Positions 1 through 64,000 of a stretch of 64,000 nucleotides of DNA are shown one piece after another (the first letter of the stretch is position 1; each line of letters begins with the position of its first letter). The position numbers and the translations under genes are program-made. The notes under the pieces were generated by a model. It ran no database searches. It had not been told where the DNA came from and was given only the letters and a program-made list of their open reading frames with translations. This stretch comes from Octopus sinensis (lineage: Eukaryota): contig NC_043012.1 of the NCBI RefSeq assembly GCF_006345805.1, positions 37,758,001 through 37,822,000 on the forward strand. The letters are read 5' to 3'.

Positions 1-197
1 TATTCTAAATACGGTATGTGGTAAGGCAATTCGTTGATGAACCTATTGCTAGTATATATATATATATAATATATATATATATACATACATACATACATAC
101 ACATACATATATATATATATATCATTCATATATACACACATACACCATTCGTAAACGGATAACAAGCATGTACATATATGTGTGTGTGTGTGTGTAG

Positions 198-236
<39 letters not shown>

Positions 237-289
237 CACAACACACATATGTAGACATTCATATACACATACACTCACGTGTGGTGTGG

Positions 290-690
290 TACATTGTGGC
301 AGTTTCTTTGTGTCCAAAGATCATGACAACAAAGAGCATGCCGTCAAAAGATTTGTAAGTCAATCCTTGACACTCCAGTTTTCTTCTTCTTGTCTGCACT
401 TCGTAGTTTTAAATCGAGGGCACAGTCTATGCAATCTGATCCTGGTCTTTAGACTTGAAGACCTCAAACACAGTGGCTTTATTGGGTCAAGACATCTGTG
501 ACCAGCAAGTTGTAGGTTTTGCATTGGAGTGGCCTTCTACTAGGTGAATTGCGTAACAAGGTTCTGTTACTGGAAGGCTGTCATAGGGAGCACCAGACGA
601 CCTGAGGGACTTCATTTCTTGATTTACTGTCGTGGTTAACTCCCCTGACCATTTCCTCTCCCAGAGCACTCAAAAGGCAGTATCACACAC
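290..690 (-). mobile_element. Possible degraded RTE 5' region
   Basis: Weak resemblance to RTE 5'UTR and the start of APE (ATWNV-like) on the - strand. Confidence 0.3.
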
Positions 691-1849
691 ACACACACAC
701 ACATACATATATCATCATCATCGACATCGTTTAACATCTGCTTTCCATGCTGGCATGGGTTGGACGATTTGACTGAGGACTGGAGAGCCAGAAGGCTGCA
801 CCAGGCTCAAGTGTGATCTGGCAAAGTTTCTACAGCTGGATGCCCTTCCTAACACCCACTACACTCTGAGAGTGTAGTGGGTGCTTAGGGCCAGTCAGGT
901 GGTTCTGACAACGACCACGTTCAAAAGGTGTTTTTTACAGGCTACCTGCACAAGAGCCAGTCCAGCGGCACTGGCAACGACCATGCTCAAATGTTGTTTT
1001 TCACATGCCAGAGGGGACAACTGATGAAGGGAATGTTCTTTATATTGCCTGTCTCGTTTCTCTGTTTCTTTCTTTCTTTCTTTCGTTGTTCGGAAAATGT
1101 TCGTTTTCTATGTTTTTCTTTTTTTATGTTCTCATTTCTCATTTTGTCCACATTTTTTTAATGTCCTGTACCCATATATGTATGTATATATGCATATATT
1201 TATTATTTATATGCATATTATTATACATGTACATACATACATACATACACATAACTAGACATGCACTTGCTTAAAAGCCACCTGATAGGGCAGCTTTTAA
1301 GCTAACTCCAGTTTACATATGTGTATGTGTATATGTACACATACATTTGTGTATGTGTATTTACATGAGTGTATGTGTATGTACATTCATATATGCGTAT
1401 ACATAAAGTATATATGTCATCATCATCATTCACTGTCTGCTTTCCATGCTGGCATGGGTTAGACCAGTGGTTTCACAACTTTTCAAAAATTTTACATGCC
1501 GGTCCCCTTACAGTTTTTTGATGATTTGCAGCTCCCTATAAAATGTAGCATAATCAACATGGAAAAAAATTACATACTTTCGTATACCGTAATTTTCAGA
1601 CTATTAACTGCACTGCCCATAGAACCGCAACCCCAAAAAGCCACAACTTAATCCAGGAAATGTCCCATTGGAACACAATAAATGCACATGAAAATATGGT
1701 GAAATCAGTTGATCAATTGGTTACAAAATAAATGAGAAACAAAAATGCACAATCAACTGTTATAACCACATATTTTCTACAAGTGTGATTAACAAAGGAG
1801 TGTGTAGGAGTTGCATGGGAAAAATTGGAAGAGTTGAAATTTTAAAACT

Positions 1850-2030
1850 TAACTGTCTCAGTTCTATATTTAAGAGATGAGGAATTATGTACATTATTTA
1901 CATTTGATGGATATTTGTCCTTATCTTGTTTGTTGTTAACACAACGTTTCAGGTGACTTGGGGAAATTTCAAACCAGGGTTCTCATTCCTAAGGTATTTT
2001 TTGATGTTATTATTATTATTATTATTCAGG
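1850..2030 (-). mobile_element. tRNA-headed HHR-SINE copy, head truncated and ribozyme core deleted
   Basis: Collinear with 5655-5890 and 63095-63290 but lacks 26 nt (stem II plus most of the CUGAUGA core) at 1950/1951. Confidence 0.75.
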
Positions 2031-2442
2031 TCTTACAGATGCCAGTTTGAGAACCACCAGGTTAGACAGTTTAACAGAAACTGAGAAGCTGGTAAGCTGC
2101 ACCAGGTTCCAATCTGATTTAGCATGATTTCTATGGCTGGATACCCTTCCAAATGCCAAACACTCCAAGAGTGCAATGGGTGCTTTTTATGTGCCAGTAG
2201 CAGGACACCAGCATCAGCCACAACGAGTCTTCCCAAGCACAGCATATCACCAATGGTCTCAGTCACTTATCATTGCCTCTGTGAGACCCCCACATCCAAA
2301 GGGTGCTTTTTACGTGCCACCAGCATGGGTGACTATTACGTGACACTAGCATCAGCCACAACTACCGTTTCCCTTGTCTTGATGCATCTTCTCAAGCACA
2401 GCATATTGCTAAGGGTCTCCGTCACTTGTGATTGCCTCACAT

Positions 2443-2960
2443 TCCAAGGATTACAGCTGGGGAAATTAGGAGGCCAGAAATTGGGGCTCATGAAGTCATA
2501 GAAATTCTCTGATAACCTCTTCCAACTCTTTCTGGAGGTAAAGCAAGAAGGTAAATCCTACTGAAACAGATATGGCCTTCCAGTAGAAACCCTCTCCAGC
2601 CAGGGTTTGACCATAACTCCAGCAGCTTCACAAAGCCATCTGAACTGAACTTAAAGCCCTGTTCAAAGATCTGGGGCAGCATGATATCAGTTTTACTGGA
2701 GAGACCCACTCAAAGACCACCAGTTTGGGAAAACTTGGTTTTCATGATGTCCATGTCATGTCTAACAGCCTTTACAGTGTTCACAAAGAACTGATCAGCA
2801 ATCATGATGTCGGCATTTTGATACCTGGCACAAATCATTATGATACAAGTAAAGTTTTTTGAAAATTCAAATGGTTTCAAGTCCTCCATGTCAGCTAACT
2901 TCTTCTCGACTACAACTTTAATTTTCATGCTCTCAAATACTTTTAGCTGCAGTTCATTGA
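2443..2960 (-). mobile_element. Degraded Tc1/mariner transposase fragment (maT-like)
   Basis: MKTKFSQTG, DIMLPQIFEQGFKFSSDGFVKLLE, GRPYLFQ*D, LSENFYDFMSPNFWPPNFPSCNP across frameshifts. Confidence 0.78.
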
Positions 2961-3501
2961 TGCATCAGGCTGTTCCTAAAAAGAGGAGACGTAAAAAGAT
3001 CATCAAATTTAGCCTGAACACCCAGTATGTGAGGAGTGCTGCTGTGCCTCCTTGTCGTGATATCACCTGATAGTCATTAACAAATGTCAGTCAAATATGC
3101 AATATCATTGTTTAGCAATATTCTGTGAAGGTGAGTCCAGTCACGAGGGAATATTACCTTAATTGGAAACAAGTGAGGGCTGATGACAGGAATGGTGTCT
3201 AGCCATAGTGAAATTACCTCAACATTTGACCCACACAAGGGTGACAAAGTAGATGTTAAAGCAATGACAATGATGATACACAAAAAGGTGCTGATGTCAA
3301 ATACACACACACACACGACAAAAGGTTTTATATCCTGGACAGAGAGTTACCTATGGTTTCACATCCACAAAGCCAAAGCGCCGTGGACAGCTCGTTAGAC
3401 TCTATACAAAGACAACATTTTAATTTCCTACAACGCAGACGTGAGGAAACGCTCAGAAATCGAGAAATACTTCTTTAAAAAATGTTAATGAGGACAGGTT
3501 G

Positions 3502-3717
3502 TCTCCCCTGATGTACTTGATGCCCTCTAACTTCCACCTATTCAATTCAATGAAGGGCAATCTGCAAGGTCAATGGTTTGATGACATAGACAAGGTGAAA
3601 GTGGATATTAAGACATGGATGAACCAGAATAGACCTGGATTATTTGGAGAAGGACTTTGAGAGTTGAGTTCAAAGATGGTGCAAAGGTATAATTGTGGTG
3701 GAGAGTACGTTGGGTAG
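3502..3717 (+). mobile_element. Mariner transposase C-terminal remnant
   Basis: PSNFHLFNSMKGNLQGQWFDDIDKVK...GEYVG* resembles the mariner SPDLAPSDFHLF..GEYVE C-terminus. Confidence 0.7.
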
Positions 3718-5654
3718 GGACCTGTGTATACAGCAATAGTTACTCGACTAATATTTGCAATTTGAACAACTGATGTCAATCAACAAGAAAGTTGTGGCCC
3801 ATTTTTGCATCACTTTCAGTACAATTCTTCTATACGTATGTATGTATATATATATATATATATATCATCCTCATCATTTAACATCCACTTTTCCATGTTT
3901 GCCAGGGGTCAAACAGAATTTGAAGAAGCAGATTTTTTATGGCTGTAGCCAGAGAAAGCAAAGCATTCAATGAAACATTACAGTAATTTACAGACTTATG
4001 GTAATAAGTGCATTATAGTTATCTTGCTACTGAAAGCTCAAAGCTTTGAATATGGCTGCTGGAATATTCACATCTTATGAATCCTCAAAGACATACCTTG
4101 AAAGAAAGCCAATCCTTGTAGCAAAGGAGTTGCTGTGAAATAACATGCATGTGAGGGATAACTTGCCTGAAATGAGATTCTCTGAAGAGAGTCACTTTAC
4201 AGAACATGGTCACCTGATGTCAATGAGGAAGCCATTGTCAGACAATAGATTTGATACCACAGTGAGTGTACATGTGAAGTTAAAATGCCATAAAAAAAGC
4301 TAAATGGCAGTTAGTCACCTGGAACTGATCATTTCTGTAGTGTGATGTTGAAATGTAGAAGTGAAAACTTGCTTTAGTGTCTAACTTAATAAAAAAAAAA
4401 CGTTTGAATTGAAGAGTGTCCCAAATGGTGGGAAAGATGCGTTGATGGTGGTTCACTATAAAAGAAAATGTAGGAAGGACAACAGTGGGAATTAGCATGG
4501 AATATCTCATCTATCTGCTGTAAATTTAGTGTTCATAAGATCTGAGTCTCATTGTTGTTTCAGAAAGGGCAGGAAGGCAAAAGATATGAACTTTTCAGTT
4601 GGGTATCTGCAGGAAAAGTACACTGAGTGCAAGATGAACCTGTATCAAAGGTTTGATCCGAATAAAGCTTTTAATACCGTGAACAGAAATGCCTTATGGA
4701 ACATTCTGAAGCTTGGATGCCCTAAGAAGCTTATCCCTGTGCTTAGATGTTTCCATGATAGAATGAAAACATTTATCAACATGGGTAGTAAGCTCTCCGA
4801 ACCTATTTTGGTTGGAAATGAAGTTAATCAAGGGGTATACCAGTGCCAACTGTTTACATTGTATTCGGTTATGGATTCCTTGATAGCTTTTGAAGATTGC
4901 TTACATGGGGTCTACATTAGATACCAAACAATGAGTTGGATGTTAAATATAAGACAGTTTGCTCATGTCCTCATCACTAAAACACAAATTCCTGTATGCT
5001 GAAGACTGACTTGTCACTCGCTTCCACTGCAACAAGGAGTATCTTATAGACTCCTCAACAACATGCAGTGCATCGGGTCTAGCAATCAGCCTTAAAGAAG
5101 GTAGTTGCAATGTACCAACCTGCATGAGGAAAGAACCTACTCTGAGCCAAACATTTATGGACAGAAAATTGCAGGTCGCATTTAAGCTGTAAAGTGAACA
5201 TGACAAATATTGTTGATGATGAAATATCCCTTTGAATCAAGAAAGCCAGTGATGCAGTCAGAAAATTGGATAGACATTTATAGTCTTAGCACGGAATTTC
5301 AATTGAGACAAAGTTGAAGGTCCACCATACTTGTGTTTTGCCTCAATTGTTATATATGCATGTAAAACCTGGGTTATTTATGAAGATGTGCAAAGGTAGG
5401 AACATGTACATAGGTGACAAAGTCCTGAAACATAGCCAGTCTACTCGCATTTCAGCACCAGTTACAATGGAATAGTTATGTGCTCAGAATGAAAGACAAT
5501 CAGCTCCCTAAACAATTTCTGGATGGTGAATTAGCCTAGAGTAAAAAGCCAGAGCAGAAACAAAAATTAGAGAAGGTAAAAAATCTTCAAAGATGAGTAG
5601 GAAAACCTCATTCTAGATTGTTCCTTATGGAGGAAGGCAGAACAAAATTATATA

Positions 5655-5890
5655 ACATTCTTTACATTCGACAGATATTTGTCATCTTGTTTGTTGTTAA
5701 CACAACGTTTCGGCTGATACACCCTCCAGCCTTCATCAGGTGTCTCGGAGAAATTTCAAACCTGAGTTCTCATTCCTAAGGTATTTTTCAATGTTATTAC
5801 TATTATTGTTATTCAGATCACTGCCTGGAATCGAACTCAGAATCTTGGGGTTAGTAGTCCACGCTCTTAAGCACTATGCATATGGGCATA
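5655..5890 (-). mobile_element. tRNA-headed SINE carrying a hammerhead motif, inserted in an old RTE remnant
   Basis: B box GTTCGATTCC (5827-5836 on -), short (AAT)n linker, body, HHR, AT-rich tail; no LINE-like 3' tail or poly(A). Confidence 0.8.
5699..5744 (-). ncRNA. Minimal type I hammerhead motif, intact core, inside a tRNA-headed SINE
   Basis: GACAC-CUGAUGA-A-GGCUG(GAGGGUGUAU)CAGCC-GAA-ACGU-U-GUGUU. The loopless palindromic stem III (ACGU) implies dimeric folding. Confidence 0.75.
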
Positions 5891-6351
5891 TGGCATATAT
5901 AAAACAAGAGAAGCTCAAGAGACGTTTAATTCACCTCTGTATGCTAGTACACAGCACAATTTAACCTCAAACAGGTGTGGCAGTGTCCAAGTAAGACAGG
6001 CCTTAGATGTTATCAGAGAAGCCACATAGACAAGGGACTTGTACACTATACATTATATGGCATCTCAATTTGCAGGGAGTGTGGAAAGGAATACACATGA
6101 AGAGGCAAACTGAAACATTATATGAAGGTTCACCAAGAGAATACAGTAACACCTGCTTCAAGAGGAACCTATGATTGCCACATCTGTACAAAAGAGTGTA
6201 AATCAATAGCAGGACTAAACAGCCACATCCGTGCTGCTCGTGTTTAAGAGAACAATCAAGCATGGCATTACCAGATATCAAGTTGCAGCCATCATAGATC
6301 TATATATATAAATACATGCACATAGAGACGCACACACACACATATATACAT

Positions 6352-6429
<78 letters not shown>

Positions 6430-7341
6430 CAGGGTGCGGTGAATAAATTGTCATCTTAAAGTACAAAAAATGAAAATAACACTGACATCTCATTTTAGCA
6501 TATATATTTACAAAAATTACATAAAAATTTCTTCAAATTTTAACGAGTAAATTAATTCAATAAAATCGCCATTGGCTTCAACCATGGCCTCCACACAACT
6601 TCAACTCTCCTGCAACTCTTCTGGGTGGTTTCCTTGTTTAAGTTGGTGAATGTGCCATAATCCTTGCCTTCGGGTCATCTTTGGTGTTACAAGGAGTTTT
6701 GTTGGTCTCTTGCTCAACTGCACCCCACACATAATAAATAATTAAAGGAGTTGCAGTCTGGGGAGTTAGGTGGCCAGATGTTAGGGGTCAGATGTGGTCG
6801 CAGAAATTGTCTGACAACCACGATTGGGTTCTCCTGCAAGTGTGGCGTCCTGTTGCCAGATATATTGGCCCTTTCTCATCTTGTATGAGGAATACTGAAG
6901 GTCTTCATGCACTACCTGCCTGATAAGAAACTCAGAAAACCCCATATCCCTGACGATGGACTTGATTAACTTGAACGCATCATTATCAAGCATGGCCTGG
7001 ATCTCACCAACAAATTCAGGAGTTCTTTTCCTATCAGAACAATCAGAGAGAGTTTTCCGAGTTGCTGCACCTTCATAATCACCATTAGACTCATCCAACT
7101 CTTTCAGATTGACACCCAAACACTAACATGTTTGTGCTGGAGCTTCTGGCACAAATACCAAGCAGTACAGCATGCCATTTCCAAATTTGTGGCAGAGTGA
7201 ATTGCATCATGGGGCTGTTTTTCTCACAGATGGTGCCCAACTGACCCAACTGTACTGAGTAATCGACAAAATCAATAACAAACAATGCACATGCATGAAA
7301 TTGAAAATAAAATAGACACAATTTACCCATCGGACCCTCTG
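6430..7341 (-). mobile_element. Internally deleted Tc1/mariner element (DD37D/maT-like)
   Basis: Degenerate ~23-bp TIRs (CAGGGTGCGGTGAATAAATTGT-like; TA on the left). Transposase N-part (RTPEFVGEIQAM..YKMRKGQ) is joined directly to YIWQQD, then WPPNS, YYVWGAVE and ANGDFIE*. Confidence 0.85.
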
Positions 7342-7416
<75 letters not shown>

Positions 7417-7770
7417 TATATATATATAGACACACACACACGTATATATGTATGTATGATAGCAACACTCATTTACAACCATTACTGGATGTCAAGACAA
7501 GGTAACAAACACATACACATTTATATATGTACACACACACAAACACACATATATGTATGTATGTATGTATGTATACACACACACTTATATATATATACAT
7601 ACACACACAATACTTTCTTTTTTTACACATACAAGAGGCTTCTTTTTATTTTCTATTAAATTCACTTGACCTGGCACTATAGTAGAGGACACTTGCTCAA
7701 GGTGCCAAGCAATAGGACTAAGCCAAAGACCAGTGTCTAGTTAAGGGAACTTCTTAAGCACACGGCTGTG

Positions 7771-7809
<39 letters not shown>

Positions 7810-8656
7810 TGACGTGCACATACATGTATGTGTGTGTACATATATGTATATGTACATGTATACACATACAGATAGATAACACACACACATATATATTATA
7901 AAGGATGGGTCTGAAGATACGCCGTAAGGCTAAGCCCCTTATGAGCAAGAAACCCAGGGTAAGCCATAAACCAGTCCCCTTTATAATATTAACTGCTTGA
8001 CATCTTAGTGTGCTTCTTCCCCAGATTTATGTATTTCTACTACATACATATGTGTGTGTGTGTGTGTGTGTGTGTATACACACACATATCTATATATGTG
8101 TGTGTAGACACAAATATATGAAACACGCATGTGTGTGTACATACACACATATAAACGCAGCAAACCACAAGTCTCCTTAAACACACAAAAGTGTCAGGTT
8201 CTGTCGCACTGCTTGGCACCCGTTGAGCAGGTGTGTTCTACTATAACCCTAGGCCAACAAAAGCCTTGTGAATGGATTCGGTAGGTAGGGAATGAAAGGA
8301 AGCATCTATTACAAAAAAATATATGTGCGTGTGTGTGTGTATGAATGTGTACGTGTATGTTTGTCTCCTTCTCTTGACATCAAGTAATGATTGTAAATGA
8401 GTGTCGTCTTTGCTCTTCGTTTTTCCTTGAAAATATGTCCTGTTGCTTAGAAATAGGCGAGAGTTGGCCAGAGGAAGGGCATCTAGCCATGGAGAAGTCT
8501 GCTTCATCAATTCCACCTGATCTATGCAAGCATGGACAAGTTTGCGTGTATGCATGTGTGTGTGTGTGTATATATACACACACACACTAAAAAGTAGTGG
8601 TAAAAATCTTGAGATCTTACAACTATTTATATATACTCATATCCATACATATCAAG

Positions 8657-8689
<33 letters not shown>

Positions 8690-9585
8690 TATATATACAT
8701 ATATAATGTATATAGTACAAATATATACATACCGATATACACACGCACAAACATGCATATAAACACATAATATATACATAAATACACATATATACACATC
8801 TATATTATAATCGTTTTAGCATCCACTTTCCCATGCAGGCAAGGACAGAATGCAGTTTATTGAGGTAGGTTTTCTACAGCTGGATGCCTTTCCTGCTGCC
8901 AAACCTAACCTGTTTCCAAGTAAGGTTATCTATATTTTCCAATGTTCGACATGTTTTCGCAGAATATTGGAAATGAATGACAGCTTGTATAAAACTATCA
9001 CACTATGCCAAGATATTTGACACAACAAGCATACACACATTCATATATATAAATATATATATACACATCAGGCTTCTTTTAGTTTCTATCAAATCCACTC
9101 ACAAGGCTTTGATTGGACCGAGGTTGTTGTAGAAGTGGAGCGGGGGGGGGAATGAACCCGAAACCATGTGGTTGGGAAACGTCCACAACCATGCCTGTAC
9201 ACACACATCCATATGCATACGTTTATATTCACATATATATATATATATATATATACATGCACACACATGTACAGACAGACAGATAGGTAGGTGTGTGTGT
9301 GTATGTGTGTTTACAGTTTCTCTGAGAAATGGCCAGCTCGCACAGTGCCCTCACCCACATCTAACATTAAGTCGATTGGACGTAATGACTGGTGTTCGTT
9401 GGCGTGAAATATAGATCGTATTGTTGCTGATCTGATGATTATCATCGTTAACCACTGAAAGTAATAAGCAAGGGTGGATTCAATAGACTCACCTAGATCC
9501 TTAAAATTTAATATATTACCTAACCAACGAAAATCATTACTTTAATACATACACACACACACACACAAAGAAATAGATATCCACT

Positions 9586-9624
<39 letters not shown>

Positions 9625-11829
9625 GCGGGCATTGAAATACGTAGGAAGATTGCTAAATAGAGAAAGCTAAATAAACTGACATACAGACAACAGATATATA
9701 AATATATAAATACATGGTAGATAAATAGCTGGTTAAGTAAGATAGGCAGCTAGGCTAAATAGGCAGATAGGAAGCTAGCTAAATAGACACATAGCGAACA
9801 AAATAGATAACCAGACAGATAGCTAAATAGGTAAATAGATGACTAGCTAGATTGCTACTTCGATACACGTATAGTTATAATGCGAGCTAAATATATGGGG
9901 GAAACGAAGGAAGAGTGATTTCGAGTGATAGATGGATGGTCAGTTTGCTAGTGAAATGAACAACCGAACAGGTAGACAGAAGGATAGACAGACCGTAGAC
10001 GGGTAAGAGCTTAATTGCTACATGAATAGATTGGATAGAGAGAAGGACAAATAACGAGATTGGATTTGAAAAAAATATAGGGTGATATAGCAATAAAGAG
10101 AATGAAAGGTCTTCATTAGATTACCGTCAATATCTTCAACTGAAAACCGGCATCATGAAGACATTATTAGAGACATAGGCTTTGAATTATGAGGGAATCC
10201 ATTACAGGTACATATATATACGGACACACATACATATACATACATTATAGTATTTTATGATTATCATTAGAAGTGAATGTAAAGTGGTAGATGGTGGGGA
10301 GCATAGAATAGACAAAAATAACAACACACAGCTAGCAATTACTTAGGCGGTGTCTGTTAGCAACGAACAAACACAAGGAAAAAGTGGTAATTGGAGTGGA
10401 AAAAGATTAGGATGGAGAGAAAAGGGATCGGACAAGGGGAAAGATAGAAGACGAGAAATAAAAGAGAAAAGGGAAATGAGATATTGTAGCATAGGAAGAG
10501 AGGAAAAATGGTAACAGTAACAAAAAAAACAAAACAAAGAAATAATAAAAACGAGGTGGGGAAAGGAAATGTGATAGAAGAAAACTAATATATCAGATGT
10601 GCCAAGAAGTGGGGGATCAAAGCTAGGTAAAGACGATATGTAAATCGATCCCCCACTTTTCCAATACTAATATATATATGTATATATATGCATATATAAA
10701 TATAAGTGTGTGTGTATATATATACATATACACAGAGTAATATATATGTGTGTTTGTGTGTGTCAGTCTGTATGTGCGCGCGCGCGAAAACACTATTCAT
10801 GCGAGAGCTTTCGTTTTCTTTCACGTCGTCTTCTACTGTTGTTGTTGTTGTTCTCGTTGTCTCTCTCCAAAGCTATCTTTATAGGCGCATTATAACACTA
10901 ATTATTATAATTATTACACATGCCATACATTCATAATAACATATATATTGTTATCTACTCACCCTGGCCCTCAGGAGTTTATTCTTGAGTCTCCAAATTG
11001 CAGCTGTTTTACGGTAAACCCTCTCTCAGAAATAAGGAATAAACAAATCTGATGTTTTTTTTCCTTGTTTCGTTTCGTTTCGTGCTCTGTTGCTTGTTTT
11101 GTATATTTTCTTCTTTTTTTTCCCAATGATGGTAGCAGGAGGAGGTGAGGGAAGAAGGGGAGGTTTCGCGTTTAAAGCGAATGTGAGGCAAGGGAGATAA
11201 TCACATATTCTCACTCCTCACCCGGATAAGACACAGAAGTTACAGGATGTGACCCCTAATCCTTTTTTTTTTTTCACAGGGGACAAGGGAAAATTTTATG
11301 AGATTTTTCTTTGAGTATTGCTTTCTTTCTATAAAACAATTATATATTTCTGGGCGTAAAATATACATAGGATTATATATCTAATTATTTATATAAATAT
11401 ATGTGATGTGTTTGTATATATGTGTAGCTTGGTTTTCTTTTATAAACTATAATTATAAATTATATTCTATATACATCCGTGTGTGCAACGGGACGGGCAA
11501 GCGGGCGTGTTTATATCTTTTTTTCTTTCTTTTTAACGAAGTGTCCTTAGTAATAAATAAATAAAATAAAAAGCGCCTTGTTATCGTTTGTCGAGGGGGT
11601 AGTGCGTATGGGGGTGGCTCACGCTCTTGTCATGGTTTGCTACCAATACTACTACTATTACCACGACAACTATTTTTAGTACTACTACTATTATTTTAAA
11701 GTCATCTGACTTGGTGTGATCCCACTGTCATTGCTCCACCAGTGTTGGTTAGATTAACTTATGTATTACAGCTGCTGATACGAGTGAGTGCTTTATTTAG
11801 AAGGCAGCAGCAGCTGTAGTAATTGTTAT

Positions 11830-12380
11830 TGTTGATGATGATGATGATGGTAATGGGAGGAGTAGATTTACACATTTCAATGACGAAGTGGCAGTAAAGT
11901 GATGATAAATGAAGGGGAGAAGTGTGAGATAGGTGAGAGATAGGCGGAGGAATATATAATGAAAGGAAGAGAATTAGAGCTTGAGGAGGGGATAGAGAGA
12001 AAATGAAAATGGGAGAGAAGTAGGAGTAAAGATAACAACCTACGAAGGAAGAATAAAAGGAGAAATGAGTAGGCAGAGGAAGAAACAAAGAGAGGAAAAG
12101 AGAGAGGGAGGAGAGATGCAGAAAATGAGAGGGATAGAAAGAGATGGAAAAAGAGAAAAGGGAAGGTAGAAAGCGAGAGAGGGCAAAAAGAGAAATAGGT
12201 AAGCAGGAAATAAGAGGAGAGGGAGGAGAAAGCAAAAGAGTAAAAGGAAAAGTAGAAGATGAGATGTGAGGGAGAAGAGTTTGCAGAGAGAGGAGGAAAA
12301 AGAAGAAAAAAATGACGACGGTGCATTGCATAGAATTAATATATTAATATAAGAGAAAAAGGAGCAGTAAGAGAGGGTTT
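11830..12380 (+). repeat. Long purine-rich (GA-rich) low-complexity tract
   Basis: ~550 bp with a strong A/G bias on the + strand; a similar tract lies at 10370-10590. Confidence 0.85.
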
Positions 12381-12619
12381 TGATAAGCAGAGGAACATTT
12401 ATATACAAATGTATTTATATATATACACATACATTTATATATATATAATCGTTAATATGACATTTTTATGAGAGAAAGGGAACAATAGAAGCGATTAAGA
12501 GATACACGCAGCTACAGGCGCGAATAAAAAGTAGATTAATAAAAAAAAATTCAGCGAGGAACTGGGGTCCAGAACGTTTTAGAGATAAGTGATCTGATAA
12601 TATAATCGAGAAGATATCG

Positions 12620-12651
<32 letters not shown>

Positions 12652-15600
12652 TATATAAAGGACAATAGTGAAAGGGATAAAGATAAAGAAAATTGGGTGG
12701 GGGGGGGAAACGGGTTTACGTATAAAAGAGACAGTAAGAGGTAACATCTAATCTTTGGTTGCACTAAACTCACACCTTGTAAGATACCAAGGTGTAACAG
12801 AGCTGTCCCTTTTACGTTCCCTTAAAAAAAATGGACAAGAAATACGAAAATTAAAATCTATCAATTATTTTCCAATTGCCATCGATATTTTCATTTGTAA
12901 TTTTATTTTAACCTTTCCCGTCACTGTTCCACAATGGGAATGTCCTTTCTGCCGGCTGTTAAATGTCAGGTAGAAATGTGATACATGCAAAACTAGGAAC
13001 GGGTTAAAAGCGAAATAAGATAAAAAAATTTAATTTCGTTTTTCATGTGTTGTTTTCTCCCTTTTATTTTCAAGCTTTTGCAAAGAAATTGAGTAATCTT
13101 TATCCAGTTATTCTTTCCTACAGTTAAATCGTTTCACCTTCTAAAATATTTATTTTAAATCTTCTTTCTTTTTTTTTTTTAAATTAAATACCAATGTTCA
13201 AAAAGATGTCTTTTTTTTTTGCCAAGCGGATTTGTAATTCAGCGATTAATTTCCCATACCGTATTATTGAGATTCTCGTTGGAACTGGAGAATTGTTATA
13301 TAATTAGTGAGATTTGCCTGGTAACAAAAGAAGGTCATCTAAGTTATGAAACTTCCTGGCAATTGTGCTGTACTTATTGGACCTAATTGATTTCGTTTGT
13401 ATTTATTTTCGATTGCATATATATTAAACATGTATGGAAAACCAATACGACGACCGTCAGTGTAGTTTTTAAAACAAGCAATTAATTACGAAGCAATGTG
13501 CGTTATTGTTTTTGGAGAGAAAGCCTCCGGTCAGTTGAGTCCGTCAGCTGGTTTCCAGACACAGTTCTTACATCGATAATGTTCCCTGGGAATGTCTTGA
13601 AGGTCACAACACTGCGCTTTCCGCCGACTTATTATCCAAACATGTTATAAAGAATGGCATGTAAAGATTCGTGTCCCATATTGTACAATATGTGCAGTCC
13701 TTAACTTTCCATTACAAAACCAAATAAATAAATGCATCTCTGTGACTGTTTTCAGGTTAAAAAGAATCGAGTGTTATGACATTGATAGCTTCTCAAGGAC
13801 ATCAGCGATTTAGGTAAAGCGAAACAATCGGAAGACCGGGAATCGAAACTCGCTCGTTGGAATTCTACTCCGACGCTCACCTGTTATTAGGAGTTTCTAC
13901 CGGTTCACTTCACCTGCTAGAAATAGCAGCTAAGTTTCCCTCAAATCGCATCCTACATTTACACAATAACGTAGACTGTAGAAAGTCTGTTTCTGCGAAA
14001 GACTGGGCTGTCGTGGCCGGAATACCTTTGATTATTGATCTACTTGTTCGTTATTGACGTGAAGCGAAATAATAATAATTACAATAATATGCTATACTTT
14101 CAAAATTGAGATAATCATTTCTGTTGCCTAGACACAATGTAAATGTAACAAAGGGAGCCTCTACATGGTCATTCGACCTGCTTGAAATAGTAGCCAAATC
14201 TCTTCAAATTACAGCCCTCCGTCTTTAAAAAAAGGTAAAGATGCACTAGATAATGGAGTTCTAGATAAATAATAATTATAATAATAATGATAATAATAAT
14301 AATGATAATAATAAACGGGATCGTCACGGCGATGGAATGTCTTTGATTACAGGACTGATTCCAGCTCAATTTGTGGTGGATGGGACTAAACAACAAAGTT
14401 GAATAAAAGACAATTTACGCACCCAAAATATTGTTTGGGTTTGTTTCTCATAAATGAAAAAGAAATTACTTTTTCTATTTAAGTTAATTTGAACGTAAAT
14501 TATATTTATTACATAAGATTGTTTTGTATTCTTTAAATTTAACATAGAAAAACTTCAAAATATACGAAAAGGCATTTTACATAAACAAACAGTTGTTTTT
14601 GTTGGGATTTTTGTTATTAGGGTACTGTTAAAAAAATATGGAAAATGTTTACGTTTAAATCAAATGAAACAACGCGTTGGTTGGAAAAATTCCAAGTGAA
14701 ATAAGGTAAAATGAAAGAAACGGCGTTGTTTTGTAATAAGAAACCCGCTCGCGTTCAGTCCCACTGCTAGGTACCTTGTTTTCTGTCCCGGGCCGATCAA
14801 AATGAGTGGATACGGTAGGCGGAAACCGTGAGGAAGCCCGTCATATATCTGTGTGTATTTGTATTCGTCCACAAACACACACACACACTGAACACTTGGC
14901 AATCGGTGCTGGTTTATTTACGACCCTTATTACCTAGCAGTTCGACATAAGAGATTGATAAAATAAAGACTAGACTTTAAAAAAAAAACAAGGAGATACT
15001 AGGATCGATTTGTCCGGTGCTCCAGTATGACCACAGACCAAATACTGGAACAAGTAAAAGATAAGAGACAGATACATATATTCACTGTTCGATCATTGGA
15101 CGATCAACTATTGATTGGGAAAAAATGTGAGAGGACTAAAGGATTTTTTTTTACAATTTCCGTTTGACATCCTGTTTAAGCGCCTACTAACTCATTTTTA
15201 CGCTTTCCGGGTATGATAGAAGATTGTATACAGCTCGTAGATGAATTGGTGAACCTATCTGGGCAGTATGTTACCTGGTAGCCAGGTGAAATGGCAGCAT
15301 CTTTAATATCGGCGCTGGATTAAGCAAAATAAGTTTGTGCTTACAGCTTCAAGGGACGTGGGGGAGCATCCTGGTAATTGTAAATGGTTTACGGCCCAAG
15401 AGAAATCACTTTAAAATTTGCTAAAGTAATATTCGAAATGGTTTATATGATAGAAAATATAATTTCAAAGTGTTCATGGTGCCATATTGAAGATCTGGTC
15501 AAAGACTTTACTTTTAAAAAAATGCAAGAGAAAACTTAAAATATAAATAAGTGAAAGTATACAAAATTGAACACTGTTTTCCATTTTACGGTCAGTTTTG

Positions 15601-16581
15601 CTTCATTCTGAAAAAATAATTTATTTTAAGATTTATTATTGCTTATATTTTGAATTACATGTACAGGGGAACACCAAAAAAGTGCTTAGAGTATCTAGGG
15701 ATCTTAATTCATCCTTGGTTAGTATGCTGACGGCACTTCGTCCGTTTTTACGTTTTGAGATCAAATTCCACCGAGGTTGACCTTGCCTTTCCTCCTTACG
15801 GAATCGATAAAATAAGTACCAGTCGAACACTGGAGTCGGTGTACATGACTAACTCCTTCCCCAGCAAATTGCTGGCCTTGTGCCAATAGTAGAAATGATT
15901 TTTATTAAGACGATGATCCGGCAGAATCGTTCGCTGCCAGAGAAAATATTCAGCGCTGTTTCTTCCGGCTTTACGTGCTGAGTTCAACTTCCACCGAGGC
16001 CGACTTTACCTTTCATCTTTCTAAGATCGATAAGCGCTGAAATCGACTGGCTCCCTCTTTTGCATATTTCAGGCCTTATGTTTATAGTAGAAAGTATTAT
16101 TCTGATTATTTTAAAGATTCCTCCTCCTGTTCTGTCCCTACATTCACGTTTTTTTTTTTATCCTACAGCTGTTTCTTACACTACTGTTACAGAGTCATAA
16201 ATTTCAGAGGACAGCTACAGTCGCTTTCATCGACTCAACAGTTTATTAGTTTTTATCTTAATAACCGTTGATGGATGAAATGTATTATTAATCCAGTGGA
16301 ATTTGAACTCAGAATTTCATGTGCCAAGTCATTTTGGCCGCCATTTCCTGATTCCGCCACTCAATCACCCTTCAACTAGTGCCTTCTCACAAGGCTACGA
16401 ATGTGATTTAAATTGATATCAGGTTAAAAAAAGAACTCGTTTTATCAATAAGGTAGATAAAGTACTCTGTAGTTATGCAACATATTCGTCAGAAAGATTT
16501 CGAGCTATAACTTATTGGGAAGTTGAAGATGGTAGATTTCCGAAAAATGAACAAATGTCATGGCATTCTATTCTTTAGAAC

Positions 16582-16861
16582 TGTGGTGTTATGGGCTGTG
16601 ATGGAGCTATGTGGTGTTGGTGGAGGGGATTGCAGATGAGGTGGACGAAAGTAAGGACTGCAGAAGCCTGTGACACAAGCACAGGGTATGCGTGGGCAGG
16701 AAGTACGTGTGGTCAGTTCGAGCAGAAACGGCAGCGAGACAAGACCTGTTTAATTCGTGAGAGTGACCGCTGATTCTGCCGAGGTCAACAGGTAAGGCTT
16801 TTTGTATTTCTTTCTCCCATTTGCTTCTTTTTCTGTTGTCCTTTTCCTCCATCGCACTACA
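16582..16861 (+). mobile_element. Solo LTR, 280 bp
   Basis: TGTGGTG...CACTACA termini with a perfect 5-bp TSD AGAAC (16577-81 and 16862-66). Confidence 0.85.
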
Positions 16862-17844
16862 AGAACCACAATATTCTAATCGTCATCACACAAGATTATT
16901 GGGCACTGATCTAAGGTAAAGTTTAAAACATGTTGGAAGTGGTCAAATTAGCAGCAACATAATGTGAGGTGTGCAAACTGTAGAGGGCGGCCAAACCCCA
17001 CGTTATTCCACTGCAATTAGGTAAGGAGCCTAGGAACTTAGCTTTGTTTTGTTTTCTTTTTTTTTTAAATCAAGACTAAGTTTAAAGTCTACCGGTTTAT
17101 ATTCTTTTACTGATGAGCAAGAGCAGTTCATCAGAGGCAACCAGAGAAGGTGTCGGTCGTTTTATCTATCGGAGGATTGTCACTATTAAAAGTACATCCA
17201 ATTACAATGTAGCAGAGCGTAGATTTGAAACTGTATCAGCTGAGTAATAAGAAATAAGCTATAGTATATCAGGTCACTTAACCTGAATTCCGACCAATTG
17301 TATTTCAGTTGCAGGCATATGGTCGATGGAACTTTCCTTGTGTTTCCCGCCATAACATGGCTATAAATTGAGATGTACGGTGCGAGAGGTAGAGACAACA
17401 GAGGTCCGTGAGAAGACAGATTTCTTGGTCGCTGCACGACCCATGGTTAAAAGGACTCGTTTATCTACAATTGACACAGGACTTTCCCACCCCTCACATC
17501 AAGAAGATATAGCTATCTTTTGTAGCTAGCGTGCAGTCATATCTCTAGTGATAAATGCTTATCTAGACACCTCTGGCATACAGTTTACTTGTTGGCAAAA
17601 AATCTCTATATTTATATGTAAAAAAAAAAATAGGTTCATTGAAAACATTAAATGGACAAGGTTTTAATATGGGCCCCAAACCACGCAGCCTAACTAGCTA
17701 AACCAAATATCAAAACTTATCAAACTTATCCGCAGATAGAGTTATGGGTGTAACAGTGGATTATTACACGTATCAATTAAAACAGCTTTCTGTATTCGGT
17801 GAGGTTTGTGATTCTTTGCGATACCTATAATAATTTTACATATT

Positions 17845-18342
17845 CAGTACCGGACCTTTTAGATGGCTTCTAGAAACCCAAGAATAATGTGTAATATCAC
17901 GCAATATCCTGCACTCTGTACCGAAGAAACAGATCCCGTTTTTGAAGTTGGTTAATTTGCATACGATATGTTGAAAATAGTTTTGTTTATCTTTTAAGTG
18001 GATTGATAAAGATTTAGCATACCCTGCTTTAGATGTGTATTAATTTGTACAAGTATCTGTTGTATTAAGCCGTGTCCTTTGTTCAATTTTCATGCTATAG
18101 ACATTATACTGTATATATGGTACAGCAAGATATATTTTAAGAATTTTAAGTGGATGAATAAATATCTGACTCTGCTTTAGAAGTGTATTAATTTGAATCT
18201 ATTAAATACAATTTTGCACTTTACTTTTCATAGTTTATTCATATTTTAAGTATATATTTAAAACTGTTTCCAGAAAACCGGATAGTCCAGAAATTCGAGC
18301 CACTTCCGGTTGCAAGCTTGCTGGATAACTGGTCCGGTACTA
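17845..18342. mobile_element. MITE-like element with AGTACCGGACC inverted ends
   Basis: CAGTACCGGACC at 17845 and GGTCCGGTACTA at 18331-42; internal ~55-bp direct repeat at 17994 and 18144. Confidence 0.55.
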
Positions 18343-20786
18343 TATTACTTAGGCCGCCTTGAAATCGCTATTTTCGCCATTGAATCTGACCAACGATGAA
18401 TTACTCGTATGAACACAAGTGCTCGGAAGTGGAGTTTTTTTTTTCTTTTCGAAGCATATAAATTTGTTCAGGAGAGACCTTTCTCCTCAGTGGGGGTCGT
18501 ACAAAACACAATGGGCAATTTTTTTCCATCCCAGAACGTTATTCTCACCGGAAGTTCGTCCTTGCTAATGTTTTTCTCGCAGCCGCCAGCTCAAGAGGAA
18601 CGTTAACCGTGCCGGGTTGACGTTAGGAAAATCACTGGCCATAGGTCCTTCTTTCGGGCCTAACCAAAAGAAAGGAAATCAAGAAAAAGTAAATAAAATA
18701 TAGAGAATCAAAAACAATCGTCCTTATGCATTTTTAAAATTTAGTTTTAAGAATAATATCGTTAGGTGATGTTTTGGAGATGGTGTATCAAAACTGACCG
18801 TATTTGTTCGGTAATTTCCGTGAAAATTTTTATTTCTTTAACGTTGTTTTTTTCCTGCTGAATTGATTGCGTTTACATACACAAATATATATCCATGCAC
18901 ATAACCACAAATACATAAATATACATACATACACACATATATACACACAAAAAAAAACATAAATATAAGCAATTCAGTTTTTAAAAATTTTCTAATATAA
19001 AAAATTTATGGACATTGCAGAACAGTTTCAGTTTTGATATTTCATCTCCAAAACATTGCATATTATTAATTATATTAATACTGAGTAACAGGAATTTATT
19101 TTTGAAATAATATCGCGTTTCATAATTATCTTTTGTTTCTCCTGAACTTCCTTCAGTATTTTAGAGTTCGTAGTTCGGCAGAATGAAAAGCAAAACTTTC
19201 TTAAGCTGATTTGAACTCAGAACATAAAGAATCGCAACTAAGTGCTGAATGACAGTGCGTCTGATGTTCTACCGATTCTGTGATTCCAATACACTTTTTT
19301 ATGATCAGAGAGCTATTGATTTATTCATTTAATTTAAACATCCGTGTAAACTGGCATGCCATGACAAACTCACAAAAAGTATTACTTTTGTATAAAAGAG
19401 TAAGCAGAAATGAAACAAGATAAAAGGAGAAAGAGACGCAGATTCGAAGCCGAATCCTTGGATATATGGTCAGACATCACGGCAAACTACTATAGTTTCA
19501 CATGATCGGTCTATTAACCGGTTAGTCAGCGTGAAGCAATGTATGGACAGATTTTCTCGAACATTCTAGAATTTCACGTCTGGTTCCCGCTAAAACCCAT
19601 TCGGCGTGCATTTTCCCAACCAGACGACCCGGGAAGGTGGCTAAGACAGAGGGCGCTGATAGATGACAGAAACCTCCGTCGCCACGAACATAGCACAATT
19701 GTTTCCAGTTATGTTGGGCAAGCTGTAGGTTATCGCATCAATATCTTCCCATAAACTCCAAGCAGTATCTCTCTTCTAATATATAATTATTACTTTTGCT
19801 ATATGTAAAACGTAGTTTGTCTTCATGTGTGATAATAAAATATTCTATTAAATGTTCGCAGGTGTTGTTCATTTACTTCTACACGCAGCCCAAGAAATAT
19901 AGTTTCATTTATCAACTCAGCCGGACCAGCTGAACAACTTTCAGAACCGCTGCAAAAGAACGGGTAACAGTTTCCGTTCTATCATTTTGTAGCTTCCATG
20001 AACTGGAAGATCTTATTTATGGTTGGTGGGTCCTTGGAAATAAATTGCTCCTCCAGACTTGGTAGGCTTTTAAAGACCATTTTAAAACTGTAATTTCTCT
20101 CAGTCCGATAATGTTTAACCAGTTGATCCGGTCAATGGAACAGCCTGCTCGTGAAATTAATGTGCCAATGGCTAAGCACTCTATAGACACTCGTACCCTT
20201 AACGTAGTTCTCGGGGAGATTCAGCGTGATACAGAATGTGACAAGGCTGGCCTTTTGAAATGCATGTACAACTCATTTTTGCCTGCAAACTGGACTAGAA
20301 CAATGTGAAGTGAAGTGTTTTGCTCAAGGACACAACGCGTCGCCGAGAATCGAACTCGTAACCATACGATTGTGAGTCGAATACCCCGACCACAAAGCCA
20401 CATACCTTCACTACTTGTTGACAAATCTGGCTGACATAACGGAGAATTAAAGGTCATTTGTCTATCTCGGATTCTTCCCAATACATTTTCTCACACTTGA
20501 CTAATTATGCTCAGCATGAATGATTTCACACGTGAAAGATTTCGAATGTAGTCTCGCTATTGTTTCTTTTTGTGTCACCGCTGTTGTTAATTCTTCTCGT
20601 TTCTGTTTCTCTTCATATCTGTGTGCTCAAGTATCAAAAAAATTGCGATTTGCTAAAACAATTTCTGATAAATAGTTTTCTATTTATAGGAGAATATTCT
20701 CCCCCTATATATATGTTTTACTGCGGCCACACTGGAGCACCGCCTTTAGTCGAACAAATCGACCCCAGGACTCATTCTTTGTAAGC

Positions 20787-20871
20787 CTAGTACTTATTCT
20801 ATCGGTGTCTTTTGCCAAACCGCTAAGTTACGTGGACGTAAACACACCACACACATATATACGACAGGCTT

Positions 20872-20915
<44 letters not shown>

Positions 20916-21488
20916 GACGGGTTTCCGTCTCCCAAATCCACTCACAAGGCTTTGGTCGGCTCGAGGCTGTAGTAGAAGACACTTGCCTAAGAAATCACGC
21001 AGTGGGACTGAACCCGGAACCATGTGGTTGGTAAGCAAGCTTCTTATCACACAGCTACTCCTGCACCTCTCTCTTTTTTTTTTTTCACCTGACCTTTTTC
21101 TTGATTGAAATAGTTCTAGTTTGGAGGCACCAGGAATGTGGCCTGTGTGCCAAGGGGGCTGCAGCCCGAAAAAGTTTGGAAACCACTCATGTAACGTATC
21201 CAACTGATAGAGCAGTTTGCATGATGTTGCGATGTATTGGCTTTTTCTGTGTTTTTTTCAAATGTTATTTTAAAACAGGATTACCCGACCTACTTTCCCC
21301 CAGAAAAATTTATACTTCTACTATAGCCTCGGGCCGACCAAAGCCTTGTGAGTGGATTTGGGAGACAGAAACCCGTCGTGTATATATATATATATATATA
21401 TGGAAGCCTGTCGTATATATGTGTGTGGTGTGTTTACGTCCACGTAACTTAGCGGTTTGGCAAAATACACCGATAGAATAAGTACTAG
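20787..21488. repeat. Inverted duplication of a SINE-A segment (arms 20787-20978 and 21315-21488)
   Basis: The arms share private rearrangements; ORFs 20794-20982 (-) and 21101-21481 (+) encode nearly the same peptide. Confidence 0.85.
21085..21188. mobile_element. Orphan hAT terminus of the same family as the 21917 left end (other hAT-like ends near 1464 and ~39450-39530)
   Basis: 21135-21188 is the reverse complement of 21917-21972 at high identity. Confidence 0.65.
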
Positions 21489-21916
21489 TTCAGCCGCCAT
21501 TCAAAAACTGAGCGTTGATGACTGCCTTATTACACAGTCTCGAGTGTTTATATGTTGGGCAAAGGTGTTTCTTTTAGATGAGTTTAATAGCATATTATGT
21601 TGAGGTCATTTCTTTTAGTAAAAACTTGTGATAAGATTTCCCGTTTCAAATCGGACTGTAACAAAATACGGACAATCTGTATGGTTTCTGTAACGTTAAC
21701 AGCAGATTCATTAAATATATTTGATCACATTCATAACCTCTGTGTTATGGAAATAAATCGTACTTCAGAGAAATCAAATTGTCGACAATTTTTGTTTGTC
21801 TACTTCTTTAAGAGTTGCAGATAACTTTGAAAGAGTTATCTTTCTTGAACACTAACGATGACGTCATACGCGCATTCCCAAATAACAAAACTTATACAAT
21901 TAATCATGTTCTACAC

Positions 21917-22434
21917 CAGTGGTTGCCAAACTCTTTGGGGCTGCAGCACCCTTGACACCCAGGTCACATTCCTATCCCTCCTACCCCAACTAACCATCAC
22001 AAACATAAACCTCTTTCTGAAGCAAATTCAAAGCGATTCGCCCAGCAGAGGTAACAGGTGAGGCTGGTGAGGGCGCTTGACTGTTCCAGCGCATCACCAT
22101 CACACGCGGCATGCGCTGCAAGAGTGTCTCAATAGCCATTAGAGAGGTTTTTCAGCGCCCCCAACTTTTCAACCCGAGGTGGTGAATTGCTTTGTTTTTT
22201 TCCCTTCTTTTAATTTTTCAGTTGTGTTCTTTGTTTTGTCCAATTTTCCAATTTGCTTTTGTAAAACGGTAAACACTGTGAAGGCAATAAAACTTAACCG
22301 AATGAACCCATTATTTTTGTTGTTTTTACATGAATCGCTACCACATTACCGTCCAGCTTTTCTTCAATGCCCCCTCGGAACTTTCCACTACCCCCAGGGT
22401 GGGGGGGCAATACTGCCCACTTTCGGAACCACTG
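21917..22434. mobile_element. hAT (Charlie-like) MITE, 518 bp
   Basis: TIRs CAGTGGTTGCCAAA / TTTCGGAACCACTG; 8-bp TSD TTCTACAC (21909-16) vs TTCTACGC (22435-42). Confidence 0.85.
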
Positions 22435-24920
22435 TTCTACGCGAACAGAAATAAACGAATGGAGTACGTGTGTGTTTAACATCTGTCTTCCGTGTTGGCA
22501 TGAAGTGAACAGTTGTACAGAAACCACCAAGACGGTCGGTTGATTTGAGCTCCAATATCTGCTTTCCACAGATAGATGTCTCTCCTAATGACAATGCGAC
22601 CAACTGAGGCACTTAAGGTTGAATTGATGTGTATTTCTCCCTTTTTTTCCTTTTCTTATTTACTTTTTTCCTTGTTTCTCTCTTTCCATTTTCTCCCAGT
22701 TTTGGATTTATATTTTTAATGTGGTTTTGTATTATATTTGGATCATATACTTACATGTTACATTCCAATAAAAATACTATTTTAGCGTTTTATACATGAT
22801 ATGGAAACACACACACCGAAAAAATAATTCGAAGAATTATAATTTACAGAGTGTGCTAGGTGTTTTTTAAAAAATCTTTTTTATTGGTGTCACTAGTACA
22901 AGTGAAGTCAGTAAATAACTTTCAGGACAAGAGCCGCCATCCGACTGAGTAGGTTGTAGTATTGATGGAGATAGCTTCGTGGTAGATATTGAGAAGCTAA
23001 AAGGATGACAAAGAAACAGGAACAGGTGTCTTACTTTGAATGAGATAAATGGCCACCCCAGCTTCAAAGAGAAAAAATTTGGAGGTAGCAACGACAAGGG
23101 TTCCAGGTGAGCCGATTAACGAAACAATCTGTTCGTGAAATTAACATGCAAGTGGCCGAGCATCTCACAGACACACGTACTCTTGACGAAGTTCTCAGAG
23201 GGATTCGGCGTGATGAAGAATGACAGCGCTTTGAAACACAGCTGGTTTTTTACCATTTGAGTGGACTGCACCAATATGTTGGGCCGGCTCAAGGTACCGA
23301 CAACCCTGGCAACATGAAATAAGGTATCTTGGCAAAGAATATAACGCTCCGTTGAGACTCGAACTTATGACCTTACGACCATGAGCTGGATACCTCTAGT
23401 CACTATGCCATGCACATTCACCCGTTGGTGGTAACGATGTGTCAGGGAATACTCTCATCATACATGAAGGGGAATATAAAAGAGAAAAAGAATCGTTAGG
23501 AAGGGTTAGAGGGTTAGGGTTATATATGGGGTGGGGCTAGGTAAATGTGTTCCTGCGAATGTCCGGCGTTTTGTCCAGATTGAAATTATAGGGTAAAGAC
23601 TCCTTTCGGTCATGAATGACCACGAGACTGCACCTAGAAAGTTACCCTCCAAGGCACAAGTCTGGGCAAGGCTGTTTATGGCAGACCAGCAGTCGCCCAT
23701 GCCATACCAGCCTCTCCTCTCCACACCACCGATGTTATCCAAGGGAAAGGCAAAAGGGGCCGATATAACTTGGCACCAGCGAGGTTGCTATTCATTTCTA
23801 CAGCTGAGCGGACTGGAGCACAACAACGTGAAATAAAATGTGTTTCTCAACAACACAACACGCATCCCAGTCTGGGAAACGAATTCCTTGCCTTATTATT
23901 GCGAGCTTGACGCTCTAACCACTGAGCCATGCACCTTCACACGTGTAGTTATAAGCTACAGAATCCTGGAAAGCTACCCTATGAACCTATAACTCGGCAA
24001 GGATCACTTGATATTGTGCACGGAACCCCTGCACGCGCGCGCGCATATATATTTAAAACCTGTATACGATATCAGTCACGTTTTCATAAGGAAATAAATG
24101 GCGTAATAAAATAGGTGAAGGGAAGTAATCATTTAGGGTTTGCAATCAGGGTTATTTCCCTTATATTGTTTGCCTTCCAAAATCGCTGGCGACGTCAATA
24201 TTCAAATGTTTATGTTCACATACATTATAAAATGTGAATACACCACTTTAATACAGATTCACAATAGTTAATGGGTATTATGTTTGAGAAAATGTACGAT
24301 ATGCACTAATGCGGGTATACGCATTGGAAGGGTACCGAATACATGTCGCAGTATCTCCTGTCGTAGAGGACAGGCGAGGCCTCCGCAATTTATTATTGAA
24401 CCACTTGCAAAAGGTGATTTGTTTATAATGATCAAATGTTTGTGCAGTATATAAGCTCAGACCGACCATCAATTCCAGTTTGCTGTACAATGTGATGACG
24501 ACGACGACGATGTAAAGAAGTTTGGTTTCTCAAGAATATGGTTCCGGCTTCAGACCCACGACGTGGCACTTGCGGCAAGTATCTTCTGCTATGGCCCAGG
24601 GCCAGTCAAAGTGAGTGGATTTGGCAGATGGAAACTGAAAGAAGTCTGTCGTATATACGTACATACATACATGACTAGATATGCAAGTATATACATGAAA
24701 AGACACACATAAAATAAAACACACCAATCTGCTCATATACACAAATACATACATACATAAATGAAAAATGCCCCAAATACTAAAAAACGTACACATAGGA
24801 CAGACTCAGAAGGACCCTAATTCTTCATCAGTCATTGACCGAAAAACTAAAACACAGTTTCATGCCTTTAATAATATGTATGCCCATACATACGTACGTA
24901 CGTATGTACATACATACATA

Positions 24921-24951
<31 letters not shown>

Positions 24952-24970
24952 TACATACATACACACACAC

Positions 24971-25002
<32 letters not shown>

Positions 25003-26637
25003 AATGTAGCAGCTAAAGAAACATGTAGAATCATGTGGATATGATGTAGACGTAATGCTTGAGATTCTCGCGATAGAGAAATACCAACAAAGAACATCGA
25101 AGAATAACACCGAAAAAAAAGGAAGGAATATTGTTTACAGCTTTTTATTTTCCCAGCAAGTAATTAGTAAGTGAGTAGTAATTGTTGGGAGAGCGACAAA
25201 AGGTTCACCTGCGATTGGTAGTTGAAAGTGAAGAAGTTATGGTCTGCAGGAAGAGAAAGAAAGGGTAGAGATTGCACTGTGCTGACAAGAGAGGAAGAAG
25301 GGGTAAAGGTGGCATTGCCCTTTCTTGATTTTGGCCGAAAGCTTCTCTTTGTATGGTGAGTGAAGGACAAAGGGAAGTGTTGCTTCTGGTCATGGCTGGC
25401 GACCATGTTAATGTTGAAATTCCAATGGAGGAGCCTTGCATCTTGGTTAAAAACTGAAACTCTCTCTATTGGCAAGAAATCTTAAAATAAAACTGAATAG
25501 AAACATACTTACATACATAAATGTATACATGTGTGTGTGTGTGTGTGTGTGTTTCCCGCCACTGCTGTACAACTGATGTTGGTTTTATTTTCATCCTCAT
25601 AACTTCGTGGTTAGATATAAGAGACTGATATAATAGGTCCCAGGTTGAAAGCAAAATAGTACTGGGGTCAGTCCATCCAACTATACCATGCAGTGTGGTG
25701 CCCCAGCATGGCCACAGTCCAATGACTAAAATGAATAAAAAGTGAAATATACATACATACATAAAAATACGCTTATTACTACACGCCTACACATATACAT
25801 ATACACACATGTATGTGCACACATGCATGCCTGTATAGATAGATACACACACACACACATTGTAAAGCCATCTTGTTTGGACATGAAACCAAAAGTGTTC
25901 TCGTTTGGCATTTCACAGAAAGGTTAACTCTAATGGAAGTTCAATATTTAGTGATTCCAAACATCAAGGCACCGGAGATAATGAAATAATCCGAATAACA
26001 ACAAAAACACCATCCTCATCATCATCAACACCAGCAACGACAAATGTAATCCTATCCGCTGTCAGTACAAGGCCTGAAATTTTGAGGGATGGGGTGGGGG
26101 CTAGTCGATTACATCAATCATAGTGTTTAATTGCTACTCATTTCATCAACCCTCATTTGTTACTTGTAGGCCTGTGAAATTCATTGAGCTCTAAGCGGAG
26201 ACGCTTGTCTCTCTTTGCACGTTCACCAAGTGAAGTAGATTCTATAGCAGAACCAAGGTCAAAGCAAAATGTAAGCTTAGTTGGGGAGTTACACCCAAGT
26301 CCTCCTAAAACTTCAAATGTCGGCGTTTGGCTTGCTGGTTCTGGCACGAAATTGCACCAGGCCCACTGGTCAATAACTGATGAGGAATTGGGGACGTTTC
26401 TCTGTCTATTTTCCGTTCATCTGTGCATTTAATACATGTTTTTTTAACTTGCCATTCTGTGTCTGTTTTTCATTTGTCCATTTATTGTACAGTTTTTAAC
26501 TTATTTATTAATGGAAGGCAACACACCTTGGTGTTATATATGCATACATAAATATATATGTGTATGTGTGTGTGTATATACATATACATGCATACATATA
26601 TATCTATGTGTATATATACACACACACACACATACAT

Positions 26638-27250
26638 ATATATATGTAAAAAAATACAAACTGGGACAAGAACGCAAAACATTTAGAAGACGATACAAAA
26701 AACACGGACGGGACATTCGAAGCCTTCAATCTTCAGTCAAGAACTGGATCATCCTCGCAATTTCAGCTGATTAATCTTGAGATTGCTCCGATCTGGCCAG
26801 CCCCAAAGGAAAATCTAAGCCAAGCGCATTAGATTCCTTGGAAGAAAGCCTCGAATGTATACAAAACAAGGACGGAAAAACGGACGAGGTTACAAGAATA
26901 AAAATACAAAAATACGTAAAAACAATAATGATAATAATGATAACAAAAACAGAATGTTACAGACAGGCGTCTTTCGAGAGGACGAGTAAACTTTGAGCTG
27001 GCATATTAGAAAAATGTCTTAGGGCAGAGACATTCGAGGCTTTCTTCCAAGGAATCTAATGCGCTTGGCTTAGATTTTCCTTTGGGGCTGGCCAGATCGG
27101 AGCAATCTCAAGATTAATCAGCCGAAATTGCAAGGATGATCCAGTTCTTGACTGAAGATTGAAGGCTTCGAATGTCCCGTCCGTGTTTTTTGTATCGTCT
27201 TCTAAATGTTTTGCGTTCTTGTCCCAGTTTGTATTTTTTTACATATATAT
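26638..27250. repeat. Fold-back element, ~220-bp inverted arms, ~170-nt spacer
   Basis: 26638-26858 vs 27030-27250. ORFs 26511-26774 (+) and 27114-27347 (-) share the same peptide, confirming the inversion; (TA)n flanks. Confidence 0.9.
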
Positions 27251-27293
27251 ATACATATATAGCGGCGCCCGTACCCTTTTGGTCTTTATGTAA

Positions 27294-27324
<31 letters not shown>

Positions 27325-28251
27325 CGAAAGAAGGTTTGAAAATGCAATTTAAAAGATGTTTATTTACTTTACCGGTTTCACTCTTTGGAAAAAGATTGTC
27401 AAAAGTAACATGTAGAAGTTTGGTTGCATTAATTATTGGTTGTTGCAAATTGCTACATTACATATATACAGTCTTTGGTAACAGGGACATGTTAAGGACA
27501 TAAAAAAGTTCAACAAGTTCCTTAAAATATTGGGCACAAAAGATTACATAAATAATCGTTTTCAAGGACATACTTAAGATAGTTTCCAGACGGAATTGAT
27601 ATTGGTATTGTATCTGTATATTCAAACATGCACAGAATATTGGTTGACACAGGGTACTATAATCCATATAAATATACATTCTTTGGTGACAACAGTATGT
27701 TGAGAATATAAAAAAGTTTAACAAGCTCATTGAAATAATGGGCAGAAAAGATTAAAACAAATATATTATACATCTCAAGGTAATTTCCAGGAGGAATTAT
27801 TAAAAGAAGTTCAGTATACACATACAGAATATTATGAGTTCAAAAAGATTTACATTATAATAGTGGTGAAGCTAAAACTGACCTGTCCGTTTTAGGAGAA
27901 ATGTGGAACTGAAAAGAATGTACCCTTTTTTTCTTTTTTTGTTTTTTTTGTCTCTCCTTCAAGCATCAATGATTTTGGGGTCAGGACGAGGTGAGTGCGT
28001 GTGTCTTTGTGTGTATGTGTGTGTGCATACATACATATGTGGTGTGAATAGATGTGTCTGTGTGTCTGTAAGATCTGGTAGGATGGTGTGTCTGTTTGTC
28101 AACTGCGTGTGTGGTTGTCTTGGTGTTGTGTGTGTGTGTGTGTATGCATGTATGTGTGTGGATGGCATTTGGCATGGTGCTGCGTGTGTATATGTGTGTC
28201 TGTATGGAGGTGAGATTGGTGTGAGTGTGTGTGTGCATATACATGTATACA

Positions 28252-28282
<31 letters not shown>

Positions 28283-28623
28283 GGGTTGTTTTTGATTGGT
28301 TCCAGGGTGGTGTAAATAGATGTGTGTTGTTTAAAGAATTTTTTGGGGTAGGATAGTGTGTGTATATGTGTGCCCATTCGTGTGTGTGTGTGTGTGCGTG
28401 TATGTGTATGGTTAATGTCTATTAGTGTGTTGCGCGTGCGTATGTGTGTATGTGTCTGCTTGCATGTGTGTCCATGTCTGTTGGGTGTATCCGTGCGGCA
28501 TGCGTGTGTTGGCATTGAGTATGTGCTTGTGCGTGTGCGTACACACGGTGTGGGTGCACGCATCCTCGTGTGCGTATATACATGCATACATGTGTCTATG
28601 CGTGTGTGCGGGCCATACATACA

Positions 28624-28663
<40 letters not shown>

Positions 28664-28674
28664 TATATATACAT

Positions 28675-28718
<44 letters not shown>

Positions 28719-28822
28719 TCATCATCATCATTTAATGTCTGTTTTCCATGCTGGCATGGGTTGGTCGGTAATATATATATATATATATATATATATAAAC
28801 ACACACACACATATATATATAT

Positions 28823-30410
28823 CCCTTATCTGGTGGTCGATGCGGAAACTGGAGATTGACGAATGGCTAATAAGGGCTGTACAGGCCCTATACAGAGAGG
28901 CTGTCAGCAAGGTTAGGATTGGCAATGAGTATAGTGAAGAATTCCGGGTAGAATTAGGTGTCCACCAAGGTTCAGCCCTCAGTCCCCTTTTATTCATCAT
29001 AGTCCTCCAGGCAATAACAGAGGAATTCAAAACAGGTTGCCCCTGGGAGCTCCTCTATGCTGATGACCTGGCCCTCATAGCAGAATCACTACCGGAACTA
29101 GAAAAGAAATTTCGGGTGTGGAAGCTCGGTTTAGAATCAAAGGGCCTTAGAGTAAATGTAGCGAAGACCAAAGTTATAGTAAGCAGAAAGGCGACCTCAT
29201 CACACACACCCTCGGGCAGGTGGCCCTGCTCGATCTGTAGGAAAGGTGTAGGTAGAAACTCCATAAGATGCACCCAGTGTAAGCTATGGACGCATAAGAG
29301 GTGCAGCAACATCAAAGGGAAATTAACTGATAAGATAGCTTTCATGTGTGGCAGATGCACAGGGACAATAGACACCACAGATACTCAGAAAACAGATTCC
29401 ATCACACTCTAGGGGAAGAAACTAGAAGTAGTTGATAGTTTCCACTACCTGGGTGACCAAGTTAGTAGTGGAGGTGGATGCTCAGAGAGTGTCACCACTA
29501 GAATACGAATAGCCTGGGCAAAGGGTCTCTCGCTCAGAGTGAAAGATAGATTGTATGATGCATGTGTGCGAACTGCCATGCTTCAGGGTAGTGAAACATG
29601 GGCTGTGACTGCAGAGGACATGCGTAGACTTGAAAGGAATGAAGCTAGCATGATCCGCTGGATGTGTAATGTCAGTGTGCGCGCACGACAGAGGGTAAGC
29701 ACCCTGAGAGAAATGCTGGACATAAGAAGCATCAGATGTGGTGTGCAAGAGAGATGCTTGTGTTGGTATGGTCATGTACTGCGGGTGGATGAGGAGAGAT
29801 GTGTGAAGAAGTGCCACTCCCAAACAGTTGAAGGTATCAGGGGAAGAGGTAGACCCAAGAAGACATGGGATGAGGTAGTCGAGCATGACCTCCGAGCGTT
29901 GGGCCTCACAGAGGCAATGACGAAGGACCGAGATCTCTGGAGATATGCTGTGACTGCAAAGACCCAGGCTGCTTCCTGCTCCAGTTTCACATAGCCCCAG
30001 CCCATTCAAGGTACTTTGGATTGCAGAATGACCTGCTGTGCTTGAGGAGACCTATTGAGTCAAGTACATGAACATCGAAATAAATATCAAATGGAAATAG
30101 TAGTTGTGATACCTGTGCCAGTGGCACGTAAAAAGTACCATCCGAATGTGGCCGATGCCAGCGCCGCCATGACTGGCTTCTGTCCCGGTGGCACGTAAAA
30201 AGCACCATCCGACCGTGACTGCTTGTCTGGCACCTGTGCCGGTGGCACGTAAAAAGCACCCATTACACTCACGGAGTGGTTGGCATTAGGAAGGGCATCC
30301 ACCCGTAGAAACATTGCCAGATCAGACTGGGCCTGGTGCAGCCTCCTGGCTTCCCAGACCCCAGTTGAACCGTCCAACCCATGCTAGTATGGAAAGCGGA
30401 CGCTAAATGA

Positions 30411-30414
<4 letters not shown>
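28823..30414 (+). mobile_element. 5'-truncated RTE-clade LINE with a C4HC3 (PHD-like) finger in the ORF
   Basis: GVHQGSALSPLLF and LLYADD RT motifs, GSETW motif; one nonsense codon (29410) and an apparent in-frame deletion near 29523. 3'UTR has three GTGGCACGTAAAAAG repeats and ends in a (TGA)n tail. Confidence 0.93.
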
Positions 30415-30620
<206 letters not shown>

Positions 30621-30702
30621 CGGAGTAAACACATAAATGTGAAACAAGGTGGAAAAAAAAGTACTCAAATACCTGGGGTAGAATAATATGCTTTATTTAA
30701 AA

Positions 30703-30779
30703 GCAGCAGAAATTCAACAAAACCTGTTACTCGGAGAACGTGAAACTCCGAGTAACAGGTTTTGTTGAATTTCTGTTGC
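30703..30779. repeat. 34-bp stem hairpin with a 9-nt loop
   Basis: 30703-30736 pairs with 30746-30779, with one G.U pair on the + strand transcript. Confidence 0.92.
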
Positions 30780-30881
30780 CTTATATATATATATATACAC
30801 AATTGCAGCATGGAAGGTGTTTATAAGCCATTTAAAAAACACACAAAACCGTTAGATTCACTTCAACATATAAAGTTTTAA

Positions 30882-30932
30882 TTTGTCAAAATATTTTCGT
30901 CGCTTTGAGGCCACGACCTGTTCACTGACAAA
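30882..30932 (-). ncRNA. Mirror copy of the G3-C8 hammerhead motif
   Basis: Reverse complement reads UUUGUCA-GUGAACA-G-GUCGU(GGCCUCAAA)GCGAC-GAA-AAUAUU-U-UGACAAA, with a G.U wobble in stem II. Confidence 0.72.
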
Positions 30933-30941
30933 GATTTGTGC

Positions 30942-30992
30942 TTTGTCAGTGAACAGGTCGCGGTCTCAAAGCGACGAAAATATTTTGACAAA
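30942..30992 (+). ncRNA. Minimal type I hammerhead motif with G3-C8 core variant
   Basis: UUUGUCA-GUGAACA-G-GUCGC(GGUCUCAAA)GCGAC-GAA-AAUAUU-U-UGACAAA: 7-bp stem I, 5-bp stem II, palindromic stem III. Confidence 0.75.
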
Positions 30993-31242
30993 TTAAAACT
31001 TTATATGTTGAAGTGAATCTAACGGTTTTGTGTGTTTCTTAAATGGCTTATAAACCTTCCACGCTGCAATTGTTTTCGTTCCAGCACACGATCTCAGATC
31101 AAGTCACTCGCTATGCAAGTACATCTCCATAATAATATATATAGTTAATCCAAACAAGAAAGCACAAAAAAAACACAACAACGTGAGGACGTGGAACAAA
31201 TAAAGTATTATTGGACGCTCAGGAAAGAAGGAAAGAAGGAGG

Positions 31243-31277
31243 GTTTAACGTTTCGAGTGGAGCTCTTCGTCGGAAAC
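31243..31277 (-). ncRNA. Minimal hammerhead-like motif with U4C core change
   Basis: GUUU-CCGACGA-A-GAG(CUCCA)CUC-GAA-ACGU-U-AAAC; all helices pair, core position 4 is C. Confidence 0.55.
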
Positions 31278-31846
31278 ATAGGAGAAGGAAAGATCCAGAG
31301 AAGGGAAGACAGAGGAAAAAAAATCGCCAACGGTACACACGAGGTCACAAAGAGAGAGAGAGCTGAGAGGGAGAGAGAGAGGGAGGGAGAGAGAGAGGGA
31401 GAGAGAGAGGGAGAGAGAGGAGGAGAGAGAGAGAGAGAGAGAGTTGATATCATTAGTGCTACCACTTTTGCCGTTCTGGCTCCACCTTGTCTATATTAAA
31501 ATTATTGCATGCAACATTTAGGAGATGTGTTTTTCTTTTTGTTGCTTTTGTAGATGTTAAGTGATTCACCAATACAATCTTGAATTGTAAAAACACACAC
31601 AGACATCATTACACTTTGTTTTCCGCACAGTTCTCAAGCTTTTTGTTTGAAAGATAGTTCTTGCATTTTTTGTTGAATGCATGCACGTATATGTGTGTGC
31701 ATGCACATATATATATATATACACACACACACACATATATGTATATATATATATATATATATATAAACATACACACACACACTTATATACATATATGTAT
31801 ATTATATATATATATATGTACAACACACACATATATACATATATGT

Positions 31847-31903
<57 letters not shown>

Positions 31904-31991
31904 AATAATAAGGGTAAAATTAATTAATAATTTTACCAAGTAGTGTTCAGTATGTAAAGACCCATTACGGTATATTTAAAACATTACTTTA

Positions 31992-32232
31992 TATAATTAG
32001 GGTTCAGCAAAAAAATTTACTTTACCACACACTGAACTTTTAGAAATAGCAGCCAAAGAATTTAGCTATTTCCTCTACTATAAGAAGAGTCTCCCAGACA
32101 ATGAATTGTTTTTGAGTATACATTGTCTGGGAGACTCTTCTTATAGTAGAGGAAATAGCTAAATTCTTTGGCTGCTACTTCTAAAAGTTCAGTGTGTGGT
32201 AAAGTAAATTTTTTTGCTGAACCCTAATTATA
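31992..32232. repeat. Fold-back palindrome, 112-bp arms, 17-nt spacer, within a looser inverted repeat (~31900-32355)
   Basis: 31992-32103 pairs with 32121-32232 with one mismatch seen; flanked by (TA)n. Confidence 0.9.
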
Positions 32233-32397
32233 ATTATACTCATAATTATAAAAAATTTTGTTTAAGTTTAGTGAAAAAGGTCCTTTTAACATGCCGAATA
32301 CTACTTGGTGGAATTATTAATAACTAATTAATTAATTAATTTTGCCCTTTATTATTATATATATACATATATACATATATATATTTATGTATATATG

Positions 32398-32431
<34 letters not shown>

Positions 32432-32866
32432 TATATGTATATATGTATATATGCATATATATATATGAAGTAAGATGGAAGAAAAAATAAAAGAAAATTT
32501 GCAGGAAATTATTATTAGGTTATGGGAGTTCACACACATACAGAAGGGTACACACATCCCAAAACATCGACAGACACAAACACACTATAACAAAGCCATT
32601 CACACACTTACTAATGACATATACATTATTGTGTACACCAAACATATAGATACATACGATAGAAGAAACAGGTATATACGCATATACATTTATGAAAAGC
32701 CAGGTAGTAAGGGAATCTAGAAATTTAAAATGGTTTTAAGGAAATTAACTAGATTTAGTGAGAAAAGGAGAAAAGGAATAGAAAGATATGGCAGGAGCAA
32801 AGGAACAAGAGGTCGAAAGAGAGACTGAAGAGGAACCGGTGCATTGTGTGGTGTTATGAGCATGCC

Positions 32867-33569
32867 TTTGTGCAGGTTGGAGAAGAAGTCTGGGTTAAGC
32901 CCCCAAATGCATGGTGCACATCACAGTGGGAAAAGGGGACAATAACCTCTGTGAATTCGAGGAACAATGTATCCATAGATGGCATGCCATGACGTGTTTT
33001 GGATGTGTGCAGGATCATCACTGTGATGGAGGATGGAGCCAACAGTAATGGAGAAGAGGATGAAGCTGGCAGGAACACGCCAGGAACTGAGGCCGGTCCT
33101 GAAGTCCTACAGCACTCTCAGAGAGAGCGGTGCCTTCCTCGTTGGTTGGCTGATTACAAGACAAGTTAAGGCGTGTGGTCAGAGTTGAGAAGAGGGCATG
33201 GGCAGGTTGGTTGAATGATCTACAGATCAGGGGTTGTGTGGTGCTATGAGCCAGGCTGTGTTGTAGGGTAGGATCAGAAGTGAGGGAGTAGGCATGTCCT
33301 GTCAGAAGTGGGGCCTGTGGATCGCACCGGAAGTGCTGTGGTGGACATGTAGCATTCAGTGAAGCATGAGGGTCGGTCGGTGGTGAACAGCACATCAGAG
33401 CAGACGTGTGAGACAGTACAGCAACGAATAGCACACATGGACGTGAAGTGAACCTTGGAGATTGAGACAGTACGTAGATGTTGAAAGTGACCCTTTTACC
33501 AGATCGACAGGTAAGACTACCATAATTCTCTCTTCGCCTCCATCTTTTTTCTTCTTTTACATCACAACA
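32867..33569 (+). mobile_element. Gypsy-type LTR retrotransposon 3' remnant (integrase tail, purine tract, LTR ~33237-33569)
   Basis: FVQVGEEVWVKPPNAWCTSQWEKGTITSVNSRNNVSIDGMP*RVLDV. The LTR starts TGTGGTG like the solo LTR and ends ACAACA. Confidence 0.72.
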
Positions 33570-34349
33570 TTAAAATGCATAGAAGAAACTTAAAGAAGGG
33601 GGAGCGAAAGTTATATATATATATGACAGGGGAGTGGCAGGTGGGGTGATTTGCTGTACTTGATAAGACACGTCAAGCTCAGTAAAACCACTGACTTCTA
33701 CACATGTAGCCTTGTCCTTTCAGGAGTTGGTTGACTCTTAAAACGCACCCATGCCAATGGCATGTAAAGAGTCCCCAGCAAATTCTGTAAACTGATTGGC
33801 ATTAGGAAGGGCATCAAGCCATAGAAACCCATGCTAAAACAAACAGTTTGGACAGCTCAAACCGTCCAACCCATACCAGCATGGAGAGCAGATGTTAACA
33901 ATGATTATGTAAATATATATTTTCAACAGTTTCAATATAAAACAGAATATTTTGGGCCAGATATGGACCAGTTTAAATGCTAAAGGATTAAATGGCACCT
34001 TTTAATTCAGATAATTTTAGAACAAGAAGTTTGCATTGTAGAACCAGAGGTAGCCTAAGGCAGGTTGCTATCGAAAGGGTTAAGTTATATGCACCACAAT
34101 TACAACTGAGAGGTTCTCTCATGGTAAATAATACAGTATTCTGTGTTCTAACACAACATTATTCTATAATAGCTCCAGGCCAGCTTTGGTTGGCTATAAT
34201 AGAAGACATACCCAGGGTGCCCTGTTGTGGGACTAAACTCAAAACCATATAGTTGAGAAGCAAATTACTTAGCACATAGCTATGCAGTGGCTTATATTTA
34301 CCTCTATCTTATCTATCTATCTATCTGTGTGTGTGTGTGTGTGTGTGTG

Positions 34350-34505
34350 TATAGGTGTGGCTGTGTGGTTAGAAGTTCGCTTCCCAACCACATGGTTTCG
34401 GGTTCAGTTCCACTGCATGGCACCTTTGGCAAGTGTCTTCTTCTATAGCCTCAGGTCAACCAAAGCCTTGTGAGTGTGGTAGAAGGAAGCTGAAAGAAGC
34501 CCATC

Positions 34506-34561
<56 letters not shown>

Positions 34562-34830
34562 TATATATATATTATATATATATATACATATACACATACA
34601 TACATATATGTGTGTGTATAAGTTTGTGTGTCTGTGTTTGTCCCCCCAGCATCGCTTGATAACCGATGTTGGTGTGCTTACATCCCCATAACTCAGCAGT
34701 TTGACAAAAGAGACCAATAGAATAAGTACTAAACTTACAAAGAATAAGTCCTGGAGTTGATTTGTTTGACTAAAGGCAGTGCTCCTGCATGGCCACAGTC
34801 AAATGACTGAAATAAGTGAAAGCATAAAAG
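34350..34830 (+). mobile_element. tRNA-headed SINE family A with internal (AT)n/(GT)n (representative copy)
   Basis: GGTTCAGTTCCACTG B-box-like head, GGCAAGTGTCTTCT..AAAGCCTTGTGAGTG core, CAGCATGGCC..AAATGACTGAAA tail. Other copies near 7630, 9065, 20700, 21315, 24520, 25530, 39695, 49550 and 53200. Confidence 0.85.
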
Positions 34831-34834
34831 GATA

Positions 34835-35770
34835 TACACACACACACATATATAAATACATACATATACACATAGAAACACACACACACATGTACAAATA
34901 TATTTACCATTTGTATTTATAGCTGATTTAGCAAAATGGTATGCTAATGAGAAATGAAGGCAGCTATATGCAATATAAAACCAGTGCATGTGTGTATATA
35001 TATATATATATATACATACACAGCCGCCATGATAGATTGTTAGCCACTACACACATTTTTTTCTCTCCTTGTTTTTCTGTGTCCATTTCTGTGGAAGAGC
35101 ATAGGCTCGAAATGTAAAAGACTTTTTCAATTCCTGAGCGTTATACTAATACATCTGTTTGTTTTCTACACCACCTGTCTTCGTCTTTTGCTTTTTTTTT
35201 CGTAAACTCTCCCTCTCTCTCTCTATATATATATATACACAGATAAATAGATTGATAGATACATGCATACATACACACACACATACATACATACATATAT
35301 ACACACACACATATATAAATACATACATATACACATAGAAACACACACACACATGTACAAATATATTTACCATTTGTATTTATAGCTGATTTAGCAAAAT
35401 GGTATGCTAATGAGAAATGAAGGCAGCTATATGCAATATAAAACCAGTGCATGTGTGTATATATATATATATATATATACATACACAGCCGCCATGATAG
35501 ATTGTTAGCCACTACACACATTTTTTTCTCTCCTTGTTTTTCTGTGTCCATTTCTGTGGAAGAGCATAGGCTCGAAATGTAAAAGACTTTTTCAATTCCT
35601 GAGCGTTATACTAATACATCTGTTTGTTTTCTACACCACCTGTCTTCGTCTTTTGCTTTTTTTTTCGTAAACTCTCCCTCTCTCTCTCTATATATATATA
35701 TATACACAGATAAATAGATTGATAGATACATGCATACATACACACACACATACATACATACATATATACA
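34835..35770. repeat. Near-identical tandem duplication, period ~465 bp
   Basis: CATAGAAACA.. at 34871 and 35334; the copies appear to differ only in microsatellite length. Confidence 0.9.
35086..35119 (+). ncRNA. Degenerate hammerhead-like motif (second copy 35551-35584)
   Basis: TTT-CTGTGGA-A-GAGC(ATAG)GCTC-GAA-ATGT-A-AAA: 4-bp stem II is perfect; core position 6 and stem III deviate. Confidence 0.4.
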
Positions 35771-36999
35771 CACACATACCTACATATGTGTGTGTGTGTG
35801 TGTGTGTCTTTTCTATATCATCTCTGAAGAGCGTGTGGTTTTACTTAACAGCACTGTTATCTAATATCCAGTACCTAATACCCAGTGTGAAACTGATTGG
35901 TAAGATTGGCTGAAATGGATCTAATATTGCATACTTTGATTTATATATGTGCATGTGTGTGCGTATGTATGTGTGTGTGTGTGCATGTGTGTGGACACAT
36001 GTGTGCACATTAAAAAGAAACAGTGAGATAGTTTACATATGTCTAGTTTTCCCTAAGGAGACGAAATGAAAAACAAGGAACCATTAGGCACTGTAGATAC
36101 ATGCAGATAGACAGACAAAGAGCCAGGATTCACTATTTGAAAGCTAATTAATATTATAGCCATTTGTAGCCTTATTAATTTATTTGACATTGTGTAAAAT
36201 CAGTAGCCAGAATAGACTTAGTTGAATGGGATGTCATAAACATACTGCAAACTGAAATTACAACAATGGAGAAGCAGATATACAACTCTCTTTCCCATTC
36301 TTTCTTCTCTTTTTATTCATATGTATGGGTATATCTATCAATCAATCTATGAAGCTATCTATCTATTTATCTTTCTATCTATCTATCTATCTATCTGTCT
36401 ATCTATCTATCCATACACACACACACACACACATAATTGATGAAACACTGGATTATTGTAATTCTATCACCACACAGTTGTTGAGGTCAGTTGCTGTCCT
36501 ACAAGCTGGTACAACATCTGATCTGGGTTGTTTGTGAAAGACTGTCCATCACTTTAGTTATTAAAACTTCATAACTGGTCTGTCGTCCATGTAGACACTA
36601 CTACTACTACTACTACTCCTACTACCTTGAGTGACTAAAGAAGTAGTTTGGTTACATAAACTGGTGTTAAATGCTGATTAGTCTACAAATGACTGATGTA
36701 GAACCATGCTGTGTTTGCTGTTGCCATGGGGACTGTTACTGCCTTTAAAGAAAGGACTTTTCAATGGATTGGTTGAGTTGGGTTGGGAAAATGTATGATG
36801 TAGGCTTGAAGTGGACCCTGTTGGCCTGAGTGGGTGAAATTTGGCTGTAATTCTGTGGTTTCATGGTTGCATTGCTGGCACACTTACCAAGAGAGATTCA
36901 TTTCAGCTATGTCCAGGATTCATGATAAGACATTTTAGGTTCCTAACATTGATTACCAAAACTCATGCATAATTTATTATTTAACTATTCAAAGGCAGT

Positions 37000-37210
37000 G
37001 AACTGGCAGGGTCGTTAGCACGCCGGGCGAAATGCTTAGTGGTGTTTCATTTGTTGCTATGTTCTGGGTTCAAATTCTGCCAAAGTCGACTTTGTCTTTC
37101 ATCCTTTTGGGATTGATTGAATAAGTACCAGTTATGCACTGGGGTTGATCTAATTGACTTTATCCCCTCCCACAAGCTGCCCGTGTGGCAAATATTTGAA
37201 ACCATTATTT
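37000..37210 (+). mobile_element. tRNA-headed SINE family B with TCATCCTTTCGGGGTCGATAAA-AAGTACCAG core (representative copy)
   Basis: GTTCAAATTC B-box-like head plus a conserved core resembling Meta/Nin-type SINE central domains (recalled). Copies near 15690, 15920, 50820 and 57050, with a dense cluster at 58830-63545. Confidence 0.8.
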
Positions 37211-37299
37211 AACTATTCATTCTCCATAATGTATATCTGATATGTTTTTTTTTACATTCATTTTTGTATTGCTTACATCAAGTCATTAAATGTGGGAGG

Positions 37300-37540
37300 C
37301 ATGTGGTTAAGTGGTTTGAGAGTTGGACTCTCAGTCATAAGGTTGTGGTTTCAATTCCTGGACTGGTGAACGTATTGTGCTCTTGAACAAAACACTTCAT
37401 TTCACGTTGCTCAACTCCACTCAGCTGGCTAAAATGAGTCATCCTGAGACGGACTGCTGGGGAATGTGATACATGCACAATGGAAACCAGGAACCTGGCC
37501 CTTATGAGTCAGTATGACTTGAGGTGCTATCTTTACCCTT
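37300..37540 (+). mobile_element. tRNA-headed SINE family C (TGCTCTTGAACAAAACACTTCATTTCACGTTGCTC..CACTCAGCTGG core)
   Basis: Related copies on the - strand near 20150-20420, 23100-23420, 23750-23940 and 48300-48580. Confidence 0.72.
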
Positions 37541-37737
37541 TTCTTAAGTCATTGTGTAAAACTTATTCTCTGTGTCTGTTTAGTTTGCACTCTGTATTCC
37601 AGTATCATCCTGAAAGTTGATGTAGGCTCAGACAGAATCCCACGTCTCCACCCATCATTTCAGACTTTCCAGTTAGTCTGGTTCAATTCATCTTCCTCAT
37701 TCTTCAAAGTTGATCATCTCTTTCTACATCTCTCAGA

Positions 37738-38390
37738 GATGTGGTTAAGAGCGCAGGCTACGAACCCCAAGATTCCGAGTTTGATTCCAAGCAGTGACCT
37801 GAACAATAACAACAACAACAACAACAACAGCAGCAGCAGCAGCAGCAGCAACAACAACAACAACAATAACAACAACAACAACAACAACAACAATCATCGT
37901 TTAATGTCCGCTTTCCATGCTAGCATGGGTCGGACAATTTGACTGAGGACTGGCGAACCAGATGGCTACACCAGGCTCCAATCTTGATCTGGCAGAGTTT
38001 CTACAGCTGGATGCCCTTCCTAACACCAACCACCCCGAGAGTGTAGTGGGTACTTTTATGTGCCACCGGCATGAGAGCCATTCAGGCAGTACTGGCAATG
38101 GCCATGCTCAAATGGTGTTTTTTAGGTGCTACCTGCACAGGAGCCAGTCCAGCGGCACTGGCAACAACCTCGCTCGAATGCTTTTTCATGTGCCAATAAT
38201 AATAATAATAATAACATCGAAAAATACGTTAGGAATGAGAACCCAGGTTCGAAATTTCCCCAAGACACCTGATGAAGGCTGGAGGGTATATCAGCTGAAA
38301 CATTCTGCTAACAACAAACAAGATGAGGACAAATAGCCATCAAATGCAAATAATGTAAATAAAACCTCATCTCCTTAAATATAGCACTGT
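37738..38390 (+). mobile_element. tRNA-headed HHR-SINE with an RTE-tail element nested in its (AAC)n linker
   Basis: Head 37738-37800 (B-box-like GTTTGATTCC), (AAC/AGC)n, minus-strand RTE-tail insert ~37893-38195, then (AAT)n, body and HHR. Confidence 0.8.
38264..38309 (+). ncRNA. Degenerate hammerhead motif in the tRNA-headed SINE
   Basis: GACAC-CTGATGA-A-GGCTG..CAGCT-GAAAC-ATT-CTGCT: same family as 5699-5744, with stem III and the stem I 3' strand mutated. Confidence 0.55.
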
Positions 38391-38724
38391 ATGACATTGA
38401 TACCTATTTCAATGTTGTTGTTGTTCTCCTTCTTCCAATCAGGACTCACGCCATTAGCCACAAAGAATAATCTCTAATTCGAGCCTACTCTAAGCTACTA
38501 AGAATGCGTGTGGTAACTTCAAGATCCACCTACCACAGTGGTTAGGGTGTGAAAGCTACGTTGTTATCCTCATTCCGTAAATGGTGGCTTTTAACGGGTG
38601 GAACCATCCTGGGGTATAGAGGATTCGCAATCTAGACTAGGGTCTGAAAGCTTACCACACCATAGTGGGTTACACCATGGTTCCTCTGCTTTGTGGTAGA
38701 AGTAGGAAGAAAGTGTGAGAGAAA

Positions 38725-38830
38725 GTGGTGGTGAAAGAGTACAGTGGGGTTGACCACCCTCCCCCCGCCGGAGCCTTGTGGTGGTGAAAGAGTACAGTGG
38801 GGTTGACCACCCTCCCCCCGCCGGAGCCTC
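38725..38830. repeat. 53-bp direct tandem duplication
   Basis: GTGGTGGTGAAAGAGTACAGTGGGGTTGACCACCCTCCCCCCGCCGGAGCCT at 38725 and 38778. Confidence 0.9.
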
Positions 38831-39976
38831 GTGGCTTAGGTGTTTTTGCTTAATAAACACTCACAATGCCCAGTCTGGGAATTGAAACAGTGTTCTTACG
38901 ACTGCAATTCTGCTGCCCTAACCACTGGGCCATTGCACCTCCACTGTTGTTGTTGGTGTTTAGCCCTAGGTCGTCAGTACAGGTCTGTCAAACACAATAA
39001 ATGCGAAATTCTGTCTGTCTGTCTGTTCAGGATCCCTGCGTCTCAGTCTACATTTGCTCCACATAAACTGATCCAGATTTGGAATCAGGAGGATCCTGGG
39101 ACTGAAAATCTGCCCTTCATTTGGTTCTTGAATGCCCAGCAGTGGAATCAGATCTGGATGAAGAAGATTTGTTAGATGCAAATAATGGAAAATTCAAATT
39201 TCAAAGGACTCCAGGATTACAAGGTACTTCTTCACATACCAGTGGTCCTTCACTTTTAATCTTTATGTTAATGAGGGAAGCCTCTATATGATTTGTTGAT
39301 CTTCTAGAAACAGCAGCTAAATCTCACACACATCTCAGCTTACTTTTTGAATAAAGGATGCATGAGACAATGTCGTCCTTGATATGTGTAAAGCTTTACA
39401 GAGATCTAGCTGTCTTTGGCAATAAATACATTTAAGGCAAAATTTTTTCATTAACTCCAGAAATACTATTGTGGACCCATAAATTGTTATGTGGGCCCCC
39501 AAGAGTCATATGAACCTTAGTTGAGAACAGATTTCTTGTTAAACGTCCTATATATGTTTTAACACACCTACACAAGTGACCCCTCTAAATTTATTTCCTC
39601 ATAACTTTCAGAAAAATCAATATCCTTTAACGACATTTTCTATAAATACTTTTCATCAGAATTAAATGTATATATTTAATTAATTTAATTACATAAGGTG
39701 TGGTTGTATAGTAAGAAGCTTGCTTCCCAACCACACGGTTCCGGGTTGAGTCCCACTGAGTGGCCCCTTGGGCAAGTGTCTTCTAGTATAGCCTTGGGCT
39801 GACCAAAGCCTTGTGAGTGGATTTGGAAGACGGAAACTGAAAGAAGCCTGTCATATATACACACATATATATGTGTGTGTGTGTGTTTGTCTCCCCCAGC
39901 ATTGCTTGACAACTGATGTTGGTGTTTTTAGGTCCCTGTAACTTAGTGGTTCGGCAAAAGAGACTGATACAATAAG

Positions 39977-40517
39977 GGCAAGACTTCCACCCTTCCACCC
40001 TTAAAAAAAATTGTTTTTTTCAACCCCACCCCCACCTTTTGGCTACAGGGAATATGAATCAGCAAAAAAATTGGCAAAACTCGACATTTCTAAATTACCC
40101 TCAACCCCACCCCTATTTCTTTTAGTTTTAACTTTTTGCACAATTTTTTTTTCAAAATATGCGGAAAAATATGAAGATTATGATTCTGAAAAAAATTTCC
40201 AAAAATCTTTGTAAATTTTGTTTTTAAGAATTTTTTTTCTAAATATGCGGAAAAATATGGACATCATGATTCGGAAAAAATTTCAAAACATTTCTGTACT
40301 TACAGTTACTGTTTTAGGGTTAGGGTTATGGTTTTAGGGTTTTAGGGTTAGTGTTGGGGAAAAAAGTCAAAATTGAAGAAGTTGGGGGAGATTTTCACAA
40401 TGCCGATTTTTTGCAATTTTCCGGAACCTCCGTAACCGAAAACAGGGATTTTTGGCAAAAAAATAAAAATTACAAAAATAAACAAATTTGTGAGAAAATG
40501 GGGGCAGAAGTCTTTCC
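39977..40517. mobile_element. 541-bp MITE-like insertion inside a SINE, containing TTAGGG-like repeats
   Basis: Splits the SINE sequence AATAAG|TACTAGG. TIRs GGCAAGACTTCCACCC vs GGAAAGACTTCTGCCC; possible 4-bp TSD TAAG/TATG. Confidence 0.72.
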
Positions 40518-40695
40518 TATGTACTAGGCTTACAAAGAATAAGTCCAAGGGTCACCTAGTTCGACTAAAGACGGTGCTCCAGCATGGCCAGTCAAATGAC
40601 TGAAACAAATAATTATTTTGCTCAAGTAATGCGATAGTAATAAGTTGGGTGTTAGAACTCAATATACATCTAAGACTTGAGAAGCGCCAGTCGAG

Positions 40696-43600
40696 TCATC
40701 ATCATGGCTCGGCTTCGCAAACGAAGATCAAGAAGGCTGGCCACGTCTTGTGCATGCATATGACTGACAAGTCCAATATGGGAAAGGCAGGTCCGTGAGC
40801 AGTGTCCACAGACGAAGGTAACATCCGGTGTGGTGTCAGAGGCGGCTTGCGCCTTCCTCCTGCGTCTCTTCTATGTTCTTCAATCTTGCTGACTGCGTTG
40901 AAGATCGTGTGGCGCCAGACATCATGGTCCGCAGCCAGGTCTGACCAGCATTGATGATTAATTTGACATGCTGTTAGAGTCTTCTTGAGGCAGTCTTTGT
41001 AGCACTTCCTTGGAGCTCCTCTCACTCGGTGGCCGGTGGAAAGTTCGCCAAACAGAGCAATCTTTGGAAGGCGATGGTTCTCCATTCTGGAGACATGCCC
41101 TGCCCATCGGAGATGGTACTTCAGTAGCGTGGCTTTAATACTGGGGATCTTGGCCTGCTCCAAGACTTCAATGTTTGTGACAAAGTCACTCCAGTGAATG
41201 TTGAGGATGGTGCGGAGACATCGATGGTGGAAGCGCTCGAGGAGACGGATGTGATTGCAGTAAGTGATCCAGGTCTCTGAGCCGTAGAGAAGAGTGGTGA
41301 GAACCACAGCCCTGTAGACACTGATCTGTTTTGTTCTTCAGGCCACCATTGTGCCAAACACGTTTGTACAATCTGCCAAAGGAGCCTTAGAAAATCTATT
41401 GTCAATTTCCTTGTTGATCCTTGCATCGGATGAGATGATGCAGCCCAGGTATGTAAACTGCTGTATTGATTTCAGTTCAGTACCGCAGATAGTGGTGTGG
41501 GGGTGGGCAGTATTCCTCTTGGGGTGTAGGTTGGTGATGTACCTCCGTCTTCTTGAGGCTGACCTCCAGGCCAAAGAGCTGCGAGGCGTCTGCAAAGCAG
41601 GACATGATGCGCTGCAGAGCTCGCTCTGTGTGAGCGACAAGGGCAGTGTCGTCTGCGAAGAGAAGGTCTCGGATCAACCTCTCCTGAGTCTTGGTGTGGA
41701 CTTGGAGGCACCGTAGATTGAAGAGACTGCCATCCAGATGATACCTAACATACACCCCATCCTCATCCTCCATATCTTCAGTTGCATGCTTGATCATCAT
41801 GCTGAAGAAGATGCTGAAGAGAGTCGGTGCCAGAACGCAACCCTGCTTCATGTCGTTGGAAATGGGGAAGGGCTCCGACAGGTCAGCATTGAGTCTGATC
41901 TGACCACACTGATTCTCGTGCAGCTGGATCACCATCTGTAGAAACTTGGTGGGACAGCCAAGTCATTCCAGGATGAGCCATAGTCCTGTCCTATTCACTG
42001 TGTCAAATGCTTTTGTAAGGTTGACAAAAGTAGCATAGAGTCCCCTGTTTTGTTCTCGGCACTTCTCCTGGAGTTGGCGGAGGATGAACACCATATCTGT
42101 TGTGCCTCTGTTGGCTCTGAAGCCACACTGGCTCTTGGGGAGGTTTTCTTCAGCGATGGTTGGAAGTGCTCGGACCAGCGAGCGAGGAGGTCCTGTCTAT
42201 CTGTACCGTGTAGGGGACTCTGGACCAGGTGGGTGGGGCCATACACTGCTTTCAGAGCCTCATAGAAGCCTCTATAGTCTCTGAAGTCAGCACATAGCTG
42301 GGTTCTCCATGCCAGTTGGTCCCACCACTCGTTCTGCATTTGTTTGAGTTTTTGCTGCAGGGTGTTGCATGCGTGCCGAAAGGTAGTTTTCTTCACAAGA
42401 CAGGTTGGTTGTGCGAGGTGGGCCTGATGAGCTGCCCTCTTCCTTGCTAGTAATTCCTGGATCTCCTTGTCATTTTCATCAAACCAGTCCTTGTTTTTCT
42501 TCTTTGTGTGCCCGAGAACTTCCATAGATGTCTTAAGGATGGCTGATTTCAGGTTCTCCCACAAGGTGTCTGGGGTGGTGTCCATCAGTGCAGGGGGATT
42601 TGTCTAGTCTTTGCTGCAGGTTTGTTTGGAACTTGATTTTCACTTCCTCCCGGCACAAGCTGTCGACATTGAGTTTCCTTATGGGATTACCTTTCTTCTT
42701 GGGTTTGGACAAGGTGATGGTCAGTGTGGCACTCTGCACTGGGCATCACTCTTGTGTGTAGAACGTCTTTCAGGTCCCGCTGTCGCACAAGCACATAGTC
42801 AAGTAGATGCCAATGCTTGGACCGGGGATGCATCAAAGTTGTTTTCAGACGGTCTTTCTGTTGGAAGATTGTGTTGGTAATAGCAAGTTGGTGCTCTGTG
42901 CAGAACTCAAGCAGGAGGTGCCCGTTGTCATTAAAGCCACCAATGCCGTGTCTTCCAAGGACTCCTTTCCAAACCTCAGAGTCCTTCCCAACTCTTGCGT
43001 TGAAATCGCCAAGGATCAGGACCTTGTCGTTTGCAGGGGTGTTGTTCAAGAGTCTGAGCAGATCAAAATAGAAGCTGTCTTTGTCCGCGGGATCTGCCAG
43101 TAGAGTTGGAGCATAAACACTGAAGAGAGTGAGATGTTGTTTGCTCTCCAGTGGTAGGCGCATGGATATGATGCGGTCTGAGTGGCCTGTGGGTAACGTT
43201 TTCAGTTTGGAGGTGATGGAATTCCTCACCACGAGTCCTACACCCGACACACGTTTTTCAGATGATGGTTTTCTGGATCAGAAGAGCGTGTAGCCAGCAC
43301 CGCGTTCTTTGAGGCTGCCCTCGTCAGCGAAGTGGACCTTGCTGAGAGCTGCTATGTCAATGTTGAGACGGGAGAGTTCATGGGCTATGAGAGCCGAATG
43401 ACGTTCCGGGCGGCTGCTGTCAGCCTTGTCAAGCGTGGTCCTGACATTCCAGCAGGCAACTTTCAACTCCTTTTTACTTTTCTTCGGTTTTGTTTCCATG
43501 TTTGTTCGACCGCTCTGAAGATGCCCGTTGACTGCGGTTAGCCAACTGGGTATAGAGGAGACAAGCTTTGTTTAGGCAAACCTTTTCTACTGCCCCTCTC

Positions 43601-44100
43601 CATGTGGAGCAGGCAGTGCTCTCCCTAAATAGGGCTGCTTGGTCGCTCAGGATGCTGCCAAGTGGTGTCGTCACCTCCGGATCGACAACCAGGCGACCAA
43701 CGTTCTGAGCCGCCTATATGTAGGGTTGAGACTACGGCTTTCAGTGACATCTTCCACTTTCGCCCCTTTCCCATCGCTGCAGGGCTTTTAGGATGGCTGG
43801 TCACAGAACGTGGACATGTCCTTTGGCCTGCGCTAGGGAGTTTTTTAAGGTGAAGTGCAGTGTGCGCAAACTGGCCCCACCCTTTAAGCATGAGGTTCAT
43901 CTGCCATGGCCTAGCAAGCTGGGATGGTGACAAACCTCGGGCCGTAGGTTTGAAGTCGGAGTTATTCTCTGCTAGGTGGGTTGCCAACCATGGCTGACGA
44001 GCCCCTCCTGCCTGTGCCATCCAAACCATGGTGAAAGAGAGAAAAGGATCCATGGTTTTCAGTAGGTGTATACTACCCGGTTGCCTAGGCCGGAGTAGGG
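40696..44100 (-). mobile_element. Near-full-length RTE-clade (BovB-like) LINE, disrupted
   Basis: APE endonuclease (ACWNVRT, ILGDFNARVG, HLLDYVL, TDHHLV), RT (KQGCVLAPTLF, LLFADD, FTYLG), C-terminus (LLYGSETW, RLPKIALFGEL) and (TGA)n tail at 40696. Several stops and frameshifts; 5' limit approximate; no TSD found. Confidence 0.93.
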
Positions 44101-44640
44101 GGTTAGCTTAGGAGACCCCACCTGGAGCCTTTGACTAAAAAGTCTACCTACAAGGCAGCAGAGCAAGATCAGGGAGTCGCACCCATTGATAGACGATGAG
44201 GAGGAGACTGGTTCTTACGCCTCTGCTCGGTCATTAACCAAACCGGGGTCCCAATGATCACGAAATTCCATTTGAGCTGTTGACCAAATGGTTCCTCCGC
44301 TTCTTCTGGGAGACAATGCCTCGGGGGAGACAAGGGACAGTGATAATACAATATATACATTTTATACACACATACACAGAGTTTAAAATGCAATATATAC
44401 ACCATATACAGAGTTTTAAAAAAATACAGAAAAATTGCAGAAATTGAAGAAAAAAAACAACAAATATCTTCCAAACTATAGAATTTTCTCAATAAAGCCA
44501 AGAGAAAAAGATATTTTATAAACACATTCTACCAGTATACGAAGTTTAAAACTTTTTAGTTACCTAGAAATTATGTTAAAAACTGCCGTTCAAACCGAAA
44601 AGATCCGAATTAACCTCCAAGAATACCCATTCCAATTGTC

Positions 44641-44676
<36 letters not shown>

Positions 44677-45749
44677 CAACAACAAAAAGATTAAGTTGTT
44701 CGACAAGCAGAGAGGGAGAGAGTGAAGTGAGTAAGGAGCAAAATGGAAAACTCGCAGGCTTACTTTTGAAAAACATGAAGGTAACTGTTCAAAAAGATCA
44801 ATTTACGAGATCCCACGTGTTGAACTTATTCGTATATTGATGATACTACCTCACTGGCCGTCTATAGAAAGGATTCCTCTGTTCCTGTTGTGAGTCCTTC
44901 TTTCATTGTGGCTGCTTCGGGTGTCTCTTAGCACCAGTTATCCTTTACAACTTGGTACCCCGAGCTAAAAGATCTACAGCTTTCGTTTCAACAGCCATTC
45001 AATTCCTATGCTGTTTCACGACGTTCAACTTCAGGATTGCTTCTACATTATTATTCATCACAAGAGAAAAGTTAAGAAAACTTTTTCTACGTTAAACTTT
45101 TTCATTTTGTCAATGACTTCCAGAGCCTATAACTAAAGGTTTCCTTGCGGCTGAGACCTTTGTGGTTTTTCCATCCTAACAACCTTTTGAACAGCTTCCT
45201 TCATCTCTTGCCAGGCGTCAGTTCATTCATTACACAAAGTCGTCGATTTGCTGAAAATAGCAGCAAAATGCAGAATTACATTTCCGAATCTATCAATAAT
45301 TGATCTTTTTCAAAAGTCAGCCGAGTACAGAGAAGTTACAAGTTCTTATATATATTCATTATTAATGCTATGAGGAAAGGCATGAACACCACAACACAAC
45401 GACACGAAAATATTTTTGTTATTGTTTGGCACAGTATGTTGTTTTTACCTCTAAATCGTAAAGAGCATTACAAAGGGGAGCAACTTTAGTAAACACGTTA
45501 CGTGACGAGAAAGAAAGAAAGAAAGAAAAGACATTCACGACGACGACGACGACGACGAGCGAAGCTTTTGAACTCCGAAGTCGGCTTTTTATTGTTTGTG
45601 GAATTCTTTCCTCTTTCAAACACCAAAAGAAAACAACATATAAACACCTTCTTTTTTTTTTTCTCTCTCTCTCTCTCTCTTTGATGATAGAGAAGACCGG
45701 ATTGCTGAAATCCTAACAATAAGAATATTTCAAGTGAACCCAGCTGAGA

Positions 45750-45814
45750 ATGCCAGCCGCAACTTGTTGTGTTGTCGGTTGCAACAATCGACATTCGTCG
45801 AGCCAGAAATTACG
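45750..45814 (+). CDS. THAP zinc-finger gene, coding exon 1 (MPAATCCVVGCNNRHSSSQKL-R)
   Basis: ATG at 45750 with A at -3 and an in-frame TGA upstream (45735-37). CC-x3-C start typical of THAP domains. Phase-2 donor CG|GTTTGT at 45815. Confidence 0.9.
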
Positions 45815-45957
45815 GTTTGTTTAGTTTATTTGTTGGTTTATGAACACACACACACACACACACACACATCCCTGCATCCACACACGCACACACGCATGCA
45901 TATATGACGTTCATAAACACTCACATCTATGCTGTACGTATGTGTGTATACATGTAT

Positions 45958-45990
<33 letters not shown>

Positions 45991-48900
45991 CACACTTATA
46001 TACATGTATGTTAGTATTTCTGAAATTTACTCGTTTTCTCTTTTTTTAATTTGCTGTTGTCATTGCTTATGTTGTTCTTGTTGTTGTTGTCACCATTAAC
46101 CTTTTTACCTTATTATCACCACTTCTATTATTGTTATTATTCGATGTGTCCCTGTGTCTAATAAAGACGAAATCCCCTGTTGAAACCCCTCTTGTTGACG
46201 ACCTTCGCCTTTCTTTCCCTCCCAAACTTGGCAGTTGAACCATTTGTTGACGTGTTCCTCTCCAACGTGGAAATGGCGTTTGGCCCGCTTGTTGTTGTTG
46301 CTGTTTGATGTTTGTTGTTTGGCCCTTCACCTCTTACACCTAACAATCATGTACATTCCTACCGTGACCATTTCTAAGACACTCTTTCACACTACATAAT
46401 TATATATGTCCTTATCTTTCTTTTTTTTTTCAAGTCCTTACAGTGTGGCTTAAGGTATTTGGCTGCTATTTTTACGACGACCACGTAAAGTGGTCACTCA
46501 TCGGCTGTTGTTATTGTTGTATAACAGTCCTTGCTCATATATATATATATATATAATCATACATGTATGTGTGTGTGTGTGTGTATCTCCAGATCCACTT
46601 TAATCAGATATATTCTCCTTTCAAAGGTGATAGGAATTGAGGGAAATATCATTGCTATTTCTAGCACGTCCTTGGCTTCCTTCCTTTCTTTCGTTTTTGA
46701 GACGTTAAAGTACGGTTTAACGGACTTTGGCTGCTATTTCTACGACCTCACAGAAGCTCAATCATCAGATGTTGTTGCTTATTGTTTAACCTCAGGCCTA
46801 ACTCTTCTGGTCCAACAGCCTTTTGGTTAATTTTTTTCCATCTCTATCTCGATCCACTTTAACCGAATCTGTCCGTCCCCCTCCAAAACAATAAAGCGAG
46901 TGAATTAAAGGAGATATCATTGCTATTTCTTGCACGTCGTTGGCTCATTTTTCTTTTCTTCTACTTAAAATGACCTGCCTCCATACCCGCCTGCCAGCCT
47001 TTATAATTGTACCCATTTTAAGTAAAAGGTCAATAATTTTGAGGTGAGCGGGTTTTAAGCAATAGCATCGACCCTAGTACATGACTGGTAACTTTGGCCT
47101 CTGCAGTATTTGTACAGGGACCGTGAAAAACGAGTAAAAATGCTGCAAAGCAATTCGCCTGACTCTGTTAACGGACCCGGCTGCTCATTGCCCCTCCGGC
47201 TTTTCTAATTATGTCCCTCGTCGCAGCAAAACCAGAAAAGCTGAAAGTCGATTTGGGTCTATAACTGACACTTAATTTCACAAGGGTACTCTGACGAGAT
47301 CTGAACTGTTGAAACTAATTACTAAATGGCATTTAATTCGGCATGATTACTTTTTCTACCACTTAAACGTTGTAATGGGGTTCTTAACGTTGATAACAAA
47401 ATCAGAAATGTTAGTTGAAGGAATACAGCCGACTCCAGTACTAGATCGATTCTTTATAAACCCTGTCAGAAAGTCTAACACAGGCTTTGCCAACTCGAAT
47501 TACATTGCGGGTCACTTTAATCACAGAAAGGTTTTTGAGGGCCGCTTGTATAATTTATGCACTAATCGTCAATTAATTACGTTACAGAATCAAGAATTTT
47601 TCCTACTTTTCGTTTGTTTAAAATTATAAAATTGTAGGCCATTGCTTTGTTTCCACTTATAAACCTTTGATTTATTTTGAAACAAAGGTTTTACACGACC
47701 AATTTTATTTTGGAATTAAACAATACTTCAAGAAAGTATCAAGTGGGCTGCAAGATAAAAGTCTGGTTGGCCAGCCCTGGTCTCACACAACACCACCTGG
47801 TATTTTTTCTGGTGCTCTGCCTGTTCTGCACTTCTCATTTTTAATATAATATAAGAACTGTATCTTCCATAAAATTCTTGAAAGTTGTGATTGCTGCGTC
47901 TTCTACAAAACAGAAGTCCAAAGTTTGTCGTTACCTCAGATTTTGAGAGGACAGGTAACACCCATTCTGTCTTTCGGCTCCCTTCAAGACGGATGGAAAT
48001 AAGTATCCTTCTTTCAGAGTCTTGGTCCAAATGCTTGCAACGGTGTGGATTGTGAAAGGCACTTGAAAACCAGATGGTTGGATAAACCTGAAAATAGATT
48101 AAGTATACCATATAAGAACAGGGCTTCAACACAGTTTCCATCAAGTTTCACTCTGAAGTTTTAGTCAGTTGGGGACTATATTAGAAAATTTTGCTTTGAT
48201 GAAATCTAACCCCAAACTTGTACAGTTCTTATTTATAAGACTGGGTGGCTTATGGCTGGGTACTCTATCAGATATGATGACGAGTGTCCTAATTGGTTCT
48301 ATCAACTGAACAGCCTACTCATGAATTTAGCATGCTAGTGGCTGAGCACTCCTCAGACATGCCTACCCTTAATGTAGTTCTAGGGGGATAGTCAGCATGA
48401 CACACTAAATGGGACAAGGCTGGCCCTTTTGAATTAAAGGTACAACTTATTTTTGCAAGCTGAGTGGATTGGAGCAATAAAGTGAAATAAAGTGTCTTGC
48501 TCAAGGACACAAAGCACCATCAGGAATCGAACTCATCACCCTATGGTTGTAATCTGAAAACACTAACCGCTAAGCCACATGTCTTCACAAAACTGGGTGA
48601 GAAGTGGACTCTAATGACTGGTCTTAGTCTCATCCCACCACATACCTTACTTCAAGTTAAAACAAATAACATCAGTTTAGATGTTATATAAATTGATAAA
48701 TGGATAACATGGCCGCTTTAATTCCAAGAAATTTCTGAATATTCATTTGTTCATCTAATCTTTGACAATGCCATCTGCAACTTTTCCAGTTTGACGGGTA
48801 AAAATGATTGACCCTTTGGCATTCAGATTACTCTGTCAAATGTGATGTTTGTTTATTCACATTGTGTTGAATTAATCCTTTGTTATCTCCTGTCTTCAAG

Positions 48901-49708
48901 CTTTAAATTCTGTGATTGCTTATTTTTTAGAATGACATTGTAGAGTTGGTGAGATGCCGGGTCTGGTCAGTTTGAATATAAAACTGGTAGAATTGGCCAG
49001 TTTAAATGCTACGCTCTTAGATATAATGCTCATTTATTCACATTATTTTGAATTAATCATGCAATATTTTGTAGCTTTGAGGCTTCAATGCTGTAATTCT
49101 TTATTTTTTTGAATGACATTACAGAACCAGTGTGATAGGCCAGACCAGGCCGATTTGAGCCCAAAATAGGTAAAATGTTTGGGTTAGATATGGCTATATG
49201 GCTGGTTCAAATGCTAATTGGCTAAAAAACACTTGGATTTTTTTTTTTCGTTTTTGTCTGAAATTTTAGCCGTAGTCTTCTTGGAACAGATATATTAATC
49301 AACTCCACTGTGCCTGATATTGAAGACACTGTCTGCTAAAAGATTACAAGGCCAGCATTAAATTGAATGAAATACAGATATATCATATTTTGAATCTCAA
49401 AAATTACCAATTCATATTTTTCCACTTGCAGTTATTAAATTACTAAAACTGATGAAACAGTATATTAAAGTATGTTCCTCTCAGTGGTAGGTAGTGGTGG
49501 TCTCCTATTGTATATGTACAAAAACCAGAGATTTATGTATCTGTAGGTGCAGGCGTGGCTGTATGGTAAGAAGCTTGCTTCCCAACCACATGGTTCCAGG
49601 TTCAATCCCACTGCATGGCATCTTGGGCAAGTGTCTTCTACAATAGCCCCAGGCTGACCTAAGCCTTGTATGTGCATTTGGTAGACAGAAACTGAAAGAA
49701 GCTCGTCG

Positions 49709-49741
<33 letters not shown>

Positions 49742-49766
49742 GTATATATATGTATGTATGTATGTG

Positions 49767-50342
49767 TACAAACGTCAGGTAAGGGTCCTTGAACGTTTTC
49801 ATCAGAGATGTCTCAGACACATTCACAATGTTGGCTGGACCTCAAAAATTCCAGACACACAGATCCTAAGGACAGCTGATATCTTGAGTATTGAGATGAT
49901 GGTGCACAAGCACCAGTTGTGTTGGACTGGACACCTTATTAGAATGGGAGGATAGAAGGATTCCTAAGCAGATGCTCTATGGAGAACTTGTGAATGGAAG
50001 GAGACTCCGGCAGAAACCAAGGCTGCGATTTAAGGACTGTGTAAAGTCTTCATTAAAGGCCTGTGATATGCAGGACACTGACTGGGAGAACAATGCCTGC
50101 ACTTTTGAGAGAGCACGTATCCAGCATGAAGGACTTAAGCAAGCTGCGCGAAAGCACATGGCTCGTATAGTGAATGGGGAAAGCTTGGTCTGCAATGTTT
50201 GCAGTCGTGTATGCTTGTCAAGAGCAGGGCTCATTAGCCACCAACGGAGCTGCAAATGCAAAATATAAGTTAGTCCTAGAGCGCACAATGTTCCTGAAGG
50301 TCGGCAATGGTCTTCCTCGGTCACGAGTGGATGGCCATCATG
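49767..50342 (+). mobile_element. BovB-like RTE 3' fragment inserted in the internal microsatellite of a SINE
   Basis: [41 protein letters not shown] head at ~49550-49710 and SINE tail at ~50575-50750 flank it. Confidence 0.88.
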
Positions 50343-50401
50343 TATGTATATATGTATGTATATATGTATATATATATATCCTAGTGGTTGAGGCTATACA
50401 C

Positions 50402-50481
<80 letters not shown>

Positions 50482-52206
50482 ATATATATATATATGTATG
50501 TATATATATATGTATGTATGTATGTATATATATATATATATGTATGTATGTATGTATATATATATGTATGTATATATTTGTGTGTCTTTATGTCTGTGTT
50601 TGTCCCCACCATCGCCTGACAATCGGTTTGGCAAAACAGTCTGATAGAATAAGTACCAGGCTTACTTAATAAGCCCCAGAGTCAATTTGCTTGACTAAAG
50701 GCGGTGCTCCAGCATGGCTGCAGTCAAATGACTGAAACAAGTAAAAGAATAAAAATATCATAAGAATGGTAAATCACAAGATTCCTTAGGACTTTAATAA
50801 TCATTTCTGCAATAGGTAAAAGTACAAGGTTTGACCCTCCAGGGAAGGGAGTAAATCGATTATGTTGACCCCCAATGTTTTGACCAATCCTTATTTTTAC
50901 CAACCCTGAAAGGATGAAAAGCAAAGTTAGTTGCAGCTGTGTTTGAACTCAGAAGGGGAAGCTGGAAGCAATGCCACAAGGCATCTTGTCCCGTGTACGA
51001 AGGATTCTGCTCTTCTCCAGCTTCTAATGATTTATTCCTTTTATTGGCCACAAGGGCTAATCTAAGTTATACATAAAAGATGACACAAGACAATACAAAG
51101 GGTTTTCACATTCGTGTAAACATTAAATAACAAAAATGAGGTAACAAGTAAAACTCCCTTCAGGGGGAGACACTTTAAAGGTTACTCATTGAAAAAAAAA
51201 AAAAAAACCCCACAAAAGCCACAGGTGTCTGACCAATAGGGCAAGAGCCCTTCTTTTAATCTTTTTACAGGTGTATTCTCAGAATTGTTCCACTCACACT
51301 GGCCATTTTCCCAACATCTACCCACCTATCCAACTTCTAATATTGAATCCATCTTCTACTTACTAGCTGCAATAAAATGCTTCACCACAGGAGTCTATCT
51401 CTGTGGTCCTTACCTCCAAATTTAAACAGATAATGACTTCAAAGAAATCATAAACACACCTTTCGCTTTACACAAATCTGCCTTGTTGCATAAAAGTTGC
51501 AAATGCTATTTCTCAACATGCAGTTAAAAAATAGAATATTAAATAATCTATCGAGGAGAAATGGTTAGGAGGAACTACTATGAGGGATTGAACCTGAAGA
51601 CCAAAATTATTTGGGTTTGACTGAAACTGGGTGATATGATTCTTCTGAGTGTCCACTAGACTATTTTATAACGAAGCCTCTGCAGGCTTATATAATGTAG
51701 TAGGATGTGCTGGACATGAAATTTAATATAATCAACTAGCCCCCCTCCCTCAAAATTTCAGGCCTTGGTGTCTATGGTAGAAAAGATTATTATTATTAAT
51801 ATCATTATTAGCCTCATGGAGGCAATGACAAATGACCAAGACCCATCAAGCTTAATTGAAATCATAGTTGTGGCAGATGCTGGTGGCATGTAAAGGCGGC
51901 ACCCATTACATTCTTGGAGTGGTCTGCATTAGGAAGGGCAAATCATACTGGAGTCTGGTGCAGCCCCTCAGCTTACCAGCCCTGGTCAAACCGTCCAACC
52001 CATTCCAGCACGAACATTGGATGTTAAATGATTATTATTATTATCATTATTATTATTATTAATGTCCTTGATCAAGGGTCTTCTTGATTAAGATGAAAGG
52101 GCCAATGTTAAACAACCACAAATTTTATTTAATTTCAATAAATTTTTTTCTCTGAATTTTTAAACTTTTTATTTTCTTATTTTTTGCAATTATTTTTTTG
52201 ACACAG

Positions 52207-52480
52207 ATTTTACCGAATTCCAAGAGGAAAGTACCAGCGGAGCAAGTTCATCAAGAAAATTGGCCTGCCTAATAATTGGCTTCCAAATAACAGCACCTGG
52301 ATCTGTTCGGTGCACTTTAAGTCTGGGAAAATCAGCAAAAACCGTCATGATGTGGATTATATTCCGACACTGCTTGTGGACGCAGCAAGGGACAGTGAGA
52401 AAGTGGTGAAGTTCCCAGCCACCAAATGTTTGTCAAATTCTGAGCTACTAGAAGGAGCATTCAGGGATCACATTACACAT
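52207..52480 (+). CDS. THAP gene exon 2 (FYRIPRGKYQRSKFIKKIGLPNNWLPNNSTWICSVHFKSGKISKNRHDVDYIPTLL...AFRDHITH)
   Basis: Acceptor tttttttgacacAG; 274 nt = 1 + 91 codons, matching the phase-2 donor of exon 1. Supplies the conserved P, C-x2-H-F and an AVPTIF-like box (YIPTLL). Donor CAT|GTAAAT. Confidence 0.92.
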
Positions 52481-53153
52481 GTAAATATAGATCTTATTCT
52501 TTCATTGGTTTTATAGTCAATCAATCAATCAATCAATCAATCAGTCAAACCAGAACCAATATTTATTTTATCAATCACTGTTTATTGAATGACAAATGTT
52601 ACCTTTTGATGAAAAAGGATGTAGTATGACACACCAGTCCATACCAGTGTACATAGAGACATATATATATATACACCACCACCACCACCACCACCACCAC
52701 CACCATCGTCGTCACTTCTTGTTCTTTCCACGTTCACATGGGCTGAATGGCATTTCTTCATTACAGCATCTTCTCCCCTCTGGTGTTTGTCGTCTCTTTC
52801 ATCAGCTTCTTCCTGTATCAGAGAAGATTTCACCATTTCTTCCCCTGTCTCCTTTCTTCGTTTTGATGTCCACTTTTCCATGCCTGCATGCAAATTTTCT
52901 ATGGCAGGGTACCCTTCATGCCCCCAACCCTTACCTGTTTCCAATCAAGCAAGGCAATATGTCCCTATGGCCAGATATATTTTGCTGGATACTGCAAATG
53001 AATGCCATTCATTTACAATAGTCATGCAAGGTCAAGAGGAGACATATGCACACACACACACACACATGCACATACACATGTATGCACAAACATATGCGCA
53101 CACATATATACATATATATATTCACACACACACATATATACATACATACACAT

Positions 53154-53188
<35 letters not shown>

Positions 53189-53309
53189 TGATTGGCTTCT
53201 TCCAGTTTCCATCTACTAAATCCACTCACAAGACTTTGGTCAGCTCATTGCTATAGTAGAAGGCACTTGCCCATGGTGCCATGCAGTAAGATTGAACCCG
53301 AAACCATCA

Positions 53310-53565
53310 TCATCATCATCGTTTAACGTCCACTTTCCATGCTAGCATGGGTTGGACGATTGACTGAGTTCTGGCGAACCAGATGGCTGCACCAGACTCC
53401 AATCTGATCTGGCAGAGTTTCTACAGCTGGATGCCCTTCCTAATGCCAACCACTCCGAGAGTGTAGTGGGTGCTTTTACATGCCACCAGCATGAAGGCCA
53501 GTCAGGCGGTACTGGCATCGGCCATGCTCAAATGGTGCTTTTTATGTGCCACCTGCACAAGAGCC
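53310..53565 (-). mobile_element. Short element matching the 3' tail of the 28.8-kb RTE LINE (representative copy)
   Basis: Reverse complement of AGGAAGGGCATCCAGC..AACCGTCCAACCCATGCTAGCATGGAAAG..TTAAACGATGATGATG. Copies near 715, 1415, 2030, 8810, 28716, 33740, 37893, 51850 and 56810. Confidence 0.85.
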
Positions 53566-54109
53566 GTGGTTGGGAAATAAACAAAAACAATACAAATGAA
53601 TGCAAACTCATGTAAGCTCCTCATGTGTGTAGAAAGATATATTTTTCAACACATAAATACTGACAGGGCAGTATTTATAGGATAAGATCCTTTTAGAGCT
53701 GAAAAGTTTGTCGGCAACTAGCCATGAGGATCAAACTCACACCCCTCTTATATCTGGTCATGCTGACCGACAAATTCTTTTGCAATTTTTTAGAAGTTAT
53801 AAAGTCATCCAGAAATGCCAGATGTCGTATAGATTACTTCAAATGTAAACAAACATAAGTTTGTTTTTGAAGCGTTGAAATATATTGTAGAAGATGTAGA
53901 AGAGTATATTTTTCAACGCATAAATACTGACAGAACAGCATACATAGGATAGAATCCTTTTCGAGCAAAAAATCAATTATAATTATTTTAATTATCCATT
54001 TTTTTGTCCAGTGACACTCATTTTCTTAGCCACGACCGACCTAGTTACAGCAACAACCACAGTGAAACCATTCTAAGACATGCTCTAGCCTCACACTATT
54101 CTCTTGCAG

Positions 54110-54308
54110 CTGATTGATGAGGCTAGCATCATGCTGGAACGCAGAGAACAAGAACACTTGACTCAGTCGCTGCTATTCCATGATTATCTTGCCACTAAAA
54201 CAGTTTCCACATCTCATTTACATCCTGACAATCCAACCATGAACCCTTGGATCACTGTCAACACACTCGAGCAACGAACTCCAAGCAGACTCCCTAAACA
54301 TCATACAG
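54110..54308 (+). CDS. THAP gene exon 3 (LIDEASIMLERREQEHLTQSLLFHDYLATK...LPKHHT)
   Basis: Acceptor ctattctcttgcAG, phase 0; 199 nt open frame (part of ORF 54104-54391); strong donor CAG|GTGAGT, phase 1. Confidence 0.85.
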
Positions 54309-55106
54309 GTGAGTTATCTTCTTTTTCTGTCTTCGAGGTTGTTTTTTGTTTTGTTTTGTTTTTTGCTTTCTCAAAAAAGGAGTGTAAGTAGCGGGGCTCC
54401 AAAAGAGGTCTCAGGGGGTAGCGTCCCTGCCTTCGTGTGCTAGTTTTCCACCACATTCCTTAAAACTCGTGGTAGAGGCCTTAGTCTTGGGACCACTCAT
54501 GTCTAGAAAGTGAGGTTGGGAGTGAGCAAGGGCCTGCTCCCCGCAGAAAATCCAGCTCCAAAAAAGCCTCATGACAGCCAAGGAGAATGGACACCTGCCA
54601 GCCAGCCCAAAGGTTAGGGTGGGATGCACCTGCCTACCTCGGTTGCTATGGCATTGAAGTAGATCTGGCCACCCCTGTTAACAGGGACAAAACCAAGATT
54701 AAGGAGTAAGTCATCACTTCTGATCCCCACCATGACCTTCTGTAAAAACTCTGATGTTGGTAGGGGTAAGGGAGCAAGAAGCTATGGTTCATAGCAGTCA
54801 CTTTGAGACAGACAACACAGGAAGATGGAGTTGAGATGGGAAGGAAATGCTAACAAATGCAAAGTTGTTATGAAGCAGGCAAGTTGAGAAGAGTGGGAAT
54901 TCTATTTTACAATGACAACAGCATCCTGTGTGTTTGGTGTTGGCTTAGATTTTGTTACTGTTTATGACTCATTGGCTCATGTTGATAAATTCAATTTGAT
55001 AAATTATTCATTTATAAATCCCTAGTTGTGTGCATACACAAACAATATGCACACATATATACACAACAAATGATTGTATCTGCATTTCTGTACAAATAGC
55101 CATGCT

Positions 55107-55158
<52 letters not shown>

Positions 55159-55162
55159 AATA

Positions 55163-55658
55163 TATATATACCAATTAAGGACTGAACACGAAAAAGTGGA
55201 CAGTCAACATGCTAGATATAGACGTCAAATCGCCATTCTCCACAAAAGATTATGTTCTCAGATCAAACTCAACACAAACCCAAGCAATAAACAAGTGAAA
55301 ATATACGAAAAATAATACTCAAGGTGAAAGGCATTTGAAATACACATTCGGATGTAATCGGTTGAACTCTACGCACGTGATGATACTCCGGTATCGTTTT
55401 TGCATCTAGTTCAGCAGATTTCATTCAGACCGGCCATGCTGATGAAGACTACGGGTATCCTTACAGATAATAATAGTCGAAACTGATTCAGTACATGGAT
55501 GAGTATTATTTTTCGTATATTTTCACTTGTTTATTGCTTGGGTTTGTGTTGAGTTTGATCTGAGAACATAATCTTTTGTGGAGAATGGCGATTTGACGTC
55601 TATATCTAGCATGTTGACTGTCCACTTTTTCGTGTTCAGTCCTTAATTGGTATATATA
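55163..55658. repeat. Fold-back element: ~158-bp inverted arms with a 180-nt spacer containing the HHR
   Basis: 55163-55320 is the reverse complement of 55501-55658 (no mismatch seen); flanked by (TA)n. Penelope-like origin is inferred. Confidence 0.9.
55434..55498 (+). ncRNA. Type I hammerhead ribozyme motif, complete, in THAP intron 3
   Basis: CCAUG-CUGAUGA-A-GACUA..UAGUC-GAA-ACUG(AUU)CAGU-A-CAUGG. Stems I, II and III all pair; GUA cleavage triplet ends at 55493. Confidence 0.85.
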
Positions 55659-57239
55659 AATATTTAATCTTCGGATTTTTTTAATATGTTAGACCACTGG
55701 TTTTAATTGATAAATATTGATTTCTACCCTTAATTAATTATATATAAATATATATATATATATATATGTACACTTATATAAATTTTATACACCTCATGCA
55801 TTGTATCTCTGTATCCATACGTATGTACAGTGAGCCTTTATTCACACTTCATTGGTACATGTATATATATATATATATACACACGTGTGTTTGTGTGTGT
55901 TGAAATGGATTTTGTTGTATCTTATGAGGTGGGGGTTATTATGCCAATAATAAACACACACTGGTTCTGTTTCACTTCAGTATTATTCATCAATTCGTTA
56001 GCTATTTAACTAATTAACTAATCAACTGGTTGATTAATCATTCGGTTAATTGGTCAGTCAGTCATGTGTGTCAAAGTCCTTTCATCACCATTTGGGCCAT
56101 CAACAATGAGATGCCTTCTCTGCTTCAGGTCTGTCTGTTTGTCTTTTAGTTTTGGTTTCAGTAATTCTATAGTTTTATGGTTGTGGGTGGGAATGTATGC
56201 GAGGAGGAGACAAACAGATCTAAAAGACAGACACACAGACACATGAAGCTGACCTGGAGAGGAGAAAACATGTTATTGAAGAGGTTGCAAATGACAAAGA
56301 AAAGGACCTTCACAAACACAATTGATTAATTGATTTACTAAATGATTATTGAAACAATTGATGAGTTATTTTGGTGAAACGGTCAACCAACCGACAAATA
56401 ACCAAGGTTAGCTTAAAAGCCGCACTCTGTGCTGACTTTTAGGTTAGCTCTTGGGGAAGACCAATTTGGCCAGTGGTCCAAAACTAGGGAGATCCATAAG
56501 GATAAAACATTTACTGGTACCCAACCAATGTGGTATTACTTTTAATTTAGTTTAAATGAAAAACTTGTAAGTTCACAAACTTTTGGAGTTCTTTTAAAAT
56601 TTGAATCTTCAACTGTTAGCTTATAACGATTCCTCATCCAGACCTGATCCCAATGCTGGATGTTCAAGAGCTAAATTAAGGGCAGATTTTCATTTTCGGG
56701 ATCATCCTGACTCCAAAAGGGGATAATATGTCTATGTAGAGCAAATGTAGACATATACAGGGGTGTATCCTGGATGGACAGATGGGCAGACAGAAATCTG
56801 CATTTATTCATCATCATCATTTAACATCCGCTTTCCATGCTAGCATGGGTTGGATGATTTGACTGAGGAATGGCGAACCAGATGGCTGCACCAGGCTCCA
56901 ATCTGATCTGGCAGAGTTTCTACAGCTGGATGCCCTTCCTAATGCCAACCACTCTGAGAGTGTAAGATGTGAAACTGAACCACTGCATGTCTCTATTATT
57001 GGCCTACTGACCCCTCCCAAAATACAACGGCAATCTAGGGATAATTCCATCAAGGTTGACTTTGCCTTTCATCCTTTCAGGATTGATAAAATAAGTATCG
57101 GTTGCATACTGGGGTCGTTGTAATCGACTTAATTCCTTCCTTTGAAATTACTGTGCCAAAATTTGAAGCCAGTCTCGGAATATATATTCTTCAGTAATTG
57201 TTATCTGACATCTTTTGTGTGTCTCTTGCTGTTTTCCAG

Positions 57240-57327
57240 ATGACTGTGGTGTTTATTTTGGTAACAACATAACACAGAAACATGGAGAAAATAAGTCTAA
57301 GCCAGAAATCAAAGAAGATAACCTTGA
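57240..57327 (+). CDS. THAP gene exon 4 (D-DCGVYFGNNITQKHGENKSKPEIKEDNL-E)
   Basis: Acceptor gtctcttgctgttttccAG; 88 nt = 2+84+2, open in the phase-1 frame. Donor GA|GTAAGG; if the intron is retained the frame ends GAG TAA. Confidence 0.75.
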
Positions 57328-57466
57328 GTAAGGCAAAGAAAACAAACAAAAATATATAGATAACAAAACAAAAAAAAAAGCAATCTATTCTTAATTATGT
57401 GCTAATTATGTTTTCTTTGTTCCTTTTTCTTGTTTTAACGAAACTATTTTGTTATTATAACTTTAG

Positions 57467-57476
57467 AAACTGCTGA
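57467..57476 (+). CDS. THAP gene putative terminal coding exon 5 (E-N-C-stop)
   Basis: Acceptor ttattataactttAG after a 139-nt intron; phase 2 gives GAA AAC TGC TGA. Total CDS 636 nt = 211 aa. Candidate ATTAAA signals at 58051 and 58124. Confidence 0.55.
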
Positions 57477-57477
57477 A

Positions 57478-57775
57478 ATCATTATTATCATCATCATCAT
57501 TATCTCCATCATCCTCATCATCATCATCATCATCACCACCACCACCACAATCTCCACCACCACCATAATCATCACCACCACCAACAACATCAGTCATCAG
57601 CACACCAACCACTACCACCTCCACCAACCACTACCACCACCATTATAATCATCATCACCGCCACCACCAAGACCACCTCCACCACCACCAACATCAATCA
57701 TCACCATCGTTATAATCATCATTGCCACCAGCAACATCATCATAATCATCATCATCGTCTTAATTATCACCATGA
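57478..57775 (+). repeat. Degenerate (CAT/CAC)n tract just after the THAP stop codon
   Basis: Read directly. Confidence 0.9.
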
Positions 57776-58335
57776 CATCAGTAAATTTCAGAACCGGCAG
57801 ACTGTCGAACTAAGAGAATACACTGCAGTGCTTGGTTACATCACATCAGAGTTCAATTCCCTGGACCATACTCTTTCACTCGGAGGAAGGAGTCTGCAAA
57901 ACAACTACCAGTAAAATACTGGGGGAAAGCGGAAGGGTCCTTAACTGCATTGACTTTGTATCTGAGCTCCACAAATTCTGGGCTTTGTTTCTGCATTGGA
58001 AAAAAAACAAAAACACGTTCATTATTATTCTCGTTAAGATTGTAAATATCATTAAACAGAACATTGCACCACACAAGTTATGCTCGTTTCAGGACATATC
58101 GTTACAGTATTGTTAAATTGTGAATTAAAACCCTGTCTAGCCTTGACTTTAAAACTCTCAAAGAGTTGATAAAAAATGGTAAGCATCAAATATTGAACTC
58201 CATGTTTTTCTCTCCAAGAATTTGTAATCTTTATCTTAGAAACGACAATCTTATTATCATTATCTTCACCACCTCTACCATCGTAATTTTCTCCTTTGTC
58301 TTTTTCATCTTCCTTCTTTTCCTCTTCATTTCTAC

Positions 58336-58381
<46 letters not shown>

Positions 58382-59019
58382 GGGCTACAGCAAATATTCT
58401 GCTCAATACGACAGGTTTGCTTGTCATTTGTTTGTGCTTAACCTGTTGAGTATGTCCCTTGGTAGCTGACGATATGTGCATCTCTGATCACAAGCAGAAG
58501 TAGTGGGAGAGCATCATAGCTGTGTGTTGAAAGGAATTCTTGGAAGCTTGGATAATTCACCTTTGGAAACATGGGTGTTTCGTTCAATATCCTTAAACAA
58601 TCCTCATTCAGTGACCTTTTGAGCGGGATGGGTTACTCAGCCAGAAGAAAATCCTAACTGGTCCCCACCTGCAAAGTCATGCGCTGTTTATCTTGGTATG
58701 AGATCACCATGTCGCGCACATATGGTTGTGATATATGTGCCTGGTGTACCCTTATCAGACAGGTAGTCATGATGGGTATACTGGGCTTTGTATATTTTAC
58801 CCCAGTGTCACTTTGATGGCATGTACTGCTCTCTCACTCAATAATAATAATAATAATCTTTTCTACCGAAGGCACAGGCTTGAAATTTGGGTGAGGGGGG
58901 TTGATTACATTGACCTCAGTGCTCCACTGGTATTTGTTTCATCGAACCCGGAAGGATGAAAGGCAAAGTTCACCTTGGTGTAATTTTAATGATAATAATA
59001 ATAATAATAATTATTATTA

Positions 59020-59440
59020 TTAATTCTTTTATTAGCCACAAGAGCTCACATACAAAACACTAAAAGACATTCACAGCATAAGACCAAAAACAGGACGATA
59101 CAATGGGTTTTTGTGTGTATAACACACAAATAAGAAAAAAGTGGAACAAATTAAACTCCCAATGGAGAGGTGCTTTAAGGTCCTCATGGAAAACCCCACA
59201 AAAGCCATAGGTGTCTGAACAACAGAGCAAGAACCTTTTTTTTTTTGTTTACAGGTGTACACTCAGAACTGGCCCTTTCACACTGGCCATTCTTCCAACA
59301 TTCATCGACCTTTCAACAAATTTGCTACAAAGGCAACACTCCCCTCTCCACCCTCAACTTCCTGTTCAAGTGAAACTTGGAAACGTTGATGAGGGCTTGG
59401 CCAAAGAGGAAAGTGTCTGTCTTTAGCCCTTTAATAATAA
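59020..59440 (-). mobile_element. 3' end of an L1/Tx1-like LINE (second copy ~51040-51520)
   Basis: GLKTDTFLFGQALINVSKFHLNRKLRVER C-terminal-like peptide, with a shared 3'UTR ending in CCCTTGTGGCCAATAA-(AAT)n. Clade assignment is tentative. Confidence 0.5.
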
Positions 59441-60286
59441 TAATAATAGTAATAATAATAATTCTTTCATTATTGGCCACAAGGGCCACAAAAACACTTA
59501 AGATACTACAAAGACAAAGAAAAACATTAAACAATAAAAACAATAACAATTTGCAAAAATTACCCAAAAGGGAGGAAAATCCTACCCAAGGGCAACAGAG
59601 GAACCCCACAAACTCTGAGTACCCTGGTTTAGTGGCATTTCTTGTGACTACATTCAAATTCTGCTGGAGTTGACTTTGCTTTTGATCATTTCAGGGTTGA
59701 TAAAATAAATACCAGTTATGCACTGGGGTTGATGTGATCAACAACCATCTGACCCCAAAATTTCTGGCATTTTGCCTATAGAAGAAAGGATTATTGTTAT
59801 CGTTAAGAAATGCTACCGAATTTGACTTTGCCTTTCGTTTTTCCAGGGTTGATAAATTAAGTACCAGTTTAGTATGGGGTGGGGTCAATGTAATCGACTT
59901 ACCCCGCCCCCCCAAATTTCAGGCCTTGTGCCTATAGAAGAAAGGATTATTATTAAGGTAGCAAGTTGGCAGAAATGTTAGCATGCTGGGTGAAATGCTT
60001 AGCTGTATTTCGTTTTTGTCTTTACTTTCTGAGTTCAAATTCTGCCAATTTGAAACCATTATTATTATCATTCAGGTGGTGAGTTGGCAGAATTATTAGC
60101 ACACCAGGTAAAGTGCTTAGTGATATTTTGTCTGCCACTATGTTCTGAGTTCAAATTCCGCTGAGGTTGACTTTGCCTTTCATCCTTTTGGGGTTCAATG
60201 AAATAAGTACCAGTTACACACTGGGGTCAATGTAATTGACTATCCCCCTTCCCCCAAAATTTTTAAGGTCTTGTGCCTAGAGTAGA

Positions 60287-60321
<35 letters not shown>

Positions 60322-60348
60322 CAACAATAACAATAATAATAATAACAA

Positions 60349-60379
<31 letters not shown>

Positions 60380-60759
60380 AATTATTATTATTATTAAGTT
60401 GGTGAACTGGTAGAAGCATTAGCATGCTGGGTGAAATGCTTAGCGGAATTTTGTCCGTCTTCATATTCTGAGTTCAAATTCCACTGAGGTCAACTATGTC
60501 TTTCATCCTTTCAGGGTCGATGAAATAAGTAGCAATTATGAACTAGTCCCCTCCCACCCAAATTTCAAGCCTTGTACCTATAATAGAAAAGATTATTATT
60601 GTCATTTCAAATACCTTCAGAGGGTCAACTTTGCCTTTCATCTTTTGGGGGTCTATAAAAGTAAGTGCCCATTGAGCACTGGGGTTGATGTAATAAACTA
60701 GCTCCTTCCCCAGAATTCTGGGCGCTTTGTGCCTATAACAGAAAGAATCATCAGCATCA

Positions 60760-60813
<54 letters not shown>

Positions 60814-62130
60814 CTTACATACACACACACACACATATACTTATCTCTTTAACTCTATATCCTCATGGTTTCTATGTTACATACCTCACCCATGACAGAA
60901 GTTCTAACACATTTTATTTTTTATTTAAACACAAAACAATTTCCTTTTCCCTTACATTCAGTCGTCCTTTTTAACATTCCTGTTCCTACCATCTTGTCTT
61001 TGAAGTTGCTAAAATAATTATTGGTTTAGTTGGTTCCCAAGAAATTAGGTTCCCTATGCATCGTTATATAGCATCAGTGATGCTATTCCTGTATGAGGAT
61101 GCATTTGTCTTTTTCTGTGTTCAGAGATCAGAGGGTCCCTGGAATGGTTGTGACCAGAGAATGTCATCAGTCTGCAAAGCCAAGAGCCTCATCCCTTGCT
61201 TGAGATAGGCGAGTCTGTTTTGCTTTTTGCTGATCATTTCATAATAACTATTTGTGCACAGCTGAGTTGCTAATTCTGCATTCAATACAGAACAATGATG
61301 CTAACCCAACGCTCTACACAACTGTGTTGTTAACCTTTAATGTAATACACAACAAGCAGTACACAGCAGGGTTGCTAACCCCAAAATCAGTACACAACAG
61401 GGTTGCTAACCCTAATTCAATGCACAGAAGGGGAGGTAACCCACCACCTAACCCCCAACTTAAGTATTCGTGTCTGTGCTTAGAAGAGTTTTATTCTGCT
61501 ATTTCACAGACAAGTTGTAAGTGCTGTAATCTGTTGCTCCTGGGGGGAGTCCCACACCTACATACAGACACAAAATAACTTAATTAACCATTAAAAAAAC
61601 AAAAGATTTGCTTCTTTCTTGTTATTTGTTGTTTCAGTTAAGATTCCTCTCACTTTTTGCTGTTTCTGACCTTCAACATAAGAAATTAATATTATTATAA
61701 TTGGTGAGCTGACAGAATCGTTAGCACACTGGATGAAAGGCTTAGCAGTATCTCACCCATTGCTACATTCTGAGTTAAAATTCCGCTGAGGTCGACTTTG
61801 CCTATCATCCTTTCGGGGTCGATAAATAAAGTGCCGGTGAAACACTGGGGTCAATGTAATCGACTACTTCCCCACTTCTCCCAAATTTCAGACCTTAGAT
61901 TATTATTATTACTATTATGGCAGTTAGCTGGCAGAATTGTTATTATGCTGGACAAAATGCTTAGTTGCATTTTGTGCATTTGTACATTCTAAGTTCATAT
62001 TCTGCTGAAGTTGACTTTGCTTTTTGTCCTTTCGGGGTCGATAAATTAAGTACCAGTAAAACACTGGGGTCAATGTAATCAACTAGTCCCCTTCCCCCTA
62101 ATTTCACGCCTTGTACCTTTAGCACAAAGG

Positions 62131-62166
<36 letters not shown>

Positions 62167-63094
62167 TTCATTATGAGTAAGATGGTAGGGCAGCAGAAAG
62201 TGTAGCATTTCATCTCTATAGCATTCTGAGTTCGAATCTTGCCAAGGTCAATTTTGCTGGTCATTCCTGAAGACCTGTTAAAGACATTAAACCAAAATGT
62301 TACACTGGTTAAACTATTATGTTGACCATTATCATAACCATATGTAAGGGCATGAAAATGCCATTTTTGAAATATAAAGTGCCTCAGAAAAATCACCCCA
62401 GGTCCTTTATGTGAAGTTCCCCACCCCAGAAGGTAATTTTGTTCCTGATGCTGAATATGGGGTGTGTTTAATAGATCTATACATCTTTCAAGTTATTAAA
62501 CATGCTGTGTTGTTTATATACCCAGTTCTTACAGAGTAAGAGATCAATTCCTGGTGAGCTATGGGGTCTGTAGTCTAAGTTTAATCCCCAGTTCAACAGG
62601 TTTCACAGTTCATTTGCAATTATTCAATGTCCTCAGAAATGTATAAACATCACAACTTCCCATCTACTTAATATATAAAACAGTTGTGCCTAGTCAAAAG
62701 AAAGGATTATTTTTCCATATCACCTTTTTCAATCTAAGATTATAAATCTCTCAAAATCTCCCACATTTTCTCCTCTGCTTTTTAAGTTTTCTTTCTTTCC
62801 TTCCTTCCTTCCTTCTTTCTTTCTTTTCTTTCATCTCTATTTTTTATTCTATATTTCTTTCTCTCATTTCTTTATTTCTTATGTAACTTTAAAAAAAGTC
62901 TTTTTTATTCCTTCTCTCTTTCTTTCTTTCTTTCTCTTAACCCTTTTGATACCAACCTACTTAAAAACCACCCTTGGTTCCACGATACAAATTCCTTGTT
63001 TGAAAGTGATTTTACTTAAAACCTTCCATCAAAGGTCCATGCTAATTTATGGTCCCAAACTACAGATCAATAATGACAAAGTTATTTCACTAAT

Positions 63095-63240
63095 TTACAT
63101 TATTTACATTTGATGGATATTTCTCCTCATCTTGTTTGTTGTTAACACAATTGTTTTGGCTGATATACCTTCCAGCCTTCATCAGGTGTCTTGGGGGAAT
63201 TTCGAACCTGGGTTCTCATCCCTAAGGTATTTTTCGATAT

Positions 63241-63284
<44 letters not shown>

Positions 63285-63290
63285 ACACCA
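63095..63290 (-). mobile_element. HHR-SINE copy, head missing, (TAC)n linker on the + strand
   Basis: Same body and tail sequence as the copies at 1850, 5655 and 38200. Confidence 0.75.
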
Positions 63291-63353
63291 CCAACACCAC
63301 CACCCAAGACACCTGATGAAGGCTGGAGGGTATATCAGCCAAAATGTTGTGTT
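63144..63353. repeat. Inverted pair of degenerate SINE hammerhead segments
   Basis: 63144-63190 (-) and 63308-63353 (+) are ~50-bp inverted copies; both have GAAAC mutated (AAAAC, AAAAT), consistent with CpG decay. Confidence 0.7.
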
Positions 63354-64000
63354 ACTCGGATCATAACTCACTTTGGTCAAGGCTTAGTGGCATTTCTTCT
63401 GACTTGACGTTCTGAGTTCAAATACTGCTAGAGTCATCCTTACATTTCATCCTTTCAGGATGAATTAAATAAGTATCAGTTGAACACTGGGGTCATCCCT
63501 GAAATTGCTGGCCTTGTGCCGAAATTTGAAACCAATATTTTTTAATATTTAGATTAAAACACACCACAATGTTAAGTCCATATTTATTTTGTTTCAATGG
63601 TTTGGACATTTTCCTTCAGTCCATTCTTTTTCTTCGCAATCACTCATCTAATTACATTTTCATATTCATTCTCTGCTCTCTTTCCTCTTTATTTTGTTAT
63701 TTTGTTTATCAATTTAAGTATTATGGTCTCTTGATAGTATTACAAGCACAACATCGATTTTCCAGAACTTTCCGTTCCAAAGTCATTCTCGATTACTCAT
63801 TTTTTCCAAACCAGGGATGGACCACATTGGTCAACATACTCCAAATTAAACAAATATTAAAACTGATTAAATAATTTAATGAAATGAAGTACATTAATAT
63901 AAATGATACAAGTTTATTAATACTGTACTGTGCAAGGTATTAATTAGTGCATGGTACCAATAAACTAGTCTGGTGTCGACCGGAAACTGAAGTTCCTGCT

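What the first reader, a model, noticed from the sequence alone, without database searches (positions are those of the whole stretch)
55434..55498. Complete canonical hammerhead ribozyme in the sense strand of THAP intron 3
Seen: stem I CCAUG/CAUGG, core CUGAUGA (+1 A), stem II GACUA/UAGUC with an inner UAUC/GAUA hairpin, GAA, stem III ACUG-AUU-CAGU (also near-palindromic, so dimer-competent) and a GUA cleavage site after 55493. It lies in the spacer of a 158-bp inverted repeat, which should sequester the flanks and leave the ribozyme free to fold. Inference: the THAP pre-mRNA could be cut co-transcriptionally within intron 3, affecting splicing of exon 4 or releasing an intronic RNA.
Basis: partly seen in the sequence, partly recalled or inferred. 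Interest (0 to 1): 0.85.

Follow-up and report, generated by a model that had tools for sequence, protein, structure and literature searches.

The report
Transposon-borne hammerhead ribozyme in octopus intron
The hammerhead self-cleaving RNA motif is really there and is not a chance match, but it looks like the kind carried by Penelope-like retrotransposons, sitting in a young hairpin-shaped insertion in an intron of an octopus-like THAP gene, so it is an ordinary mobile-element ribozyme rather than a device of the host gene.

Summary
The sequence is as described. Window 55434-55498 (+) holds every conserved hammerhead core base, three helices in type I topology, one extra A between A9 and G10.1, and a GUA cleavage site after 55493. 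It lies in the 178-nt spacer of a 162-nt, 99% inverted repeat set in a (TA)n tract. No match this good appeared in 6000 shuffled windows.

"Canonical" is overstated. No Rfam hammerhead model matches. As a monomer helix III is almost unpopulated, and two copies are predicted to form a double hammerhead.

The features match those published for Penelope-like element (PLE) hammerheads: short helix I, long helix II, an unpaired base after A9, G10.1-C11.1, and a palindromic helix III. The hairpin in (TA)n also fits the known PLE insertion pattern of two 5'-truncated copies placed head to head.

The same window holds four copies of a second, SINE-like repeat with a minimal hammerhead that shares CUGAUGA-A-G. 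The window is octopus-like, and octopus genomes carry recently active PLEs.

Three THAP exons with good splice sites lie upstream on the + strand, so "sense strand, intron 3" is plausible. Exon 4 was not found.

No other copy of the element could be retrieved, so a MITE origin is not excluded. Cleavage is untested and is expected to be weak for a lone copy.

The parts
55110..55170 (.). (TA)n microsatellite, the left flank and probable insertion target
   Evidence: Tandem Repeats Finder reports period 2 with 30.5 copies. TATATATA also follows the right arm, so a target-site duplication cannot be read.
55160..55321 (-). Left arm of the inverted repeat. It is read as an inverted, 5'-truncated copy of the element's 3' end. 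The first 11 nt are TA repeat, and unique sequence starts with CCAATTAAGG at 55171.
   Evidence: 162 nt, 99% complementary to 55500-55661. 159 nt are 100% identical.
55322..55433 (+). 5' part of the spacer, with no long open reading frame. It is read as continuous with the hammerhead and the right arm in one 340-nt + strand copy.
   Evidence: No similar sequence elsewhere in the window.
55434..55438 (+). Hammerhead helix I, 5' strand (CCAUG, positions 2.5-2.1)
   Evidence: Pairs with 55494-55498. Pair probabilities are 0.59-0.98 in the 65-mer.
55439..55446 (+). Core C3 U4 G5 A6 U7 G8 A9 plus one unpaired A before G10.1
   Evidence: An unpaired base at this place is a conserved hallmark of PLE hammerheads (PMC4209133).
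55447..55478 (+). Helix II: GACUA/UAGUC (G10.1-C11.1 at its base), a 4x4 internal loop, an inner UAUC/GAUA stem and a CUUACA loop
   Evidence: Pair probabilities are 0.83-0.95.
55479..55481 (+). Core G12 A13 A14
55482..55492 (+). Helix III, ACUG-AUU-CAGU (A15.1 to U16.1), palindromic except for the central U
   Evidence: The hairpin is worth only -0.5 kcal/mol, against -11.3 for the intermolecular duplex. The dimer minimum-energy fold is a double hammerhead. Monomer pair probability is 0.026.
55493..55493 (+). A17. The predicted cleavage is 3' of this base (GUA triplet), between 55493 and 55494.
   Evidence: Position follows from the hammerhead numbering applied. Cleavage itself was not tested.
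55494..55498 (+). Helix I, 3' strand (CAUGG, positions 1.1-1.5). It ends 1 nt before the right arm.
55500..55661 (+). Right arm of the inverted repeat, read as the 3' end of the + strand copy
45750..45814 (+). Context: THAP gene exon 1 (MPAATCCVVGCNNRHSSSQKL, with a GT donor)
   Evidence: Joined to exon 2 it completes the THAP domain.
52207..52480 (+). Context: THAP gene exon 2
   Evidence: Pfam THAP, 27.4 bits alone and 47.6 bits when joined to exon 1. Splice sites are shown.
54110..54308 (+). Context: putative THAP gene exon 3. Its frame continues from exon 2, and its donor opens the intron that would hold the element.
   Evidence: Acceptor tctcttgcag| and donor CAG|GTGAGT. The reading frame is open throughout.

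Best explanation
The motif is a genuine type I hammerhead ribozyme of the kind carried by Penelope-like retroelements (PLEs) and the non-autonomous elements they mobilise. It arrived as part of a young retroelement insertion into a (TA)n tract.

The insertion is read as two 5'-truncated copies of the element's 3' end, placed head to head with their 3' ends outward. A 162-nt copy lies on the - strand (left arm). A 340-nt copy lies on the + strand (spacer plus right arm). Only the longer copy reaches back far enough to include the hammerhead, which starts 228 nt and ends 163 nt from the 3' end.

In the life cycle of such elements the ribozyme cuts multimeric transcripts into unit lengths. It works mainly as a double hammerhead, formed through the palindromic helix III of two neighbouring copies.

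At this locus there is one copy. It is transcribed, if at all, as part of an intron of a THAP gene in the sense direction. It is expected to cleave weakly or not at all, and any effect on the THAP pre-mRNA is a side effect of the insertion.

What is shown: the motif, its statistical excess, its predicted folding, the inverted repeat, the (TA)n context and the gene strand. What is inferred: PLE ancestry, the two-copy reading of the hairpin, and the level of activity.
For: 1. All core positions and three helices are present. No equally good match occurred in 6000 shuffles.

2. The four sequence traits that Cervera & de la Pena list as emergent hallmarks of PLE hammerheads are all met. These are an unpaired base between 9 and 10.1, G10.1-C11.1, a palindromic 15.2-16.2/loop 3, and a short helix I with a long helix II (PMC4209133; sequence).

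3. Predicted folding matches dimer-dependent hammerheads. The monomer hammerhead fold is -11.5 against an MFE of -13.0 kcal/mol, and helix III has probability 0.026. The two-copy MFE is a double hammerhead at -33.3, against 2 x -13.0.

4. The insertion anatomy matches published PLE insertions. These show 5' truncation, an inverted 5'-truncated copy immediately adjacent giving inverted repeats, (TA)n targets and the hammerhead near the 3' end (PMC8557442). Solitary motifs from truncated PLEs are reported as the common case.

5. The same window holds a second hammerhead-bearing repeat family. The motif at 5699-5744 (-) is GACAC|CUGAUGA|A|GGCUGG..UCAGCC|GAAA|CG|UU|GUGUU. It has four copies, and one pair at 63097-63354 lies head to head on opposite strands. 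This family shares with the candidate the extra A, U7, C10.3-U10.4 and a GGGUAU stretch in loop 2. Helix II differs by two paired G-C to A-U changes.

6. The host is octopus-like. Octopus vulgaris has 30 recently active Penelope families (PMC13282606).

7. The arms are 159/159 identical, so the insertion is young. The intact core therefore needs no selection at this locus.
Against: - No reverse transcriptase or GIY-YIG reading frame adjoins the element.
- No second copy of it exists in the window.
- No relative was found in JGI metagenomes, the protein collections, prokaryotic genomes (one chance 20-mer) or viral contigs. Family membership therefore rests on architecture, not homology.
- Long perfect terminal inverted repeats flanked by TATATATA on both sides are equally what a MITE or foldback DNA transposon looks like.
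- No Rfam hammerhead model matches. The control shows these models are insensitive: a clear type I hammerhead in L009 scores only 14.8 bits against a gathering score of 34.
- The similarity to the second family is post hoc and partly forced by the descriptor.
- Self-cleavage is untested.
Confidence: 0.6

Rival explanations
1. The 502-bp element is a MITE or foldback DNA transposon, with 160-bp terminal inverted repeats and a TA or 8-bp TATATATA target duplication. Its internal region carries the hammerhead, either captured from a retroelement or as a functional part of the MITE's transcript.
For: The arms are near-perfect 162-nt inverted repeats. TATATATA lies on both sides. Octopus genomes hold many recently active TIR elements and MITEs (PMC13282606).
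Against: The (TA)n context makes any target duplication unreadable. The termini (CCAATTAAGG...) match no superfamily signature that I know of (own knowledge, not tested). There are no subterminal direct repeats. My two literature searches found no report of a hammerhead inside a MITE. The hammerhead's traits are those of retroelement ribozymes.
Confidence: 0.2
2. The motif is a chance match with no ribozyme ancestry or activity, inside an unrelated repeat.
For: No homologue was found and no Rfam model matches. The MFE fold is a competing structure, and the fold z-score is only -0.72. In a genome of a few gigabases, roughly one match of this quality could arise by chance. That figure is an extrapolation.
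Against: No equal match in 6000 shuffled windows. Traits not required by the descriptor are also present: the extra base, G10.1-C11.1 and the palindromic helix III. Hammerhead-bearing repeats are dense in this very window, with four copies of another family. The prior for a real transposon hammerhead therefore far exceeds the chance rate.
Confidence: 0.1
3. The ribozyme has been taken over by the host. It cuts the THAP pre-mRNA co-transcriptionally in intron 3 to regulate splicing or to release an intronic RNA. This is the first reader's reading, analogous to the conserved intronic hammerheads of amniotes.
For: The motif is in sense orientation relative to THAP exons 1-3. The arms are predicted to pair, leaving the hammerhead helices partly formed.
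Against: The arms are 159/159 identical, so the insertion is too young to show conservation. There is a single copy with a weak helix III. Single PLE-type motifs were inactive in vitro. In Xenopus, retrozyme copies are depleted from introns, which suggests such insertions are selected against rather than recruited (bioRxiv 10.64898/2026.07.22.740005). Exon 4 was not found.
Confidence: 0.07
4. The 65-mer is an intronic C/D box snoRNA, with C box UGAUGA at 55440-55445, D box CUGA at 55483-55486 and a terminal stem CCAUG/CAUGG.
For: Weak Rfam matches to four C/D families on the + strand, 7-15 bits with E values of 4-9. An intronic location is typical of animal snoRNAs.
Against: All scores are far below the gathering scores (39-60) and at chance E-values. 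The base before UGAUGA is C, not a purine. The D box lies 7 nt from the terminal stem, against 1 nt for the C box. There are no C'/D' boxes. The C and D box letters are already contained in the hammerhead core and helix III.
Confidence: 0.03

Closest known systems
Hammerheads of Penelope-like elements (min-HHRs and their variants with a small palindromic helix III; Cervera & de la Pena 2014, PMC4209133)
   Same: Type I topology and a 5-bp helix I without a defined loop 1. A long helix II and an unpaired base between A9 and G10.1. G10.1-C11.1 and a palindromic helix III, with a predicted double-hammerhead dimer. Occurrence as a solitary motif in a truncated, inverted insertion.
   Different: Helix III is a real 4-bp stem with a 3-nt loop, rather than 0-2 bp. 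Helix II carries a 4x4 internal loop and a second stem. No PLE reading frame or pseudo-LTR is present, and no family of copies was found.
Metazoan non-LTR retrozymes (tandem 170-400 bp repeats with type I hammerheads, expressed as circular RNAs; Cervera & de la Pena 2020, PMC7229834)
   Same: A type I hammerhead in a short, AT-rich, non-coding mobile repeat of an invertebrate. The mollusc examples also lack the classical loop 1-loop 2 contacts.
   Different: Here there is no tandem array. There is one hammerhead in an inverted, not direct, repeat.
Conserved intronic hammerheads of amniotes (HH9/HH10; De la Pena & Garcia-Robles 2010, PMC2933863, listed; details from my own knowledge)
   Same: A type I hammerhead on the sense strand of an intron of a protein-coding gene.
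   Different: Those are conserved across amniotes and keep the loop-loop tertiary contacts, and Rfam models exist for them. This one is a young insertion with no shown conservation and no Rfam match.
The SINE-like repeat with a minimal hammerhead in this same window (5699-5744 - and three more copies). It is comparable in kind to the Schistosoma Sm-alpha SINE hammerhead (own knowledge).
   Same: CUGAUGA-A-G, U7, C10.3-U10.4, GGGUAU in loop 2, a 5-bp helix I and head-to-head inverted copies.
   Different: There is no sequence similarity outside the ribozyme. In that family helix III is reduced to the palindrome CG. Several of its copies are decayed, with G12 changed to A.

Membership tests
Hammerhead ribozyme (motif level) | Conserved core: C3 U4 G5 A6 N7 G8 A9, G12 A13 A14, A15.1-U16.1, H17 | tested here: met
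   All positions are present at 55439-55445, 55479-55482 and 55492-55493. One extra A follows A9.
Hammerhead ribozyme (motif level) | Three helices around the core | tested here: met
   Helix I has 5 bp, helix II has 5 bp plus an inner 4 bp, and helix III has 4 bp. Helix I is open, which makes it type I. Helix III has probability 0.026 in the monomer and 0.37 in the whole element.
Hammerhead ribozyme (motif level) | Match to a curated Rfam hammerhead covariance model (types I, II, III, HH9, HH10, RAGATH-1) | tested here: not met
   No hammerhead hit at gathering score or at E<=10, even on 83 nt. The control shows low sensitivity: none of the 11 pattern-matched motifs in the metagenomic loci reached a gathering score. 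The one re-scanned at E<=10 (L009) scored only 14.8 bits against 34.
Hammerhead ribozyme (motif level) | Mg2+-dependent self-cleavage 3' of H17, giving 5'-OH and 2',3'-cyclic phosphate ends | not testable with these tools
   Needs transcription and cleavage assays.
Hammerhead ribozyme (motif level) | Loop 1-loop 2 tertiary contacts that give fast cleavage in vivo | tested here: inconclusive
   Helix I has no loop or bulge within 5 bp. It is followed by a G.A mismatch and 2 more pairs. No recognisable contact motif is present, and such contacts are also absent in published PLE and mussel hammerheads.
PLE-type hammerhead | [quoted passage not shown] | tested here: met
   A at 55446. The feature is defined in PMC4209133.
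PLE-type hammerhead | Palindromic 15.2-16.2 and loop 3, with a dimeric active form | tested here: met
   CUGAUUCAG is its own reverse complement except for the central base. The two-copy MFE is a double hammerhead at -33.3 kcal/mol.
PLE-type hammerhead | Short helix I (4-5 bp) and enlarged helix II with G10.1-C11.1 | tested here: met
   Helix I has 5 bp. Helix II has 5+4 bp and starts with G-C.
PLE-type hammerhead | Location in the terminal repeat of an element that encodes RT and GIY-YIG endonuclease, or in a truncated copy of one | tested here: inconclusive
   There is no such reading frame next to the element and no other copy in the window. The anatomy fits a truncated inverted PLE insertion in (TA)n, but homology to a PLE could not be tested.
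PLE-type hammerhead | Membership of a multi-copy consensus family in the genome with compensatory changes | not testable with these tools
   The source genome is not available. Searches of the available collections found no relative.
Non-LTR retrozyme | Head-to-tail tandem repeats, each with a hammerhead | tested here: not met
   There is no tandem array other than (TA)n and no direct repeat of the unit.
MITE / foldback DNA transposon | Terminal inverted repeats | tested here: met
   162 nt at 99%.
MITE / foldback DNA transposon | Target-site duplication of fixed length, and many full-length copies | tested here: inconclusive
   TATATATA lies on both sides, but inside a TA microsatellite. There is no other copy in the window, and the genome is not available.
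C/D box snoRNA | C box RUGAUGA and D box CUGA brought together by an adjacent terminal stem, with a guide to rRNA | tested here: not met
   The boxes are present only as parts of the hammerhead core. C precedes UGAUGA, the D box is 7 nt from the stem, and Rfam scores of 7-15 bits fall far below thresholds of 39-60. Guide complementarity was not tested.

The most novel reading that the evidence does not exclude
The hairpin element is not a retroelement fragment. It is instead a DNA-transposon-like foldback/MITE family that carries its own working hammerhead. Its transcript would be a 160-bp perfect double-stranded hairpin that the ribozyme cuts exactly at the base of the 3' arm (55493/55494, 6 nt before the arm). 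That would separate the two arms and so control whether the intronic RNA enters the Dicer or ADAR pathways. It would be a new pairing of a self-cleaving ribozyme with an inverted-repeat mobile element, possibly exploited by the host THAP gene.
Probability: 0.08. Interest if true: 0.7.

Novelty: new member of a known kind. Interest (0 to 1): 0.3.

Why it matters
Type I hammerheads carried by Penelope-like elements and retrozymes are known in their thousands in many animal genomes, so one more copy is not surprising. This case has modest value in four ways.

First, it documents such ribozymes in an octopus-like genome. My two literature searches found no description of hammerheads in octopus, and only Rfam hit counts for the giant squid.

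Second, it is an intact, very young copy, which suggests that the source element is or recently was active.

Third, it shows that curated Rfam models miss both this variant and the minimal-hammerhead repeat in the same window. Standard annotation will therefore undercount them.

Fourth, if the lone copy does cleave, a sense-strand ribozyme together with a 160-bp perfect hairpin in an intron would be a natural test case. It would show how a host gene tolerates co-transcriptional RNA cutting and double-stranded RNA.

Tried and rejected
- **Rfam scans.** At gathering score and at E<=10 on 64 kb, 621 nt and 83 nt there was no hammerhead hit. I did not take this as refutation. None of the 11 pattern-matched hammerhead motifs from metagenomes reached a gathering score. 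The one re-scanned at E<=10 scored only 14.8 bits against 34.
- **Other copies in the window.** BLASTN with word sizes 7-9 found none.
- **Exact-product look-up** of the 51-aa reading frame in the element: not on record.
- **Metagenome pattern scan** (CTGATGA N0-1 GACTA N10-40 TAGTCGAAAC) gave 11 loci. Most are complete type I hammerhead motifs and none is related to this element. Five have a U at the extra position.
- **Exhaustive HMMER search** with the arm-encoded 47-aa peptide against 1.84 billion representative proteins: 0 hits.
- **Word-indexed search** with the 42-aa frame that spans the hammerhead: nothing.
- **Scan of prokaryotic genomes** with a 20-mer gave one match in a Rickettsiella MAG. 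It has no hammerhead context, and about one match is expected by chance.
- **Viral contig scan** with an arm 25-mer: 0.
- **Homologue search with THAP exon 2** to recover a gene model: nothing. The gene structure had to be built by hand, and exon 4 remains unidentified.
- **snoRNA reading:** considered and rejected.
- **tRNA-derived head for the second repeat:** ARAGORN found no tRNA.
- **Assembly artefact:** considered and set aside, because the palindrome has a 178-nt unique spacer and lies inside normal flanks. This is my own judgement.

Full report
**Observation.** The + strand at 55434-55498 reads CCAUG-CUGAUGA-A-GACUA-(CGGG UAUC CUUACA GAUA AUAA)-UAGUC-GAA-ACUG-AUU-CAGU-A-CAUGG. In hammerhead numbering this gives:
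- helix I of 5 bp, left open, which makes it type I
- C3 U4 G5 A6 U7 G8 A9, then one unpaired A
- helix II starting with G10.1-C11.1, then G12 A13 A14
- helix III from A15.1 to U16.1 (4 bp with a 3-nt loop)
- A17 as the cleavage-site base, so the predicted cut lies between 55493 and 55494

The motif sits at the 3' edge of the 178-nt spacer of an inverted repeat, 55160-55321 / 55500-55661. The repeat is 162 nt at 99%, and 159 nt are 100% identical. The element is embedded in a (TA)n tract.

**Is it more than chance?** A type I descriptor of my own finds only this site in the window on both strands. Among 6000 dinucleotide-preserving shuffles of the window:
- 116 had some hit to the relaxed descriptor
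- 19 had a hit with helices of at least 5/4/3 bp
- none had a hit as good as the observed one (0 of 600)

Extrapolated to a genome of gigabases, about one such match could arise by chance. The statistic alone is therefore strong for this window but not absolute.

**How canonical is it?** No Rfam hammerhead family matches at gathering score, nor at E<=10 on 621 nt or on 83 nt. I checked how much that means. Of 11 metagenomic loci carrying matches to my hammerhead pattern, none of the matched motifs reached a gathering score. One unrelated type II hammerhead on the same contig as L009 did. A textbook type I motif in L009 scored only 14.8 bits against a threshold of 34. The Rfam negative is thus weak evidence, but it does show that this motif departs from the curated families.

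The minimum-energy fold of the 65-mer is a competitor, in which CUGA of the core pairs with UCAG of helix III. It scores -13.0 kcal/mol against -11.5 for the hammerhead fold. Helix III has a probability of 0.026, while helices I and II are well populated. The helix III hairpin is worth -0.5 kcal/mol. The same 11 nt form an intermolecular duplex of -11.3, and the predicted fold of two copies is a double hammerhead at -33.3 against -26.0 for two monomers. In a fold of the whole 502-nt element the arms pair, and helices I, II and III have probabilities of 0.3-0.5, 0.93 and 0.37.

**What kind of hammerhead is it?** Cervera & de la Pena (PMC4209133) describe the hammerheads of Penelope-like elements (PLEs) as follows:
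- type I motifs with a short helix I (4-5 bp) and a poorly defined loop 1
- an enlarged helix II
- a conserved unpaired base between positions 9 and 10.1
- a conserved G10.1-C11.1
- palindromic 15.2-16.2 and loop 3
- designed to act as dimers, with no detectable cleavage as single motifs
- mostly found as solitary copies from truncated PLEs, sometimes as pairs on opposite strands 100-700 bp apart

The candidate meets every one of these sequence traits.

Craig et al. (PMC8557442) describe PLE insertions as heavily 5'-truncated. They often have an inverted 5'-truncated copy immediately adjacent, which creates inverted repeats. They prefer (TA)n targets and carry the hammerhead near the 3' end.

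The element here fits that picture if it is read as two copies with their 3' ends outward. One is a 162-nt copy on the - strand. The other is a 340-nt copy on the + strand, and only this one reaches the hammerhead.

**Support from the same window.** A minimal-hammerhead descriptor finds a second motif at 5699-5744 (-): GACAC-CUGAUGA-A-GGCUGG-AGGGUGUA-UCAGCC-GAAA-CG-U-U-GUGUU. Such matches are expected 0.059 times per shuffled window. At the observed quality they appeared in 3 of 2000 shuffles.

The motif belongs to a roughly 170-bp SINE-like repeat with four hammerhead-bearing copies (5708-5739 -, 38269-38300 +, 63154-63185 -, 63313-63344 +) and one copy with the motif deleted. Two copies carry G12 changed to A, so the family is decaying. 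The pair at 63097-63354 lies head to head on opposite strands, like the arms of the candidate element.

The two hammerheads share the extra A, U7, C10.3-U10.4 and GGGUAU in loop 2. Their helix II differs by two paired G-C to A-U changes. This is suggestive of relatedness, but it is post hoc, and pairing was required by my descriptor.

**Host and gene context.** LINE reading frames in the window are 60-75% identical to Octopus bimaculoides proteins. Octopus vulgaris has 30 recently active Penelope families as well as active TIR elements and MITEs (PMC13282606).

On the + strand I could build three exons of a THAP gene:
- 45750-45814 (MPAATCCVVGCNNRH...)
- 52207-52480
- 54110-54308, with acceptor tctcttgcag| and donor CAG|GTGAGT

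Exons 1 and 2 joined give a complete THAP domain (47.6 bits, E 2.9e-12). The frame is still open at the exon 3 donor, so a fourth exon must follow. The only candidates with a good acceptor and 25 or more codons lie beyond the element, at 57240, 59255 and 61892. "Sense strand of intron 3" is therefore plausible but not demonstrated.

**Most likely mechanism.** The ribozyme is part of the life cycle of a PLE-type retroelement. In tandem or multimeric transcripts, two copies pair through helix III and cut the RNA to unit length. At this locus a single, recently inserted copy is a passenger in the THAP intron. The arms are 159/159 identical, so the intact core reflects youth, not selection.

As a monomer it should cleave poorly. 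From my own knowledge of work with engineered intronic ribozymes, slow cleavage is outrun by splicing and has little effect on the mRNA. That point is inference.

The 160-bp perfect hairpin is itself a likely substrate for ADAR and Dicer, which is also inference. In Xenopus, retrozyme copies are depleted from introns. This fits such insertions being mildly harmful rather than recruited.

**Rivals.**
- *MITE or foldback DNA transposon carrying the motif.* This cannot be excluded. The (TA)n context hides any target duplication, and no other copy could be retrieved.
- *Pure chance.* This is unlikely given the shuffles and the density of hammerhead repeats here.
- *Host-recruited ribozyme.* There is no evidence of conservation.
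- *C/D box snoRNA.* This rests only on box letters that the hammerhead core already contains, and on Rfam scores at chance level.

**Verdict.** The finding is a new member of a known kind, a retroelement-type hammerhead in an octopus-like genome, of modest interest. The decisive test is a search of the source genome for further copies, followed by monomer and dimer cleavage assays.

Noticed in passing
window 5699-5744 (-); also 38269-38300 (+), 63154-63185 (-), 63313-63344 (+); repeat units about 5646-5816, 38195-38362, 63097-63248, 63304-63354; deleted copy 1883-2029: A roughly 170-bp SINE-like repeat family carries a minimal hammerhead: helix I GACAC/GUGUU, CUGAUGA plus an extra A, helix II GGCUGG/UCAGCC, and GAAA-CG-UU. 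Two copies have G12 changed to A. In six-frame translations it shows up as the recurring peptide PDEGWRVYQPK. Rfam does not detect it.
   Followed up: partly
window 63097-63354: Two copies of that repeat lie head to head on opposite strands, separated by a (TAC)n/(CCA)n tract. Their hammerheads are 128 nt apart. This is the arrangement reported for truncated Penelope-like insertions.
   Followed up: partly
window 45750-45814, 52207-52480, 54110-54308 (+): A three-exon start of a THAP-domain gene can be built by hand. Exon 3 contains FHDY, which is close to the HCF-1 binding motif [DE]HxY of THAP proteins (own knowledge). No homologue of exon 2 was found in the 5.8-billion protein collection.
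   Followed up: partly
window 40705-43571 (-): A near-complete non-LTR retrotransposon with endonuclease and reverse-transcriptase frames broken by frameshifts (Pfam Exo_endo_phos_2). It lies in the G+C-richest part of the window (0.51). Further LINE fragments are at 4496-4999 (+), 28519-29991 (+) and 49647-50265 (+).
   Followed up: no
window 53345-53527 (-), 56820-57068 (-), 37947-38100 (+), 30090-30383 (-): Another dispersed repeat is recognisable by the peptide SEWLALGRASSCRNSARSDWSLVQPSGSP in translation. It is probably a second SINE family.
   Followed up: no
L002, L004, L006, L010, L011 (metagenome contigs): Five of the eleven hammerhead-pattern matches pulled from JGI metagenomes have a U between A9 and G10.1. 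An extra base at this place is therefore not rare in nature. None reaches an Rfam gathering score.
   Followed up: partly
L009 1506-1570 (-) and 3092-3172 (+): One metagenome contig carries a type II hammerhead (Rfam 45.8 bits) and, 1.5 kb away on the other strand, a type I hammerhead that Rfam scores below threshold.
   Followed up: no
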